This document shows positions 1-64,000 of a stretch of DNA of 64,000 bases, piece by piece. The notes beneath the pieces were generated by a model, which saw only the letters and a list, made by a program, of their open reading frames with translations, was not told where the DNA came from and searched no databases. A program made the translations under genes and the position numbers. Origin of the DNA: Candidatus Latescibacterota bacterium (lineage in GTDB: Bacteria; Latescibacterota; UBA2968; UBA8231); assembly GCA_965219385.1 (NCBI GenBank), contig CBDCNM010000001.1:110631-174630 (forward strand), given 5' to 3'. How positions within the stretch are numbered: position 1 is the first letter of the stretch; the number at the start of each line of letters is the position of its first letter.

Positions 1-127
1 GCTTCATGGAGGGAATCAGGCTGTGGCCGCCGGCCAGCAGCTTGGCGTCCTCGCCGTGCTGTTGCAAAAGCTGAATGGCCTCGTCCACCGAGGCCGGACG
101 GTGATAGTCGAATGCTGCAGTGCTCAT
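1..127 (-). CDS. coxM: CO dehydrogenase/xanthine dehydrogenase family FAD-binding (medium) subunit, N-terminal 42 aa only (gene runs off window start)
   Basis: Minus-strand ATG at 127 preceded by AGGAGA. Translation MSTAAFDYHRPASVDEAIQLLQQHGEDAKLLAGGHSLIPSMK resembles FAD-binding subunit N-termini (LLAGG.SL motif). Lies directly downstream of coxL. Confidence 0.5.
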   Translation of the reverse strand, partial: MSTAAFDYHRPASVDEAIQLLQQHGEDAKLLAGGHSLIPSMK

Positions 128-152
128 TGTATGGTCTCCTGTTTCCGATCGG

Positions 153-2522
153 TTAGCTGGCTGCCTGAATGGCCTGCCACACCCGCTGCGGGGTCAGAGG
201 CATCTGGATATCCCGGACCCCCAGATGCCACAGGGCGTCGACCACGGCATTGACTATGGCCGGGGTGGCGCCGATGGTCCCGGCCTCACCCGCTCCTTTG
301 ACCCCGAGGGGGTTGTGCGGGCAGGGGGTGACCGTGCGATCCGTTTCAAAGGAGGGCAGATCATCGGCGCGCGGCAGGGCGTAGTCCATGTACGAGCCAT
401 TGAGCAATTGCCCCTCGTCGTCGTAGATGGCGCCTTCGAGCAGGGCCTGGCCAATCCCGTGGGCCACGCCGCCGTGAATCTGTCCGTCCACGATCTGAGG
501 GTTGACCACGTTGCCGACATCGTCGACCGCCACAAAGCGCTTGATCGACACTTTGCCGGTGTCGCCGTCCACTTCGACCACGGCGATGTGGGCCCCGAAG
601 GGGAAGGTGAAGTTGGCCGGATCGTAGAAGCTGGTGAAGTCCAGGCCTGGCTCCAGGCCTTCGGGGTAGTTGTGCGGCACGTACGCGGTCAGGGCCACGT
701 CGCCGAAGCCCACCGACTGATCCGTGCCCTTGACCGTCCACTTGCCCTCGGCGAACTCCAGGTCCTCTTCGGCGGCTTCAAGGAGGTGGGCGGCGATCTT
801 GGCGCCTTTTTCCTTGACCTTGTCCAGGCTCTTCACGATGGCCGTGCCGCCCACGGCCAGGCTGCGCGAACCATAGGTCCCCATGCCGAAAGGCACGGAT
901 TCGGTGTCGCCGTGGATGATGTCCACGTCTTCGATGGCGATGCCCAGCTGATCGGCCACCACCTGTGAGAAGGTGGTTTCGTGGCCCTGGCCGTGGGAGT
1001 GACTGCCGACGAAGACCGAAACCTTGCCGGTGGGCTGCACCCGCACCACGGCACTTTCGAACAGACCGGCTCGGGCGCCCAGGGAACCCACCACGGCCGA
1101 GGGCGCAATGCCGCAGGCCTCGATGTAGGTGGAAAAGCCGATTCCCAGGTAGCGCCCTTCCCGCCGGGCTTTTTCCTGCTCCTGGCGGAAGTCGCCGTAG
1201 CCGACGATTTCCAGGGCCTTGTCGAGCACGCCCTGGTAGTTGCCGCTGTCGTAGACCAGGGCGACCTGGGTCTCGTACCCGGGTTGTTCGACCCCGTCAA
1301 AGGGCGGAATAAAGTTTTTGGCCCGTAGCGCGGCCGGGTCCATGCCCAGTTCGTGGGCCGCGGTGTCCACCAGGCGTTCCAGCGTGTAGGTGGCCTCGGG
1401 CCGACCAGCGCCGCGCAGGGCGTCCACCGGCACAGTGTTGGTGAAGACCGCGGTCACGTCCACGTGGACGGCCGGGGTGGTGTAGAGGCCCTGCATCAGG
1501 GTGCCGTAGAGATAGGTGGGCACGCAGGTGGAAAAGGTGGAAAGGTAAGCGCCCATATTGGCGTGGGTCTTCACCCTCAGGCCCACGAAGTTGCCCTCTT
1601 TGTCGAGCCCCAGCTCGGCCTTGGTCACGTGGTCGCGGCCCTGGGCGTCGGTGATGAAGCTCTCGCTGCGCTCGGCCGTCCACTTTACCGGGCGCTCGAT
1701 CTGTTTGGAGCACCAGATGGCCAGGACCTCTTCGGCGTAGTGGAAGATCTTGCTGCCGAAACCGCCGCCCACATCCGGGGAAACCACCCGCACCTTGTGC
1801 TCGGGCAGGCCCAGGACAAAAGCGGTGAGCAGCAGGCGAATGACGTGCGGGTTCTGGGACGAGGTGTAGAGGGTGTAGCGATCCCGCGCCGCGTCGTAGT
1901 CGCCGATGGCGCAGCGCGGCTCGATGGCGTTGGTGATCAAACGCTGGTTGGAGTATTCCAGGGTGGTGATGTGATCGGCACCGGCCAGTGCCGCATCGGT
2001 TTTTTCCTTGTCGCCCAGCTCCCAGTCGAAGGGGATGTTGTTGGGGACATCCTCGAAGAGCTGCGGCGCGCCGTCGGCCACGGCTTTGAGCATGTCGACC
2101 GCCGCGTCCAGGACCTCGTAGTCCACCGAGACCCGTTCGGCCGCGTCCTGGGCCTGCTCGCTGGTTTCGGCGATGACGATGGCCACAGGATCGCCCAGGT
2201 GGCGCACCCTGTCCACAGCCAGGACCGGATGTGGCGGCTCCTTCATCTGGTCGCCGTTTTTGAAGTCCACCTGCCAGCCACAGGGCAGCCCCCCCACTCC
2301 GGCTTCTTCCAGATCCTTGCCCACAAAGGCGGCCACCACCCCGTCGGCGGCCAGGGCCGCCGAGGTGTCGACGCTCTTGGTATTGGCGTGGGCATGGGGG
2401 CTGCGGACGATGACAGCATAGGTCATCCCGGGCAGCGAGATATCGTCGGTGTACCTGCCCCCGCCGGTGATAAAGCGCTTGTCTTCTACCCGTTTTACAG
2501 ATTGGCCAATAAGATTTCCCAT
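153..2522 (-). CDS. coxL: xanthine dehydrogenase/aerobic CO dehydrogenase family molybdopterin-binding large subunit (form II CoxL-like)
   Basis: 789-aa ORF. Start [27 protein letters not shown] and VRSPHAHA are typical of this family. Active-site loop reads ALRGAGR (form II-like AYRGAGR rather than form I AYXCSFR). Confidence 0.85.
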
Positions 2523-2531
2523 GACGCCCTC

Positions 2532-2999
2532 CTAACCCGATTTCTCGGCTGCGTACTGGATCGATTTGACGATATTTTCATAGCCTGTGCAGCGGCAGTA
2601 ATTGCCCTCCAGGGCATGGCGGATCTCGGCATCGCTGGGACTGGAATTGCGCTCCAGGAGCTGCCAGGCGGTCACGATCATGCCCGGGGTGCAAAAGCCG
2701 CACTGCAGGCCGTGCTCGAGGTTGAAGCCCTCCTGGATGGGATGCAGCTCGCCGTTTTGCGCCAGGCCTTCGATAGTGGTGATTTCAGCGCCGTCGGCCT
2801 GGACCGCCAGCAGGGTGCACGATTTTACTGCCTGGCCATCGACCACGATGGTGCAGGCCCCGCAGCTGCTGGTATCGCAGCCCACGTGGGTGCCGGTCAG
2901 TCCCAACACCTCGCGCAGGTACTGGACGAGAAGCAGGCGCGGTTCCACCTCGTCTTCGCGGGTCTGGCCATTGACAGTGACTTTGATAGGTACTGTCAT
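2532..2999 (-). CDS. coxS: (2Fe-2S)-binding small subunit of CoxSML-type Mo hydroxylase
   Basis: Two Cys clusters ([10 protein letters not shown] ... CGFCTPG ... CRCTGY). Internal ATG at 2999 with AGGAGG SD chosen over the TTG-extended ORF start at 3041. Confidence 0.85.
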
Positions 3000-3046
3000 A
3001 AGTCCACCTCCTGATGTGAGTAAAAACGGACGGGTTGACAACTTTG

Positions 3047-3487
3047 CTACTGCTCGGAAATTTCCTTTTCCAGAGCTTTGAAAAACTGGTTGGTAAACAT
3101 CCGGCCCACCCCGCTCAGGACCCGCTGGCCCATGCGCGCCAGGACCCCGGTCAGCTTGGCGTCGCCCTGGAAGGAGAGGATGGTATCCTGGTTTTCGTTC
3201 CGCAGGGCAATGATGCCCTCGGCGGCAATGGTGCCGACTTTTCCATCCACGCTCACCAGGAGCTTATAGCTGTCGGGCGCTACCTTGTCGGCCACTTCGA
3301 GGGTTCCGTCAAAGTTGCTGTTGATGGGCCCCATTTTGATTTCGAAGAGGGCCTGGTACTTGTCGCCTTCCCGGGGCTGTAGCTCTTTTATGCCAGGGGT
3401 GGCGCGGGCCAGGACTTGTGGGTCGTTGAGCAGGTTCCACAGGGTTTCCTGAGGAGCGTTGAATCTATAACTGCCTTCCAGGTGCAT
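3047..3487 (-). CDS. coxG: SRPBCC family CoxG-like protein
   Basis: ORF with CoxG-like sequence (MHLEGSYRF...[13 protein letters not shown]). Start trimmed to the ATG at 3487. Confidence 0.65.
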
Positions 3488-3657
3488 GGGTGATGCTCTG
3501 ATTGAGGTTGCTGGTGATGGAAAAGAGAGCATAAGTATTAAAGAGAGCTAAATATGATAAACCAGGTTGCCGATGTCAATTATTTCTTATTTGAGAAAAT
3601 TTACAAAATCGCTTATATATCTGACACCTACATATCTGGACCAAAAACGGAGGAACC

Positions 3658-4692
3658 ATGCAGGATATCTGGAACCAAGTCGTCGAATGGACGCAAGCAG
3701 GACGGGCTTTTGCGCTGGCAAGGGTGATTCAGACCTGGGGATCGGCACCCCGGAGCACGGGCGCGGCCATGATCGTCGGGGAAGATATGCAGGTGGCCGG
3801 CTCGGTGAGCGGGGGGTGTATCGAGGGGGCCGTGATCGAAGAGGCACAACAGGTTCTGGAGAGCGGGAAGGCGAAACAGCTCAGCTATGGGATAGACGAC
3901 GAAAAGGCCTGGTCCGTGGGGCTTTCCTGCGGGGGAGAGGTGGAGGTCCTGGTGGAAAGGCACCTGGCCTTTGCGGAGGAGGCCAGCCGGTCCGTCTGGG
4001 AGGCCCTGCAGGAGGCCGTGGAACAAAATCAGCCGGTCATCCTGCTAACCCGGCTGCAGCCGGTGGAAAACCCCCATTTGCTGGTGTACCCGGACGGCAG
4101 CCCAGTGGGAGACTGGGCCGGGTTACAGGAAGAGGCCGTGTCAGTGGCTCTTGAAAGCTATGCGCAGCGGCGGAACCAGGTGGTCGAATTGGCGCAGGGC
4201 GCGGTCTTCGTGCAGGTGTTTCCGCGTCAGGACCAGTTGCTGATCATAGGCGCCGGTCACATCGCCATTCCCCTGGTGCAGTTTGCCCACGCTCTGGATT
4301 TTGCCACCACCGTGATTGATCCGCGCCGGGTTTTTGCCACTCCGGAACGCTTCGAGGTCCCGCCGCGCGAATTGATTTCCCAATGGCCCGGCCAGGCCCT
4401 GTCCGGACGCGAGCTTAGCGAGGATACCTATGCGGTCCTCCTCACCCACGACCCCAAGATCGACGACGAGGCCCTGCACCTGCTGCTGAAAGCGCCGGTG
4501 GCTTACATCGGCGCTCTGGGCAGCCGCAAAACCCAGGCCAAGCGGGTCGAGCGGCTGCGGGAGGCCGGCTTCTCCGCCGAGGAAATCGGGCGCATCAAAG
4601 GCCCGGCCGGTCTGGATATTCGCGCCAAAGCCCCGGCGGAGATCGCCCTGAGCATCATGGCGGAGGTCATCGCGGCCAAACGGAGCCGGTGA
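3658..4692 (+). CDS. XdhC/CoxI family molybdenum cofactor insertion chaperone
   Basis: 344 aa with SD GGAGGA. Contains the XdhC N-domain and the Rossmann-like XdhC C-domain (GAGHIA). Confidence 0.8.
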   Translation: MQDIWNQVVEWTQAGRAFALARVIQTWGSAPRSTGAAMIVGEDMQVAGSVSGGCIEGAVIEEAQQVLESGKAKQLSYGIDDEKAWSVGLSCGGEVEVLVERHLAFAEEASRSVWEALQEAVEQNQPVILLTRLQPVENPHLLVYPDGSPVGDWAGLQEEAVSVALESYAQRRNQVVELAQGAVFVQVFPRQDQLLIIGAGHIAIPLVQFAHALDFATTVIDPRRVFATPERFEVPPRELISQWPGQALSGRELSEDTYAVLLTHDPKIDDEALHLLLKAPVAYIGALGSRKTQAKRVERLREAGFSAEEIGRIKGPAGLDIRAKAPAEIALSIMAEVIAAKRSR

Positions 4693-5309
4693 TGGCCGGG
4701 CCGGCCGCGCTCGGCGCCATTGTCCTGGCCGCCGGCCGCTCCACCCGCATGCAAGAGCACAACAAGCTTTTGCTGCCGTGGGGGGAAAAGCGGATCGTGC
4801 AGGTGGTGGTCGAGAAATTGCTGAGGGTTTCTTTTGAGGAAGTGGTGGTCGTGGTGGGGCACGAGCGCGCTCAGGTGGAAGGGGTGCTGGGCGGCTATCC
4901 AGTGCGGCTGGTCTACAACCCCGGGTACGCGGAAGGACTGTCGACTTCGATCCGGCAGGGCGTGGAGGCGGTCCGAGCAAATGTGGATGGCTACCTGTTC
5001 GCCCTGGGCGATATGCCCTGGGGGAGATCCGAGACCATTCAAGAACTCTGCCGTGCGTTTTTTCGCGGCGAAGAAGGTTCTATCGTTGTGCCCAAAGTAA
5101 GCGGTGACCGCGGCAATCCAGTGGTGTTCTCAAGCTCTTACCGGAGAGAATTGCTGCAGCTGAAAGGGGACCAGGGCGCCCGGCCCCTGGTGCGGCAACA
5201 CGCGGAGAAGGTGATCGAGGTCGCGGTCGAGGATCCGGGAATTCTGCTGGACGTGGACACCCCCGAAGCGTATCGCGCCGGGGTGGATGAAGTTGGAGAC
5301 GACTCTTAA
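4689..5309 (+). CDS. MobA-like NTP transferase (molybdenum cofactor cytidylyl/guanylyl-transferase, MocA-like)
   Basis: Motif LAAGRSTRM (LAAGxSxRM) of the MobA/MocA family. Start overlaps the XdhC stop. Confidence 0.75.
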   Translation: MMAGPAALGAIVLAAGRSTRMQEHNKLLLPWGEKRIVQVVVEKLLRVSFEEVVVVVGHERAQVEGVLGGYPVRLVYNPGYAEGLSTSIRQGVEAVRANVDGYLFALGDMPWGRSETIQELCRAFFRGEEGSIVVPKVSGDRGNPVVFSSSYRRELLQLKGDQGARPLVRQHAEKVIEVAVEDPGILLDVDTPEAYRAGVDEVGDDS

Positions 5310-5321
5310 AAGACGCGAATT

Positions 5322-6338
5322 TTATTGCCCTCGCCCTGATACATCCTCTTGGTTTCCGTCAACCTTCAGCAACCATTTCCAGATAACTGTAAACAAAGCA
5401 CACACCAGAACCAGCAAAAAAACCTGGTATGCTCTGGCTAAACCAGGAAGCACCAGTGCAATCAGTCCCATAGTGCAGGCCACGCTCCATGCACTGAGGT
5501 TTGTCTGATATTTTGAAAAACCCATCCGTTGCAGGCGCAAAGAAAAATGATCGGGACTTCCTTTCCACCAGGGCAACCCCTTGTCGATCCGCACGGCAGT
5601 AATAAAAACAGCCTCGAAAATCGGCACGCTTAAAATCAACAGATTCTGCACCCCAACGTACCATTCCTGCAGCGGCCCTAGCAAAATGTGCACGCACCAG
5701 AAACCCAGCAAATGGCTCCCTGCATCACCCAGAAAAATAGTCGCCGGAGGCTTGTTCAACAGCAAAAAACCCAGGCAACTACCTGTCATCATAAGACTTA
5801 ACAGCTGCTTTTCCGGATGCAAAAAACCGGCACAAACCAGAGCAATGATGGTCAGACCGGCGACGAGCCCATCGCATACGTCCGTGAAATTAAACGCATT
5901 GACCACGAAAAGAAGCACAAAACAGGACAGGCCGAAATCCAACCAGTAGATATCAAAAACGCCAAACACATTGCCGCAAAAGGCCGCCAGCAAAGCAGCC
6001 CCCAATTGCAGGCCAAATTTGGGCAGAGGTTCCAGAGGCCTCAGATCATCGACCAGACCCAGCAGCAAAAAAACGCCGCCGGGCAGCCACAAAGCCAGAA
6101 GCTCCTGCTGAGAAGGAACGTAAAAACCTGTCACATAACCAAAGAGACTGGCCGTCGCAAACCCGACAAAAATACCAGGCCCACCCAGATAGGCAACAGG
6201 CCTGGTATGTTGAGGTACGATTTTATTGGGATAATTGACAATGCCAAATTTGCGCGCCAAAAGACGAGCGCACCAGGTCCCTCCTGATCCGGCGAAAAAA
6301 GAGATGACAAGCAACGCCCACATAGTCCAGCCACTCAT
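5322..6338 (-). CDS. MraY/WecA-family polyprenyl-phosphate N-acetylhexosamine-1-phosphate transferase
   Basis: Multi-pass membrane protein with the NAFNFTDVCDGLVAG motif (Nx(2)NxxDGxDGLA of the WecA/MraY family). Confidence 0.75.
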   Translation of the reverse strand: MSGWTMWALLVISFFAGSGGTWCARLLARKFGIVNYPNKIVPQHTRPVAYLGGPGIFVGFATASLFGYVTGFYVPSQQELLALWLPGGVFLLLGLVDDLRPLEPLPKFGLQLGAALLAAFCGNVFGVFDIYWLDFGLSCFVLLFVVNAFNFTDVCDGLVAGLTIIALVCAGFLHPEKQLLSLMMTGSCLGFLLLNKPPATIFLGDAGSHLLGFWCVHILLGPLQEWYVGVQNLLILSVPIFEAVFITAVRIDKGLPWWKGSPDHFSLRLQRMGFSKYQTNLSAWSVACTMGLIALVLPGLARAYQVFLLVLVCALFTVIWKWLLKVDGNQEDVSGRGQ

Positions 6339-6382
6339 GCACTAGATGCATTGCCGCAAGAATCCGGCCGACCGCAGTCGGG

Positions 6383-7714
6383 CTATCTGGATTCTACCTC
6401 GTGCGTCCATTGAAAACCGTCGCGCATAACCTGAGCCATAGACGAATATTCCCACCGCCCGTAGCGGCCCAGGGGTACGATATCAAAAGATTTTAGAAAA
6501 CAGCGCGCCGCCTCCATTATAGCCTGATTCTCCAGCGTAAATACCACATACGCAGGATCCACCAGCAACACGTGCACATCGACCACCTCACAACCCGGGG
6601 GCATGATATCCACGCGCGCCATATCTCTCAAGACAACCCGTCTCAAGGTATCTGCATCCGGACAGGGCGACTCTGCCGGTTCGGTTATTTCCGCCATGAC
6701 CCCCCATCCACGGCCGGGCGCACTGAGGGGATCGAAGGTATGCATAAAAATCAGCCGATTGAAAACAATGGATTCATCGGCATAATAGCGCCAGTGCCCC
6801 GTGCCTTCAGGCCGTGGTCCCTGGATGCTCAACGCCACCGTCCACACGCGGTTGCGCACCAAATGTTTCATCTCCTGTTTTAAGGTATCCGGTGCCTGTA
6901 CACTGTATTGAATCATCTGCGGCAAGGGCAAAGACGTCATACAGGCAAAGCGGTATTCAAATTGCTGTTGTCGCTCTTGCGACTGCACGAGAATCAGGCG
7001 CGCCTCGCCATTGACGGAGACCACCTTGTGGCCCAGGCGCAAATCGTGGACCCTTTGCGCGAGCGCTCTTGCAAGATACTCCATGCCCCGAACCGCCGAA
7101 TTTTCAGGCGGACGCGGATACCACCCATTGTCATTATAGGACTCGAATGCTCCATCGGGTTCAATAGCACCTCTCAACACCTGATCGAAGTCTGGACGCG
7201 CAATATTCCACTGGAATCCAGACGGCGCGAGCGTATCGAGAGGTCTTTTCCACATCTTGCGGTTGTAGGGGGGAAAAAAGAGGTCGCACAATGCTCGACC
7301 AAAAGAAGAGAGTAAAAAATTCTGGAAGTTTCGCGGGGAAGCGCTTTCAGGCGCAAAGGCAACGCGGGCAAAATCGCTCAAGCAGTCTACCACGGCAGCG
7401 GCATTCAAATGTCCCAGATGCGTTTGCAGTGGAAAGCGCGCGACCCCCGGGCCGACTTCGACCCATGCTTCGGGCACAAGCGGCGCCAGGTGGTCGCCCA
7501 GCAAAGCCCGAATCCGGGATTCGGTCTCCGGCTCGCGGAAATAGAGCAGATGAATCACCCGATCGAACCAGTATCCATCGAAACACTCTGTTTTTACCAG
7601 TCCCCCGGGCCTGTGGTCTTTCTCGAGCACCACACAACGCGGCCCCAGCGCCGATGCCGCTGAAAGGCCTGTGAGCCCGGCTCCCAAAACTACAAAATCA
7701 CGTGCGACCATCAA
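6383..7714 (-). CDS. NAD(P)/FAD-dependent oxidoreductase (amine-oxidase / UDP-galactopyranose-mutase-like fold)
   Basis: N-terminal dinucleotide-binding motif VVLGAGLTGLSAA followed by GG..Y.....H.Y pattern. Confidence 0.6.
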   Translation of the reverse strand: MMVARDFVVLGAGLTGLSAASALGPRCVVLEKDHRPGGLVKTECFDGYWFDRVIHLLYFREPETESRIRALLGDHLAPLVPEAWVEVGPGVARFPLQTHLGHLNAAAVVDCLSDFARVAFAPESASPRNFQNFLLSSFGRALCDLFFPPYNRKMWKRPLDTLAPSGFQWNIARPDFDQVLRGAIEPDGAFESYNDNGWYPRPPENSAVRGMEYLARALAQRVHDLRLGHKVVSVNGEARLILVQSQERQQQFEYRFACMTSLPLPQMIQYSVQAPDTLKQEMKHLVRNRVWTVALSIQGPRPEGTGHWRYYADESIVFNRLIFMHTFDPLSAPGRGWGVMAEITEPAESPCPDADTLRRVVLRDMARVDIMPPGCEVVDVHVLLVDPAYVVFTLENQAIMEAARCFLKSFDIVPLGRYGRWEYSSMAQVMRDGFQWTHEVESR

Positions 7715-7779
7715 AAACGCACCTGCGCTTGAACCAGATATTCAGTACTCACGAAACACCGTAAATATACAAGCTGAAA

Positions 7780-7807
7780 GGCCGGGAGGGGCAAGCCCCT
7801 CCCGGCC
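7780..7807 (-). terminator. perfect GC-rich stem-loop between convergent/tandem genes
   Basis: GGCCGGGAGGGGC-AAG-GCCCCTCCCGGCC downstream of the methyltransferase stop. The T-run is weak. Confidence 0.4.
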
Positions 7808-7835
7808 GCCCCCCGGTTCCCTGAAATTCTGCTAC

Positions 7836-8609
7836 TCACCCCTTCTCTATAGTTATAATCTTAATCTTTTTAACATTCTCGAATACCCGTCCCTGCTCAT
7901 AAACAGGATGTATGGCATCGCGTATTCTCTGTATCATTTTCTCGGCATCCTGCCCCTGGGACGTGATGCGAAACAGACTCGTGGATGTGTAGTAGTCGAT
8001 AAAGTCGGATTCCTGTTGATACGCGACCCGATTTTCGTATACATCAGAGAGAAACGAAATGCCCTGCGCGCTCAAATAGGGCTCCAGATCATCGCTGAGA
8101 AAGTGCAAACCACGCAGATCTATGGCAGAAATTTCACCGAACAGCCTCCTGTGCAATCCGTAAAACTCTTCGTTGTTATCCTTTGCGGGCCCACTGATCA
8201 CAATGCGGCCTTCCGGCCGAGCAATGCGCAGCATTTCGCCGACGGCCCTCTGCCACTCATCGACATAATAGAGCGCGTAGTTACACATCACGCGGTGAAA
8301 AGTGCCATCCTCAAAAGGAAGGCTTTCCGCTGAACCACACTGAAATATCACCTTGCCACTGCGACCATCCTCGATTGAAGGATCAATACCCCAAAGAGAA
8401 AGATCGCAGCGTTGCGCAATGCTCTGCAAATGCTGGCCCGTGCCGCAACCCACATCCAGTAAGTTCATCCCATTTTGAAGTTGCAAATGAGCAATCAGAA
8501 CCTCCAGCAAGTCCAGAGAGCCCAAACGCGTATTGATCGCAAGTCGATTTTTTACATCCGCTAATTTTTGCTCGTTCTGGTAGAGAAATTCCACCATCTT
8601 ATCGGCCAT
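7836..8609 (-). CDS. class I SAM-dependent methyltransferase
   Basis: Motif LLDVGCGTGQ (SAM-binding motif I) and a typical MTase fold length. Confidence 0.8.
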   Translation of the reverse strand: MADKMVEFLYQNEQKLADVKNRLAINTRLGSLDLLEVLIAHLQLQNGMNLLDVGCGTGQHLQSIAQRCDLSLWGIDPSIEDGRSGKVIFQCGSAESLPFEDGTFHRVMCNYALYYVDEWQRAVGEMLRIARPEGRIVISGPAKDNNEEFYGLHRRLFGEISAIDLRGLHFLSDDLEPYLSAQGISFLSDVYENRVAYQQESDFIDYYTSTSLFRITSQGQDAEKMIQRIRDAIHPVYEQGRVFENVKKIKIITIEKG

Positions 8610-8621
8610 ACTGCGTCTCCT

Positions 8622-9359
8622 TCAACGACGAACTTTCAAGCGCAGCAATTCGAATGCTTCAGCGCGGGAATAACCCCCTTCAAGGCCGCGGTATTGCGCC
8701 AGCGTTTTTATCGCATACGGACTTCTCAAACCCGGTTCTTCCAGCACCTGGGAAACATACCTGGCAAAAAGATCGCATTTTTTTTCCAGATCGTCGGCTG
8801 TCAGTTCGAGATAAACCGTCGGATCGAAACCCGGCAAGCCCAGCTGTCCGGTTCCCGGAATTTCGTAGGCCAGGACACACTGTCTATGTCGTTCGCAGAC
8901 GGGGTTGGAGCGCAACACCGCAAGACCCGCCTCGTAGACGGCGCGGTGATCCTGGTGGTTGTGCTTGAACGAAGGCAATAAAACAACCGTGGGTTTTACC
9001 CGGGCCAGGCCAAACTTGGACCCGCGCTCGAGCCAGTCGACCAGAGTCACAGTGGGCAGAGTGTCCAGTTCCAGATAGTTTTCGCCCTTCTCGTACAAAA
9101 TGTCGTACCCGGCCACAGAAAGAGATCCGGTTACAGCCTCTACCTCCTGCAGGCGAGCTTTAAAACCGACGCTCATCCCTCCTCGAACCGTTTCAAATCC
9201 CGCCACAGTCACATACAGAACGTAAATTTCAGCACCGGCCTGGTGGGCCTGCACCAGTAGACCACCGGCTCCCAGGATTTCGTCGTCGGCATGGGGTGCG
9301 ACAATCCAGATCACATCGTCACGCGTCAAAAATGGAACATTCGCCACGCTCCACCTCAA
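8622..9359 (-). CDS. PIG-L/LmbE family N-acetylglucosaminyl deacetylase
   Basis: VAPHADDEILGAGG (HPDDE-type motif). TTG start. Confidence 0.75.
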   Translation of the reverse strand: MRWSVANVPFLTRDDVIWIVAPHADDEILGAGGLLVQAHQAGAEIYVLYVTVAGFETVRGGMSVGFKARLQEVEAVTGSLSVAGYDILYEKGENYLELDTLPTVTLVDWLERGSKFGLARVKPTVVLLPSFKHNHQDHRAVYEAGLAVLRSNPVCERHRQCVLAYEIPGTGQLGLPGFDPTVYLELTADDLEKKCDLFARYVSQVLEEPGLRSPYAIKTLAQYRGLEGGYSRAEAFELLRLKVRR

Positions 9360-9427
9360 TCAGAAAAAGCCTGCAATTGCAACGACATCATCCGCTCCAG
9401 CACAGGCAGCCCCTGGTGCACGGGCGC

Positions 9428-10582
9428 TCAGGAGGGCCGGTCGTGGATGGGACCTTTGTGCTGGCGCAGCTGGCCGCCCGGGCGGCCCCCGAGGACGGAC
9501 TGGATCTCACCGGCGATGGAGAGGGCGATTTCCTCGGCTGTTTCGGCCCCGATGTCCAGGCCCACCGGGGTGAAGAGTCGCTGCTGCTGGTCGGAGGTGG
9601 GCTCGATCCCCTCCTTGTGCAGATCTTCGAGCAGGCGCTGGGTGCGCTTGCGCGGCCCCAAAAGGCCCAGGTATTGAAAGCGCGTAGCCAGGAGGTGGCG
9701 CAATACATCCAGATCCTGCATGTAGTTGTGGGTCATGATCAAAACGACGCTGCGGCCGTCGAAGTGCAGCTTTTCAAAGGCCTCGGACGGTCGGGCCAGG
9801 AGCACGGCGTGGGCCCCGGACAGGTGTTCGGGGCGGGCAAAGGCGGGGCGGTGGTCCACCACCGTGACCTGCCAGCCCAGCGCCGCGGCCAGGCGGACCA
9901 TGGGGATGGCGTCGGGGCCGGCGCCGAAGATCACCAGGGGAACGGGCGGCAGCAGGGGTTCGAGCAGGACACCGGCCCGGCCCGGCGCCAGCTCGTAGTG
10001 CCGGGTTTTGGCCTGGGCCATGGTGCCGCCGGTCTTGTGCAGCTGGTCCAGTTCCAGCCGGGCGTCCTGCAGGATCCTGGTGCGCAAATCCGGGTCCAGG
10101 TTGTCGTCCTCTACCTGGAGATCCTGGTGCAGCATCAGGCGCTGGCCCGGGCTCGAAGGCGCGGGGCCTTCCACCTGGAATACCGTGGCCAGGACCCCCG
10201 ACTTCTGGTCCACCAGGCACTCGGCGAGGAAGCGCGGGTAGGGCAGCCCATGGGCCCGGGGGAGCCTTTCCAGCAAAACCTGGACGATACCGCTGCAGCC
10301 CAACCCCGTGCCCCAGAGGATATCGTCTTCCGAGGTGGAATCGTATTTGAGCATCAAGGACTCGCCGCTGGCGAATACCCGGGCGGCGTTTTCCACCACG
10401 TCTCTTTCCAGACACCCGCCGCTGATGGCGCCGAGGGTGGCCTCGTCCCGCCCGATCAACATCCGGGTACCCGGAGCGCGATAGGCCGACCCGGAAATCT
10501 GCACGATGGTGGCCAGCACACAGGACTCGCCGGCCGCTTCGAGACGCTGGATTTCTTTCAGGATGTCCCGCAGCTCTTTCAT
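9428..10582 (-). CDS. coxF: XdhC family protein (CoxF-like Mo-hydroxylase maturation factor)
   Basis: Start trimmed to the ATG at 10582 (MKELRDILKEIQ...); the TTG-extended N-terminus is a low-complexity overrun. ATGA overlap with the coxE stop. Confidence 0.75.
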   Translation of the reverse strand: MKELRDILKEIQRLEAAGESCVLATIVQISGSAYRAPGTRMLIGRDEATLGAISGGCLERDVVENAARVFASGESLMLKYDSTSEDDILWGTGLGCSGIVQVLLERLPRAHGLPYPRFLAECLVDQKSGVLATVFQVEGPAPSSPGQRLMLHQDLQVEDDNLDPDLRTRILQDARLELDQLHKTGGTMAQAKTRHYELAPGRAGVLLEPLLPPVPLVIFGAGPDAIPMVRLAAALGWQVTVVDHRPAFARPEHLSGAHAVLLARPSEAFEKLHFDGRSVVLIMTHNYMQDLDVLRHLLATRFQYLGLLGPRKRTQRLLEDLHKEGIEPTSDQQQRLFTPVGLDIGAETAEEIALSIAGEIQSVLGGRPGGQLRQHKGPIHDRPS

Positions 10583-11901
10583 GGCGCTTTTCCAAACCTT
10601 TTCAACCAGGCCTGGCGGTCGACCTTTTCCCCGGTTGTTGTGGGCGGTTCCGGTCCGGCCCAGGTCGGCGAATCCGCCTGGAGGGATTTGCCCAGGAGAC
10701 CCACGCCAGGTTTTACCGCGCCGCGCTGGATCTTGCCCAGCTGGCGCACCAGCTGCCGCAGGCTGTCCAGGTTGTGGGCCGCGGCCAGGATGTCGATGAA
10801 GGGCAGGGCGGCCTGCATGCCGCGGCAGGAGGGCTGGTAGGTGGGGCTCCCCATCAGGGGATTCAGCCAGATGAGGCAACGAGCGCGCCGCCGGATCTGG
10901 TCCAGGCTGTCTTCGAGCAATTCGATCTCCCCGGTGTCCCAGCCATCGCTCATGATCAGCACCACGGTGTTGCGATCCACCAGGCCGCCATAGCCTTCTA
11001 GAAAGGTGTGGAGGGAACGGCCGATCTTGGTGCCCCCCGACCAGTCCGGCACCGCGCCGGACAGCTCCCCCAGGGCCGCGGACAGGTTATCGGTTTTGAG
11101 GATGGGGGTGATGCGGTGCAGGGAGGTGCTGAAGGCAAAGGTCTCAATGCGCCGGTACACCCTCTGAAAGGCGTAGATGAACTGGATGAGGAAGCGGCTG
11201 TAGAGATCCATGGATTTGCTCACATCGCACAGCAGCACCAGCTTCAGCCGCTGCCGCCGCCGGCAGCGGCACGCCAGATCGACCATGTCGCCGCCGCGAC
11301 GCAGGCTCAGCCGCAGGGTGCGGCGCAGATCCAGTCTGCCCCGGCGTCGGGTCTGCTGGTAGCGGCGGCTGAAGCGGGTGGCCAGGGCCTTGCTCAGTTC
11401 GGAGATCAGCTCGATGATTTCGTGGAGGTCTTCGGGGCTGAAGCCCTTGAAATCCCTGCGGGTGAACACCTCGAAGGGACTGTACCCGGCCACCTCTTCT
11501 TCCTCGACCGCCTGGTTGCTCTTCAGCCAGTTGCCGATGGTCACCGCGGCCGGTTTATCGGCCCGGGATTTATTCGCATTTTCTTGCGGCTCAGGCGCTT
11601 CTCTTTCTTTTGTCTGGCGGTTGAGCTGGGGGCCCCGGTCCCACACCATCCAGTAGTGGTCGAAGTAGTGGTCGAAGGTTTTCTGCTCCCGGAGGCTTTT
11701 GGCCAGGGTGGTGCGCAGGGCCGCGCGGAAGGCCCGGGCATCGCTCAGTTCAATCAACTCCAGGGCCTTGAGGGCCTCCCCCTGCTCGCCCGGGCCAATG
11801 CCGCCGCCGTGCCGGCGCAGCAGGCGGCAAAATCCGGTCAGGTTGGCACCCAGGTCGCGGTGCAGCGCCAGGTCGTCGAATCCGGGTACTGGGCTATCCA
11901 T
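10579..11901 (-). CDS. coxE: VWA domain-containing CoxE-like protein
   Basis: vWA MIDAS motif region (LLCDVSKSMD, SDGWDTG). Lies 2 nt downstream of the coxD stop. Confidence 0.85.
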   Translation of the reverse strand: MDSPVPGFDDLALHRDLGANLTGFCRLLRRHGGGIGPGEQGEALKALELIELSDARAFRAALRTTLAKSLREQKTFDHYFDHYWMVWDRGPQLNRQTKEREAPEPQENANKSRADKPAAVTIGNWLKSNQAVEEEEVAGYSPFEVFTRRDFKGFSPEDLHEIIELISELSKALATRFSRRYQQTRRRGRLDLRRTLRLSLRRGGDMVDLACRCRRRQRLKLVLLCDVSKSMDLYSRFLIQFIYAFQRVYRRIETFAFSTSLHRITPILKTDNLSAALGELSGAVPDWSGGTKIGRSLHTFLEGYGGLVDRNTVVLIMSDGWDTGEIELLEDSLDQIRRRARCLIWLNPLMGSPTYQPSCRGMQAALPFIDILAAAHNLDSLRQLVRQLGKIQRGAVKPGVGLLGKSLQADSPTWAGPEPPTTTGEKVDRQAWLKRFGKAP

Positions 11902-12823
11902 TGGAGGCCTGGGTTTCCTGGGCTGCGGCCGGCTCGACCTGGGCGCGGATGCCCAGTCGCTCCATGAATTCGGGCAGGGATTCCTTCATCTGCCGCACAT
12001 CGGTCCAGTTCTTGAAGACGATGCCGAGGGTTTCCTCGACGATTTCGGGGTTTAGGTGTTGCTGGTGCAGCGCCACCAGGGCCCTGGCCCAGTCCAGGGT
12101 CTCGGCCACGCCCGGGGTCTTTTCCAGCTTTTGCTGGCGCACCAGTTCCATGAAGCGACAGATTTGTTCGGCCAGGCGGACCTCGATATCCCCTACCTTG
12201 CTGCGCACAATGGCCAGTTCCTTGTCGAAGTCCGGGTAGTCGATCCACAGGTAGAAGCAGCGCCGGCGCACCGCGTCGGAGAGTTCGCGGGTGCGGTTGC
12301 TGGTGATGACCACGTGCGGCGGATGGGTGGCGCGGATGGCGCCGATTTCGGGGATGGTGATCTGCCACTCGGAGAGCACTTCCAGCAAGAAGCTCTCGAA
12401 TTCTTCGTCGGCCCGGTCCAGTTCGTCTATCAGCAGGACCGGAGACCGGTGGTGGGTGATGGCCTTGAGCAGGGGGCGGTCCAGCAGGAAGGCCTGACTG
12501 AAGATGGTGGCTTCTTTTTCGTCGATGGTTTTGTCGCTGCCTTCTTCGAGTTTGATGTGCAGGAGCTGGCGCTGGTAATTCCATTCGTAGAGGGCGGTGT
12601 GGGCGTCCAGGCCTTCGTAGCACTGCAGGCGGATCAGCTCGGTATCCAGGACGCGGGCCGTGACCTTGGCTATTTCGGTCTTGCCGACGCCGGCGGGTCC
12701 TTCCACCAGGAGGGGTTTGTGCAGGGCTCTGGCCAGGTGCAGGGACATGGCGATGTCGCGGTCGGCGATGTAGTCCTGGTCGCCGAGCATTTGCTGGATG
12801 GGCAGGATTTCTTTTGGGGGCAT
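11894..12823 (-). CDS. coxD: MoxR-like AAA+ ATPase CoxD
   Basis: Walker A GPAGVGKT, Walker B LLIDELDR, typical MoxR length. Confidence 0.9.
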   Translation of the reverse strand: MPPKEILPIQQMLGDQDYIADRDIAMSLHLARALHKPLLVEGPAGVGKTEIAKVTARVLDTELIRLQCYEGLDAHTALYEWNYQRQLLHIKLEEGSDKTIDEKEATIFSQAFLLDRPLLKAITHHRSPVLLIDELDRADEEFESFLLEVLSEWQITIPEIGAIRATHPPHVVITSNRTRELSDAVRRRCFYLWIDYPDFDKELAIVRSKVGDIEVRLAEQICRFMELVRQQKLEKTPGVAETLDWARALVALHQQHLNPEIVEETLGIVFKNWTDVRQMKESLPEFMERLGIRAQVEPAAAQETQASNG

Positions 12824-12870
12824 GAGCTTCCTGGTCTACCTGGATCGGATCATCTGGGGGCAGTGAACAC

Positions 12871-13235
12871 TCGAAGCCGTCTTAAAACCCGTTCTGGTCT
12901 AGAAAGGCCTTGAAAGGCCGTACTCATTAGGCGATCTTCAGGTTTCACTACAAACCCTGAAAGGCCCTAATTTAAGTACGCCCCGGGAAGAATATGCGAC
13001 GAATTTAACCGATGCACAAGGGCAGCACCTCCACCCCCTGTTGCCGGCGCGGCAGTGGCGTCCGGGCGGTCCGGGTCGGGGTCATTGACGCGCAGAGTAT
13101 AAAGACGGCAACCCAAGGAAAAACCACCGGCTACGATGCCGGTAAAAAGCGTTTATCCACATTGCAATGATCCATCTGTTACTCAAGCGAATCGCTACGT
13201 GAGCGGGGTTAAGACAGCTTCTGAAGGAGATGTCG
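12871..13235 (+). mobile_element. internally deleted (MITE-like) derivative of the IS5-family element found intact at 55812-56757
   Basis: Left end GAAGCCGTCTTAAAACCCGTTCTG and right end ...GACAGCTTCTGAAGGAG match the IS termini. The interior carries only fragments of orfA/orfB (e.g. ATGCACAAGGGCAGCACC..., ...GTTTATCCACATTGCAATGATCCATCTGTTACTCAAGCGAATCGCTAC). Confidence 0.7.
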
Positions 13236-13357
13236 GATTTCGTCGATGAGAGGACTGAGAACGGCGTGACTGTTCTGAGGCGACATGCCATTGTTGAAAT
13301 GTTGCTCTGGAACAAAGGGAAGAGCGCGTTCGCGTCTATGATCGGAATTGGTTGCCG

Positions 13358-13773
13358 ATGAGACAGGTCGTGCGACAACTGGACATCCTGCGAGAGCTGC
13401 AGGCGCGGCGTTACGGGGTGAGTGTACGCGAACTGGCGGAGGAGTACAACGTAGATAGGCGCACCATACAGCGCGATCTGGGAGACCTGCGCGAGGCCGG
13501 ATTTATACTGGACGAAAAACGGCGCGCCGATCCGCGCATCTACTACCAACTACAGAAGGACACCGGACGGCCGCTGAACTTCCCGATCATGGAGGTCGCG
13601 GCGATGATCTTCGCCGAGCGGGCCGGCATGGGGCTGGGACCCCCTTCGGCGCGCACCTGCGGTCGGCGATCCGCCGGCTGACCCAGGCATTGCCCCCGGA
13701 GATGCGGCAGCAGGCGACGAAAGGGCGGCCATTGCGCGTCGATCAAATCGGTTGGATATTAATGGGTTTTTAA
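13358..13773 (+). pseudogene. WYL-domain (YafY/BrxR/CapW-like) HTH transcriptional regulator, 5' portion with frameshift and truncation
   Basis: HTH_11-type N-terminus (YGVSVRELAEEYNVDRRTIQRDLGDLREAGFIL). A frameshift occurs near the C5 run at about 13636. The continuation in another frame (AIRRLTQALPPEMRQQATKGRPLRVDQIGW) ends at TAA 13771-13773 where low-GC DNA begins. Confidence 0.6.
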
Positions 13774-13811
13774 ATCTCCCACAAGCACAATGAAATAAGG
13801 AGAGACGATCC

Positions 13812-14093
13812 ATGATCTTGAGAATCGTCGTATTCGTATTGCTGCTATTGCCTGCTCAACTATTGGCTCGTGCGTCGGAGATCCAAGATCTGATACAGGC
13901 AGGCGAGGTCATGCTTGATAAGGGATGGTTTCGAAATGCCGCGTTAAAGTTTGAAAAGGCAGTCTCGTTCGACTCGACGAATGCACAGACCCATTTTCTT
14001 CTTGGGCGGGCTCTTTTGGGGTCTGATAAAACAGATGAAGGAATAAGAGTGCTAGAGCGGGCTGAGGAATTAGGGTACGAAAAAAAAGAGTAA
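13812..14093 (+). CDS. signal-peptide TPR-repeat protein (5' ORF of split gene)
   Basis: Hydrophobic N-terminus MILRIVVFVLLLLPAQLLARA followed by TPR-like helices. Sits in a low-GC segment. Confidence 0.55.
   Translation: MILRIVVFVLLLLPAQLLARASEIQDLIQAGEVMLDKGWFRNAALKFEKAVSFDSTNAQTHFLLGRALLGSDKTDEGIRVLERAEELGYEKKE
14078..14085 (+). repeat. A8 homopolymeric tract at the junction of the two TPR ORFs
   Basis: GAAAAAAAAGAG: adding one A fuses 13812..14093 and 14105..14680 in frame (...GYEKKRVRGLILAQCNLAAT...). Confidence 0.8.
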
Positions 14094-14104
14094 GGGGCTT
14101 AATT

Positions 14105-14680
14105 TTGGCTCAGTGTAATTTGGCAGCAACTGTGTTAAAACTTGAATCCTTAATGCTGAGGCTGAGTTCAAATACCTCGGCGGATAGTCTGAAAGCGGAG
14201 GAACGATTAAGAAAAGCCATGGAGTACTATGAGAAAGCATTGTCCGTCAGCTCAACCGATAGTCTTACATTGATTGGAATCTCTGATGCTTGCGTTACGC
14301 TTGGAGAATATGAAAAAGCAGAATCCTATCTTCGTACAGCCGTCAATGTATATCCCTCTAGTGAAGGAGCGCATAAGGAACTGGGTGATGTGTACTTGGC
14401 AATGGAAAAATATGACTTGGCTGTCGTTTCGTATCGCAAGGCCATCGATCTCAACCCAGAGTACATGGATGCTTATGGCGACATGCTATCAGAAGGCTTG
14501 GCTCGTGCTCTGTTCATGACAAAAGACTTTGAGGGCCTAGTCGAATTAATGTTCCTCGCCTTAGAAATTGATCCTAATACGTTTGGATGTCATCATTTGC
14601 AACTTGGCTTGATGTGTCTTGACCCTGAGCGAAAAGCTCAATATGAAGAGGAGTATAATTATATTTGCCAAGGACAGTGA
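14105..14680 (+). CDS. TPR-repeat protein (3' ORF of split gene)
   Basis: Multiple TPR-like repeats (AMEYYEKALSVSS..., AVVSYRKAIDLNPEY). TTG start, 2 frames off from the upstream ORF. Low GC. Confidence 0.55.
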   Translation: MAQCNLAATVLKLESLMLRLSSNTSADSLKAEERLRKAMEYYEKALSVSSTDSLTLIGISDACVTLGEYEKAESYLRTAVNVYPSSEGAHKELGDVYLAMEKYDLAVVSYRKAIDLNPEYMDAYGDMLSEGLARALFMTKDFEGLVELMFLALEIDPNTFGCHHLQLGLMCLDPERKAQYEEEYNYICQGQ

Positions 14681-14831
14681 GGTTCAGCCTCTGTATTCGG
14701 ATTTCTGTCAGGTGCCTGAGAAGGTGGACCGCTTCGAGGTGGCAGAGGTGCTGGAGCCGGAGGGGTTGCGGGCGGCGGTGTGGGAGGAGATGCGGATGGC
14801 AATGGGGTTGGATGCAGAAGGTACGACTTGA
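14680..14831 (+). pseudogene. 3' remnant of the WYL regulator (WCX C-terminal tail)
   Basis: Translation ...RFEVAEVLEPEGLRAAVWEEMRMAMGL resembles the conserved ...V.vLeP.eLr..v.eel C-terminus of WYL/WCX regulators. GC content returns to high here. Confidence 0.4.
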
Positions 14832-14992
14832 TTTGTCGCAGGAACTTCGGTTATATAATATTTCTCGCAGAGGGATTAGCAGCGACATGACAACAACTCA
14901 AACAATTGTCGTGCGCGCTGTCGCAATTTCGGGCTTGCGAGGCTCAGTGCTGACTAGCCGGGTCGGTTTGGGAAAGGCGAGGAGGCCAAGAC

Positions 14993-16147
14993 ATGAGCGA
15001 TAAATACCGGCTGTTGTTGGAGAAGGCGGCGCGGCTTTACGAGAAACATGAGGCCGGACGCCCGGAGCCCTTCAACGTCTTCTCGGTTCTGCGCAAAGAA
15101 ACCGATGAGGTGCATCTCCACTCCCCGTTTCTCCACGCGCTGCTCGACTACCGGCAGTTGCCTGATGGACTCCGAAAAAATCTGTCAGATTTCTTGCGCT
15201 CATTTGATGTACACAACCTCGATCCGGACGGCGCAACAGTCGAAAGGGAGATCGACGACATCGATATCCTGATTCGAGACCCCTCTTCTATGCAGGCCGT
15301 GATCATCGAGAACAAAATCGGGGCCGGGGATCAACCCGGGCAGCTGCGGAGATACGCCGAACAACTGAAGGGGCAAGGCTATACACCCCATCTGCTGTAC
15401 CTGACGCTTGATGGCCACCCCTCCTCTGAAGACAGCGCGGGCGGTCTCGACTACAAATGCATTTCCTACAAGGACGATCTTCCCCCTTGGTTGAAACGTT
15501 GCCAGAAACGCGCAGACGATGAACCCGCGTTGCGGGAGTCGGTTGCCCAATATCTACGCTTGATTGAAAAGCTGACAGGTAAGGACTATAGTGAGGCATA
15601 TATGAATGACTTGAAGGAGCTTTGCCTGAAAGGCGACAACCTCGTTCTCGTCCACGACTTGAAAGAGGCCATGGACGAAGCGAGGGTTTCGTTATTGCAG
15701 AAGTTGTGGCAAGAAATCGATTGCAAGCTGAGGGAGGGAATTTCGGATCTTCCCGACAAGTCCAAAGATTGGGACATCTCCGAAGAGAGGATTAGAGACT
15801 ACCTTACCTCTAAGAAAAACAAAGAGCTTCACGACCTATGCTATACGTTTGGCCCTGATACTTCCCTCGGCGTCCAGGCTAGTTCTTCCATTTGCTTCGG
15901 CGTCAGATGCCCGGAAAAAAAGAACAAAGACGAGCACAACAAGCTCAAGGAAGCACTCAAAGGGGGCCGTAGTACCAAAAATTGGCCTTGGTATAAATAT
16001 ACCTCGACGGCTCTGAATCTGAAGTCCCCGACCCGGGAAAATCTCGAGCTGCTGGCGAACGAGGAAAAGAGGCATAAGTATGTCGAGGAATTGGTGTCTG
16101 GCGTGGGTAAGTTGTGGGAGAGAATCAAGAAAGCCGAGCTCGCTTGA
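14993..16147 (+). CDS. PD-(D/E)XK nuclease family protein (PDDEXK_4-like)
   Basis: N-terminus FNVFSVLRKETDEVHLHSPFLHALL (family signature FNiFsvL...E..HS.fLa.LL). D...E.K core DIDILIRD...AVIIENKIGAGDQPGQLRRY. Confidence 0.7.
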   Translation: MSDKYRLLLEKAARLYEKHEAGRPEPFNVFSVLRKETDEVHLHSPFLHALLDYRQLPDGLRKNLSDFLRSFDVHNLDPDGATVEREIDDIDILIRDPSSMQAVIIENKIGAGDQPGQLRRYAEQLKGQGYTPHLLYLTLDGHPSSEDSAGGLDYKCISYKDDLPPWLKRCQKRADDEPALRESVAQYLRLIEKLTGKDYSEAYMNDLKELCLKGDNLVLVHDLKEAMDEARVSLLQKLWQEIDCKLREGISDLPDKSKDWDISEERIRDYLTSKKNKELHDLCYTFGPDTSLGVQASSSICFGVRCPEKKNKDEHNKLKEALKGGRSTKNWPWYKYTSTALNLKSPTRENLELLANEEKRHKYVEELVSGVGKLWERIKKAELA

Positions 16148-16214
16148 CGTCGCCGCCGGCCCCCCGCCCTTAGCTACTGCAAGACCTCAGCCCGGAATAC
16201 GCTCGGAAAGGGCC

Positions 16215-16544
16215 TTATGCCCGCAGCAAGCGCTGCTGTAGCAATGTCTGCATGTCGCGCCGCCCAGCGGCGATCACGAGCACATAGACGTTATTTTCCA
16301 TCACCCGGTAGATGATGCGATAGGGCCTGAAGAATATCTCCCGGTATTCCCGAATCCCAATGTCCAGCAGTTCCATAGGGTAGTTCCCGTGCTCGGGATA
16401 CTCGGATAGGCTGCTGAAAGCCTTTTCGATCTGCTCCGGCACGTAATCCGCCCGGCCCGGCGCATCATGCCGATCGATGTAATCGCAGATCTCCTCCAAG
16501 TCGCGCGTCGCGTCACCGGTCAACTGGACCAGGAAGGCCATCAG
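16215..16544 (-). CDS. parE: type II toxin-antitoxin system RelE/ParE family toxin
   Basis: MAFLVQLTGDATRDLEEICDYI...YRIIYRV.ENNVYVLVIAAGRRD. Start trimmed to the ATG at 16544. Confidence 0.75.
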   Translation of the reverse strand: MMAFLVQLTGDATRDLEEICDYIDRHDAPGRADYVPEQIEKAFSSLSEYPEHGNYPMELLDIGIREYREIFFRPYRIIYRVMENNVYVLVIAAGRRDMQTLLQQRLLRA

Positions 16545-16817
16545 CGAGCCGGTCGCCGCTCCCGAAGCCGTGCCACGACATCGGAGGCGGGTTGCGCCTG
16601 ACCTGCCTCGATCTGGGGCTGCCAAGCGGATAGAGGTTGATCATGGTCAGAGTAGTAATAGGCCGCATTTCAGAATCGGCAGTTAAAATCTATCGAACTC
16701 GGGGCGGTCGAACAAGGGGGGGGAGAGGAGAGGATTGCCCGTCCAGCCGCAATCCCTATATTCTATAATCACTTTGGACGGAAAGGTTGGAGTTGAACCA
16801 TCCCTGGAAAACCCGCA

Positions 16818-17870
16818 ATGAGCCCTGAAACACCCGCCGGACGGAAAGTCCCTCTGCACGACACCCTCGGCCGCCCTCTGGGCAGCCTGCGGATTTCGGT
16901 CGTCGACCGCTGCGATTTGCGCTGCGCCTACTGTATGCCCGAAAAGGACTACGTCTGGCTGCCGCGCCAGAGCATCCTCAGCTTCGAGGAAATCGAGGAG
17001 ATCGTACACGCCTTTACCCGGCTGGGGGGCCGCAAGGTGCGCCTGACCGGAGGCGAGCCCTTGCTGCGGAAGGATCTGGTGAAACTGGTCCGGCGCCTGG
17101 CGCAAAACCCGCAGGTGGAGGATCTGGCCCTGACCACCAACGCGACCCAACTGGAGCGCTGGGCCCTACCGCTTTTCCAGGCCGGCCTGCAGCGCATCAC
17201 CATCAGCCTGGATTCCCTGCAGCCGGATCGCTTCGCCGAACTGACCCGCAGGGATGTGCTGGACAAGGTGCTGTCCGGCATCAGAGCTGCCGCCGGAACG
17301 GGTTTCCAGCATCTCAAGATCAACACCGTGGTGATGCAGGGCTTCAACGACGACGAACTGATCGCCCTGATCGAGTTCGGCAAGGAGGTGGGGGCCGAGG
17401 TCCGCTTCATCGAGTACATGGATGTGGGCGGCGCTACCCAGTGGGCCATGGACAAGGTGTTTTCCAGGGCCGACATCCTGGCGCGGTTGCAAGCTTACTA
17501 CGGTCCCCTGCAGGCGGCCGGGCCGCAGGGAGCGGCCCCGGCGCAGCGCTTCCTGCTGCCGGACGGCACCCGCTTGGGCATCATCGCCTCGGTCACGGAG
17601 CCGTTCTGCCGCACCTGCGACCGCAGTCGGATCACCGCGGACGGGATGTGGTATCCATGCCTTTACGCCCGCAGCGGCATGGACCTGAAAAAGCTTCTGC
17701 GTACCGGCGGCTCCAGGGAAGACCTAATTTCCCTCATCCGCACCGCCTGGCTGCAACGCGCCGACCGCGGGGCCGAGGAACGCCTGAACCTCCCCGCGAG
17801 AAAGGCCCTCTACCAGGTGGAGGAACTCAAAGCGAACCCGCACCGCGAAATGCACACCCGCGGCGGGTGA
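16818..17870 (+). CDS. moaA: GTP 3',8-cyclase MoaA (radical SAM)
   Basis: CDLRCAYCMP radical-SAM cluster, RLTGGEPLLR, and C-terminal CxxC...C cluster (CRTCDRSRITADGMWYPC). Confidence 0.9.
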   Translation: MSPETPAGRKVPLHDTLGRPLGSLRISVVDRCDLRCAYCMPEKDYVWLPRQSILSFEEIEEIVHAFTRLGGRKVRLTGGEPLLRKDLVKLVRRLAQNPQVEDLALTTNATQLERWALPLFQAGLQRITISLDSLQPDRFAELTRRDVLDKVLSGIRAAAGTGFQHLKINTVVMQGFNDDELIALIEFGKEVGAEVRFIEYMDVGGATQWAMDKVFSRADILARLQAYYGPLQAAGPQGAAPAQRFLLPDGTRLGIIASVTEPFCRTCDRSRITADGMWYPCLYARSGMDLKKLLRTGGSREDLISLIRTAWLQRADRGAEERLNLPARKALYQVEELKANPHREMHTRGG

Positions 17871-17918
17871 AACCACGGCAAACCAGACCGCGCCGCGCGG
17901 GCTCCGGTTTAAATCTCA

Positions 17919-20048
17919 ATGGACTACTTCCTCAGTAGACGCTTTCTGGACACCCTGCCCGACTGGGAGACCGGGCCGCCGCCGTCCGGGCCGCCGGAGG
18001 ATTACTTGCCCCGCATGCGGGCTCTGTTGCAGCGTCTGGATCATCCGCAACAGCACTACACCACCATCGTCGTGGGAGGGACCAATGGCAAGGGTACGGT
18101 CTGCAGCCTGTTGGCCGCCCTGCTGCAAGCCACGGGTCGCCAGGTGGGCCTCTACACCTCGCCCCATCTCCACACCCTGCGCGAACGCATCCGCCTCAAC
18201 GGCCAGCTCCCCGGCAAGGACCACTGGGCCGAGGGGGTATCCCACCTCTACGACAGGAGCCGCGGCTTCGAGGCCGAAGGCCGCGGCGGTTTCAGCAAAT
18301 TCGAGGCCCTGACCGCCCTGGCGGCGCTTTTGTTCGCCGATGCACAGGTGGAGTACGGGATCTTCGAGGTGGGTCTGGGCGGGCGTTTCGACGCCACCAA
18401 TGCCTGGGGTGCGGACAGGGCGATCCTCACCTCGATCGGCCTGGATCACGTGGAAATCCTGGGGAATAGTCTGCTCGAAATCGCCGCGGACAAGCTGCAT
18501 ATCGCCAGGCCGGGACGGCCGCTCTTTACCACGGCGATGCAGGCGCCCGAGGTCCTGGACTATATCCGCCGGCAGTGTCGAAAGCAGGAGATCCCCCTCT
18601 ACCTTGCAACCGCCGAGCGGATCGAGGCGCCCGAGGGCACAGCCCTGACCTACCCCTGGGCCCCGCTCGAGTTGGAAGGCCGGCCCTGCACCTACCTGGA
18701 CAATGCCCGCCTGGCCCTGGCCGGGGCCGCGCATCTGCTGGGCGGCAGGATGGATGCAGACCTGGCTGCCCGGGTGGTCCGGGAGCACCGGTGGCCGGGC
18801 CGTTTCGAAACGGCGCATCGCCGCCCCCTGGTGGTGCTGGACGGAGCCCACAACCCGGCCGGAGCCACGGCCCTGAGAGCAGACCTGGCCGCCCTTTCTC
18901 CACAGTGGACATTCGTGGTGGGGGTCAACGCCGGCCACGATGCTGCCGGCATCCTGCAAGCCCTGCGGCCTCTAGCCACCCAGGTGGTGCTTACCTCGTC
19001 GGATCATCCCAGGGCCCTCGCCGTGGAAGACCTGCAAGCCGGCGCACCCCAGGGGCTGCCGGTCAGCAAGCAGACGGTCTGCACCCGGGCCTTTGAGGAG
19101 ATGATGGCTGCTCTGGGCCCCGAGGATCATCTCTGCATCCTGGGCTCGCTTCACCTGGTCGCCCGGGCGCGCGAATTCTTCAATCTGCCCTACGAGCGCG
19201 AAGGCATCAGCGAAGACGTGCCCCTGGAAAGTCTGGAGTGCATTGAAACGGCCTGCAGGAACCGGGGCATGGCGTACCAGCGCGTCTCGGAAAACGGCCA
19301 TGTCCTGTGCATCACCTGCAAGGGGCGGCCCCACTACTTTCTGCGCAACAAGCACCCCTTCAACGATTACGTAGCGGCGCGTCTGGCCGAGGACAAGGGC
19401 TATCAGTACGAGTTGTTCGCCCGGGCCGGGCTGCCGGCGCCCTCTACCATGCAGGTCTTCAATCCCCTGGCCGACGACCGCTTCGATCGCTACAAGACCC
19501 ATCTTTCGGTCGAGGAGATCGGCGCGGACGTGGAGCATCGTTTCACCTATCCTCTGGTGGTCAAGAAGTACCGCAGCTCGGGGTCGCAGGGGGTCTACCT
19601 GGAACACAATGGCCAGGCCCTGAAGAGGCGCCTGCAAAACCTTTTCGAGCACAGCCGTTACGGGGACAATATCCTGCTGATCCAGGCCTATGTCCAGGGG
19701 CCGGAGTTCAGGGTGGTGGCAAGTGGGGAAGAAGTGCTCCTGGCCTACGAAAAGCAGAGCGAAGAATGCCACAATCGGGAAGATTTGAATCCCCTGCACC
19801 AGGCCGGCGGCCGGGCCGTGAAGGTCGAGGCCCCGGATTTGCTCCATCCCATGCGAGAACTGGTCCGGGCGGTGGCCGCCGTGCTCGACCTGGGATTTTA
19901 CGCCCTTGACCTGATTCGCGGCGCGGACGGGTTTTACATTCTCGAGATCAATCCGAATCCATTCTGCTTCTTCTACAACAGGGACAACGGGCGCGCCGAC
20001 TTTGTGCGCATCTACGAGCGCCTTTTCGAAAAGTACATGGAGGGATAA
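17919..20048 (+). CDS. fusion protein: N-terminal FolC-type Mur ligase (folylpolyglutamate synthase/dihydrofolate synthase-like) + C-terminal RimK-like ATP-grasp domain
   Basis: aa 1-430: IVVGGTNGKGTV (P-loop), LYTSPHLHTLRERIRLNG (FolC-specific). aa 450-709: ATP-grasp pattern (LVVKKYRSSGSQGVYL..., ILLIQAYVQGPEFRVV, FYILEINPNP). Confidence 0.75.
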   Translation: MDYFLSRRFLDTLPDWETGPPPSGPPEDYLPRMRALLQRLDHPQQHYTTIVVGGTNGKGTVCSLLAALLQATGRQVGLYTSPHLHTLRERIRLNGQLPGKDHWAEGVSHLYDRSRGFEAEGRGGFSKFEALTALAALLFADAQVEYGIFEVGLGGRFDATNAWGADRAILTSIGLDHVEILGNSLLEIAADKLHIARPGRPLFTTAMQAPEVLDYIRRQCRKQEIPLYLATAERIEAPEGTALTYPWAPLELEGRPCTYLDNARLALAGAAHLLGGRMDADLAARVVREHRWPGRFETAHRRPLVVLDGAHNPAGATALRADLAALSPQWTFVVGVNAGHDAAGILQALRPLATQVVLTSSDHPRALAVEDLQAGAPQGLPVSKQTVCTRAFEEMMAALGPEDHLCILGSLHLVARAREFFNLPYEREGISEDVPLESLECIETACRNRGMAYQRVSENGHVLCITCKGRPHYFLRNKHPFNDYVAARLAEDKGYQYELFARAGLPAPSTMQVFNPLADDRFDRYKTHLSVEEIGADVEHRFTYPLVVKKYRSSGSQGVYLEHNGQALKRRLQNLFEHSRYGDNILLIQAYVQGPEFRVVASGEEVLLAYEKQSEECHNREDLNPLHQAGGRAVKVEAPDLLHPMRELVRAVAAVLDLGFYALDLIRGADGFYILEINPNPFCFFYNRDNGRADFVRIYERLFEKYMEG

Positions 20049-20049
20049 A

Positions 20050-21540
20050 ATGACCGCAAAACGCCGCCTGCTGTTTTACAACGATGCGCGCCACTTCTAC
20101 ATGTTTTGCTACGATCCGCCCATGCGGCTCGAAGACGCCCGGGCCCCGGTGGACGAGGTGGCCTGGACCGGGGTGGACACCTTGGTCTACGGTTTGGGGG
20201 TGGGGTCGACCGTGTTCCACCAGACCCGGGTGGGGGAAATCTGGGGCCAGCGCCTGGACCAGTTCACCCATATGCACGAGTGGCGCGCCAGCGAGAATAT
20301 CGCCAGCCTGATCGAGCGCGGCCTGGACCCGCTCGAAATCCTGATCGAGCGGGCGCACGCCAAGGAGCTGGAGTTTTTCGCCAGCCTGCGGCTCACCCAC
20401 GGCGGCAACCCCGAAAACGTGGACACTCCCGACACCCCGCAGTTCAAGATCGACCATCCGCAGTGGTGCTTGCGCGGCGACGAGGCGGATCCGCTGCGGC
20501 GCTTTCACTTCAACTGGGTGTTTCCACAGGTGCGCCAGGAGCGGTTTGCCCTGATCGAGGAGACCGCAAACCACTACCAGGTGGACGGGTTGGAGCTGGA
20601 CTGCACCTTCTCGCCCTACTTCTTCGAGGCGGACGAGGTCCGGGAAAACGCGCCGATTCTGACCGAGTTCGTGCGCCAGGCGCGCGGCGCGGTCGATCGG
20701 GCCGCGGCAAAGCGAGGCCAGAAGATCGCCCTGGGCGCCAGGGTGTTGCCGGCGCTCTCCAGCAACCTCGAAGCGGGCATGGACGTGGCCGCGTGGCTGC
20801 AACAGGAGCTGCTGGATTTTGTCGTGCCCAATATCTACCAGCACCGCCAGGTGGATGCGGACGCGCCCTTCGAGTGGCTGCTGGAGCTGGCCCGGCCCAC
20901 AGGGTGCCAGGTCTACCCCGCCCTGCAGGACAAGGTGTGCAGCGAAGGCGAAAAAGCGGCCGGTGCCGACCACTACCGGGCGGCGGCGGCCGCTTATTTT
21001 CAGAAAGGGGCCGACGCGATCTATCTGCCCGGATACTTCCCCTGGCCCATCGGTGCCGAGGAGCGCCAGGTACTGAGCGAAATCCGCGATGTGGATATCC
21101 TGGCCGAATCCGCCAAGCACTACGTGGTGCCGCGCCACCATCCCGAGGCCGCCCGCTACGGCTACGACACGCAGCTGCCCCTGCCGCTACAGGTGGGCCT
21201 GGAGGCGCCCGGCCAGACCGTGCGGCTCTACGCGGCGGACGATCCGGCCAGGGCCGGGGCCATTCTCAAGCTGTTGCTGCTGGAGCTCACCTCGCTGGAT
21301 GCGCTGACGGTGAGTCTGAATGGAGCGGTTCTGCCGGCGGAAACCCGTCGTCGTTTCTCGCATGGCTATACCTACTCGTGGCTGGAATTTACCCTGGACA
21401 GCCGGGTCTGGCACAGGGGATATAACGAGGTGGGGGTGGCGCTGCCTGCCCGGCCGCAGAAGCTAGCCTCTTGCCAGGTCGTGCTGGAGAGCGTGGAACT
21501 GGTGGTAAACTATCCCAGGCCGCTGGCCGCGGCGCTTTGA
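20050..21540 (+). CDS. hypothetical protein, possibly glycoside-hydrolase-like TIM barrel (unknown function)
   Basis: 496 aa from the ATG at 20050, 1 nt after the fusion-gene stop. Weak resemblance to GH-like TIM-barrel families only (DGLELD, LDFVVPNIY). Confidence 0.45.
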   Translation: MTAKRRLLFYNDARHFYMFCYDPPMRLEDARAPVDEVAWTGVDTLVYGLGVGSTVFHQTRVGEIWGQRLDQFTHMHEWRASENIASLIERGLDPLEILIERAHAKELEFFASLRLTHGGNPENVDTPDTPQFKIDHPQWCLRGDEADPLRRFHFNWVFPQVRQERFALIEETANHYQVDGLELDCTFSPYFFEADEVRENAPILTEFVRQARGAVDRAAAKRGQKIALGARVLPALSSNLEAGMDVAAWLQQELLDFVVPNIYQHRQVDADAPFEWLLELARPTGCQVYPALQDKVCSEGEKAAGADHYRAAAAAYFQKGADAIYLPGYFPWPIGAEERQVLSEIRDVDILAESAKHYVVPRHHPEAARYGYDTQLPLPLQVGLEAPGQTVRLYAADDPARAGAILKLLLLELTSLDALTVSLNGAVLPAETRRRFSHGYTYSWLEFTLDSRVWHRGYNEVGVALPARPQKLASCQVVLESVELVVNYPRPLAAAL

Positions 21541-21554
21541 ACAAGGAGTCGAAC

Positions 21555-22715
21555 ATGTCTTCATCCAACCGCGATATCCAGACCCAGGTGGTCCACGCCG
21601 GCGAGCTGGCGGAACCGATCGAAGGCGCGGTGGTGCTGCCGGTGTTTCAGAGCGCCACCTTCGAATCCAGGGAAAACGAGGCCTATGACGACATCCGCTA
21701 CATCCGCCTGAGCAGCACCCCCAACCACCGGGTCCTGCACGACAAGCTGGCGACGATCTGCAACGGCGAGGCCGCCGTGGTCACGGCTTCGGGCATGGCG
21801 GCGATTTGCACCACCCTGATGGCTCTGCTCAGGAGCGGGGATCACTTCCTGGCCCAGGACTGCCTCTACGGCGGGACGCACAGCTTTTTGACCGAGGACG
21901 TGCCGTCCCTGGGGATCGAGTTCGACTTCATCAAGGGGAATGAGCCGGCCGCGTGGGCCGGTCTGCTGCGGCCCCGGACCCGGCTCATCTACGTGGAGGC
22001 CATGACCAATCCCCTGCTGGAGGTGGCGGACCTGGAGGCGGTGGTGGCCTTCGCCCGCGAGCACAATCTGGTCTCGGTCATCGACAATACCTTTGCCTCG
22101 CCGATCAATTTCAGGCCGGTGGAAATGGGCTTTGATCTGGAGATCCACAGCGGCACCAAGTACCTCAACGGCCACTCGGATATCGTCGCCGGCTGCGTGG
22201 TGGGACGCCGCAAGTACCTCGGGAGGATCGCGCACAAACTGAACCACCTGGGCGGCAGCCTGGACCCGCACGCCTGCTTTTTGCTGCACCGGGGCCTCAA
22301 GACCCTGGCCCTGCGGGTGCGGCAGCAAAACCACAACGCCCAGTGTCTGGCCGAATTCCTGCGGCAACACCCGGCCGTGGCGCGGTTGAACTACCCCGGC
22401 CTGAAGGACCACCCGCAACACCAGCGGGCCCGGCAGTTGTTTGCCGGCTGTGGCGGGGTGCTCAGCTTTGAACTTTGGGGCGGCGTGGCAGCGGCGGACA
22501 GGCTGATCAAAGGCCTGGAACTGCCGCTTTCCGCTCCCAGCCTGGGGGGAGTGGAGTGCCTGATCACGCGGCCGGTCACCACCTCGCATGCCACCCTGAC
22601 CCCTCGGGAGCGCGAAGCGCTCGGGATCGCCGACGGGCTCATCCGGGTGGCGGTGGGGATCGAGGCGCCGGAGGATCTGTGCGCGGATTTCGCCCAGGGT
22701 CTGGGCAAATTGTAG
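21555..22715 (+). CDS. Cys/Met-metabolism PLP-dependent enzyme (cystathionine gamma-synthase/beta-lyase family)
   Basis: SD AAGGAG. PLP-lysine context HSGTKYLNGHSD. Typical length. Confidence 0.8.
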   Translation: MSSSNRDIQTQVVHAGELAEPIEGAVVLPVFQSATFESRENEAYDDIRYIRLSSTPNHRVLHDKLATICNGEAAVVTASGMAAICTTLMALLRSGDHFLAQDCLYGGTHSFLTEDVPSLGIEFDFIKGNEPAAWAGLLRPRTRLIYVEAMTNPLLEVADLEAVVAFAREHNLVSVIDNTFASPINFRPVEMGFDLEIHSGTKYLNGHSDIVAGCVVGRRKYLGRIAHKLNHLGGSLDPHACFLLHRGLKTLALRVRQQNHNAQCLAEFLRQHPAVARLNYPGLKDHPQHQRARQLFAGCGGVLSFELWGGVAAADRLIKGLELPLSAPSLGGVECLITRPVTTSHATLTPREREALGIADGLIRVAVGIEAPEDLCADFAQGLGKL

Positions 22716-22992
22716 AGAGGCGAACGGGGTCTGGACCGATCATAGCGCAATATCCGAATCGGGCTCATCATCCGGTCAGCCAACTCCACGATCACCAGCG
22801 CCACCTCCCTCACGTGATCGGCAGAGGTCCGTCTGTGAACGTCTAATCCAGGAGTGGTTTCAGTCTCCCTGCAATGCGATCAAAAGGGCCGCCAGCTCGG
22901 TGATTTCGTCCCGATCGGGGGTATTGGTGAGATTGATGGGCATAATGGGGTGGAATTCGGTATCGTCCCAATCGAATCCCACTATAGAGACG

Positions 22993-25900
22993 AGGTTCAT
23001 CCCCGCGTGTGCGGGGAACACAGCCTCCGCTTCAACTTCTTCCCATGGGCATACGGTTCATCCCCGCGTGTGCGGGGAACACCTCAACGAGGCCGGCGGC
23101 GAATTCACGCCAGACGGTTCATCCCCGCGTGTGCGGGGAACACCTCAACGAGGCCGGCGGCGAATTCACGCCAGACGGTTCATCCCCGCGTGTGCGGGGA
23201 ACACCTCAACGAGGCCGGCGGCGAATTCACGCCAGACGGTTCATCCCCGCGTGTGCGGGGAACACTGTGCCATCTCGGAATAAAATGAGCTAACTACTGG
23301 TTCATCCCCGCGTGTGCGGGGAACACCCGTCAACGTCTGCCCCGAGGCATTGGCTGTCCGGTTCATCCCCGCGTGTGCGGGGAACACCCTGATTGGATTG
23401 CCTTTGGACCGCCGGCTTTCGGTTCATCCCCGCGTGTGCGGGGAACACAAGACGCCGGCATGACCTGCTTGCCGGGATACCGGTTCATCCCCGCGTGTGC
23501 GGGGAACACAGGACGGCAAGTTGTTCTGAATTCCTGTCTACCGGTTCATCCCCGCGTGTGCGGGGAACACTTCATTGGCTACACATTTTTTGCAATACCC
23601 CTCGGTTCATCCCCGCGTGTGCGGGGAACACACAAAACCCGGGCAGGCGGCTGCCGCCCTCTCCGGTTCATCCCCGCGTGTGCGGGGAACACTGGCGGTC
23701 AGCTACGACGGCCTTGAGATACAACGGTTCATCCCCGCGTGTGCGGGGAACACGCTTCCTGATCGGATTGCCTTTGGACCGCTGACGGTTCATCCCCGCG
23801 TGTGCGGGGAACACGCTTCCTGATCGGATTGCCTTTGGACCGCTGACGGTTCATCCCCGCGTGTGCGGGGAACACGCAGCCGGGGCTGCCCTTTCCAGCC
23901 CCTGCGGTTCATCCCCGCGTGTGCGGGGAACACTGGGCCACCAACGCCTGCGGCTCCAGCCCCTGCGGTTCATCCCCGCGTGTGCGGGGAACACGTGATC
24001 CGCGAAATTGCCGCACGGACCCACGCCGGTTCATCCCCGCGTGTGCGGGGAACACGTGTCCGCATCATCGGCCGTGAGCCCCGTGACCGGTTCATCCCCG
24101 CGTGTGCGGGGAACACACCCCTCGATTTCCAGCCTTGAGCGCGTGCCCCGGTTCATCCCCGCGTGTGCGGGGAACACCTCGTTCCCCGTCGCCTTCTGTG
24201 AATGTTCAACGGTTCATCCCCGCGTGTGCGGGGAACACAGACCCGGGCCGCTTCGCGTTATTCTCGCGGACGGTTCATCCCCGCGTGTGCGGGGAACACG
24301 CCTCTTCTTCATTCCTCTGCTTTTCAGCCACCGGTTCATCCCCGCGTGTGCGGGGAACACCAGGCTGCTCGCTCATTACTCAGTTCCCTCCTCGGTTCAT
24401 CCCCGCGTGTGCGGGGAACACGGCTCGCGCTGCTCGGCGTCCGGAACCTGATCCGGTTCATCCCCGCGTGTGCGGGGAACACTCGATTTCGCTTGCCCTT
24501 TCCAGACCCATACCCGGTTCATCCCCGCGTGTGCGGGGAACACCTTCGGGCTTGACGTAGAGAAGGCTCCCTGGTCGGTTCATCCCCGCGTGTGCGGGGA
24601 ACACACGCACCGCACAGCAGGCGCGCACGAGAAAGCCGGTTCATCCCCGCGTGTGCGGGGAACACCCCTCATCGACCAGGCGGATGACAGTTGAGTGCGG
24701 TTCATCCCCGCGTGTGCGGGGAACACGTTCCTCCGGTGGGGGTGATTGGGATAGGTGCCGGTTCATCCCCGCGTGTGCGGGGAACACACCCAATGACCGC
24801 AACACCGAACAACGGGCAACGGTTCATCCCCGCGTGTGCGGGGAACACTGTACCGAGGTCGCCGGCGTCCCTTCCCTGGCCGGTTCATCCCCGCGTGTGC
24901 GGGGAACACTGTACCGGGCGGTAGGATGGTAGGCCATGCGTCGGTTCATCCCCGCGTGTGCGGGGAACACAACGCAGCGCCGTTGGGATGTCTTCGGGTC
25001 GGCGGTTCATCCCCGCGTGTGCGGGGAACACCGAAGAAAAACCAGGAGCGCGCCGACCGCGTCCGGTTCATCCCCGCGTGTGCGGGGAACACTTGACCCA
25101 AGCGGTTGAGCTTCTCCAGGGCGACGGTTCATCCCCGCGTGTGCGGGGAACACGCCTTGAGGCTGACCCTTTCCGGCCCCAATCCCGGTTCATCCCCGCG
25201 TGTGCGGGGAACACTAATGGAACCCACAATGGAACCCACAACCACTCGGTTCATCCCCGCGTGTGCGGGGAACACTAGGTGGAGAAAATCACCTCCCGGG
25301 TCTCCTGCGGTTCATCCCCGCGTGTGCGGGGAACACATCGCGCGTAGCCAAGGTAAGCCGGGGCACACCGGTTCATCCCCGCGTGTGCGGGGAACACCCG
25401 GCTGACTGTGCCCCTTTTCGGCCTATCCCCGGTTCATCCCCGCGTGTGCGGGGAACACCTGGTCAGCGGCGGCTTTCCGAATTGGATTGCCGGTTCATCC
25501 CCGCGTGTGCGGGGAACACCGCCTGGTCAATCCGTTCTTCATCTCCAAATCCGGTTCATCCCCGCGTGTGCGGGGAACACCCGCATTGAGCACAGTGCCG
25601 TGGTGGTCGTGGCGGTTCATCCCCGCGTGTGCGGGGAACACATTAGAGGGCCGTGCCGAGGAGTCCAACGCCCCGGTTCATCCCCGCGTGTGCGGGGAAC
25701 ACTTGCGTCTCGGGCATCATGGTGGGCGCCTCTACGGTTCATCCCCGCGTGTGCGGGGAACACGCCAACCTGGCACCCACCCTCTTTCCCCGTCGCGGTT
25801 CATCCCCGCGTGTGCGGGGAACACAGCCTAGCCATGCCATGCCCAGCCAGGTGATCCGGTTCATCCCCGCGTGTGCGGGGAACACGTTCTGTGTCACCAG

Positions 25901-27532
25901 CTCGAAGATCCCTTTATCGGTTCATCCCCGCGTGTGCGGGGAACACTCGCCGTGCATCTTCTCGTCCGTGAGCGCATCCGGTTCATCCCCGCGTGTGCGG
26001 GGAACACCTCTCGGATTATTTCTCTCACTGTGAACCCTCCGGTTCATCCCCGCGTGTGCGGGGAACACCCGATTGCCAGAAGGGGAACTCATCAGGAGGG
26101 CGGTTCATCCCCGCGTGTGCGGGGAACACTCCTCCGGGGGCGGATCGCCCTGTTCTGCGGCCGGTTCATCCCCGCGTGTGCGGGGAACACTCTGCCTGGG
26201 TGATTTCCAGTTGAAACTCGACCGGTTCATCCCCGCGTGTGCGGGGAACACATCGGCTGCCCCTGCCCCCCCCGGCTGAACGTCGGTTCATCCCCGCGTG
26301 TGCGGGGAACACCCACCCTGTCGGGGAAGATTCGGTTAAAAGCCCGGTTCATCCCCGCGTGTGCGGGGAACACTTCTTATTAGGCCGCTTTTTGCAAATC
26401 CTCCCCGGTTCATCCCCGCGTGTGCGGGGAACACAAAGGAGATCAAGTATGATGCAGATAGATAAACGGTTCATCCCCGCGTGTGCGGGGAACACCTCGA
26501 TCACATAATCATGGCGGAGCAGGGCAGCGGTTCATCCCCGCGTGTGCGGGGAACACAAGTTAAGCAGTTTTCTCATCGTGGTGCCTTCCGGTTCATCCCC
26601 GCGTGTGCGGGGAACACGTGAGACGCGCGAAGGTGGGCCCGGGCCAGGTCGGTTCATCCCCGCGTGTGCGGGGAACACCTGTCAAACTCGCGATTCCGGT
26701 CGGCCGCCGCCGGTTCATCCCCGCGTGTGCGGGGAACACCGGCATGGAGGGAGATTATGAGCATAGATCACCGGTTCATCCCCGCGTGTGCGGGGAACAC
26801 GGCTCGATCTCGATATAGCCCTGGCTCCCATCCGGTTCATCCCCGCGTGTGCGGGGAACACTTCGTAGCCCCCCTATCATAATTGATCTCCTTCGGTTCA
26901 TCCCCGCGTGTGCGGGGAACACCGGAATGGATGACGGCGCCTTGCTCTCGCCATCGGTTCATCCCCGCGTGTGCGGGGAACACTTTTATCTCGTTATAGG
27001 TCATGATACCCCATTCGGTTCATCCCCGCGTGTGCGGGGAACACATCTTGCTTTCCCGGCAATACCTCTTGTCCGCCGGTTCATCCCCGCGTGTGCGGGG
27101 AACACGTACATGGTTATGCCTCCTATTATGCCGCTGGCGGTTCATCCCCGCGTGTGCGGGGAACACGAAATGGGCAACCTATGGAAAGAGGCTGATGCCG
27201 GTTCATCCCCGCGTGTGCGGGGAACACCCCCGGTACCAGCTACCGCATTGGGGTCGTGGCGGTTCATCCCCGCGTGTGCGGGGAACACAAAGACGGGCAA
27301 AGCACGCCCGCACATATAGACGGTTCATCCCCGCGTGTGCGGGGAACACACAAGGGCCCGCTTCCGGGTCAAGTCCTCCTCCGGTTCATCCCCGCGTGTG
27401 CGGGGAACACACCATACCGGTAAACCTGCACCAGCGGATAATCGGTTCATCCCCGCGTGTGCGGGGAACACATCGGCCCATAAACAAAGACCTCCGACGC
27501 GTTCGGTTCATCCCCGCGTGTGCGGGGAACAC
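22993..27532 (-). CRISPR. type I-E CRISPR array, about 75 repeats (29 nt) and about 74 spacers (29-33 nt, mostly 32 nt)
   Basis: Plus-strand repeat CGGTTCATCCCCGCGTGTGCGGGGAACAC with 61-nt period. Minus-strand form GTGTTCCCCGCACACGCGGGGATGAACCG is a classic I-E repeat. Leader-proximal repeat at 27504-27532. The distal repeat at 22993 has a terminal base change. Confidence 0.97.
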
Positions 27533-27581
27533 CCTTAATGGAACTTATTGTTTTTAATATACTTTTAGAATGCACTTTCTG
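27533..27581 (-). promoter_or_regulatory. CRISPR leader (AT-rich, only 49 nt between cas2 stop and first repeat)
   Basis: CCCTTAATGGAACTTATTGTTTTTAATATACTTTTAGAATGCACTTTCT. AT-rich, unlike the flanking DNA. Confidence 0.6.
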
Positions 27582-27878
27582 CTACCGACAATTTCCCTCC
27601 TCGTTCGGCAGGAAAGATACGAGGCGTAGGCCGTCGAAATCCACTGGTATCCGACGGTTTGTGCCAAAGGTTTCAAACTCAAACCCCGCGTCATTGGGGG
27701 CGGCCCAAGCAATCACAGCATCGCCGTCGCCGATAAGCTCGCACACATTGTCGCGGATCATGGCGCGGGTCTTTGCCGAGTAGTTGCCGATATAGACACC
27801 GGCCCGAAGTTCCAGAAGCCAAACCGCGAGTCGGCCCCGCAGACGCGACGGCACGTTGTTGGTCACCACTACCATCAT
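27582..27878 (-). CDS. cas2: CRISPR-associated endoribonuclease Cas2 (I-E)
   Basis: MMVVVTNNVPSRLRGRLAVWLLELRAGVYIG...GLRLVSFLP, close to E. coli YgbF. Confidence 0.95.
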   Translation of the reverse strand: MMVVVTNNVPSRLRGRLAVWLLELRAGVYIGNYSAKTRAMIRDNVCELIGDGDAVIAWAAPNDAGFEFETFGTNRRIPVDFDGLRLVSFLPNEEGNCR

Positions 27879-28825
27879 CCCCTATGGCCCTCATCTCCGC
27901 TTGAAGGTGGATCGGCAAAGGCCGGGCCTACTGCATCTTCCGGCGTTTCAGGCGGCTTCAACTCCCCTGCCGAGAGTACATCTTCGATGGTTGGAATCAG
28001 TCGCTTAAGCAGGTTGGTTTTGCGGAACGTGTCCCGACACGCTAAGCGCACTTCTCGCACTGGTTCAGCAGTACGACCCTTCGCGTGTTGTCCCGCAATG
28101 CGAAACGCTGTCGGCACCGCCGTTTCAAATTTGAACAAATCAGCGATGTCGTACACGAAGGAGAGGGGTTTACCAGTATGCAAAAAGCCGATTGCTGGGG
28201 CATACCCAGCCGTGAGCACGGCGGCTTCTGTAATACCGTAGAGACAGGCAGTTGCAGCCGAGAGGCAGCGGTTGGGTGAGTCGGAGAAATTCCAATCCGA
28301 AGGATCGTAACTACGCCTTTTCCACTGTACTCCAAACTGCCGCGCTAAATTCTCATAAAGTGTACGCACACGTACTCCCTCAATTCCGCGAAGCTGTTCG
28401 ATAGAACGGCGTTGCGGCGCTCGCTCGCCAAATCGGATCTGATACATTCGTCGGACGATCTTTAGCCGAGCATCGGGGTCGAGCGCGAGGCGGCACTGCC
28501 ACAAAAGCCTGTCGGACCGGGCACCGCCCGGCTGGCCGGCCGCGTACATGCGCACCCCGGCTTCGCCAACCCATATCAGCAAAGTGCCGACCCGAGCGGC
28601 GAGTGCCACCGCAGCATGACTGACCCGAGCACCTGGCTCGAGCATGATGCAAGCCAACCCGCCGACCGGAATGTGCGTCCGCACCCCATTAACATCTACG
28701 AGTACAAAGGCCCCGTCGAGCACATCGAGTTGACCTTTCTCCACAAAAACGATGGAAGTGCGGTCTTTTATGGGGATCGGTTTGGGGGGCGGAGCACCCG
28801 GCATTCTGTCGGGGCTAGCCATCAA
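27875..28825 (-). CDS. cas1: CRISPR-associated endonuclease Cas1 (I-E)
   Basis: FVLVDVNGVRTHIPVGGLACIMLEPGARVSHAAV...GEAGVRMYAAGQPGGARSD, as in E. coli Cas1. Confidence 0.95.
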   Translation of the reverse strand: MMASPDRMPGAPPPKPIPIKDRTSIVFVEKGQLDVLDGAFVLVDVNGVRTHIPVGGLACIMLEPGARVSHAAVALAARVGTLLIWVGEAGVRMYAAGQPGGARSDRLLWQCRLALDPDARLKIVRRMYQIRFGERAPQRRSIEQLRGIEGVRVRTLYENLARQFGVQWKRRSYDPSDWNFSDSPNRCLSAATACLYGITEAAVLTAGYAPAIGFLHTGKPLSFVYDIADLFKFETAVPTAFRIAGQHAKGRTAEPVREVRLACRDTFRKTNLLKRLIPTIEDVLSAGELKPPETPEDAVGPAFADPPSSGDEGHRG

Positions 28826-29553
28826 ACGATCCTGCGTATAAGCATCAGGCCGCAGCCAAACGCCTTGCCTCGCCCGAAGCCCTGCCGAAGACGGGCAAGA
28901 AACGAATTAGGCTCAGTCATGGTCAAAGCACCTTTGAGGTCGAATATGCCCAACGTGCCGAATTTCCCCCCGCGCCGTGCGAAACGCTCGGCGCGATAGC
29001 CTTCGAGCCTCAGCTTATCAAGGTGGAATCCGTGTTCCGCAGCCCGCGTTGTTAGCCAGTCGTAGGCCGCCTTTTGGGCAAGCTGCATCCGGGATTCGGC
29101 GCGGTCGAGTTTTGCTTCCTCCTTGAGCTGATCCATAGCCACATCGCAGCGTTGTCGAACGGCCTTTCCCTGACTGTCCACGCCAACTTTACGGTCAACT
29201 GTGGCGTTAAGGCGCAGGTCGAACGCCAGCCGGTCTCCGGGCGAGAGTGCTGGCTCAAAGAGCTTCGTCTCGATAGTGAAGAAGCAAGAGTCTTCCAAAG
29301 GCTTGGGGCCGAGAAGGTAGTACCGTCCGCGCTGGCGGTCGGCCCGCCAAAGAAACGCGGATTTTGGCGTACCGGCAGTCCGGCTCTGCTCTATCTCAGT
29401 ACGCACATCTGGCGGAATGACCGTCCAGATCAGACGATGATCTACAGCGAGGCGGTCAGACGATGTCGATGGCTGAAGAACTTGGAGCAGGGGGGCTATG
29501 TCCGCGGCGTCGCGCCGGAGCGTAAGACGCGAGAAATAAAGGCGTGCGCTCAT
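28822..29553 (-). CDS. cas6e: Cas6e (CasE) crRNA endoribonuclease
   Basis: C-terminus GKAFGCGLMLI (compare E. coli AKSMGCGLLSL). Consistent length and operon position. Confidence 0.9.
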   Translation of the reverse strand: MSARLYFSRLTLRRDAADIAPLLQVLQPSTSSDRLAVDHRLIWTVIPPDVRTEIEQSRTAGTPKSAFLWRADRQRGRYYLLGPKPLEDSCFFTIETKLFEPALSPGDRLAFDLRLNATVDRKVGVDSQGKAVRQRCDVAMDQLKEEAKLDRAESRMQLAQKAAYDWLTTRAAEHGFHLDKLRLEGYRAERFARRGGKFGTLGIFDLKGALTMTEPNSFLARLRQGFGRGKAFGCGLMLIRRIV

Positions 29554-30254
29554 TGCGAAGCCTCTTTCTGGTCAGGTAGGACATGTACGTATTCGAGTCG
29601 TTGCCGGAACTGCCAGCTCGTGCGGTCGCCTGGCTCGTCCATGCGTAGCTGCGTCCGCAAGGGGGCGTCGGGAGAGCCGAGGTCCGCCTGATCCTCCACG
29701 GCGACTAGGCCGTTCGGCTCGTCGCTATGGCGCTTGAACGCATCAACGACCGTTTGCACCTCGATGATCTCCGGCGCGAGCGGGTGCGAAAGCGGGCAGG
29801 ACTTGCGCCCTAAATACAATGTATAAGCCGGTCTCTCGAACCCAGCGTTGAGATCCAGCAACAAATATTGCCCGCCTGAGACGGCTCGGTAAGCCGCCTG
29901 ATAGCGCACATCCGTGCGGTACTCGCGGTGGGTGATACTCGTCGCAAGGTCCAAGGGGCTAGAAAGTGCCTCTGCCCTAGTGTGGGGACGCCCCTTGGCC
30001 GAAGGTAGCGATTGGTAGGTGTGAAAATCCGTCACCAATGTCCCGGCACGCAGTGTGCGAGTAGCAACGCGGAAAGAGGCAGCAAGCGCCCGCTGCCCCT
30101 CCGCATCGGCGCGAGTGATGCCCAGTGCTGCGCCGGCCAGCCCCAAAAGGGCGGATCGCGTCGGACGGTCGGCCGTGCCGCGCCGGACATTGCCCGCTTC
30201 TTCGCCGAAGCTGGCCATGGGTGCTGCAAGGGTGATGATCAGCCATTCTGTCAT
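29550..30254 (-). CDS. cas5e: Cas5e (CasD)
   Basis: MTEWLIITLAAPMASFGEE...PTRSALLGLAGAALGI, as in the CasD N-terminus. Confidence 0.9.
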   Translation of the reverse strand: MTEWLIITLAAPMASFGEEAGNVRRGTADRPTRSALLGLAGAALGITRADAEGQRALAASFRVATRTLRAGTLVTDFHTYQSLPSAKGRPHTRAEALSSPLDLATSITHREYRTDVRYQAAYRAVSGGQYLLLDLNAGFERPAYTLYLGRKSCPLSHPLAPEIIEVQTVVDAFKRHSDEPNGLVAVEDQADLGSPDAPLRTQLRMDEPGDRTSWQFRQRLEYVHVLPDQKEASQ

Positions 30255-31372
30255 TCTAAGCCCTCCATCCCTTGTACTGCGAAGGCGACCAACTTGTCCA
30301 GCGTGGCACTATTGGCCGCGCCTACGTGGAGTTCGATGTCGTCGCTCCAATCCTTGCCGTAGCTCTTCTCAAAGGCGGCGCGCTGCTTCTTGAGCGCTTC
30401 CACGGACTCTCCGAGTTGATCGTCCGACCCTACCGGCTTGGTGAAGGCACTGGCCAAGCTGCGAGGTTGGCCGTCTCCCCGCTCCAGAAGCAGGTATTCG
30501 GCGCGCACGTGATTGGCAAAGCTGTTTTTCTTGCCGGAGGGTGATGCCGTCGCCGCAACGCGCACCAGCGCGGAGAGCGCCCGCCCGGCAAGCTCCGCAT
30601 CACCTGAGAGATTCTCTAGCAACAGCGCTTGGTTGACGCAGATATAGAGATAGAACACGCCGGCACCGAAACCAGCCTCTCCGATGAAGCCCGCGCCTGC
30701 ATCTTCTTCCGCGGTCTTCAGGTCGTCAACGGCTGTGTAGTAATCATCTTCGATATCGGCCCGGTTAGTGGTAAAGGCATGAGCCACCTGCACGGCGGCG
30801 TCGCGGTTGAAGTCGGGATTATCGGCCAACATGCGCCCAAACATGGCTATATCGACCGCCCCGTCGGCTGTTTGAAGGACTTTAGGAGCAAACTCTTTAA
30901 CGAACTTTGTCATGTCCGTATTCCCCTTGTCCTTACCCTTTTCGATCCTTGGTACTTCCACCTCTCCAGAAAGTATTTGCTCCGCCAACTCAAAGGCAGC
31001 AGCGCGTTCCTCCGGCGAGATGAAGGCTAGCTGTTCGGTATAGGCCGGGTTCGCGTCTTTTTCTCCTTTTATTTTTCCGAACAGGGCAGCGATGTTACGG
31101 GCGATTTCGAGTGCTTTGTCCTCCGACGCGCCCTGTTCAAGTAGGTGCGAGCGCACCTTGTCACCCATGCGCTGGGTGCGCTCTCCTAGATTCCCCGTCA
31201 GGGCCGACCGGAAAGCGTCGTCCGTGCGGATGGCGCGTTTGAGCGACTGGCTAGAAATACGCATACGCGATACGCCGCCGATGAAGGCAGTCTTGGGACG
31301 GCCGAGGTCGTCTCGGTTGGGGTTGGACGGCGGATAGGCCGTCAGAATGTGCATTTGCACAAAGCGGCTCAT
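30251..31372 (-). CDS. cas7e: Cas7e (CasC) Cascade backbone
   Basis: MHILTAYPPSNPNRDDLGRPKTA...RISSQSLKRA, the CasC signature. Confidence 0.9.
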   Translation of the reverse strand: MSRFVQMHILTAYPPSNPNRDDLGRPKTAFIGGVSRMRISSQSLKRAIRTDDAFRSALTGNLGERTQRMGDKVRSHLLEQGASEDKALEIARNIAALFGKIKGEKDANPAYTEQLAFISPEERAAAFELAEQILSGEVEVPRIEKGKDKGNTDMTKFVKEFAPKVLQTADGAVDIAMFGRMLADNPDFNRDAAVQVAHAFTTNRADIEDDYYTAVDDLKTAEEDAGAGFIGEAGFGAGVFYLYICVNQALLLENLSGDAELAGRALSALVRVAATASPSGKKNSFANHVRAEYLLLERGDGQPRSLASAFTKPVGSDDQLGESVEALKKQRAAFEKSYGKDWSDDIELHVGAANSATLDKLVAFAVQGMEGLE

Positions 31373-31926
31373 AGTTGAGTCTCCTCTTGGGGTTGGGTGT
31401 TTTCTGCGGTATCGGCTCGGCGCGTATGATAGTATTCAAAGGTCCAGTCACGTCGGCTCTGATCATTGAAAAAGAGTATGTCGAGAACAAAGCGGCGCAC
31501 GTCAAAGGGGGTGTCGCCCAAGATCGCCAAGGCCCGGCGCAATGCTTGGGCGAATCGGTCTTTGTCCGCGCCCGCTTTGAGCAGAGCACTAAATCTCATA
31601 GGCGACAGGCGCGGACGATCGTCGCGTTCGGGGATATTTCCGCCCTGCGTACGGCCCAAGACCGTGGCAAAGTTGGGAAAACGGGCGGACTGCTCAGCGG
31701 GCTTAACCCTAGCAAGGGTTAGGGCCAGCACGGCGAGGTTAGTCTCAGACGCATAGCCTTTTCCATGCACTTTGGCGATTAGCTTGTGGGTCTCTGGCTC
31801 TAAGAACGCGTCGAATACGCTTTTGCAGCGCTTCAGCCGCGCCCTTGCACCTCGGTCTCCGTGGTCCGAGTGAAGCGGTTTCCACCAGTGCTCCACTACG
31901 GTATTAGCGATTTGATCATACTGCAT
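31369..31926 (-). CDS. cse2: Cse2 (CasB) small subunit
   Basis: 185-aa alpha-helical protein in the expected operon slot between cse1 and cas7e. Confidence 0.8.
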   Translation of the reverse strand: MQYDQIANTVVEHWWKPLHSDHGDRGARARLKRCKSVFDAFLEPETHKLIAKVHGKGYASETNLAVLALTLARVKPAEQSARFPNFATVLGRTQGGNIPERDDRPRLSPMRFSALLKAGADKDRFAQALRRALAILGDTPFDVRRFVLDILFFNDQSRRDWTFEYYHTRRADTAENTQPQEETQL

Positions 31927-33683
31927 TAAGCGGCCTCCTTTTGGGTTTTAGGTTTTTTCTTTGGCAAAGGAAGTTCGAGCTTGTCGTAAAGCGTCTTACT
32001 CTGCTTGGTCAGGCCAGCAAAGGTTGCGTTCAGTATGCCGTAGGCATTGACGATGTCCTTGGCCTTCTCGATGTCTTGCAAGGGCACGGGTGCCAGTCGG
32101 TCGAAAGTCGCAAGGGCTGCAAAGCGCATGATCCTTAGCCAGTGCCGTGCAGAAGCGCCCAGGTCGCCCAAGCGACCATCTTCAGGCATTTCTTGGAGCA
32201 AGTCGTCGAGCAGGAGGTGGAATTGGTCCTCGGTTGCGTCGAAGAAATCCGCCCGTGCTTGATCGAGAATCCCCTTATCGTTCGAGGCGTTCTTCTGGCC
32301 GCTGAAAAGTGCCTTTTTCAAGGCTGCTAACAACTGAGAAACTGCTTGATCGGCGGCTTCGGAGAAATGTCGGGCGAGGTCGTCGAGTGCCTGTTGTTGA
32401 TCGGATATCTTCGCCAGATGCAAAGGCTCCTCGGCGATGAGATAGGCGATTGCTTCCATGTTGTTCATAGCCCAACCGCCGACCCGAACGCGGGCATCGG
32501 CCGCCTGTTTATTCTGGCTAAGGGCGTGGGAGCGATTATTCTTGGCGAGCTTGATGTTTGTGGGCTGTTCAGCCAGCTTGCCATCCTTGCTCCCCACCGT
32601 GACGGCAACCCAGTCTCGATAGCCGAAGCGTCCTGATTTCGGCTTGGCCGAATAGAGTTCCCCCGCCTCTTCCTGGCGTCGGTAGGGCGTCAAGGGATGC
32701 TGCCACATCCCATAGTTTGTCCCGTAAGGCTTCTGAATAAATCCGGTGACCGGCGGCCCTTCCCTGTCGGTCATGGAGCAGATGCCCGGCTCGCTGGAAA
32801 AGACCAGTCGAATGCGACGCGGCATACCGAAATACGCCTGCAAGGGGTGGGTGTCTGAGTCGACTTCGGACACAACGCGATTGCTCTCTGAGGTGAGTGT
32901 CGGGGCCAGCCAAGGCAGGACCTTGGACAACTCGTCGCTTTTCAGACGAACATGGTGCCCTACATTGGCGAAAATTTTGCGCCACAAAGGCACGGGCGGC
33001 GCATCGCCATGAGCCGCCGGAATGACCAGCGCGGTCAAAGGTCCGCCCCCGCGCATGGAGGTGCGGTTCCCGGCACCGCCGGACGGCGCGTAGGCTTGCA
33101 GGGCGTACAGCGCCATGGCCGCAGCGGGTAGACCAAGGGCGGCATAGCGGTCGCGGTGAGTCAGCAGGTCCGAGTTCTTGCGCTGGCCGTTTTGCCCAGG
33201 TGTGTCAATGAGCAGCAACTCAATAGGGGTTTCGTCGCCTTGCAAGGACTCGTAGTCCTGCAAGAAGCGCGGCCCTTCGCCGTTGAGATAGAAGGCGGGA
33301 ACAAGAGGGGCGAGCTTTTCGGCGAGCGCGTCTCGATCAGGCGGGCTGCTCCAAAATGGACGCCAGTCGTTGTCCTCGTCGCGGATATCGAAGGCCAGCG
33401 AAATCACGCCGATGCAGAACTCGAAGCTCGCCATGTTGAAATCCGGTCGCGGCCAGTTAAATTCGACCGGGTAGTCTTCATCCAAGCCGTTGCTCTCGGC
33501 CCCGGTCACTAGCTCGGGAAAGGCAAGCCATCTCTGTGCTCCAGATCGCATGACCACTGGGAGGAAGGGATCACTGAGTAGATTGAAAGTCATTGATAAC
33601 TCCTTCAAAATTTGTTTAACCAACAGCTTACTACATAATATAAAGAGGCAATCGTACTTTGTCAAGGGCAAGTTGTGGTCCAT
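31926..33683 (-). CDS. cse1: Cse1 (CasA/Cas8e) large subunit
   Basis: 585 aa in the expected position. ATG at 33683 (MDHNLPLTKYD). Confidence 0.85.
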   Translation of the reverse strand: MDHNLPLTKYDCLFILCSKLLVKQILKELSMTFNLLSDPFLPVVMRSGAQRWLAFPELVTGAESNGLDEDYPVEFNWPRPDFNMASFEFCIGVISLAFDIRDEDNDWRPFWSSPPDRDALAEKLAPLVPAFYLNGEGPRFLQDYESLQGDETPIELLLIDTPGQNGQRKNSDLLTHRDRYAALGLPAAAMALYALQAYAPSGGAGNRTSMRGGGPLTALVIPAAHGDAPPVPLWRKIFANVGHHVRLKSDELSKVLPWLAPTLTSESNRVVSEVDSDTHPLQAYFGMPRRIRLVFSSEPGICSMTDREGPPVTGFIQKPYGTNYGMWQHPLTPYRRQEEAGELYSAKPKSGRFGYRDWVAVTVGSKDGKLAEQPTNIKLAKNNRSHALSQNKQAADARVRVGGWAMNNMEAIAYLIAEEPLHLAKISDQQQALDDLARHFSEAADQAVSQLLAALKKALFSGQKNASNDKGILDQARADFFDATEDQFHLLLDDLLQEMPEDGRLGDLGASARHWLRIMRFAALATFDRLAPVPLQDIEKAKDIVNAYGILNATFAGLTKQSKTLYDKLELPLPKKKPKTQKEAA

Positions 33684-33761
33684 TAATTAATCCCCGTGTG
33701 TACGGGGAACATGTTAGCCGACAGCATACTACGGCTCATTCCCGCGTCTGCGGGACAACAA
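33684..33761 (-). ncRNA. CRISPR-repeat-derived mini-array: degenerate repeat - 19-nt spacer - degenerate repeat (putative crRNA-like regulatory RNA) at the cas3/cse1 junction
   Basis: Minus strand: TTGTCCCGCAGACGCGGGAATGAGCCG - TAGTATGCTGTCGGCTAAC - ATGTTCCCCGTACACACGGGGATTAATTA followed by the cse1 ATG. Both pseudo-repeats keep the Cas6e hairpin through compensatory changes (TCCCGC/GCGGGA, CCCCGT/ACGGGG). The 5' handle reads ATGAGCCG against consensus ATGAACCG. Confidence 0.6.
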
Positions 33762-36528
33762 ATCTAAAGCCCAGCTGGGCACAGTACATAAAATAGCCGT
33801 CATCCTTCTCCCCTTCCAATCGCACTCTACCATCCCCTTCTACCACTGCAATTAATATCTTGCGTTCCCACTCCGGCCAGTCGCTTTTGGCCTGCTCTTG
33901 AAGGCGCTGATCCTCGGGTGGCGGCGAAGCTCCTTGGAGAAAATTCTCCCGTACCCGGATTTCGGACAAGGCCCAAGCCCTGTTGGGATCGTCGTCGGGT
34001 GCCACGCACCAGGGAACAAGACGCTCTTCCTCTATGTGAGCCAAGCGCAACGTGACGGTTGGCTCTCCCAGCCGAGTGCCTATGTCCTCTGTGCCGCTCA
34101 AGTTTGACGGCAGGCTACTATAGCCGTCTTGCAGATTAACGACGTTAAATTGACCCAGCGAGCGTTCGCCGCTTTCTGTTCCCACGTCCTCCCACTGCTT
34201 TTCTTCGAGGGCTGGCGGCACATCTTCATTGGCGTAAACGCACTCAATCAATGGGCGAAAACTTGCCGGCGTGTCAATGCGTCCGGCGTCGAACAGGACC
34301 TTCGCGCTACGCCACATCACGCCGGCACATTGATAGACAAAGGCCGCCTTGTCGAGTACCGGCTCAAGCCAGTCTTTGTCTTCTACCTGATCCGGGTCCG
34401 GCGAGACCACGAGCATACGCGGCCCCTCTACAGGGCGGCTTTCCGGCGGGCGCTTGTCCAAATGCCGCCACATCCGCCCGGCGCGCTGAATGATAAGGTC
34501 CACCGGCGCGAGGTCCGAAATGATGAGATCAAAGTCGAGGTCGAGGCTTTGCTCAACCACCTGCGTGGCCACAAGGATATGGCCGGCCCGGTCCGTCGCT
34601 TTGGCGTCGCGCCCGAATCGGCACAATACATCCTTTTCTATAGCCTGTCGGTCATCTTGGGCAAACCGAGCGTGGAATAGGTGAATGTGATCTGGGTGAT
34701 CCACTTGGCCCGCAAGCGATTCATATACAGCGATGGCCTCATCTACTGCGTTGCAAATGACCAGCACGGCCACTCCCTCTTTTGCTGCGGAGAGTGCCCG
34801 TGTCTCGGCGGTTGTTCGGTCAGGCAGGCGTTCTACCGTTACGTTGCGACGCAAAGCAGAATCGAATCCCGGTTCGCATTCCTGTGCATCGCCGATTGCG
34901 ACCGAGGTGAGCAACGGGTACGCCTCACTGCATAGTTGATCGCTCAGATCGTCTGGATCGCGCAGGCCGAGGCCCTCAGCGAAAGCCTCTGTCATGGCTC
35001 GTCGCTGCTCCAGAGATAAGGTCGCTGAGAGCACTATAGCGGAGCCGCCGTTTTGGGCGTGGAGTTCCAGTAGCGCGGAAAGTTCCTCGCCCATATAGGC
35101 ATCAAAGCAATGGGCTTCATCAACGATGAGGATGCGGCCTGCAAGCCCGTATTGACGCAAGGTTAGATGTCTTTTGGGCAGGACGGAGAGAAAGGCTTGG
35201 TCGATGGTCCCCGCTCCGACATCTGCGTAAAAGGCTTTTCGTCGGTCGTCCGCGATCCATTCAGCGCAAAAGGCGGATGCGGTAGCTTCGTCATCGCTGC
35301 CGTTGTCCATGGCTGCGCGGTTAATGATGGCGCGGAATGCCTCGGACAGGTTCGACTGGCCATGGGCCAGGACCAGTGAAGGGGTGGCCACTGGGGCAAA
35401 CAGGGCCTTGTAGGTCTCCGCCAGCCGCTCGTACATGGCGTTGGCCGTCGCCATGGTCGGCAGCGCAAAGTACAGGCCCTCGCCCTTGCCCGCGGCCATC
35501 ATCCGTGCAGCGAGCATGATGGCCGCCTCTGTCTTGCCAGCACCTGTGGTGTCTTCTATGATGAACAACTGCGCTCCGTCTGTGAGCGGCGCTTCTTCCG
35601 CCAGCTTCTGCATGGGTCTTGGGCGGGCGGCAGCTCGCGGCGCGAAACAAGCATAATTCGGACGGGACTCCGAGGTCTGAGGCAGCAGCCCCTTGCCCAA
35701 TAGGGCTTTTTCGGCCTGAGCAAGCGCCCAGTCCCAATAGTCCTCCAGCCGCGTATTGACCGGTTCAAAGGGGAAGTGACAGGTGTCGGAGCCGATCCAG
35801 TCGGCTAGCGTGACAAGCCCTGACAAGCGCCAAGACCACTGCGCCGCCTGCTTCTGCTTTTTGAGAGAAGACAGCGGCGAAGGGTTTATCAGGTTCCGGA
35901 GAATACAAAAGGCATCACGAGCCGCATCCACGCATTCCGCACCAATCTGCCGGTCGCGTTGAGCCTTGCCTGGATCGGCGTTTACTTCATCCTGTCCTTC
36001 AGGCGGTCGTCCATGGTGCCCCGCAATGGCAGCAATGATCGGTGCTATATAATCAGAATAAGGAATGCTGGGGAACAGGCTGATGAATTCTTTGGCAATT
36101 GGCTCGGCCCGGAGGAGAATCCCCGTGTTGCGCCAGTGGCCGCGATCGGCTTCCTCCCCTCTCAAGCCGAGCACCTGCGCCGGCCACAATGCGGGCACTT
36201 TGGCCTGAAAGCCGCGTGAAAATTTGCCGAGATCGTGTATGCCAGCCAAGAAAGCGGTGGTTCTGGACAAGCTTTCTGGATCCGCGTTCAGCAAAGCGGC
36301 CTCGCGCTTGAGACGGGAAGGATTCAATTGCTGCCATCGCAGGGCGACTGCGGCGACATCCATTAAATGATGCAATACGGGCTTGTAGCCACCTTGCCCT
36401 TCGGTATCACTTCGTACATTTTCCGAAGAATCCCCAGAACCACGCGGCGTCTTGCCCCAGAATGCTAGGATGTGAGCGGCTTCCATATGTGCATTTGGAA
36501 AGATAAAGGTAGTTATCGGGCCAAGCAA
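33736..36528 (-). CDS. cas3: Cas3 HD nuclease/helicase
   Basis: HD motifs (HLMDVAAVA, IHDLGKF), helicase Walker A DTTGAGKTEAA, DEAH box LIVDEAHCFD. ATG alternative start at 36486; the track start at 36528 is TTG. The 3' end encodes the first pseudo-repeat. Confidence 0.93.
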   Translation of the reverse strand: MLGPITTFIFPNAHMEAAHILAFWGKTPRGSGDSSENVRSDTEGQGGYKPVLHHLMDVAAVALRWQQLNPSRLKREAALLNADPESLSRTTAFLAGIHDLGKFSRGFQAKVPALWPAQVLGLRGEEADRGHWRNTGILLRAEPIAKEFISLFPSIPYSDYIAPIIAAIAGHHGRPPEGQDEVNADPGKAQRDRQIGAECVDAARDAFCILRNLINPSPLSSLKKQKQAAQWSWRLSGLVTLADWIGSDTCHFPFEPVNTRLEDYWDWALAQAEKALLGKGLLPQTSESRPNYACFAPRAAARPRPMQKLAEEAPLTDGAQLFIIEDTTGAGKTEAAIMLAARMMAAGKGEGLYFALPTMATANAMYERLAETYKALFAPVATPSLVLAHGQSNLSEAFRAIINRAAMDNGSDDEATASAFCAEWIADDRRKAFYADVGAGTIDQAFLSVLPKRHLTLRQYGLAGRILIVDEAHCFDAYMGEELSALLELHAQNGGSAIVLSATLSLEQRRAMTEAFAEGLGLRDPDDLSDQLCSEAYPLLTSVAIGDAQECEPGFDSALRRNVTVERLPDRTTAETRALSAAKEGVAVLVICNAVDEAIAVYESLAGQVDHPDHIHLFHARFAQDDRQAIEKDVLCRFGRDAKATDRAGHILVATQVVEQSLDLDFDLIISDLAPVDLIIQRAGRMWRHLDKRPPESRPVEGPRMLVVSPDPDQVEDKDWLEPVLDKAAFVYQCAGVMWRSAKVLFDAGRIDTPASFRPLIECVYANEDVPPALEEKQWEDVGTESGERSLGQFNVVNLQDGYSSLPSNLSGTEDIGTRLGEPTVTLRLAHIEEERLVPWCVAPDDDPNRAWALSEIRVRENFLQGASPPPEDQRLQEQAKSDWPEWERKILIAVVEGDGRVRLEGEKDDGYFMYCAQLGFRFVVPQTRE

Positions 36529-36552
36529 ATCCCGGTCCGATTGGGTGCTTTC

Positions 36553-37191
36553 TCAGAGAATCCCGTACTTGTCGAAGACCGCCCTCGGGGAATGGCCGGC
36601 GGCCAGCTCGTCGCGCACCGTGTTCTCGCCCTCCAGCTTTTCCCGGGCGCGGCGCAGGACCTCATCCTGGATGGCGGCCGGGATCGCGGCCACCCCCTCG
36701 AAATCCGCCAGGATGAAATCTTTGGGCTGGACATCTATGCCGCCGCAGCGGATGGGGACATTGACCTCAGTGGGAAAGCAGCGACCCGCCGAGTCCAGGG
36801 GCGAATATCCCCTGGAGAAACACCCAAATCCCATCTGGTCCATCAGCCGGACGTCGCGCACCAGTCCGTCGGTGACCACGGCGTTGACCCCGCGGGCCTG
36901 GGCCGCGGTGGCCAGCAACTCGCCCCACAGCCCCGAGCGGCGTTCGCCGTTGGTGGCGATGACCACCACGTCGCCGGGTTGCATCTGGTCGTAGGCCGCA
37001 AAGATCCGGCCGTAGGGATCCTCCACGGTTTGGTGGCTTTCAAAGGCATTCAGGGTCACGGCCGGACCGGCAAACCAGGTGGTGGGCAGCGAGGGCCGGA
37101 CGTCGTGCTCCATGGCCTGATCGCGGTAGCCCATCTGGTCCATGACGTCGGCGGCCAGGGCGGTGTAGATGGGTTTCCATTCTTCGTACAT
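36553..37191 (-). CDS. RraA family protein (RraA/4-hydroxy-4-methyl-2-oxoglutarate aldolase-like)
   Basis: 212 aa with RraA-like fold motifs (DVVVIATNGERRSGLWGELLATAAQARG). Stop lies 24 nt upstream of the cas3 TTG. Confidence 0.7.
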   Translation of the reverse strand: MYEEWKPIYTALAADVMDQMGYRDQAMEHDVRPSLPTTWFAGPAVTLNAFESHQTVEDPYGRIFAAYDQMQPGDVVVIATNGERRSGLWGELLATAAQARGVNAVVTDGLVRDVRLMDQMGFGCFSRGYSPLDSAGRCFPTEVNVPIRCGGIDVQPKDFILADFEGVAAIPAAIQDEVLRRAREKLEGENTVRDELAAGHSPRAVFDKYGIL

Positions 37192-37198
37192 GGTCTCC

Positions 37199-37990
37199 TC
37201 ACTTCTGCTGGTTCACCCTTGGTAGCAGCAGCCTGCGGTTGCGGGCCAGGGGCAATCCGGCAAAGGCGCAGCGATTGTTCCACTGGTCGATGGTCTCGGC
37301 GGTCTTGTACTCGTTGATGATGGCGTTGCGCGAGCGCTCGGTGTAGTTGTGCCCGGCGCGGTGCACCACCAGCACGTGCACGATGGCCACGTCCCCGGGC
37401 GCGGCGGCCAGGACCACTCCCTCCTCGTCGGCAACGGCGCCGTCGGGCAGGGTGACGCCGTTTTCCCGGGTGGGCCATTCCCCCTTGAGGTGACTGCCGG
37501 GCACAACCTCGGTGGCGCCGGCCTCGAAGCCGGTGGGATCCAGGTAGGTGATGGCCGCGGCCAGTTCCGGGCGCGTGTGGCGTTCGTAGGGAAAGTCCTG
37601 GTGCCAGCTCTGGGCGTTGACGAAGCCGGGCGGTTTGTTGCGCACCTTGCCGTTGTGGAAGTCGAGATTGGGCCCCAGCAGGTCCACCATGACCCCGACG
37701 ATGCGCGGCTCGGTGAACTGGTCGAACCAGTAGTCATTGGCCAGGGTCTGATCCATCATGCCGGTCACGTTTTTGGGGTTGAAGGCATCGGACTGGTAGC
37801 CTTCGGGCGGCTCCATGAAGCTGTAGCTTATATTCCTGGGGCGGTCGTCGGTGCGGCTCACCAGCTGGTGGAATTCCCGCCGCATCTCTTCCATTTCGTC
37901 CGCGCTGTAGAACCCTTTGAGCAAGAGGTAACCGTTGTCGTCGAAGAACTGCTTTTGCTCCGGCGACAGGATCAGAAGTTCGTCGGACAT
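37199..37990 (-). CDS. phytanoyl-CoA dioxygenase (PhyH) family Fe(II)/2-oxoglutarate oxygenase
   Basis: HQDFPY...H..T and VVPGSHL, the 2-His-1-carboxylate motifs of the PhyH family. Confidence 0.7.
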   Translation of the reverse strand: MSDELLILSPEQKQFFDDNGYLLLKGFYSADEMEEMRREFHQLVSRTDDRPRNISYSFMEPPEGYQSDAFNPKNVTGMMDQTLANDYWFDQFTEPRIVGVMVDLLGPNLDFHNGKVRNKPPGFVNAQSWHQDFPYERHTRPELAAAITYLDPTGFEAGATEVVPGSHLKGEWPTRENGVTLPDGAVADEEGVVLAAAPGDVAIVHVLVVHRAGHNYTERSRNAIINEYKTAETIDQWNNRCAFAGLPLARNRRLLLPRVNQQK

Positions 37991-38005
37991 GAGCGGGTCT
38001 CCTGT

Positions 38006-39143
38006 TCAGTGGAGGCGTTTTCGCGCCGGCAGGAAGAGGGCCAGCAAAAAGGTTAATAAAGGCAATAAGGCCAGATATTTCAATGTCTCTATCACGCCTT
38101 GCTGGTCGGCCAGGTACCCGAACAAGGGCAGGGTGAGGCCGGCCAGGCCCCAGCTGAAGCCCAGGGGCAGACTGGAGGCCAGGCCCGCGTTCTCGGGGGC
38201 CAGTTCCTGGGCCACGGCCACCAGAATGGAGTTGGAGGCCAGGATCATGCAGCCGCCCATGGCCAGCAACATATGGGCGATGAGGCCGTCGGCATAGAGG
38301 AAACCGTAGAGCGCCGGAGAGGCCAGCAGGACCGTACCCCAGACCAGAGGTTTGGGGTTCATCCGGTCGGCCAGGTACCCGGTGATCAGGTTGCCCACCA
38401 CGCCGGAGGCGGTGTACACGGTCAGCAACAGGTTGTAGTCCACCATCGATAGACCGCGTTCAGCGCCCAGTACGATCAGAAAGACGCCGAAGTTGATGCT
38501 GGTGATGGAACGCAGGGTGACCACCAGGGTGATGAGCAGGAGCGGCCTGATCTGTCCGCTCAGGCTCTGGAGCAGGGAGGTTCTTTTCTGCGGGTAGAGG
38601 TACGGGTTATCCAGGGGCACGAACCTGTAGACCAGGAACATGGCGAAGAGCCCGGGCAGGGCAATCAGCGGCAGGCGCTCCAGACCGAAGGCTCCGACGT
38701 AAAAAGCCATCCACAGGGGCGTCAGACCCAGCGCCGAGGTGCCGCCGAAGCTGAAGAGAGCCACGCCAAAGGAGCGGCGATTGCCGCTCAGTTCGCCGGC
38801 CAGGGTGAAGGCCTGGGGATGGAAGGCGTGTACCCCCAGACCACCTAGGATGAGGATCACGAGCAGCATGCCATAGCTCGAGGCCACGCCCAGCAGGGGG
38901 GTGAACAGGGCGGCCAGAACAATGCCGGCCGGCACCAGGTAGCGCCGCCGGGTGCGGTCCCCCCACAGACCCATCAGAGGCTGGCTCAGGCTGACCAGGG
39001 AGAAGACCGAGCCCAGCAGACCGGCGTAGGCCAGGCTCAGATCCAGGCGCTTGATGACCAGGGGGAGGATCGGGGTCAGCATGGTGGCGTAGGAGTCCAC
39101 GCAGAAGTGCGAGAAGGCCACCAGTAACAAACGAGTTTTTTGC
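38006..39143 (-). CDS. MFS transporter
   Basis: 12-TM pattern. Start trimmed to the ATG at 39143 (MQKTRLLLVAFSHF); the 697-aa track ORF is an upstream read-through. Confidence 0.7.
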
Positions 39144-39144
39144 A

Positions 39145-40425
39145 TTATGCCTTGTGTCGGTCCAGACGAGTACACAGCCGCCAGGCGCAGATGCTGCCGC
39201 CCGCGGCCAGTGCCGTGCCAATGAAAAAGGGGGTCCCTGAATGGAACCCCGTTCCCCGGTCGACCAGGGTTTGCAGGAGGCCGCCCAGGAGGCTGCCGCT
39301 GACCATGGCGCTGCTCCAGACGGTGTGGCCCAGGCCCACCAGCCGGTTTTTCTCCGCGGCAGAGGCCACCTCGTTGATCAGGCCTGGGACCAGGGTGGAG
39401 ACGGCCCAAGCCGTGCCCGTGAGGGCGGTGCCGAAGACAAAGAGCCCAAGCAGGGAATCCCACCACACCCCCAGGCAAAAACCGCTCAGAACCACGCCGC
39501 CGGCCGCCAGCAGCAGGGGCCAGAAACGGCCGAAACGGTCGCCCAGAAAGCCGGCGAGCAGCTGACAACCGGCGGCCACGGCCAGAGAGATGGCCGCGTA
39601 ATAGGCGGCCATGGAGGCGCTCTGTCCGGTCCGGGAGACCAGCAAGGGCAGCAGGAGCGTGGCCATGCCCCAGAAGCTGGTGATCAAAAGACGCATGGCG
39701 ATGAGCAGGTGCACGTTGCGCTGGCGCAAAAGCGGTTTGTAGGCCGTCCACAGGGCCAGTTGCGGCCGGGCCTCCACGACCGGAGCCGGAGCCCTTCCAG
39801 CCGGCAGGAACAAAAGAGCGAGGACAAAGACCCCGACCATGGCCGCGGTCATGGCCACGCCGATTTCCGCGAAGCTCCACTCTTCCTTGAGAAAGCCAGT
39901 ACAGAGACTGCCCAGGGAATTGCCGCAGGTGCTGCTCAGAAAGTAGAGGGCGCTGCCCAGGCCCAGACGCTCGACGCTCACCGAGCGGATCAGGTAGCTC
40001 TGTCCGCCCGTGGACAAGGGGCCGGACGCCGCGCCCATGCAAAAGACCAGCAGGACCAGGATCCAGGGATTGGCAGTACAAAAAAACAGGCCGGTGCACA
40101 TCGAGCCGGCCAGGCCGATCAGCAAGGTGGTCTTGAGCCCCAGGATATCGCAGAGCCGGCCACCGACCACGGCAAAGGCCCCGCCCAGGACCAGCATCAG
40201 CGAACGCAGGCCGCCGGAAAACAGCGGGACCCGTCCTAGGTCGGCGTCCACGTAGACCTGGAAAAGGGCGTTGAAGGGGGCGGTGGCAAAGCCGGCCAGG
40301 AGCGAGACCAGGAAGAGGGCGAGAAAGGGGCGCCCCAGGATGCTCCCTCCGGGCGCTCCTTCATCCTCCTGTAAAGAGGGGTGTTGCGGATTTCTGGCCT
40401 GTGGCTCTTCCCCGTCCTGGCCCAC
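39145..40425 (-). CDS. MFS transporter
   Basis: Multi-TM hydrophobic protein. Start (GTG at 40425) is uncertain. Confidence 0.65.
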   Translation of the reverse strand: MGQDGEEPQARNPQHPSLQEDEGAPGGSILGRPFLALFLVSLLAGFATAPFNALFQVYVDADLGRVPLFSGGLRSLMLVLGGAFAVVGGRLCDILGLKTTLLIGLAGSMCTGLFFCTANPWILVLLVFCMGAASGPLSTGGQSYLIRSVSVERLGLGSALYFLSSTCGNSLGSLCTGFLKEEWSFAEIGVAMTAAMVGVFVLALLFLPAGRAPAPVVEARPQLALWTAYKPLLRQRNVHLLIAMRLLITSFWGMATLLLPLLVSRTGQSASMAAYYAAISLAVAAGCQLLAGFLGDRFGRFWPLLLAAGGVVLSGFCLGVWWDSLLGLFVFGTALTGTAWAVSTLVPGLINEVASAAEKNRLVGLGHTVWSSAMVSGSLLGGLLQTLVDRGTGFHSGTPFFIGTALAAGGSICAWRLCTRLDRHKA

Positions 40426-40430
40426 GAAAT

Positions 40431-41405
40431 CTACTTCTTGCTAGCGGCCACTTTGTTGCGCAGCACTCCGATTTTAGAAATTTCGATCTCCACCTTGTCG
40501 CCGGGTTTTAGGAAGGTGCCGGTGGTGCTGCCCACCCCGGAGATGGTGCCGGTGGAGATCAGGTCTCCTGGTTCCAGGGTGATGATGGCCGAGATGTACT
40601 CGATGACCTGAGCCACCTTGTAGAGCATCTGGCCGGTGTTGTTGTGCTGTTTGCGCTTGCCGTTGATGTAGGTGCTGATGTCCAGGACCTGGGGGTCGGG
40701 TATATCGTCCCTGGTGACGATCCAAGGACCCTGGGGGGCAAAGGTGTCGAGCCACTTGCCGTTGAGCCAGTCGAACCACTTGTCCTGGTCCCGGCCCTCG
40801 GTGCGTTTCTTGATCAGCAAATCGCGCTCAGACACATCGTTCATCACGGTGTACCCGGCCACGTACCTGAGCGCCTCTTCGGTTTTGACGCCCTTGGCGC
40901 GGCGGCCCATCACCACGGCCAGTTCGCCCTCCCAGTCGATGGCGCGGGCGATCGGCGGGATCAGGATGCTGCCGCCCGGAGAAATGACCGTGGAGGTCGG
41001 GGGTTTCATGAAGACCCGCGGGGTCTCCTTGTCCTGCACCGCCATCTTGCCGCCGCCCTCTTCGATGTGGTCCTGGTAGTTGCCCGCCAGACAGAAGATC
41101 TTGCGCGGGTTGGGGACCGGCGCATTGAGCTTGACCTTGCCGAGCGCGTGGGTGGTTTTGCCGTTGGGCCGGGGGTTGTCGCCCAGCCTTTCCACTGCGG
41201 CGCTGGCGGCTTTTTTGGCGGCGCTCAAGCCCTTGTTGCCGGCGCCGAGCAGGCTCAGCATGTCGGTGAAGAAGGGATGGGCTCGTCTCTTTTCCCTGCG
41301 GGCGAGCGCCTTGTCGGCCGCGGCCAGGTCGACGACGATGGCGTCGCCTGCTACCACGGCGCCGACGGACTGCTGCTTATTGGCGGTATAGGTTGCCAGT
41401 TTCAT
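40431..41405 (-). CDS. fumarylacetoacetate hydrolase (FAH) family protein
   Basis: FAH-fold signature region (GNYQDHIEE...PRVFMKPPTS...GELAVVMG). ATG at 41405 with GGAGGA SD. Confidence 0.8.
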   Translation of the reverse strand: MKLATYTANKQQSVGAVVAGDAIVVDLAAADKALARREKRRAHPFFTDMLSLLGAGNKGLSAAKKAASAAVERLGDNPRPNGKTTHALGKVKLNAPVPNPRKIFCLAGNYQDHIEEGGGKMAVQDKETPRVFMKPPTSTVISPGGSILIPPIARAIDWEGELAVVMGRRAKGVKTEEALRYVAGYTVMNDVSERDLLIKKRTEGRDQDKWFDWLNGKWLDTFAPQGPWIVTRDDIPDPQVLDISTYINGKRKQHNNTGQMLYKVAQVIEYISAIITLEPGDLISTGTISGVGSTTGTFLKPGDKVEIEISKIGVLRNKVAASKK

Positions 41406-41591
41406 GCGCTTTCCTCCTCGAGGTAGGTTGTGAGACAGTCGTGAAAATAAGCCTTCAGAAATAAGTAGATTCAGCCGCGTTGTCAATGGTGGAGTTGGGT
41501 GGGGACGATCGCCACCACTGGCTGGATCGGCGTTGCTGTCTTATATTCCAGGAACTCTAGCGCAACAGATTCCCAGACCAGAGCATGCTCC

Positions 41592-42167
41592 ATGTCCCAT
41601 GATTCCGCCTACTTCGCCCACGAAACCGCCTGCATTGACGAGCCCTGTAAAATCGGTGCGGGCACCCGGATCTGGCACTTCTCCCACATCATGAAAGGCG
41701 CGCGCATCGGCAAAAACTGCATACTGGGCCAGAATGTGTACGTCGATCCGGATGTGACCATCGGCGATGGCTGCAAAATCCAGAACAACGTATCGGTCTA
41801 CAGGGGCGTCGTCCTCGAGGACGGGGTGTTTTGCGGCCCTTCCGTGGTCTTCACCAATGTCTCCAACCCGCGCGCCTTCATCGAGCGCAAGAGCGAGTTC
41901 AAAACCACCCTGTTGCAAAGGGGCGTTACTCTGGGGGGCAATGCCACCATTGTCTGCGGGATCATGGTCGGGGAATACGCCTTGATCGGGGCAGGTTCGG
42001 TGGTCACCAAAGATGTGCCGGCCTATGCCCTGATGTACGGGGTGCCGGCGCGCCAGGCGGCCTGGGTGTGCCGTTGCGGCGTGGCGTTGGCCCCGCAGAC
42101 GCTTCTTTGTCCAGCCTGTGAATCCCGCTATCGTCTCGACGGGCAGGGCCAGCTGCGGCCGGCGTAA
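41592..42167 (+). CDS. left-handed beta-helix (hexapeptide-repeat) acyl/acetyltransferase
   Basis: Repeating [LIV]G..... hexapeptides (IGKNCILGQNVYVDPDVTIGDGCKIQNNVSV). ATG at 41592 preferred over the upstream track start. Confidence 0.7.
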   Translation: MSHDSAYFAHETACIDEPCKIGAGTRIWHFSHIMKGARIGKNCILGQNVYVDPDVTIGDGCKIQNNVSVYRGVVLEDGVFCGPSVVFTNVSNPRAFIERKSEFKTTLLQRGVTLGGNATIVCGIMVGEYALIGAGSVVTKDVPAYALMYGVPARQAAWVCRCGVALAPQTLLCPACESRYRLDGQGQLRPA

Positions 42168-42304
42168 TCAGTGCTTGGCACAAATCGGCGGCCGGCCGTG
42201 CGGGGATTGTGCCTCTGGCGTTTGGTGATGCCCAAGGCGCTCTTACCCCGCTCCCCCTTCCTGCTGCTGCGCTTGCTTGCAGCCCCCACCGCCCTGCCGG
42301 CAAA

Positions 42305-43248
42305 ATCCCCTCCCGCCCTTGAGAGGCTGTCTGAAAACTATATTTTTCATTTGATCCGTTTGAGTAGCAAGTGGATCATGGCAATCTGAATCAAGGCCTC
42401 GCTATGGCGGGTCAACACCTCATAATCTCGGGCATGACGGCGAAAATTCATCAACCACGCCAAGGTGCGCTCGACGACCCAACGGCGTTTGAGTATGGTA
42501 AACCCGGAGCCTTGTTGAGCGACGACTTCCAAGTCTATCTTGTGCGTCTTTTTTACGTTGGCCACCCACGTTCGGATCGGATCGCCTCGATAGCCGCCAT
42601 CGACCCACAGTTTGCGTAACCGGGGTACGCCGAGGGCACTATAGCGGGTCAACACCGGCTTCAAGCCGTCCCGATCCTCTACATCGGCGGCGGTGACCAC
42701 CACCTGTCTAAGCAAGCCCAAGGTGTCGACCCACAGATGACGCTTGCGTCCTTGGATCTTTTTGCCAGCGTCATAACCAGTTGTTTTACCATGGGTTGCC
42801 GTCTTGATCGTCTGCCTATCGACACCGCCAGCCGACGGCGTCGGAGCCCGTCCGTTCAGGCGGCGTTCCCGCTGGGTGAGTCGATCCAATACCTGCGGCC
42901 AGCCCCCTTGGAGACTCCAGCGACGAAAGTAATCATACACTGTTTTCCACGGCCCCAAACAAGAAGGCAACAGCGCCCAAGGACAACCGGTCTTGGTCCG
43001 ATATAAAAGGCCGTTGACGATCTGGCGTCGATCCCGCGGTGGCCGACCCGGACCGTTGGGTTGCCAAGTCGAAGCCGGCAGCAAGGTTCGATCCGCCGCC
43101 ATTGCGCATCGGTTACATCGGTGGCATATTGGCCACTAGGCGTACTCATCATAAGAGCCTTTCTGTGCAGATTTTGTGGTGAAACCTGAATATGGCCCGA
43201 TGAATACGCCGATTCAAATACGGGCTACATCAAGGGTTTTCAGACAGC
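42305..43248 (-). mobile_element. IS5-family insertion sequence (IS1031-like: 3-bp TGA target duplication), diverged from the 55.8-kb copy
   Basis: Inverted repeats GAGGCTGTCTGAAAAC / GTTTTCAGACAGCCTC flanked by TGA on both sides. Internal DDE transposase reading frames. Confidence 0.8.
42347..43152 (-). CDS. IS5 family transposase (DUF4096 N-domain + DDE_Tnp_1), two frames joined by frameshift
   Basis: MMSTPSGQYATDVTDAQWRRIEP... (frame a, 42856-43152) continues as ...IVNGLLYRTKTGCPWALLP...WVDGGYRG...IAMIHLLLKRIK (frame b, 42347-43102). Confidence 0.8.
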
Positions 43249-43292
43249 CTCTGAGGGCCATATAGTTACGTTATTCCATCAAGTACTGATAA

Positions 43293-44156
43293 TCAATCTG
43301 TTGGAAAGGACAACGGAAAGGTGGGCTCCTGGTCCTGGTGGCGGGTGCGCTTTTCGATCTTCATGGCGTGGTATTCCTCGACGAATTCGGCCAGATTCTT
43401 ACTGGCCTCCTCAAACACAATTCTGCCCTTTTCCGCCGTGGCCTTCTCGGCCTCACCCATGACCCCCGAGTCGGTGTACTGGCTGGTCCACTCGATCAGG
43501 CCCATGGGTCCGTGGCCGAATAGATCGGTGTAGACGAATTTGGAGCCGCGCTTGTTGGTCTTGGCGATCTCGGTCTTGATTTTGTCCTGCCGCACGCTCT
43601 CGGGAGACAGGTAGAGCAACATGGAGGTCTCCAGCTCGCCGGCGTGGGAGCAGCCGCCCGGATAGACACTCTCGCGCCACTCCTCGTCGAAATCGGGATT
43701 GACCTTGAGCAGCTGCCACCAGGAGCAGAAGGTGCAGCTGGCGTCGGTCTCCACGATGGTGCGCCGGGCCACCATGTCCACCAGGTTGTGGTTGGAACCG
43801 TGGCCGTTGACCAGGATCATTTTCTTGAAACCGTGGTAGGCCAGGCTCTTGCAGATATCGAGCACGTACTGGACGAAGTGCTCGTGGTGGATGTTGAGAG
43901 AGCCGGGGAAGTCCATGACGTGGTGCACGTAGCCGTAGCTCACCGGCGGCAGCACCAGGCTGAGTTCCGGTTTGAGGCGGGCGGCCTCGGTGGCCACGGA
44001 GGCGGCGCAGAGATGGTCCACTTTGAGCGGCAGGTGGTGGCCGTGTTGCTCCACCGAGCCGGTGGGGATGATGGGGATCTTGCCCATGGCCACGGCCTGG
44101 TTGACCTCGGGCCAGGTGAGTTCGTCGAACTTGAATGTTGCGGCTACTGAAGGCAT
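43293..44156 (-). CDS. creatininase family amidohydrolase
   Basis: PTGSVEQHGHHLPL, the metal-binding motif of the creatinine amidohydrolase family. ATG at 44156. Confidence 0.75.
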   Translation of the reverse strand: MPSVAATFKFDELTWPEVNQAVAMGKIPIIPTGSVEQHGHHLPLKVDHLCAASVATEAARLKPELSLVLPPVSYGYVHHVMDFPGSLNIHHEHFVQYVLDICKSLAYHGFKKMILVNGHGSNHNLVDMVARRTIVETDASCTFCSWWQLLKVNPDFDEEWRESVYPGGCSHAGELETSMLLYLSPESVRQDKIKTEIAKTNKRGSKFVYTDLFGHGPMGLIEWTSQYTDSGVMGEAEKATAEKGRIVFEEASKNLAEFVEEYHAMKIEKRTRHQDQEPTFPLSFPTD

Positions 44157-44337
44157 GTGCTTGGCTCCTGTGTCAAAGTGATGGGTTGAGATTCCACCTC
44201 GCCCAGGCCGGTGAGGCCCGCGTCGGTACACACCCGCACCCGGAGACAGCCCTGGGTACCGTCGGCCATGGGAGATGGAAAGGCAGGGCTTCGACCTGGG
44301 TTATTTTCACGGTGGGCGCGCTCTCGAAGGGGGTTTC

Positions 44338-45000
44338 CTAGGGCAGGCCCAGGATTTTGTGGATGCGGCAGGAGAGCCGCCAGTGCGGGTGGCGGGTGAG
44401 GATTTCCAGGGATTTTTGGATGTACCGGGGTTCGGAAGATTCGGGCTGCAGGTACACAAACTCGGCCAGGTCCTCCTGGACCCGGTCTTCGCGAAAGGAC
44501 TTGCCGACTACGTACTTGAGTTCGGTGATGCGTTTGAAGCCGGCGACGATGGGATGGCGCTTGGGCGAGACCGTCCAGTGGTCAATCAAGTCGAAGAGCT
44601 GGGGATCGGGACGGACCACGCCATTGGTCTCGATGTGGAGCTGGTAGCCTTTCTCCTTGAGCTGGCGAGTTAGGGGCGCCAGGTTCTGGCCCAGGGGCTC
44701 GCCGCCGGTGAAGCAGACCCAGGGAGCGGGGTGGCGCTCGACTTCCGCGACGATTCCCCCCAGGTCCATCTGGGTAAAACTATCGAATTCAGTGTCGCAG
44801 AAAGCGCAGCGCAGGTTGCAGCGGGCCAGGCGCACAAAGGTGGTAGGCTGGCCCACGCGCAGGCCCTCTCCTTCGATGGAGTAGAAGACCTCGTTGATTT
44901 GCAGGACCTGGCCGTCGGCGCGCCAGACCGGCAGGTGATCGGCGCGCGCGTCCGGGATTTCGTTTGGGGCAGTGAGCATATCAGGAGACAATAGGCTCAA
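44338..45000 (-). CDS. queE: 7-carboxy-7-deazaguanine synthase (radical SAM)
   Basis: CNLRCAFCDT cluster. Size and context (adjacent to queC). Confidence 0.85.
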   Translation of the reverse strand: MSLLSPDMLTAPNEIPDARADHLPVWRADGQVLQINEVFYSIEGEGLRVGQPTTFVRLARCNLRCAFCDTEFDSFTQMDLGGIVAEVERHPAPWVCFTGGEPLGQNLAPLTRQLKEKGYQLHIETNGVVRPDPQLFDLIDHWTVSPKRHPIVAGFKRITELKYVVGKSFREDRVQEDLAEFVYLQPESSEPRYIQKSLEILTRHPHWRLSCRIHKILGLP

Positions 45001-45012
45001 AGGGGGAAATGG

Positions 45013-45686
45013 TCAAGATGGCCAGGAGATGTCGATCCGGTAGTCCAGGGGGTCGCGGGAGCGGTTTGCCTTGAAGGCTTGTATACGTTCCGTGCAGGCA
45101 TCGCAGCGGCCGCAGGCCGGTCGCTGGCCCTCGTAGCAGGTATGGGTGATCTGGTAGGGCACGCCCAGTTCGAGTCCCAGGGCGACGACCTCGGTCTTCC
45201 ACTTGTCTACAAAGGGGGTGTGGAGCCGGAAGGGATGGTCCTGGGTGGCGCCCAGCCCCAGGCTCTGTTCCAGGCTGTCGTAGAACGCCCGCCGGCAGTC
45301 CCGGTAGGCCTGGTAGTCGTCGCGCACCGGGGCGATGTAAAGGTCGTGGATGCCCTGGGTTTCGGCGTAGGCCGCGGCCAGGGTGACAAAGAGCATGTTG
45401 CGGAAGGGGACCACGGTGGCGCCCTGGCTCTTTTCCTGCGCGGCGGGCACCTTCAGGCGGGCGTCGGTGAGGGGGCTGCCGCCGATGGTGGTGAGGTCGA
45501 GTGCGATGACCTTGTGGGCGTGGACTCCGGCGTCCGCGGCCAGGCGGGCGGCGTAGTCCAGTTCGACGCGGTGGCGCTGGTGGTAGTCGATGCTGACGGT
45601 GTGGATATCCCCTGCGTGGTGTCTGCGGGCCCACCACAGGCAGGTGGCCGAGTCCATGCCGCCGCTGAGAAGGAGGGCAGTGTTCA
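45013..45686 (-). CDS. queC: 7-cyano-7-deazaguanine synthase
   Basis: LLSGGMDSAT PP-loop and C-terminal Zn Cys cluster (CYEGQRPACGRCDAC). ATG at 45686; the longer track ORF is an overrun. Confidence 0.85.
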
Positions 45687-45992
45687 TGGGTGGTAGATAC
45701 TGGGCACCGTCATCGTAGATAACAGTAGCGCGCTGGAGTAGTTGTGTCAATAGGGCGGTGGGCGGTCCCCCAGATCCAGCCCGGCGGTGTCCGGTTCCAG
45801 GCCGTTGTAGGCGATGACGAGTTGGAAAGTCGACGGCAATGGCCCGGTCCCCACAGCGCAGGAGGTATGCATTGCAGGCATCGGCGCAGAAGAGGAGAAA
45901 GGAACCTCCCGGGTTGACACAGGTCCCTGGGAGGAGGATATTAAAAGCCCTTTGCAGATCTTTCTCCTCCATGATTACCAGGATCAGTAGAT

Positions 45993-46727
45993 GTGCAACC
46001 AAAAATAGACCCTACCCTGGGGCGCGCCAGCAAAGAACACCAGGTTAATCGCTGGGTCAGGCTGCGGCGGACCCTCACCGCGGGCATTACCGTCATCGCC
46101 CCCCTGTGGATCACGGGCTGGGCCCTGACCAAGATCTTCCAGTGGGCCGATGGTTTTCCCGCTCTCCTGATCGGGCAATTCACCGCCCGCCTGGGCTATC
46201 CCGATTTTCACATCCCGGGGTTGGGGTTCCTGCTCACCTTTATCATCATATGGGCCGTGGGGGTTATCGCGGCTAATGTGGTGGGCAAACGCCTGTTGCA
46301 AAGCGCCAGGGAGGCCCTGGAGCGGCTGCCGGTGGTGCGGACCATATACGCGCCGGTGCAACAGCTGATGGATACCATGATGTCGCCGGACAAGGTCGGC
46401 TTCAAGAAGGTGGTCATGATAGAATACCCCCGCAAGGGGCTGTGGGCCCTGGGTTTTGTGGCCGGGGATGTGCCGCGCCCGGGGGATGAAGGCCTGGCGC
46501 ACAGCATTTTTGTACCCACTGCTCCCAATCCCACTACGGGCTTTGTTCTGATTGTCCCGGAGGACGAGATGAGGGAAACAGACCTGAGTCCGGAGGCGAC
46601 TTTCCAGCTGATGCTGTCCGGAGGGGTAGCTATACCCCCTACTCTGAGCCTGCCGGCTGAAGAGCCGGTTTCCAAAAACCAGCGGCTTTCTCTGGGCCGT
46701 GCGGATTCTCGCAATATTCCCGAATAA
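45993..46727 (+). CDS. DUF502 domain membrane protein
   Basis: Conserved DUF502 core (ITVIAPLWITGWAL..., YPRKGLWALGFV). Confidence 0.6.
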   Translation: MQPKIDPTLGRASKEHQVNRWVRLRRTLTAGITVIAPLWITGWALTKIFQWADGFPALLIGQFTARLGYPDFHIPGLGFLLTFIIIWAVGVIAANVVGKRLLQSAREALERLPVVRTIYAPVQQLMDTMMSPDKVGFKKVVMIEYPRKGLWALGFVAGDVPRPGDEGLAHSIFVPTAPNPTTGFVLIVPEDEMRETDLSPEATFQLMLSGGVAIPPTLSLPAEEPVSKNQRLSLGRADSRNIPE

Positions 46728-46740
46728 TACTGCTGCTCGA

Positions 46741-48321
46741 TCACCCCGGCCGGGGGCCGGCTGCCTGCAACTCCGAGGCGAATCCTTCGTACTCGGCAAA
46801 GTGTTCGATGAAGAGACGGACCAGGTCGCGAGCCTTTTCGTCGTAGGCCCGCGGGTCTTTCCAGGTGCGGCGGGGCCGCAGTAGCTCTGCCGGGACACCC
46901 GGACACGCCAGGGGCACGGCAAGGCCGAAGAAGGGGGCCTCCTCGGATTCGGCCGCGTCCAGCTTGGCTTTTAGGATGGCGGAAACAATGGCGCGGGTAT
47001 AGGCGATGCTGATGCGCTCGCCCTGGCCGTAGGGGCCGCCGATCCAGCCGGTGTTGACCAGCCAGCACCGGGTGTTGTGCCGGCGGATCTTTTCTCCCAG
47101 CTGGCGGGCGTAGAAGGTGGGGTGGAGCATCATGAAGGGGGCGCCAAAGCAGGGCGAAAAGGTGGCGGTGGGCTCTTTGACACCGCGTTCGGTGCCGGCC
47201 ACTTTGGCGGTGTACCCGGAAATGAAGTAGTACATAGCCTGCTCGGTGGTCAGTCTGGCCACGGGCGGCAGGACCCCGAAGGCATCGCAGGTGAGCATGA
47301 TGAGATGGTCGGGGTGGTTGCCCAGGCCGTCGCTGCTGGCATTGGGGATGTAGTCGATAGGATAGGAGGCCCGGGTGTTTTCCGTCAGGCTGCCATCGTC
47401 CAGATCCACCCGCCGGGTCTCGGGATCGACAACCACGTTCTCCAGGATGGTGCCGAAGTGTTGGGTGGTGGAGTAGATTTCGGCTTCCTCCCGCGGGCTC
47501 AGATTGATGACCTTGGCGTAACACCCGCCCTCGAAGTTGAAGATGCCACTAGCGCTCCAGCCGTGCTCGTCGTCGCCGATCAGGATGCGGTCGGCACTGA
47601 CCGAGAGGGTGGTTTTGCCGGTGCCGGAAAGACCGAAGAACAAGGCGGTTTCGCCCTCCTCGCTCATGTTGGCCGAGCAGTGCATGCTCATAATGTTCTG
47701 CTTGGGCAGGATGTAGTTGAGAACGGAAAAGATGGACTTTTTCATCTCTCCGGCGTAGTGGGTTCCGCCGATGAGCACCAGTTTGCGGCCCGGGTGCACC
47801 AGGATAAAGGCTTCCGAGCGGGTGTGGTCCTCCGCGGGTACGGCCTGGCAACCGGGCGCAAAGATCAGGTGCCAGTCGGGCTCGAAGGCCGCCAGGCTCC
47901 GCGGGTCAAGTTCCCGGATGAACATGTTGCGGGCAAAGAGGCTGTGCCAGGCGAACTGGGTGACGATCCGGGTGGATACGCGGTAGCGGGGATCGGCCCC
48001 GGCATAACAGTCCTGCACAAACAGGTCCCGGCCCTGGAGATAGGCCGACACGCGGGCCAGGACGCCCTCGAAGTGCTCTTCCGCGAAAGGCCGGTTTACC
48101 TTGCCCCACCAGATATCTTTTTCCGAAGAGGGTTCGCGGATGATGAATTTGTCGTTGGGGGAGCGGCCGGTGTAGGCGCCGGTCTCCACCACCATGGGAC
48201 CCAGGTGGGCAATGGCGCCTTCGCCTCGGACCACGATTTCCTCGTAGAGTCGCGCACTGGGAAGGTTGCGGTGTATTTTTCCCGGGCGAGTCAGGCCTAG
48301 GTAGGTAAGGTCCAGGGACAT
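46741..48321 (-). CDS. pckA: phosphoenolpyruvate carboxykinase (ATP)
   Basis: Kinase-1a GLSGTGKTT and the PckA-specific region HCSAN...GGTHYAGEMKK. 526 aa. Confidence 0.92.
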   Translation of the reverse strand: MSLDLTYLGLTRPGKIHRNLPSARLYEEIVVRGEGAIAHLGPMVVETGAYTGRSPNDKFIIREPSSEKDIWWGKVNRPFAEEHFEGVLARVSAYLQGRDLFVQDCYAGADPRYRVSTRIVTQFAWHSLFARNMFIRELDPRSLAAFEPDWHLIFAPGCQAVPAEDHTRSEAFILVHPGRKLVLIGGTHYAGEMKKSIFSVLNYILPKQNIMSMHCSANMSEEGETALFFGLSGTGKTTLSVSADRILIGDDEHGWSASGIFNFEGGCYAKVINLSPREEAEIYSTTQHFGTILENVVVDPETRRVDLDDGSLTENTRASYPIDYIPNASSDGLGNHPDHLIMLTCDAFGVLPPVARLTTEQAMYYFISGYTAKVAGTERGVKEPTATFSPCFGAPFMMLHPTFYARQLGEKIRRHNTRCWLVNTGWIGGPYGQGERISIAYTRAIVSAILKAKLDAAESEEAPFFGLAVPLACPGVPAELLRPRRTWKDPRAYDEKARDLVRLFIEHFAEYEGFASELQAAGPRPG

Positions 48322-48455
48322 GGAGGCGAGCCTTTTAAAGTCAGATAAAAAACAGCAGCTGTATTGCCATTATAGGTGCTGTGGTAAAATTCGTCAACTC
48401 AAGAATCTACCAAGCAGTGCAGTCAAGTGGTTTATCCCCAAAGGGCAAGGCCTGA

Positions 48456-48513
48456 TTATGCCAAAATGGCATTATTTGTGGTTAGCAGAAACAATCATGC
48501 CAAAATGGCATAA
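48456..48513 (+). promoter_or_regulatory. two copies of a perfect 15-bp palindrome (ATGCCAAAATGGCAT) upstream of the hsp20 pair; candidate operator
   Basis: TTATGCCAAAATGGCATTAT at 48456-48475 and TCATGCCAAAATGGCATAAA at 48494-48513, about 215 bp upstream of the first hsp20 ATG. Does not match CIRCE, HAIR or CtsR consensus. Confidence 0.5.
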
Positions 48514-48727
48514 AGATTGGATCCCCCCTCTACCGCTTTTTTCTCAACCCCTCATCTTTGCGTCCTCTTTCAATCCTGATAAATATCATAAAATATTGAT
48601 TTTAATAGAATTATGATTCCATAAAACCAGAGGCTAAAGAGGTCTGGCACAGGGTTTGCGACAGGTGGGGCGAAAGCGAAAACCGCGGGAATTCAACCCG
48701 CTTTACCTTTAAAAGGAGGAACCTACC

Positions 48728-49171
48728 ATGTTGACCCATACTTTCCTGCCCAGCGTCTTCAGGGGTTCGTTGCGCCCCTGGAATGGATTCGGCGAATTCG
48801 GACGCCTGCACGACGAAGTAAGTCGGCTCTTCTCTACGGGCAGTGAATTTCCCGCCCTGAACGCGTGGAGCAATGACGAGGAAACCATCGTCAAGGCCGA
48901 ACTCCCGGGCTTTGAGCCCGAGAACATTGAAATCTCGGTGGAGGGCAATACCCTGAGCTTGCGCGGGGAGCGAGAGGCCGAGGAGTTGAAGGACGGCGAG
49001 ACCTATTATCGCCGCGAGCGCTGGAACGGCAAGTTCGCCCGTTCCCTGAAGCTGCCTGCTGGGGTAGACGCCGACAAGGTCGAAGCCGAGTTCAGCAATG
49101 GCCTGCTCTCGATCAAACTGCCGCGCGCCGAGGCCCACAAACCCAGGAAGATCCCGGTCAAGGCTTCTTAA
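48728..49171 (+). CDS. Hsp20/alpha-crystallin family small heat-shock protein
   Basis: Alpha-crystallin domain (ELPGFEPENIEISVEGNTLSLRGER...GKFARSLKLP). Strong SD AAGGAGG. Confidence 0.9.
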   Translation: MLTHTFLPSVFRGSLRPWNGFGEFGRLHDEVSRLFSTGSEFPALNAWSNDEETIVKAELPGFEPENIEISVEGNTLSLRGEREAEELKDGETYYRRERWNGKFARSLKLPAGVDADKVEAEFSNGLLSIKLPRAEAHKPRKIPVKAS

Positions 49172-49203
49172 AGAAAAGAAACAAAATCACAGGAGGTGTT
49201 AAA

Positions 49204-49581
49204 ATGGTTGCCACCCAGGCACTGCAAACCACGGGAACTCAGCCGATCAGGCGGGTTTATTCACCCCGAACGGACATCTACGAGACCGATGAGGCGCTCG
49301 TGGTGGTGGCCGATTTACCTGGGGTAGAAGAGAAAGGACTCGACATCACCCTGAACGAGAACCGGCTCGTGATCCACGGTTCGTCCAGGGCCGGAGATTT
49401 CGAGGGCTACAACCTGGCCTACAGGGAGTACAACGATGGCGATTACGAACGCAGTTTCGTGCTTGCGGACGAGGTCGACAAAGAGAAGATCGATGCCGCC
49501 CTCAAGAACGGCGTGCTCGAGCTGAGGCTCCCCAAGGTCAAAGAGGCCGCCGCGCGCCAGATTGCGGTCAAGAGCGGCTAA
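49204..49581 (+). CDS. Hsp20/alpha-crystallin family small heat-shock protein
   Basis: DLPGVEEKGLDITLNENRLVIHG...FERSFVL...GVLELRLPK. SD GGAGG. Confidence 0.9.
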   Translation: MVATQALQTTGTQPIRRVYSPRTDIYETDEALVVVADLPGVEEKGLDITLNENRLVIHGSSRAGDFEGYNLAYREYNDGDYERSFVLADEVDKEKIDAALKNGVLELRLPKVKEAAARQIAVKSG

Positions 49582-49604
49582 AAAAAGGGCTGCGACACAA
49601 GTGA

Positions 49605-49642
49605 AAGCGGGGCGCCCTTCTCGGAGGGCGCCCCGCTTTTTT
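49605..49642 (+). terminator. rho-independent terminator after the hsp20 pair (bidirectional potential)
   Basis: GCGGGGCGCCC-TTCTCGGA-GGGCGCCCCGC followed by TTTTTT. An A-run lies upstream. Confidence 0.85.
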
Positions 49643-49984
49643 AGTGCACTTGACGCAATCGGCGGACGGCCGAAAGAGGACCTTGCCTCTGGCGCTTTAT
49701 GAGTCCCAGATAGCGGAGCGTCCTTTCCCTGGTTGTCGGGCTTGCCTCAGGTACTCCCCCAAAAATCGACCGGGCTCCTTAGTCTATTCCTCTTAACCGG
49801 GAGAATCCCTATGAGACTTGGCGGCGTCAGAATGGGGAAAAGTTGACATAGGTCGTTTATCCCCCTACTGCAAGGCAATCGCACCAAAAATTGAGATTTG
49901 CCATAGGGTTATGTTATATTTTCTGTGTCTTTTTCGATGGCGCTGGCGCGCTGCTTCTCTCCCCTTCTCCTGGAACTTTTCCCC

Positions 49985-51006
49985 ATGGCACCTTCTGCTG
50001 ATTCACTTATTGAACATTTTTCCCAGGTACCCGATCCACGTATCGAGCGCAGCCAAAGGCATCGTCTCATCGATATTGTGGTCATTGCCATGACACCTTC
50101 GGCCGCGTCTTCGCCCGGATCTCGCCCGAGCATTTCCAGGACTGTTTCAGTGCTTGGGTCCAATCCCTCATCCCCAAGCTTGATGCGGAGATTGTGCCTA
50201 TTGATGGCAAGACGTTGCGCCACTCTTATGACCGAACCTCGGGTAAAGCAGCCGTACATAGGGTCAATGCCTGGGCGGTGAAAAACCGACTGGTGTTAGG
50301 CCAGTTCCACTATGAAGGCGGTCTGGACGAGATCACCATCATTCCCGAACTGCTGCGTGTGCTGGCGCTCAAAGGCTGCATCGTCACCGTTGATGCCATC
50401 GGCGGCCACCAAAGCGTGGCCGAACAGGTCATCGACCGGCAAGGCGACTACGTGCTGGCCGTCAAGGCCAATCAGCCCAAGCTGTTGAATCATGTGCGTC
50501 AGGTCTTCGACCGAGAGGAGCCTCAACTGCATCAGGATCTATCGGTCGACACGTTTGAGACCTACGATGAAAACCACGGCCGCATCGAGACCCGCCGTTA
50601 CTGGACCACCGATCAGGTCGACGATTTTGCCGATTGGACGGCCTGGAAGGGCTTGGGCTTGTTCGGTATGGTCGAAGCCCAGCGACAGGTAGGCGATCAA
50701 GTCTCCGTGGAACGACGCTACTAGATCTCCAGCTTGGACAACGATGCCCAGCGGTTTGGTGAAGCGGTGCGCAGTCATTGGAGCATTGAAAATTCCTTGC
50801 ACTGGGTACTGGATGTGGTCTTCCGCGAAGACGACTCCCGGGTACGCACCGGCCATGCCCCGGAAAATATGGCCCTCCTGCGACAGATGGCCGTGAGTCT
50901 GCTCCAGCAAGAGAAGACGGCCAAGGTCGGCGTCCAGACCAAACGGCTCAAGGCCGGATGGGATAACACCTATTTGGCTAAAGTATTGTCCGCTGGTCAC
51001 TTTTGA
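49985..51006 (+). pseudogene. ISAs1 family transposase, disrupted by two frameshifts
   Basis: Three frame segments (49925-50281, 50194-50724, 50734-51006) together align along ISAs1/H-repeat transposases (IEHFSQVPDPR..., IDGKTLRHSYD..., VRSHWSIENSLHWVLDVVFREDDSR...). Confidence 0.85.
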
Positions 51007-51070
51007 TGCGATTGCCCTGGGGGGCGCTATCGAGGGACGATACGAGTATCCGGAAGCCACCTCGATCCTG

Positions 51071-51451
51071 ATGCGGTGCGACCGTGGTGGTCGTAACGGC
51101 TGTCGGAGGGTCCTCTTCAAAGTGGCACTACAACGCTTTGCCGAAGAAATCGGGTGGGTTATTCGGGTCGCTCATTTTCCTCCTTATACGTCCAAATACA
51201 ACCCGATCGATCATCGCTTATTTCCCCCTGGGCACCGGGTTTGTCAAGGCGTCCTTTTTACCGGTATCAAGCGCGTCAAAGAATTGATGGCGAAGGCCAC
51301 GACGAAAACGGGGTTACGGGGGCGCGTCCACCTCCTGAATAAGGTTTATCAGACCGGACGAAAAGTAACCCGGGAAATCAAAGAGCAGATGCGCATCCTT
51401 TTTGATGCGGATTTACCTGAATGGAATTATCCACTGCTTCCGGCCGAGTAA
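51071..51451 (+). pseudogene. C-terminal fragment of an ISAzo13-like (DDE) transposase
   Basis: VAHFPPYTSKYNPIDHRLF...VYQTGRKVT...LPEWNYPLLP resembles the conserved C-terminus of the ISAzo13 family. The N-terminal two thirds are missing. Confidence 0.45.
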
Positions 51452-51623
51452 TTCCATCGTCAATCCTTAACGAAGAGCTGCTGCGCGCCCATCTGGTTCC
51501 CGGTGAAGTGTGGTGGGATTGAATGCCTCGGGTGGGATCACGGCATCAATCACGCACTAGTCGCCCGGCACTTCCCACTTTTCCCTTTCCCGCTGCTTTT
51601 GCCCAATCCGCTCGATCAGGTCA

Positions 51624-53105
51624 CTATATGTCGTTATATGTCGTCTCGCCATCACTCGCAAGATACCTCATGAGTTCGACCAGCCCTAAGGTGTCGAGCT
51701 TGCAATAATCCAACAACTCGCGTACCAGCCGTTGACGCTCGGCTGCATCGGTGTCAGGGTTGATGATCCGCAAATAGGCCGTTCCCGCCGCGTTCCCGTC
51801 CTGCACTTCACCAAGCGATCCATAGTCGAGATGAGGTGCCACCATGGGCAAGACGTTCTTGATTGACCACGAACCGAGCATATCGGGGTGATAGTAAGTC
51901 TTCCGCACGATGGGAAGGAGATTCACAAGTCTTTCTATCAATTTGTGCAAATCTTCGGCAAAATCGGGATAGCGGGCTACCAGCGCATTCAAGACAGTCT
52001 TTTCATAGCTCCCGTATGCGAAGACCGGCCCTTCCTTGCCTACAACCCTTAGCAACGATTCCGCGCAGATACGCATCGGTGGGTTGCCGATGGTGTCAAC
52101 ATATTCCTCGTGCCGAAACTCACCGCTGGCAAGCTCAATGTGGCAGGACCATTGAAACGGCAATGCCTCGTAGGGGCGCGTACCTTCCCAGATGGGAACC
52201 ACGAATTGGATCGTCTCAAAGTCGAGGTAGTAGCGCGGATAACCATACTCGTCCACCTCGGCGGCCTCCGGCTTCAGTTCCGGCTCGCCCGCAATCGTGA
52301 CACGTCGTACCCATTCCTGTGTGGCACTACTCAAGCGGCCGTCAGGAATGTCGCGGATGTCTTCAATGCCTTCGGCAGTCAAGGCGTCCATGAGTTGATG
52401 GGAAACGTGAGGAAGGGATCGTAGCGGATACTCGGTCTCCTCGCCGCGGCAATAACCGATAAAGGGACAATCATAGGGTACCGTGCATTGGGATCCCATT
52501 TCGATTTCGGGTTCGCCGTCGTTGAGCACTTCTCTGTAGCGCTGCACCCATTGCGGGACTTCGCGGCTCAGTTCCCGCACCTCTTCCGTGACGTCCTCAT
52601 GGCGAAACAGGCCCTGGTAGTCGTCGTTGCCGGGATACACGAACTGATTGTCGATGTGACAAAGCCGGATAGCCTTGACCGGGATACCCGCGCATTCCAG
52701 AACCCAAGTCTGCACTGCACAATCTTCGTAATAATGATCCTTGACCGAGGTGCTGGACTTTACCTCGATGAGTTCAAAGCCCTCGCGGCACTGCTTGAAG
52801 ATATCTACGCGGACCAGAACATCCTGCGCCTTGAAGGTAGCCTCGAAGATCGGCGTACCGGGCTGTTCTTCCAGCAGACGCTTGGTGTCCTCCACGGCAG
52901 CCTCTGCTCCGTGATCGTAAGAGATGAGCACCCCACCCGGATATTGGGCGCGGGCCACATTGTTGACGTCATGGCCTACCGCGAAACGCTGTTCGACGTC
53001 GGGGCCATGTTCAATGAGATCGGGCCGACGCACCTCCAGCCATAGACGCTTTTCACACTGGCGACCCGCCATGATTTTCGATTTGGAGAGATACTGTCTT
53101 GTCAT
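51624..53105 (-). CDS. DUF2779 domain protein (predicted Cas4-like PD-(D/E)XK nuclease N-domain + RNase-H-like exonuclease C-domain)
   Basis: N-terminal signature YLSKSKIMAGRQCEKRLWLEV (DUF2779: LSKS...G.QC.KRLWL). ATG 3 nt after the upstream gene's stop. Confidence 0.7.
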   Translation of the reverse strand: MTRQYLSKSKIMAGRQCEKRLWLEVRRPDLIEHGPDVEQRFAVGHDVNNVARAQYPGGVLISYDHGAEAAVEDTKRLLEEQPGTPIFEATFKAQDVLVRVDIFKQCREGFELIEVKSSTSVKDHYYEDCAVQTWVLECAGIPVKAIRLCHIDNQFVYPGNDDYQGLFRHEDVTEEVRELSREVPQWVQRYREVLNDGEPEIEMGSQCTVPYDCPFIGYCRGEETEYPLRSLPHVSHQLMDALTAEGIEDIRDIPDGRLSSATQEWVRRVTIAGEPELKPEAAEVDEYGYPRYYLDFETIQFVVPIWEGTRPYEALPFQWSCHIELASGEFRHEEYVDTIGNPPMRICAESLLRVVGKEGPVFAYGSYEKTVLNALVARYPDFAEDLHKLIERLVNLLPIVRKTYYHPDMLGSWSIKNVLPMVAPHLDYGSLGEVQDGNAAGTAYLRIINPDTDAAERQRLVRELLDYCKLDTLGLVELMRYLASDGETTYNDI

Positions 53106-53108
53106 GGT

Positions 53109-54746
53109 TCACCTAGTTTGTTCAAGTGGTTTGTTAAGCGTATCTGCGAAAACAATACCGCGCACCCAATCCTCGAACCATTGGGGTGGCCCTAAGCCCG
53201 GATGCAACGGCAGGACACCGACGCGGTTTTCTTTGATGAAGTCTTGGTCTTTGAGCCGCCGGGCATCGCCTGCCGCCGGGATGAGCAGGATGCTGGCCGC
53301 TGGCCTGCGGTGGCCCATTCGCAGCGAGTCGTTGTAGATGTGAGCGGTCTCCATCTTGTTCAGTACATCCTTAGCCGTGTATTTCGCGTCGAAGATCAGA
53401 AACCCAGTGTTATCCCCAATCGTCCAGTCGAGAACGATGTCCGGGTGGCGTTCGCGGGAGACCGACCAGAACTCGTTCTTCTCGCCTCGGGTGTTGCGGA
53501 ACGTGGCTTGAAACTGTAGCCGCACCCTGTCGCCCTCTCCTGACTCTCCCTCCAGCGATTGATGTTTGCCGTCAGCCGTATTCGACGGGTCGGTCCAGGC
53601 CATTTTTGGAAATAGCTGCCTCTGCTTCACCCACTGGCTCATTTTGACGAAGCACCATCGCTCATAGATGCCCCAAGTTGGGTTGAGCGGAAGCCAGTCC
53701 GCCTGTTCCGACCCGGCGATGCCCCTTCGCAGTGCTTCCCAGCCAACACGCCAGACCTGTGCATACAGCGGATGCGCCGCTACTGCGTTCAGTCCAGCAG
53801 CAGTCACTTCTGGCCGCGTCACATCTCGGAAAGGAAGTTGGCGGCTTGCCCGCTCCAAACGCTGGTTCAGTTGACTGAGTACTTTTTTCCATACCGGCCA
53901 GCGCGGTGTCAATGCCGTTTCCGTTTCGGACGAATTTTCCTTGTCAACATTCTCCTGTAGTTTTTTGGTCAACTCTGAGCATCGCTGCTGTAGCTGCCGC
54001 AGCATATATAACAAGCAACGGTTCGCAGGATTGTCGTAGTGGTACTCAACAGCCGGAGTATCGACAACAGGTGGTTGGGTGAAAGACATCGTTTCTTTCG
54101 GTAGAACGCCCGCGATGGCAAGCAATGCAGGTTGTCGCAATGCTGCTCGGGCACTCTGCCTATCAGCACGACGTACGAGGTGTGGCAATGTCAAGTGGCG
54201 GCGTGGGCGCAAGGTTTGAACCGGTTCTCGATTCACGGCAGCAAGCGCCCGATCAATCTGTTCGACTCGACTGCGAAGCCGGTAGAACTCAATGATCAGA
54301 TCAGCAAACTCGTCCAAATCAGCAAACTCGTCCAAGGTACCGAACTGCCGTTGCGCCGGTTCTTGGCCGATTGTGAGCACGGGATTGTATCTGCGGATGT
54401 CATCAAGCATCTGTTGAAATACTTCACGGCTTGCCTTATCTGGATCGGGGTTCACATCAAGACGCCACCGCCCCACGGGTTTATTGTCCGCATTTTGCAT
54501 CTCTACATCGACTTCACCGGCATAGAAGCCAGGTGTCCATTTCCATTCGCCAGGACTGTCAGCCACCGGGGCCAATGGCGCATCGTCAACCAAAAGCCGC
54601 CAGCCGGGGCAGGCCGGACCTTGGAAAACAACTTCTTGCAGTTCAGAGAAACCGGGATTAACCGGCGGTTCTGATGATCGGTCGTCCGAGTCAGCCGGCG
54701 AGAGTAAGCGACAGAAGTCGCCTTTCTTTACATATAGGGAAACCAT
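53109..54746 (-). CDS. McrC-like PD-(D/E)XK endonuclease subunit (DUF2357-like)
   Basis: C-terminal nuclease core IVLDW...FLIFDAKYTAKD (D...D/E.K). Sits directly after the McrB-like AAA+ gene. Confidence 0.55.
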   Translation of the reverse strand: MVSLYVKKGDFCRLLSPADSDDRSSEPPVNPGFSELQEVVFQGPACPGWRLLVDDAPLAPVADSPGEWKWTPGFYAGEVDVEMQNADNKPVGRWRLDVNPDPDKASREVFQQMLDDIRRYNPVLTIGQEPAQRQFGTLDEFADLDEFADLIIEFYRLRSRVEQIDRALAAVNREPVQTLRPRRHLTLPHLVRRADRQSARAALRQPALLAIAGVLPKETMSFTQPPVVDTPAVEYHYDNPANRCLLYMLRQLQQRCSELTKKLQENVDKENSSETETALTPRWPVWKKVLSQLNQRLERASRQLPFRDVTRPEVTAAGLNAVAAHPLYAQVWRVGWEALRRGIAGSEQADWLPLNPTWGIYERWCFVKMSQWVKQRQLFPKMAWTDPSNTADGKHQSLEGESGEGDRVRLQFQATFRNTRGEKNEFWSVSRERHPDIVLDWTIGDNTGFLIFDAKYTAKDVLNKMETAHIYNDSLRMGHRRPAASILLIPAAGDARRLKDQDFIKENRVGVLPLHPGLGPPQWFEDWVRGIVFADTLNKPLEQTR

Positions 54747-54793
54747 ACCCGCTTTCCGGCTTATATAGGGGAACCAGACTCAAGTGAGGGGCA

Positions 54794-55522
54794 TCAACGC
54801 CAGAACCGAGCGCTGCCAGTGGCTTTAAGGTCATCAGACAATTCTTGAACTTTCTCCGCAGAACGGCTGAGGCCGTGTTCCTGAAGCACCTTTTTACAGT
54901 CAGAAAGTGCTTCGCGGATTCGCGTAGAGTCGTCGCCGCGCAACTTCGGCAGCACTTTGGCGTAGATCACTGAGTCTAATGCCTTTTCAAATGGCCAGTC
55001 GGGCCAGTCCTCTAGGCGGCGCGTGAGGAACGCTACGATCTCCTCAATGACGCGATAGCCAAAATGCAGACGGGCGCGTTCCAGTGTTCTAATCAGTTTC
55101 TCCAAGGTTTTCTTGACGAGATCTGCTTGCTCCGCTGGTAAATTGCTGTTATTCCAACCCGGCCACTTGTCAACATCGACCTTCCAGAACTCCAATGTGA
55201 AGGCCCGGTCGAGTACTTTGTCCACTAAACCGTATGTGGTCTCGTCCATGTTGACGGTACCGATCAGTACCAAGTTGTTTGGGTACCGGATGCTTTTAGG
55301 AACATCATCGAAGGTTTCCCCGCGACTGTGTAGTTCGATGCGACCGCCAGTCTCCATGGCACTCAACAGCGGTGCCAGATACTGCTCCGGATGCGACAGG
55401 TTCATCTCGTCGAGAATCGCCACATGTGGCGTATGTGGGTTATCGGCAGCATGAAGGAGCAACTTTAGGAAAGGTCTGCTCTCAAAGGTGTCTTTCTGAA
55501 TCGGGTTCGCGTAGCCGAGCAA
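54794..55522 (-). pseudogene. McrB-like AAA+ GTPase subunit, N-terminally truncated (Walker A region missing)
   Basis: Walker B AILDEMN and McrB signature NLVLIGTVNMDETTYGLVDKVLDRAFTLEF. Only about 240 C-terminal residues remain, with an in-frame stop upstream. An IS5 element lies 290 bp upstream. Confidence 0.6.
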
Positions 55523-55918
55523 GGATGATCCCGCTTGTGGCTTTCGGGGACAATCCTAATCCCTCCTCTTTCCGGCTCGCTGATGTCGGTCAGCCAGAAT
55601 CCGACCTTTAGCGACAACCTCGGAGCGGCTTTCCTTCGCGCTCAAAACGCCCTGGTCGGATGGGACCAGCCATCTCCTGCTCTCTCCGATGGACCTACGG
55701 GAGAAGAAGCGGGCCGCTCGGGGTCCCCCCGCCCCGGTTCCATCTCCTGCGCTACCACGGGATCCTGGCCCCCTGTGCCCGGGACCGCGGCCGCATCGGG
55801 CCCCCCAAACCGGATGAGAAGCCGTCTTAAAACCCGTTCTGTTTTAGCAACGACTTGAAAGGACGTACCCATTAAGCGACCTTTAGGTTCCATCACAAAG
55901 CCTGAAAGGTGCTATATA

Positions 55919-56251
55919 ATGAGTACGTCCCCTCAAGAATATGCAACGGATGTGACGGATGCACAATGGCAGCCGCTCTCTCCACTGCTGCCGGATCGCC
56001 GCTGGCGTCGGGGCGGTCCCGGCCGGCCGCCCTGTGATGTGCGCCTTGTCCTTAATGGCCTCCTCTACCGGGCCCAAACCGGTTGCCCGTGGAAGAGGCT
56101 GCCGCCGTCGTTTGGGCCTTGGAAGACGGTGTATGGCTACTTCAACCGCTGGCGGCAACAAGGCCATTGGAAGCGGATTCTCGACGCGCTGACGCAGCAG
56201 GATCGAAACCCGGCAGGGCTGCCCGCCGACCCCGTCAGCCGGGCTCATTGA
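55919..56251 (+). CDS. IS5 family transposase OrfA (DUF4096 N-terminal domain)
   Basis: YATDVTDAQWQPLSPLLP...LNGLLYRAQTGCPWKRLP. Confidence 0.8.
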   Translation: MSTSPQEYATDVTDAQWQPLSPLLPDRRWRRGGPGRPPCDVRLVLNGLLYRAQTGCPWKRLPPSFGPWKTVYGYFNRWRQQGHWKRILDALTQQDRNPAGLPADPVSRAH

Positions 56252-56336
56252 CGCCCAGAGCGTCAAGACGGCAACCCAAGGGAAAACAACCGGATACGAC
56301 GCCTTCAAAAAGGTCAAAGGACGCAAACGACCCCTG

Positions 56337-56726
56337 TTGGTTGATACCCAAGGACGCGTCATCGAATGCGTGGTGACCGCCGCTTCGACCGCCGACGCCG
56401 ACGGCTTGAAGGCGCTGTTGAGTACCTATTTTTCGCAAGGGGTGCAACGGTTGAAGAAGCTGTGGGGCGACGGCGGCTATCGAGGCGAGGCGCTCAACGA
56501 GTGGGTGGCCGGATTGAAAAAGACCCACAAAATAGACTGGGAGGTGGTGCAAAAACAAGGCCCCGGCTTTGGGGTGCTGCCGCGCCGGTGGGTAGTGGAA
56601 CGGACGTTTGCTGGGTTGTTCAATTATCGAGTCCACGCCAAAGACTACGAGGTCTTGCCCTGCAACAGTGAAGCGTTTATCCACATCGCCATGATTCATC
56701 TGTTACTCAAGCGAATCACTACCTGA
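56337..56726 (+). CDS. IS5 family transposase OrfB (DDE_Tnp_1 C-terminal part; joined to OrfA by a frameshift in the intact protein)
   Basis: KKLWGDGGYRGE...KIDWEVVQKQ...RWVVERTFAG...IAMIHLLLKRI. Confidence 0.8.
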   Translation: MVDTQGRVIECVVTAASTADADGLKALLSTYFSQGVQRLKKLWGDGGYRGEALNEWVAGLKKTHKIDWEVVQKQGPGFGVLPRRWVVERTFAGLFNYRVHAKDYEVLPCNSEAFIHIAMIHLLLKRITT

Positions 56727-56965
56727 GAGGGGTTTTGAGACGGCTTCTGAGGAGTTGACGGCGGCGGACCGCGATGCGAGCGCTCCGCCCGGCGGCCATC
56801 GGCTGGGGTGGGCGGCCCTGCTGGCCCGGGTGTTTGCCGCCGACCTCAGCCGCCGTTCGAGTGCGCCGGCGGACCTCCTCCGTACCGCTCCCGGCGCCGT
56901 GAGCGGTACGGAGGAGTGCTCCCTCAAAAGTACCAGGTTGACCCCTGAAACGCGCCGAAATCCTT

Positions 56966-57101
56966 TTACAACGGTGCTCGGAGCATTCCCGAACGATTCG
57001 GTGCCACGACAAGCGATTCATCCGGGACCCTGCTGGACCCTTGCGTACGGTTTCAGCGAATTGCATAGTACCGATATCGGTGCCTTATTTTTCCTATACA
57101 T
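56966..57101 (+). repeat. 136-bp intergenic repeat element, copy A
   Basis: TTACAACGGTGCTCGGAGCATTCCCGAACGATTCGGTGCC...ACCGATATCGGTGCCTTATTTTTCCTATACAT. About 95% identical to copy B. Confidence 0.8.
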
Positions 57102-57995
57102 CTACATCGGCGCGTCCAAAAGGAGAAGCAGGTTGTCAGTCGGTGGGAGGAGCCGTAGAGACGGTTTCTCGGTAGCTGCAACGATTAGCTGGTCACCGCC
57201 CCTTGGGCCGCCGACGACACCGAACGGGCGTATTTGGCCATCACGCCGGAGGTGTAGCGCGGTGGCGGCTAGACGGGCCTGCAACTCGGCTTCGTCTAGC
57301 GCTACGTCCAACCGGCCGGTCGTGGTGTCGATGGTGATGGTATCGCCGTTGTGCAGGACGGCTAGGGGGCCGCCCACCGCGGCTTCGGGAGCGGCGTGGC
57401 CGATCATCAGGCCGCGGGTAGCACCCGAAAAGCGGCCATCGGTGACCAAAGCCACGGAGTCACCCAGACCCGCCCCCATGATGGCACCGGTGACGGCTAG
57501 CATCTCGCGCATGCCCGGTCCGCCCCGGGGCCCTTCGTAGCGGATGACCACCACGTCGCCGGGCTGGATGTGGCCCTGCTCAATGGCCGGCATGACCTCG
57601 TCCTCACTGTCGAAGACGCGGGCCGGGCCCTGGGGCTGGGCGCGTTCGTGCCCGGCCAATTTTACCACCGCGCCTTCGGGGGCGAGATTGCCCTTGAGGA
57701 CAACTAGCCCACCCGATTTTTTCAGCGGTTTATCGACCGGGACCACGACCTGCTGGCCGGGGGTTTCCACGGCGCGGTCGGCCTCTTGGCCAATGGTGCG
57801 GCCCGATACAGTGAGGGCGTCCTCGTGCAGCAGGCCGGCTTCTTTGCGTCGGCGGGCCACCAAGGCGATGCCGCCGGCTTTGTCCAAGTCGGGGGCGACA
57901 AAGCCGTCGAGCATGTGGCCGCGTACCACCAGTTCCATGGAGTCGGCGATGACTTCACGCGAAATGAGCGAGGTCTTCATGCCTTCGGTGCCCAT
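57102..57995 (-). pseudogene. ilvD: dihydroxy-acid dehydratase (IlvD/EDD family) remnant: N-terminus missing, internal deletion, degenerate 3' end
   Basis: Contains [34 protein letters not shown] and [13 protein letters not shown] blocks, but at 297 aa is only about half of IlvD length. The 3' tail reads into repeat copy A. Confidence 0.65.
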
Positions 57996-58028
57996 GGTGA
58001 TGCCTCGACGGTCAGACCGCCGTCTCCT

Positions 58029-59060
58029 TCAGTCGATCATTACTTTTTCGCGGCATTGGGCGCTGTCGTACAAGGCGTCGAGTATTTGCATGAAGTGATA
58101 GGCGTCTTGGGCATCGACATCGGCTTTGACTTGGCCGGCTACGGCGCGGGCGAAGTGCTCGATTTCGTGGTAGAAGAATAGGCCGTCCGCGGACGGTTGG
58201 GTGTGGGGCATATCCGATTCTGCGGCGGATTCCTGCGCGGTGAATTGCCCGTCTTCCCAGTGCCATATAACTCCCTGAGATAGAGCACCCTCGCTGCCAT
58301 ACAGTTCCACGGTCGTAGGGGTGTCGCAGTGCAGCCAGCGCGAGCAGTCTATCTGGATGGTCTTGTCGCCTTCCAGACCGACTAAGCCGGAAAAATAATC
58401 CTCGGCCGCGCCCTCGGGGCCGTGGTACAGCGGCTCGATGGTATGCTTGACGGCAAAGGCCCACTGTGGCTTGGGACAGCCCATCCACCACCAAGCTAGG
58501 TCGAGCTCGTGCGAGGCGTGCTGGCCTAGGGCACCGCCCTTGTGACCATACACATTGGTCCAGCTTTCAAAGCTGTCGGCCGGCGGTCGCGAATTGAATT
58601 TGAGGAAAATGCGGGCGTGGTACGGCTCGCCGATGCGGCCTCCTTGTACTGCGACGCGCAATTTGCGGTTGTGGGGAAAGTGGCGCATGAAGTAGCAGAA
58701 TTGCAACGTGGTGCCGGCGCGCTCGGCGGCCGCGGCGAATTCCAAGATGTGCGCGGCCCGCACTGCGTGCGGTTTTTGCACCAAGACGTGTTTGCCGGCG
58801 GCAAAAGCGTCCACGACCATGGAGTAGCGGGCCGGTGGGTTGACGGCCAGATACACTGCCTGCACTTGGTCGTCGGCCAGCAGGTCTTGGTAGGGGCCGT
58901 ATTGGCGCGACACGCCTTCTTCGCTGGCGACGCGGCTGCGGCGCGGCTCGTCCAGATCGGCCAAAGCGGCGACATCGACTAGGGAGCTGGCCTGAGCCGC
59001 TTTGACGGCCTGTTGGCCGGCCCAGCCGCAACCGACGATGCCTAGTTTGAGTAGTTCCAT
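58029..59060 (-). CDS. Gfo/Idh/MocA family NAD(P)-dependent oxidoreductase
   Basis: LKLGIVGCGWAGQQ Rossmann N-terminus. ATG at 59060 with GGAGGA SD; the track start is an overrun. Confidence 0.8.
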   Translation of the reverse strand: MELLKLGIVGCGWAGQQAVKAAQASSLVDVAALADLDEPRRSRVASEEGVSRQYGPYQDLLADDQVQAVYLAVNPPARYSMVVDAFAAGKHVLVQKPHAVRAAHILEFAAAAERAGTTLQFCYFMRHFPHNRKLRVAVQGGRIGEPYHARIFLKFNSRPPADSFESWTNVYGHKGGALGQHASHELDLAWWWMGCPKPQWAFAVKHTIEPLYHGPEGAAEDYFSGLVGLEGDKTIQIDCSRWLHCDTPTTVELYGSEGALSQGVIWHWEDGQFTAQESAAESDMPHTQPSADGLFFYHEIEHFARAVAGQVKADVDAQDAYHFMQILDALYDSAQCREKVMID

Positions 59061-59884
59061 TATTCCTCCAGCCATTGATGATAGTGCGTCAGGGCCTCTG
59101 CCTGCAGATCGTCCCACTCGGTCAGTAGCACCAAGCGAATGGTGAACGTCAGGTGTTGGCCGGCTTGGACGTCGTCGCCGCCCAAGTGGAAGTACTGGGC
59201 GTTGTGGTAGCTGTTGTAACCCGACAGGCCCAGGCAGTCGGTGGGCCGAGCCATGAGCAGAATGGCGTGGCCGTAGCGGTGCTCTTGCAGAGTCAGGGCA
59301 TGGGCGTAGTATGGCCCCCGACGCCAGTTGAGAGGATAACCGTCGAGCCAGCGACCGTCGCGGAACACAGCTTCGGCGTCTTCATCACGCGCCCACGATT
59401 CGGCCTCGTTGTGGCCGTACCACTGCTTTTGGTACCAAGTGACGCCTTCGGGATGAGTGCGGTCGTCCTGCACGGGAAAGTACGGGGTGTAGTGGGGAGT
59501 AAAATAATTGGCGATAAAGAGTTCAAAATGTCGGTAATCGGCTGCTAGGCGGGCGCTGAAGGTGGCGTCGAGGCTATTGGGTCCAGCGATGCGGTAGTGC
59601 GCTTGCAATTCGGCTTGCACCGCAGGGCAGGCCGCCCAGCGCACCGCGACGCTATCGCCTTCCTGGACCACCTGGTCTTCTGGGGTGCGCTCGCGCGTGA
59701 TTTCGAGTTGGCGGCCGTCGGCCAGGGTGCGGTAGATATTGAGCCAAGCAAAGTCGGGCCCTTCGTCGAGGTGAAAGCTGGTCAGGCCGGTCAGACGCAA
59801 GCCTTGGGGGCCGAGGACGGTGGCGATGCCTCGACTCAGAGGGGCTTGGAAAAGAGCAGGACGGGAAACGCGGGCAAAGGCCAT
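59060..59884 (-). CDS. hypothetical protein (unknown function, His/Tyr/Trp-rich)
   Basis: 274-aa ORF whose stop overlaps the oxidoreductase start. No recognisable motif. Confidence 0.45.
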   Translation of the reverse strand: MAFARVSRPALFQAPLSRGIATVLGPQGLRLTGLTSFHLDEGPDFAWLNIYRTLADGRQLEITRERTPEDQVVQEGDSVAVRWAACPAVQAELQAHYRIAGPNSLDATFSARLAADYRHFELFIANYFTPHYTPYFPVQDDRTHPEGVTWYQKQWYGHNEAESWARDEDAEAVFRDGRWLDGYPLNWRRGPYYAHALTLQEHRYGHAILLMARPTDCLGLSGYNSYHNAQYFHLGGDDVQAGQHLTFTIRLVLLTEWDDLQAEALTHYHQWLEE

Positions 59885-59901
59885 ACAGTTCTCACTTCCA
59901 C

Positions 59902-60037
59902 TTACAACGGTGCTCGGAGCATTCCCGAACGATTCTGTGCCACGACAAGCGATTCATCAGGGACCCTGCTGGACCCTTGCGTACGGTTTCAGCGAACGGC
60001 ATAGTACCGATATCGGTGCCTTATTTTTCCTATACAT
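59902..60037 (+). repeat. 136-bp intergenic repeat element, copy B
   Basis: Full-length copy 18 nt upstream (antisense) of the 59884 start codon. Followed by AT-rich DNA leading to the APH gene. Confidence 0.8.
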
Positions 60038-60197
60038 GCTTGCATTGAATCATCCTAATTATTAGTTATACTCTAACTATCTTGCAGAAATTGCCTGCTG
60101 TCAAGAGGTGTTTTTTCGATGGTAAGTACCCTAATCAGGTAGTCGCGCCTGAGCGCTTCCAGGATAGAATAAGGACTTACCGAAAAACGAACAGGGA

Positions 60198-61193
60198 TTG
60201 AGATTGTCTTACTTTCTGCCTGCCATCGAGTCATGGTCGGACTGGTCAGCCACATTCAACGACGCGGGCTTGTGGAAACCAGTCATAGACGCGATCTGCG
60301 ACTATGAGGGAATCCATTACCAGAGGATCGAAATTCCGCGCTCGAATACAAACGCCGTCTTCATCCTCGACCAGCAACTGGTTGTCAAGATCTACAGCCC
60401 GTTCTGGTCGGAGTTCGACATGGAAGCGATTCTGATCGAAGTATTAGGAGTAAGCGGCGCAGTTCCCGTCCCAAGGATAGTTGCGTCGGGCTGGTACCAA
60501 GACAGAGTCTCGTGGAACTATCTGATTCTGCAACACTGCGCCGGGCTGACGCTTGACGCTATCAGGTCGGACATCGCGCGGGGAGACCTCGTATCTATTG
60601 CGGCTCAGGTAGGTCAGATGACCCGCACTCTGTATGAAACTCCGCTCACTCTCCTCGACGGTATCGACACGGGAGAGTCCTGGGACGACCTGGTGGATCG
60701 AAGGAGGAAGGAGGCGCTGTCCGATCTCACCGGTGGAGGAATGATAACGTCCGAGGTCGCAGACGCGCTCGACGTCATTCTGGAAGAGGTCGCAGTCAAT
60801 TCCGAGAACGCCCCGCGCGTCGTCGTTCACGGGGACCTGGAGGCCGACCACATCCTTCTCGACAGGGAAAATGGGGAGTGGAGGATAAATTTCATTATAG
60901 ATTTCGGCGATGCAAAGATCGGTGTGAGAGACTATGAGTGGATGCCTTTATGGCTCGGCCTGTTCGATAGAGACATAGAGGCGATGCGGGCTTTTCTGGA
61001 GGCGTATGATAGAAGCCTACTCACAGATGAAGAGTTCCCACGCCGTGTAATGGCATGGACGCTGCTCCACGACTTCGGAACAGACGCCGTCACCGAATTA
61101 CTTGAGAAGAGAGGTACCCCGACTCCTGTCGCGAAGCTCAGCAAGTTGCGGCAGGTACTCTGGCCGAGCCTGACAAAGCTATCCGGGGTGTAA
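60198..61193 (+). CDS. aminoglycoside phosphotransferase (APH)/protein-kinase-like fold phosphotransferase
   Basis: Catalytic loop VVHGDLEADHILLD (HGDxxxxN) and IDFGDAK (DFG-like). TTG start. GC lower than surroundings. Confidence 0.7.
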   Translation: MRLSYFLPAIESWSDWSATFNDAGLWKPVIDAICDYEGIHYQRIEIPRSNTNAVFILDQQLVVKIYSPFWSEFDMEAILIEVLGVSGAVPVPRIVASGWYQDRVSWNYLILQHCAGLTLDAIRSDIARGDLVSIAAQVGQMTRTLYETPLTLLDGIDTGESWDDLVDRRRKEALSDLTGGGMITSEVADALDVILEEVAVNSENAPRVVVHGDLEADHILLDRENGEWRINFIIDFGDAKIGVRDYEWMPLWLGLFDRDIEAMRAFLEAYDRSLLTDEEFPRRVMAWTLLHDFGTDAVTELLEKRGTPTPVAKLSKLRQVLWPSLTKLSGV

Positions 61194-61214
61194 TCGGCCC
61201 CTGCGCCGATATCA

Positions 61215-61273
61215 GCGTACGTTTGCAGCGAACGGCATAGTACCGATATCGGTGCCTTATTTTTTCTATACAT
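61215..61273 (+). repeat. partial (3' 59 bp) copy C of the 136-bp repeat element
   Basis: GCGTACGTTTGCAGCGAACGGCATAGTACCGATATCGGTGCCTTATTTTTTCTATACAT, 22 nt after the APH stop. Confidence 0.75.
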
Positions 61274-61440
61274 CGTTGGCGAACAGGAACTCGGCGTTCC
61301 TGGCGTTCGCTTCCGGATCGAGCACCCCCGGCTGCTTCCAGATGTTAGTGGGAACGGCGACCGCGTTGCCGGTCAGCACTGCGCGGGTATCGTCGACATT
61401 CATGAGTCACCACTTTGTTGGAATTGCAAAAGCCGGTTAA

Positions 61441-61641
61441 CTACCTGCGCTTGTAGAACCAACGAATGTTGGTGTCCTCGTCCAAACCAAAAATTTCCTC
61501 TATATATTCGACATCTTCATCGGTGAAATCTTCATCATCGCGGAAGGCATCGAGCAACCACTCGGACGACTCGGCAACTCCGGCCGCACGCCGGTTCCGC
61601 GGCAGGATCGATACGCCTGACTGGAGCGACTTGCCGGCCAT
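61441..61641 (-). CDS. small acidic hypothetical protein
   Basis: 66-aa ORF. No support beyond ORF length. Confidence 0.2.
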   Translation of the reverse strand: MAGKSLQSGVSILPRNRRAAGVAESSEWLLDAFRDDEDFTDEDVEYIEEIFGLDEDTNIRWFYKRR

Positions 61642-61661
61642 CTTTCCACTTTACCGGACGT

Positions 61662-61958
61662 TCAACGCAACAACAGCATCTTGCGCGTCTGCCGCTCAAC
61701 CTCCCGCACTTTGCCGGGCAGGCGCAGACGGTAGAAGTAAACCCCGCTCGCCAAAGGCCGTCCCTGGGCATTGACACCGGTCCAGGAAATCGTGTGCGTT
61801 CCGGCCGGCCGCAGGCCCTGATCCACGGCAGCCACGCGCTGCCCGTGGATGTTGAAGATTTCGAGGATTACCCGACCCGCCGACGGGATGGAATAGGAGA
61901 TCAGGGTTTCGGCGTTAAATGGATTGGGGTAGTTCTGCGCCAGCGAAAACGCGGCCGG
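61662..61958 (-). pseudogene. T9SS type A C-terminal sorting domain, in frame with but separated from the upstream M4 peptidase by a TAG codon
   Basis: Translation PAAFSLAQNYPNPFNAETLISYSIPSAGRVILEIFNIHGQRVAAVDQGLRPAGTHTISWTGVNAQGRPLASGVYFYRLRLPGKVREVERQTRKMLLLR is a canonical Por/T9SS CTD. It has no start codon of its own. Confidence 0.6.
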
Positions 61959-64000
61959 CTACGGTGTCCCAGCCTGCTCTTCGACCGCTGTGGCCCCCAC
62001 GATGCCGGCGCTGGCGGCGCTGGCGAGAATAAAGGTCGTGGGGTATTGCGAGTTGGGCACGAAGAGCAAGGGCTCTCCCAGTGATGAAAAGCCGCTATCC
62101 GTCAGCGGCAGGCGCCACAGGTCGTTAGTCGGCGTATCGACGTCGTCCCACTTGGTTATCAACTCGAAGACGATCTCGCGGTCCTCGTTGATGAATCCGG
62201 GAGAAGTGAAACCCGGATTGGCGACGTAGAGAACCCCTTCTTCACCCGTGCAAAAATCAAAAACGCTGATTTCGGTGCGCGCGTTGAGCTCGTCGACGCG
62301 CTCGTATAGCAACCGACAGTCATCGATCGTGCCGTCAGGCCGAATCGCGCTCGACAGCGAGGGATTGCCTATTTGTACGCCCTCGGGCTGTGGCGGGAAG
62401 ACGGGCCATATCGTTTCGCTCGTAGGCTCCAGCCCGTTCACCGTCCAGAAATCGATCGTTTCCCCTGCGGGACCGGGCCGGCTGTTGAAGACATCATAGT
62501 AGACATAGGTCCCGGTGGCGTCCCACTGCAGTGCGTCGGCGAAACGTGCGATATCCTGGTGGATACCGTCCTGTGTGGTCGGCTGATATAGCTCGATCCA
62601 GCGGCTGTTCTCAGGCTGAGCCAAATCGTCATACCAAATCAAGGGTTCATCGTACACTGTCGTCCCCACCAGGCGGCTGCCGTCGGGCGAAAGGGCGATA
62701 GAAGACCAGTCGCCATCGGTGTTGACTACAATCTCGTCGGTGCCGTCGGCACCGATGTAGCGCAAGTTGTTGTCGGTGTCGACGAACATCAGGAAATCGC
62801 TGTTGACCGGGGCGGTTATGGCGCGGCCCGATCCTGTAAATACCTGCGTCTTTGTCAGCCGGGTGATGAGTTCCCAGCCGTCGCTGCCCTCCAAAGGATC
62901 CGAAGTGGGCTTGACCAGCCACAGACTGTTGTCGCCGTCGAGTTCCGCGGCTACTGTGGCCACCCAGTGCGTACCCGGGTCGACTGCGACTTCAACGGGC
63001 GGCGGTTCGGGAGCCTCCTCTACGGTGATGCCGACTGCGTCATAGGCAGACAACACGGCCTCCACTTCGGTCGAGCCATCGCCGAACAGATCGCGTGCCG
63101 CGCGCTCGGCGGCAAGGCGGCAATCGATGAACTGACTGCGTTCCGCCAGGTAGCGGGCATCGAGGATGTGGTAGTAAATCCGCGCCGTCTTTTCCCGGCC
63201 TATGGCTTCTGCCACCAGGTAGGCGGCGCGATTGGGAATGCCGCTGTTGATGTGGACGCCGCCCGAGTCGAAGTCCAGGTCGAGTTCCATGAATTCATCC
63301 ATGTGCGCCGGCTGCCAGTCATAGCCGCCGGGTTCGTCTCCGTTGTGCGGATCTCGGAGATTGCGCATGGCCCCGGAGGGAAAAAACTCCTTGCTGACGA
63401 TGTCCTCGCCCATCAGCCAATCGTCGTCGTCGACCATCGCGCCGAAGATGTCGGCAAAGGATTCGTTGAGCGCGCCCGATTGGAAGCGGTATTCGAGGTT
63501 GACGGTGTGTTCGATGATCCCGTGCGTCATTTCGTGGGCGGCGACGTCCAGCGCGCCTGTGAACGGAGAGAACGCATCGCCGCCATCGCCGTAGGCCATG
63601 AGGACGCCGTTCCAGTAGGCATTTTCCATCGGCTCCCCGAATTCTGTGACGTGTACCACCGAAACCAACCCCGTACCGTCTCCGACTATGCCGCGCCGCT
63701 CGTGGTTTTCCAGGAAGTACTCATAGACTTGGCCCATGTTGGCGTGCGCGGAGACCGCAACTGGATCGGCAAATGTGTTGTCGGCACTGGCAATCCACTC
63801 AAGGGTATCGGCATCCGTATAGTAAGCGTCGAGTGTCTGCAGCGCTTCGCCGGACCAATAGAGATCATAGACGTCGTCGAACGCCTCCGATGCGCGCGAT
63901 CCGTCGATGAGATAGAACCATCCGTCGTACTCGAATGTGTGCAAGTCCACCGCGTTGCCGTGCAGGTCCACCGCGTTGCCGTGCAGGTCCACTCCGCTGC
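61959..64000 (-). CDS. M4 (thermolysin-like) zinc metallopeptidase with C-terminal beta-rich domain; N-terminus beyond window end
   Basis: HEMTHG (HExxH) and GALNESFAD (ExxxD) Zn motifs. Ends at TAG 61959-61961. Confidence 0.8.
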   Translation of the reverse strand, partial: SGVDLHGNAVDLHGNAVDLHTFEYDGWFYLIDGSRASEAFDDVYDLYWSGEALQTLDAYYTDADTLEWIASADNTFADPVAVSAHANMGQVYEYFLENHERRGIVGDGTGLVSVVHVTEFGEPMENAYWNGVLMAYGDGGDAFSPFTGALDVAAHEMTHGIIEHTVNLEYRFQSGALNESFADIFGAMVDDDDWLMGEDIVSKEFFPSGAMRNLRDPHNGDEPGGYDWQPAHMDEFMELDLDFDSGGVHINSGIPNRAAYLVAEAIGREKTARIYYHILDARYLAERSQFIDCRLAAERAARDLFGDGSTEVEAVLSAYDAVGITVEEAPEPPPVEVAVDPGTHWVATVAAELDGDNSLWLVKPTSDPLEGSDGWELITRLTKTQVFTGSGRAITAPVNSDFLMFVDTDNNLRYIGADGTDEIVVNTDGDWSSIALSPDGSRLVGTTVYDEPLIWYDDLAQPENSRWIELYQPTTQDGIHQDIARFADALQWDATGTYVYYDVFNSRPGPAGETIDFWTVNGLEPTSETIWPVFPPQPEGVQIGNPSLSSAIRPDGTIDDCRLLYERVDELNARTEISVFDFCTGEEGVLYVANPGFTSPGFINEDREIVFELITKWDDVDTPTNDLWRLPLTDSGFSSLGEPLLFVPNSQYPTTFILASAASAGIVGATAVEEQAGTP

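Follow-up and report, generated by a model that had tools for sequence, protein, structure and literature searches.

A candidate CreR-type autoregulatory mini-CRISPR at the cas3–cse1 junction of a type I-E locus

The type I-E locus and its cas3–cse1 junction

The window analysed here, the whole stretch of 64 kb of DNA, contains a type I-E gene set that is complete by family profiles and lies on the minus strand (cas2, cas1, cas6e, cas5, cas7, cse2, cse1, and cas3). The cas3 reading frame, encoding HD nuclease and helicase, spans 33736..36528 in the ORF list and matches the NCBIfam Cas3 HD and core domains; the gene likely starts at ATG 36486. [quoted passage not shown] A CRISPR array of 75 repeats (GTGTTCCCCGCACACGCGGGGATGAACCG) and 74 spacers occupies 22993..27532 on the same strand. 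Spacer length is 32 nt in 73 of the 74 cases and 29 nt in one. Spacers 61 and 62 are identical, as are spacers 71, 72, and 73 (numbered from the cas2 side); the trailer repeat has a final T in place of G, and the first array repeat follows the cas2 stop codon after only 50 nt. An IS4/IS5-family DDE transposase is encoded at 42347-43102 (minus strand), ~6 kb upstream of cas3, and the RraA-like, PhyH, MFS, and FAA-hydrolase genes lying between the two are on the cas3 strand. The nearest relatives of Cse1 (75–88% identity) are found in MAGs labelled Candidatus Latescibacterota and in one Gemmatimonadota bin. In an Rfam scan of the entire 64-kb window, nothing reached the gathering thresholds.

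Beyond the array, a search of both strands of the 64 kb, allowing up to 10 mismatches to the repeat, identifies exactly two repeat-like copies, both on the minus strand at the cas3–cse1 junction. The first, PsiR1 (33760-33732; TGTTGTCCCGCAGACGCGGGAATGAGCCG), is a degenerate I-E repeat with 8/29 mismatches to GTGTTCCCCGCACACGCGGGGATGAACCG, and the second, PsiR2 (33712-33684; ATGTTCCCCGTACACACGGGGATTAATTA), has 7/29 mismatches to the array repeat. Between them sits a 19-nt pseudo-spacer, PsiS (33731-33713; TAGTATGCTGTCGGCTAAC). The unit of pseudo-repeat, 19-nt spacer, and pseudo-repeat described in the initial annotation of this DNA is therefore upheld, as is the statement that the 3′ end of cas3 encodes a degenerate repeat, given that the cas3 stop codon TGA (33738-33736) falls within PsiR1. 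The unit does not qualify as a canonical immune array, with degenerate repeats, a spacer of 19 nt rather than 32 nt, and a match to the host's own promoter.

PsiR1 contains a 6-bp hairpin (UCCCGC-AGAC-GCGGGA) followed by an 8-nt 5′ handle, AUGAGCCG, at 33739-33732. The handle departs from the canonical AUGAACCG at 1/8 positions, as against 7/21 for the other PsiR1 positions, so that its proposed retention holds with a single mismatch. In PsiR2 it is the 3′ hairpin handle, formed by the first 21 nt (AUGUUCCCCGUACACACGGGG, 33712-33692), that is kept, with 3/21 mismatches, while the final 8 nt (AUUAAUUA) have decayed to 4/8. This asymmetric decay is seen in 16 loci, and is expected if the mini-array makes one functional crRNA; the same signature has been described for CreA and CreR (Liu et al., bioRxiv 10.1101/2023.03.10.532045). 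PsiR1, PsiR2, and the canonical repeat are all predicted to form the repeat hairpin, with folding energies of −11.0, −11.9, and −14.4 kcal/mol, respectively. A compensatory change from C-G to U-A is found at the base of the PsiR1 stem, and another at the innermost, loop-closing pair of PsiR2, in agreement with the earlier claim that the hairpins are kept by compensatory substitutions.

In the known Cas6e cleavage register, the predicted mature CreR RNA would span 33692..33739 on the minus strand and comprise 48 nt (8-nt handle, 19-nt guide, and 21-nt hairpin). With PsiR1 set in register to the canonical repeat, the Cas6e cut is predicted between 33740 and 33739. PsiR1 differs at this site, having U-A rather than C-G as the basal stem pair and A rather than G before the scissile bond, and its cleavage by Cas6e is assumed. 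Handle and PsiS together form a small internal hairpin (33706-33742, minus strand; GCCGUAGU / GCU-GUCGGC) in the predicted MFE structure of the junction transcript; this hairpin could be a competitor of Cascade loading or incidental.

The cse1 gene starts at ATG 33593, not at the in-frame ATG 33683. A Shine-Dalgarno (SD) sequence, GAAGGAG (33606-33600), is located 6 nt upstream of ATG 33593, the 555-aa version aligns with the Cse1 family profile from its residue 4 onward, and an identical 555-aa Cse1 is present in the public protein collection (P0001). The stretch from PsiR2 to this ATG varies in length by 1, 4, and 11 nt among orthologues, which argues that it is non-coding. The initial annotation had relied on ATG 33683, and had accordingly placed the second pseudo-repeat directly before the start codon and given the cas3–cse1 spacer region as 52 bp; both statements are wrong. 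With the start at 33593, the intergenic region measures 142 bp, 90 nt separate PsiR2 from the start codon, and the second hairpin is far from the ribosome binding site (RBS). For annotation purposes, cse1 should not be extended to the upstream ATG.

A pseudo-spacer match in the predicted cse1 promoter

Within the PsiR2–cse1 interval lies a predicted sigma-70 promoter of the Cascade operon (Pcse1; 33637..33665, minus strand), formed by TTGACA (33665-33660), a 17-nt spacing, and TATATT (33642-33637), with 11/12 consensus positions. The −35 element is invariant in six aligned orthologues, and the −10 region is variable and includes indels. A second minus-strand promoter for the mini-array was searched for inside cas3, and a minus-strand terminator between cas3 and cse1; neither was detected.

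PsiS was searched against the 64-kb window with every sixth position left unpaired, as in type I-E pairing. The best non-self match within the 64 kb is located at 33633-33615 (minus strand), ~78–80 nt downstream of PsiS. This putative protospacer, TAGTAAGCTGTTGGTTAAA, matches PsiS at 15/19 positions (1–5, 7–11, 13–14, and 16–18), spans the expected transcription start, and is flanked by the PAM ATG (33634..33636), which immediately follows the −10 hexamer. All 12 pairing-competent positions within 1–14 match, and the mismatched positions 6 and 12 are those flipped out by Cascade. In the E. coli type I-E system, the two consensus PAMs for interference are ATG and AAG (PMC6568314). Because the PAM begins right after the −10 hexamer, Cascade bound at this site would lie over the point where transcription of its own operon is expected to start.

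The combination ATG+TAGTANGCTGTNGG occurs once in the window, against 0.00 occurrences expected from 100 shuffles, and 33633-33615 is the sole seed match with a usable PAM in the 64-kb window. Two other PsiS seed matches in the window have the non-PAMs CCG and GTA, and extended pairing is absent from both. A partial target next to an AAG- or ATG-type PAM, which the initial annotation had suggested looking for, is thus present within the 64 kb, in the cse1 promoter itself. Phage mimics of this guide were sought in an IMG/VR scan for handle plus seed (ATGARCCRTAGTRNGCYGT); its 11 matches lack flanking repeat hairpins and are ascribed to chance.

Related loci were collected via Cse1, from genomes, from metagenomes, and through homologues and their contigs. 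The close family comprises 12 loci (the window, L001–L004, L006, L021, L027, L048, L050, L051, and L054), with Cse1 proteins 79–88% identical. Mini-array, promoter, ATG PAM, and target are present in all 12. At seed positions 3 (G/T) and 5 (A/G), variation is seen on the PsiS side as well as on the target side, and the two sides agree in 12/12 loci. At position 9 (T/C), PsiS and target agree in 10/12 loci, the exceptions (L001 and L048) being would-be rU:dG wobbles. Position 6 has three alleles on either side, and PsiS equals the target in 1/12 loci only. When the targets were permuted among the 12 loci, the observed match count was reached in 0/20000 shuffles, a figure that overstates independence as the loci are related. 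The same base changes at paired positions of sites 78–165 nt apart are otherwise hard to explain. Compensated seed changes together with free drift at every sixth position would be the evolutionary footprint of the Cascade pairing rule, and make this locus an unusually clean comparative case for the CreR mechanism. One further relative (L005), in which PsiR1 is kept and PsiR2 is weak, was omitted from the covariation table; a convincing target was sought there by eye and none was seen.

Conservation of the element follows the same lines. Among the nine loci with a fused PsiR1 that were compared, mean pairwise identity is 92% for the 77-nt mini-array and 74% for other intergenic DNA, as against 83% for the last 300 nt of cas3 and 87% for the first 300 nt of cse1. 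Over 25 pseudo-repeats from the window and related loci, 93.7% of stem cells are paired. Two-sided stem changes account for 11 cells, a number reached by 0/500 shuffles, and 9/10 one-sided changes yield G-U pairs. The conservation and covariation of the pseudo-repeats that had been anticipated for orthologues were therefore found. The mini-array is well conserved and, on this comparison, is under selection, as initially argued against random decay; conservation above that of the flanks is here joined by covariation of both the stems and the guide–target pair. Natural losses are also seen: one relative (L049) is without a mini-array and has a 37-nt junction, and another (L009) retains PsiR1 alone, as the end of cas3.

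Unrelated PsiS sequences are found in at least six further loci (L011, L019, L022, L030, L033, L052, and L053). In each of them a target specific to that locus, flanked by AAG or ATG, lies a short distance downstream on the same strand, again mismatched at position 6. Mini-arrays are also present in L012, L015, and L016, where no convincing target was found in the locus DNA examined.

Proposed circuit, rival readings, and known systems

We consider it probable (roughly 85%), on the basis of these sequence comparisons, that the element is a CreR-type autoregulatory mini-CRISPR of type I-E that represses the Cascade promoter. Its anatomy fits the CreR circuit in every testable respect. The mini-array would be read from the minus strand and would most likely form the 3′ end of the cas3 transcript, from which the CreR RNA is probably excised, given that neither a promoter of its own nor a cas3–cse1 terminator was detected. 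Cas6e would cut at the base of both pseudo-repeat hairpins, releasing the 48-nt crRNA-like RNA, and this RNA would assemble a shortened Cascade. The complex would read the ATG PAM abutting the −10 box and pair at positions 1–14 (with 6 and 12 flipped out) and 16–18. Positioned on the transcription start, it would repress cse1-cse2-cas7-cas5-cas6e (and cas1-cas2). With a 19-nt guide and at most 15 paired positions, the R-loop would be too short for Cas3, and the chromosome would be bound and left uncut. The outcome would be negative feedback, in which a drop in free Cascade lifts repression, whether the 74 array crRNAs draw off Cas proteins or an anti-CRISPR disables the complex.

The sequence comparisons establish the anatomy, the PAM-flanked promoter target, its conservation, and the covariation; from these we infer expression, processing, binding, repression, and feedback of CreR at this locus, the last by analogy with the Salmonella I-E CreR. 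Binding without Cas3 cleavage or priming would be expected from comparison of the 15/19 match with E. coli thresholds: in the E. coli I-E system a 5-bp seed plus a PAM suffices for binding, whereas interference and priming need >18 bp (PMC5904413), and interference requires spacers >20 nt (PMC5159557). Counting against the CreR reading, 14-nt spacers were still able to prime adaptation in the work of Kuznedelov et al., which raises the prospect of self-priming. In work cited in PMC5904413, PAM-distal mismatches are reported to weaken promoter occlusion by Cascade sharply; repression by a complex with at most 15 paired positions could be modest.

One rival reading takes the element for a functionless relic, left either by the decay of an earlier CRISPR array at its end or by a spacer acquisition that failed. 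Degenerate terminal repeats are common, the forms with an extra 32-nt spacer and repeat (L006 and L051) show an array origin, and the element has been lost from some relatives (entirely in L049, and down to PsiR1 alone in L009). Simple decay is nevertheless hard to reconcile with a mini-array better conserved than the flanking coding DNA, with a decay pattern that preserves exactly one crRNA and hairpins that covary, or with the covariation at seed positions between PsiS and a PAM-flanked promoter site. We therefore regard a relic as highly improbable. The hairpins might instead act solely as Cas6e binding or processing sites that uncouple the cas3 mRNA and occlude the cse1 RBS, with no DNA targeting. 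Both hairpins are intact, and transcripts running on from cas3 into cse1, where no terminator was detected, would be cut at them. However, the cse1 SD and start lie ~80–91 nt downstream of hairpin 2, with a strong predicted promoter in between, so that most cse1 mRNA would lack the hairpin. This explanation, which leaves PsiS conservation and the covarying promoter match unaccounted for, has scarcely any probability in our judgment. The Cas6e-site model had been put forward in the initial annotation, and its RBS-occlusion component is rejected with the corrected start codon, as the SD and ATG 33593 lie beyond a separate predicted promoter.

A third possibility is that the RNA is the CreA antitoxin of a CreTA addiction module, whose main target would be a toxin promoter elsewhere, cas repression being secondary. 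CreA of H. hispanica represses creT and cas alike, and four distant relatives (L012, L033, L030, and L022) carry an SD and rare-codon mini-ORFs (with ATA ATA, AGA AGA, or TTA TTA TTA) that are described below. In the window, though, the 90 nt from PsiR2 to the cse1 ATG are filled by promoter, target, and a ~35-nt leader, leaving no room for a toxin, and a second seed-plus-PAM site is absent from the 64 kb. The targeted promoter drives cse1 directly, and CreT-like mini-ORFs are confined to the distant alphaproteobacterial loci, which together make an addiction module here very unlikely. Two roles for a truncated guide had originally been envisaged, CreA-like autoregulation and toxin repression; a crRNA-like guide of this sort gains strong support from the PAM-flanked site in the cse1 promoter and its covariation with PsiS, and toxin repression does not, as the targeted promoter drives cse1.

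The favored CreR-type reading places the element among systems already known. The CreR study of Liu et al. reportedly appeared later in Cell Host & Microbe. That study named CreR and demonstrated it for types I-B, I-E, and V-A (bioRxiv 10.1101/2023.03.10.532045). In Salmonella, the I-E CreR lies upstream of casA and represses PcasA 8.6-fold via E. coli Cascade; over-expressed crRNA relieves this repression, as does AcrIE8 (same preprint). The element described here resembles that of Salmonella enterica in subtype, in its comparable position upstream of casA/cse1, in its PsiR-PsiS-PsiR organization, where PsiR1 retains the handle and PsiR2 the hairpin, in the absence of a toxin gene, and in the match of PAM-proximal PsiS to the promoter region of the first Cascade gene. 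PsiS begins with TAG in both. In contrast to the AAG of Salmonella, the PAM here is ATG, and the target, adjoining the −10 box, precedes the start codon by ~40 nt, where the Salmonella target precedes casA by ~140 bp. The match is 15/19, broken at positions 6, 12, and 15, where that of Salmonella CreR is 15 consecutive nucleotides. A further difference is that PsiR1 here overlaps the cas3 frame and stop codon, and the host belongs to an uncultured lineage.

Mini-arrays have been surveyed by Shmakov et al. 2023 (PMC10120712), who find about 19% of the bacterial I-E loci to carry one, as a rule between cas3 and cas8; the predicted targets lie in the cas8 promoter and have canonical PAMs, and mismatches recur at every sixth position. 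The present element shares with the I-E/I-F1 mini-arrays of that survey its location, a promoter target with a canonical PAM, a shortened spacer, and sixth-position mismatches. In the E. coli example of Shmakov et al., transcription was inferred to run opposite to cas3, whereas the orientation of handle and seed here corresponds to the cas3 strand. As in CreTA of the Haloarcula hispanica I-B system, a degenerate mini-CRISPR would guide Cascade to a partly matching promoter, with no cleavage; unlike in CreTA, the window contains no toxin gene and the repressed transcript would be the Cascade operon itself. There is also a likeness to tracr-L of Streptococcus pyogenes, which represses the cas9 operon (Workman et al. 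2021, as cited by Liu et al.): a natural guide with a short match makes the effector repress its own promoter, although the system is of class 2 and the guide is a tracrRNA isoform, with no repeat-spacer-repeat unit. A later preprint shows that phages copy CreR-type RNAs. The suggestion in the initial annotation that the junction holds an undescribed regulatory layer for type I-E systems is thus wrong, CreR and mini-arrays having already been published. The kind of element is described, and this is a further CreR example with the target identified at the cse1 promoter. With it, CreR-type self-regulation of CRISPR-Cas would reach an uncultured lineage that has Latescibacterota MAGs as its closest relatives.

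Fusion of PsiR1 to cas3 and forms of the element in other loci

The tail of cas3, GTT GTC CCG CAG ACG CGG GAA TGA (VVPQTRE and stop), is itself PsiR1, the stop codon lying within the 5′ handle (A-UGA-GCCG). Independent gene calls in L048, L050, and L054 end cas3 at the same TGA inside the handle. The fused arrangement is found in 11 loci (the window, L001–L005, L009, L021, L048, L050, and L054). In unfused relatives (L006, L007, and L027), Cas3 ends earlier and differently and a small ORF lies in between, so that the fusion looks to have arisen by a deletion joining cas3 to the repeat. In the tails of fused loci, substitutions are located in the loop and exchange amino acids (Q to H and T to A), and the stem remains paired, a single C to U change producing G-U. 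That loop substitutions alter the peptide while the stem stays paired points to selection on RNA, not on the peptide.

The predicted Cas6e cut, GCGGGA^AUGAGCCG, splits the final GAA codon (GA^A), so that cleavage would leave a non-stop cas3 mRNA. One may speculate, with the odds against it, that CreR biogenesis is physically coupled to destruction of cas3 mRNA. Were this the case, each CreR produced would cost one translatable cas3 mRNA, with Cas6e staying on its 3′ hairpin, and non-stop rescue by tmRNA would tag nascent Cas3 for degradation. Cas3 would then be tuned down post-transcriptionally alongside transcriptional repression of Cascade, a new arm on a known circuit, and the supply of CreR would also depend on the cas3 promoter. 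The survey of Shmakov et al. (PMC10120712) kept only repeat-like hits without ORF overlap; cas3-fused mini-arrays would therefore have been missed, and are probably under-counted.

Several further forms were observed in other loci. The ORF between cas3 and the mini-array is conserved, encodes ~75–80 aa, and is located at ~2459-2685 in L006, ~2487-2730 in L027, ~2615-2845 in L007, and ~884-1130 in L051. Its product contains MNGRRISNELVGILAVGAALAGL..., followed by coiled-coil-like repeats, the frame being apparently interrupted in L051. This ORF occurs where PsiR1 is unfused to cas3, and is missing from the window. In L006 (2763-2901) and L051 (1184-1322), the unit continues beyond the 19-nt pseudo-spacer and its second repeat with a spacer of the usual 32 nt and a third repeat. 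Such three-repeat forms are intermediates between a small array and a two-repeat CreR.

A common mini-array with a conserved 32-nt pseudo-spacer (CAGGCRATCTAMCGKTTGCGCGG...) is found in a pair of loci from Shinella (L015 2725-2815) and Rhizobium (L016 2728-2818); no convincing target for this shared pseudo-spacer was found within 7.6 kb of the locus. On a TARA metagenome contig (L052 780-1475), the mini-array has an AAG-flanked target at a TTGACA/TATAGA promoter, and a 147-aa ORF without a family match lies between the targeted promoter and cse1. This ORF may be a cargo gene under CreR control. L053 (1400-1500) combines PsiR1 and a ~20-nt pseudo-spacer (TCGTGGGCCATC...) followed directly by ATG + TCGTGAGCCATC. 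Its target overlaps the −35 region of a TATAAT promoter, and a recognisable second hairpin is absent.

Downstream of the mini-array's target promoter, the alphaproteobacterial relatives L012, L033, L030, and L022 carry a strong SD and then a mini-ORF containing rare codons in tandem. Counted from the cse1 ATG (locus position 3001), these mini-ORFs lie at ~−236 to −201 in L012 and L033, ~−102 to −88 in L030, and ~−112 to −86 in L022. The sequences are ATG GCT ATC ATA ATA..., ATG CTC AGA AGA TGA, and ATG GCC CAA TTA TTA TTA. They look like CreT-type toxins that sequester tRNA, and the loci would accordingly hold CreTA modules in a type I-E context. In L011, a 35-aa hydrophobic peptide and a terminator are found instead.
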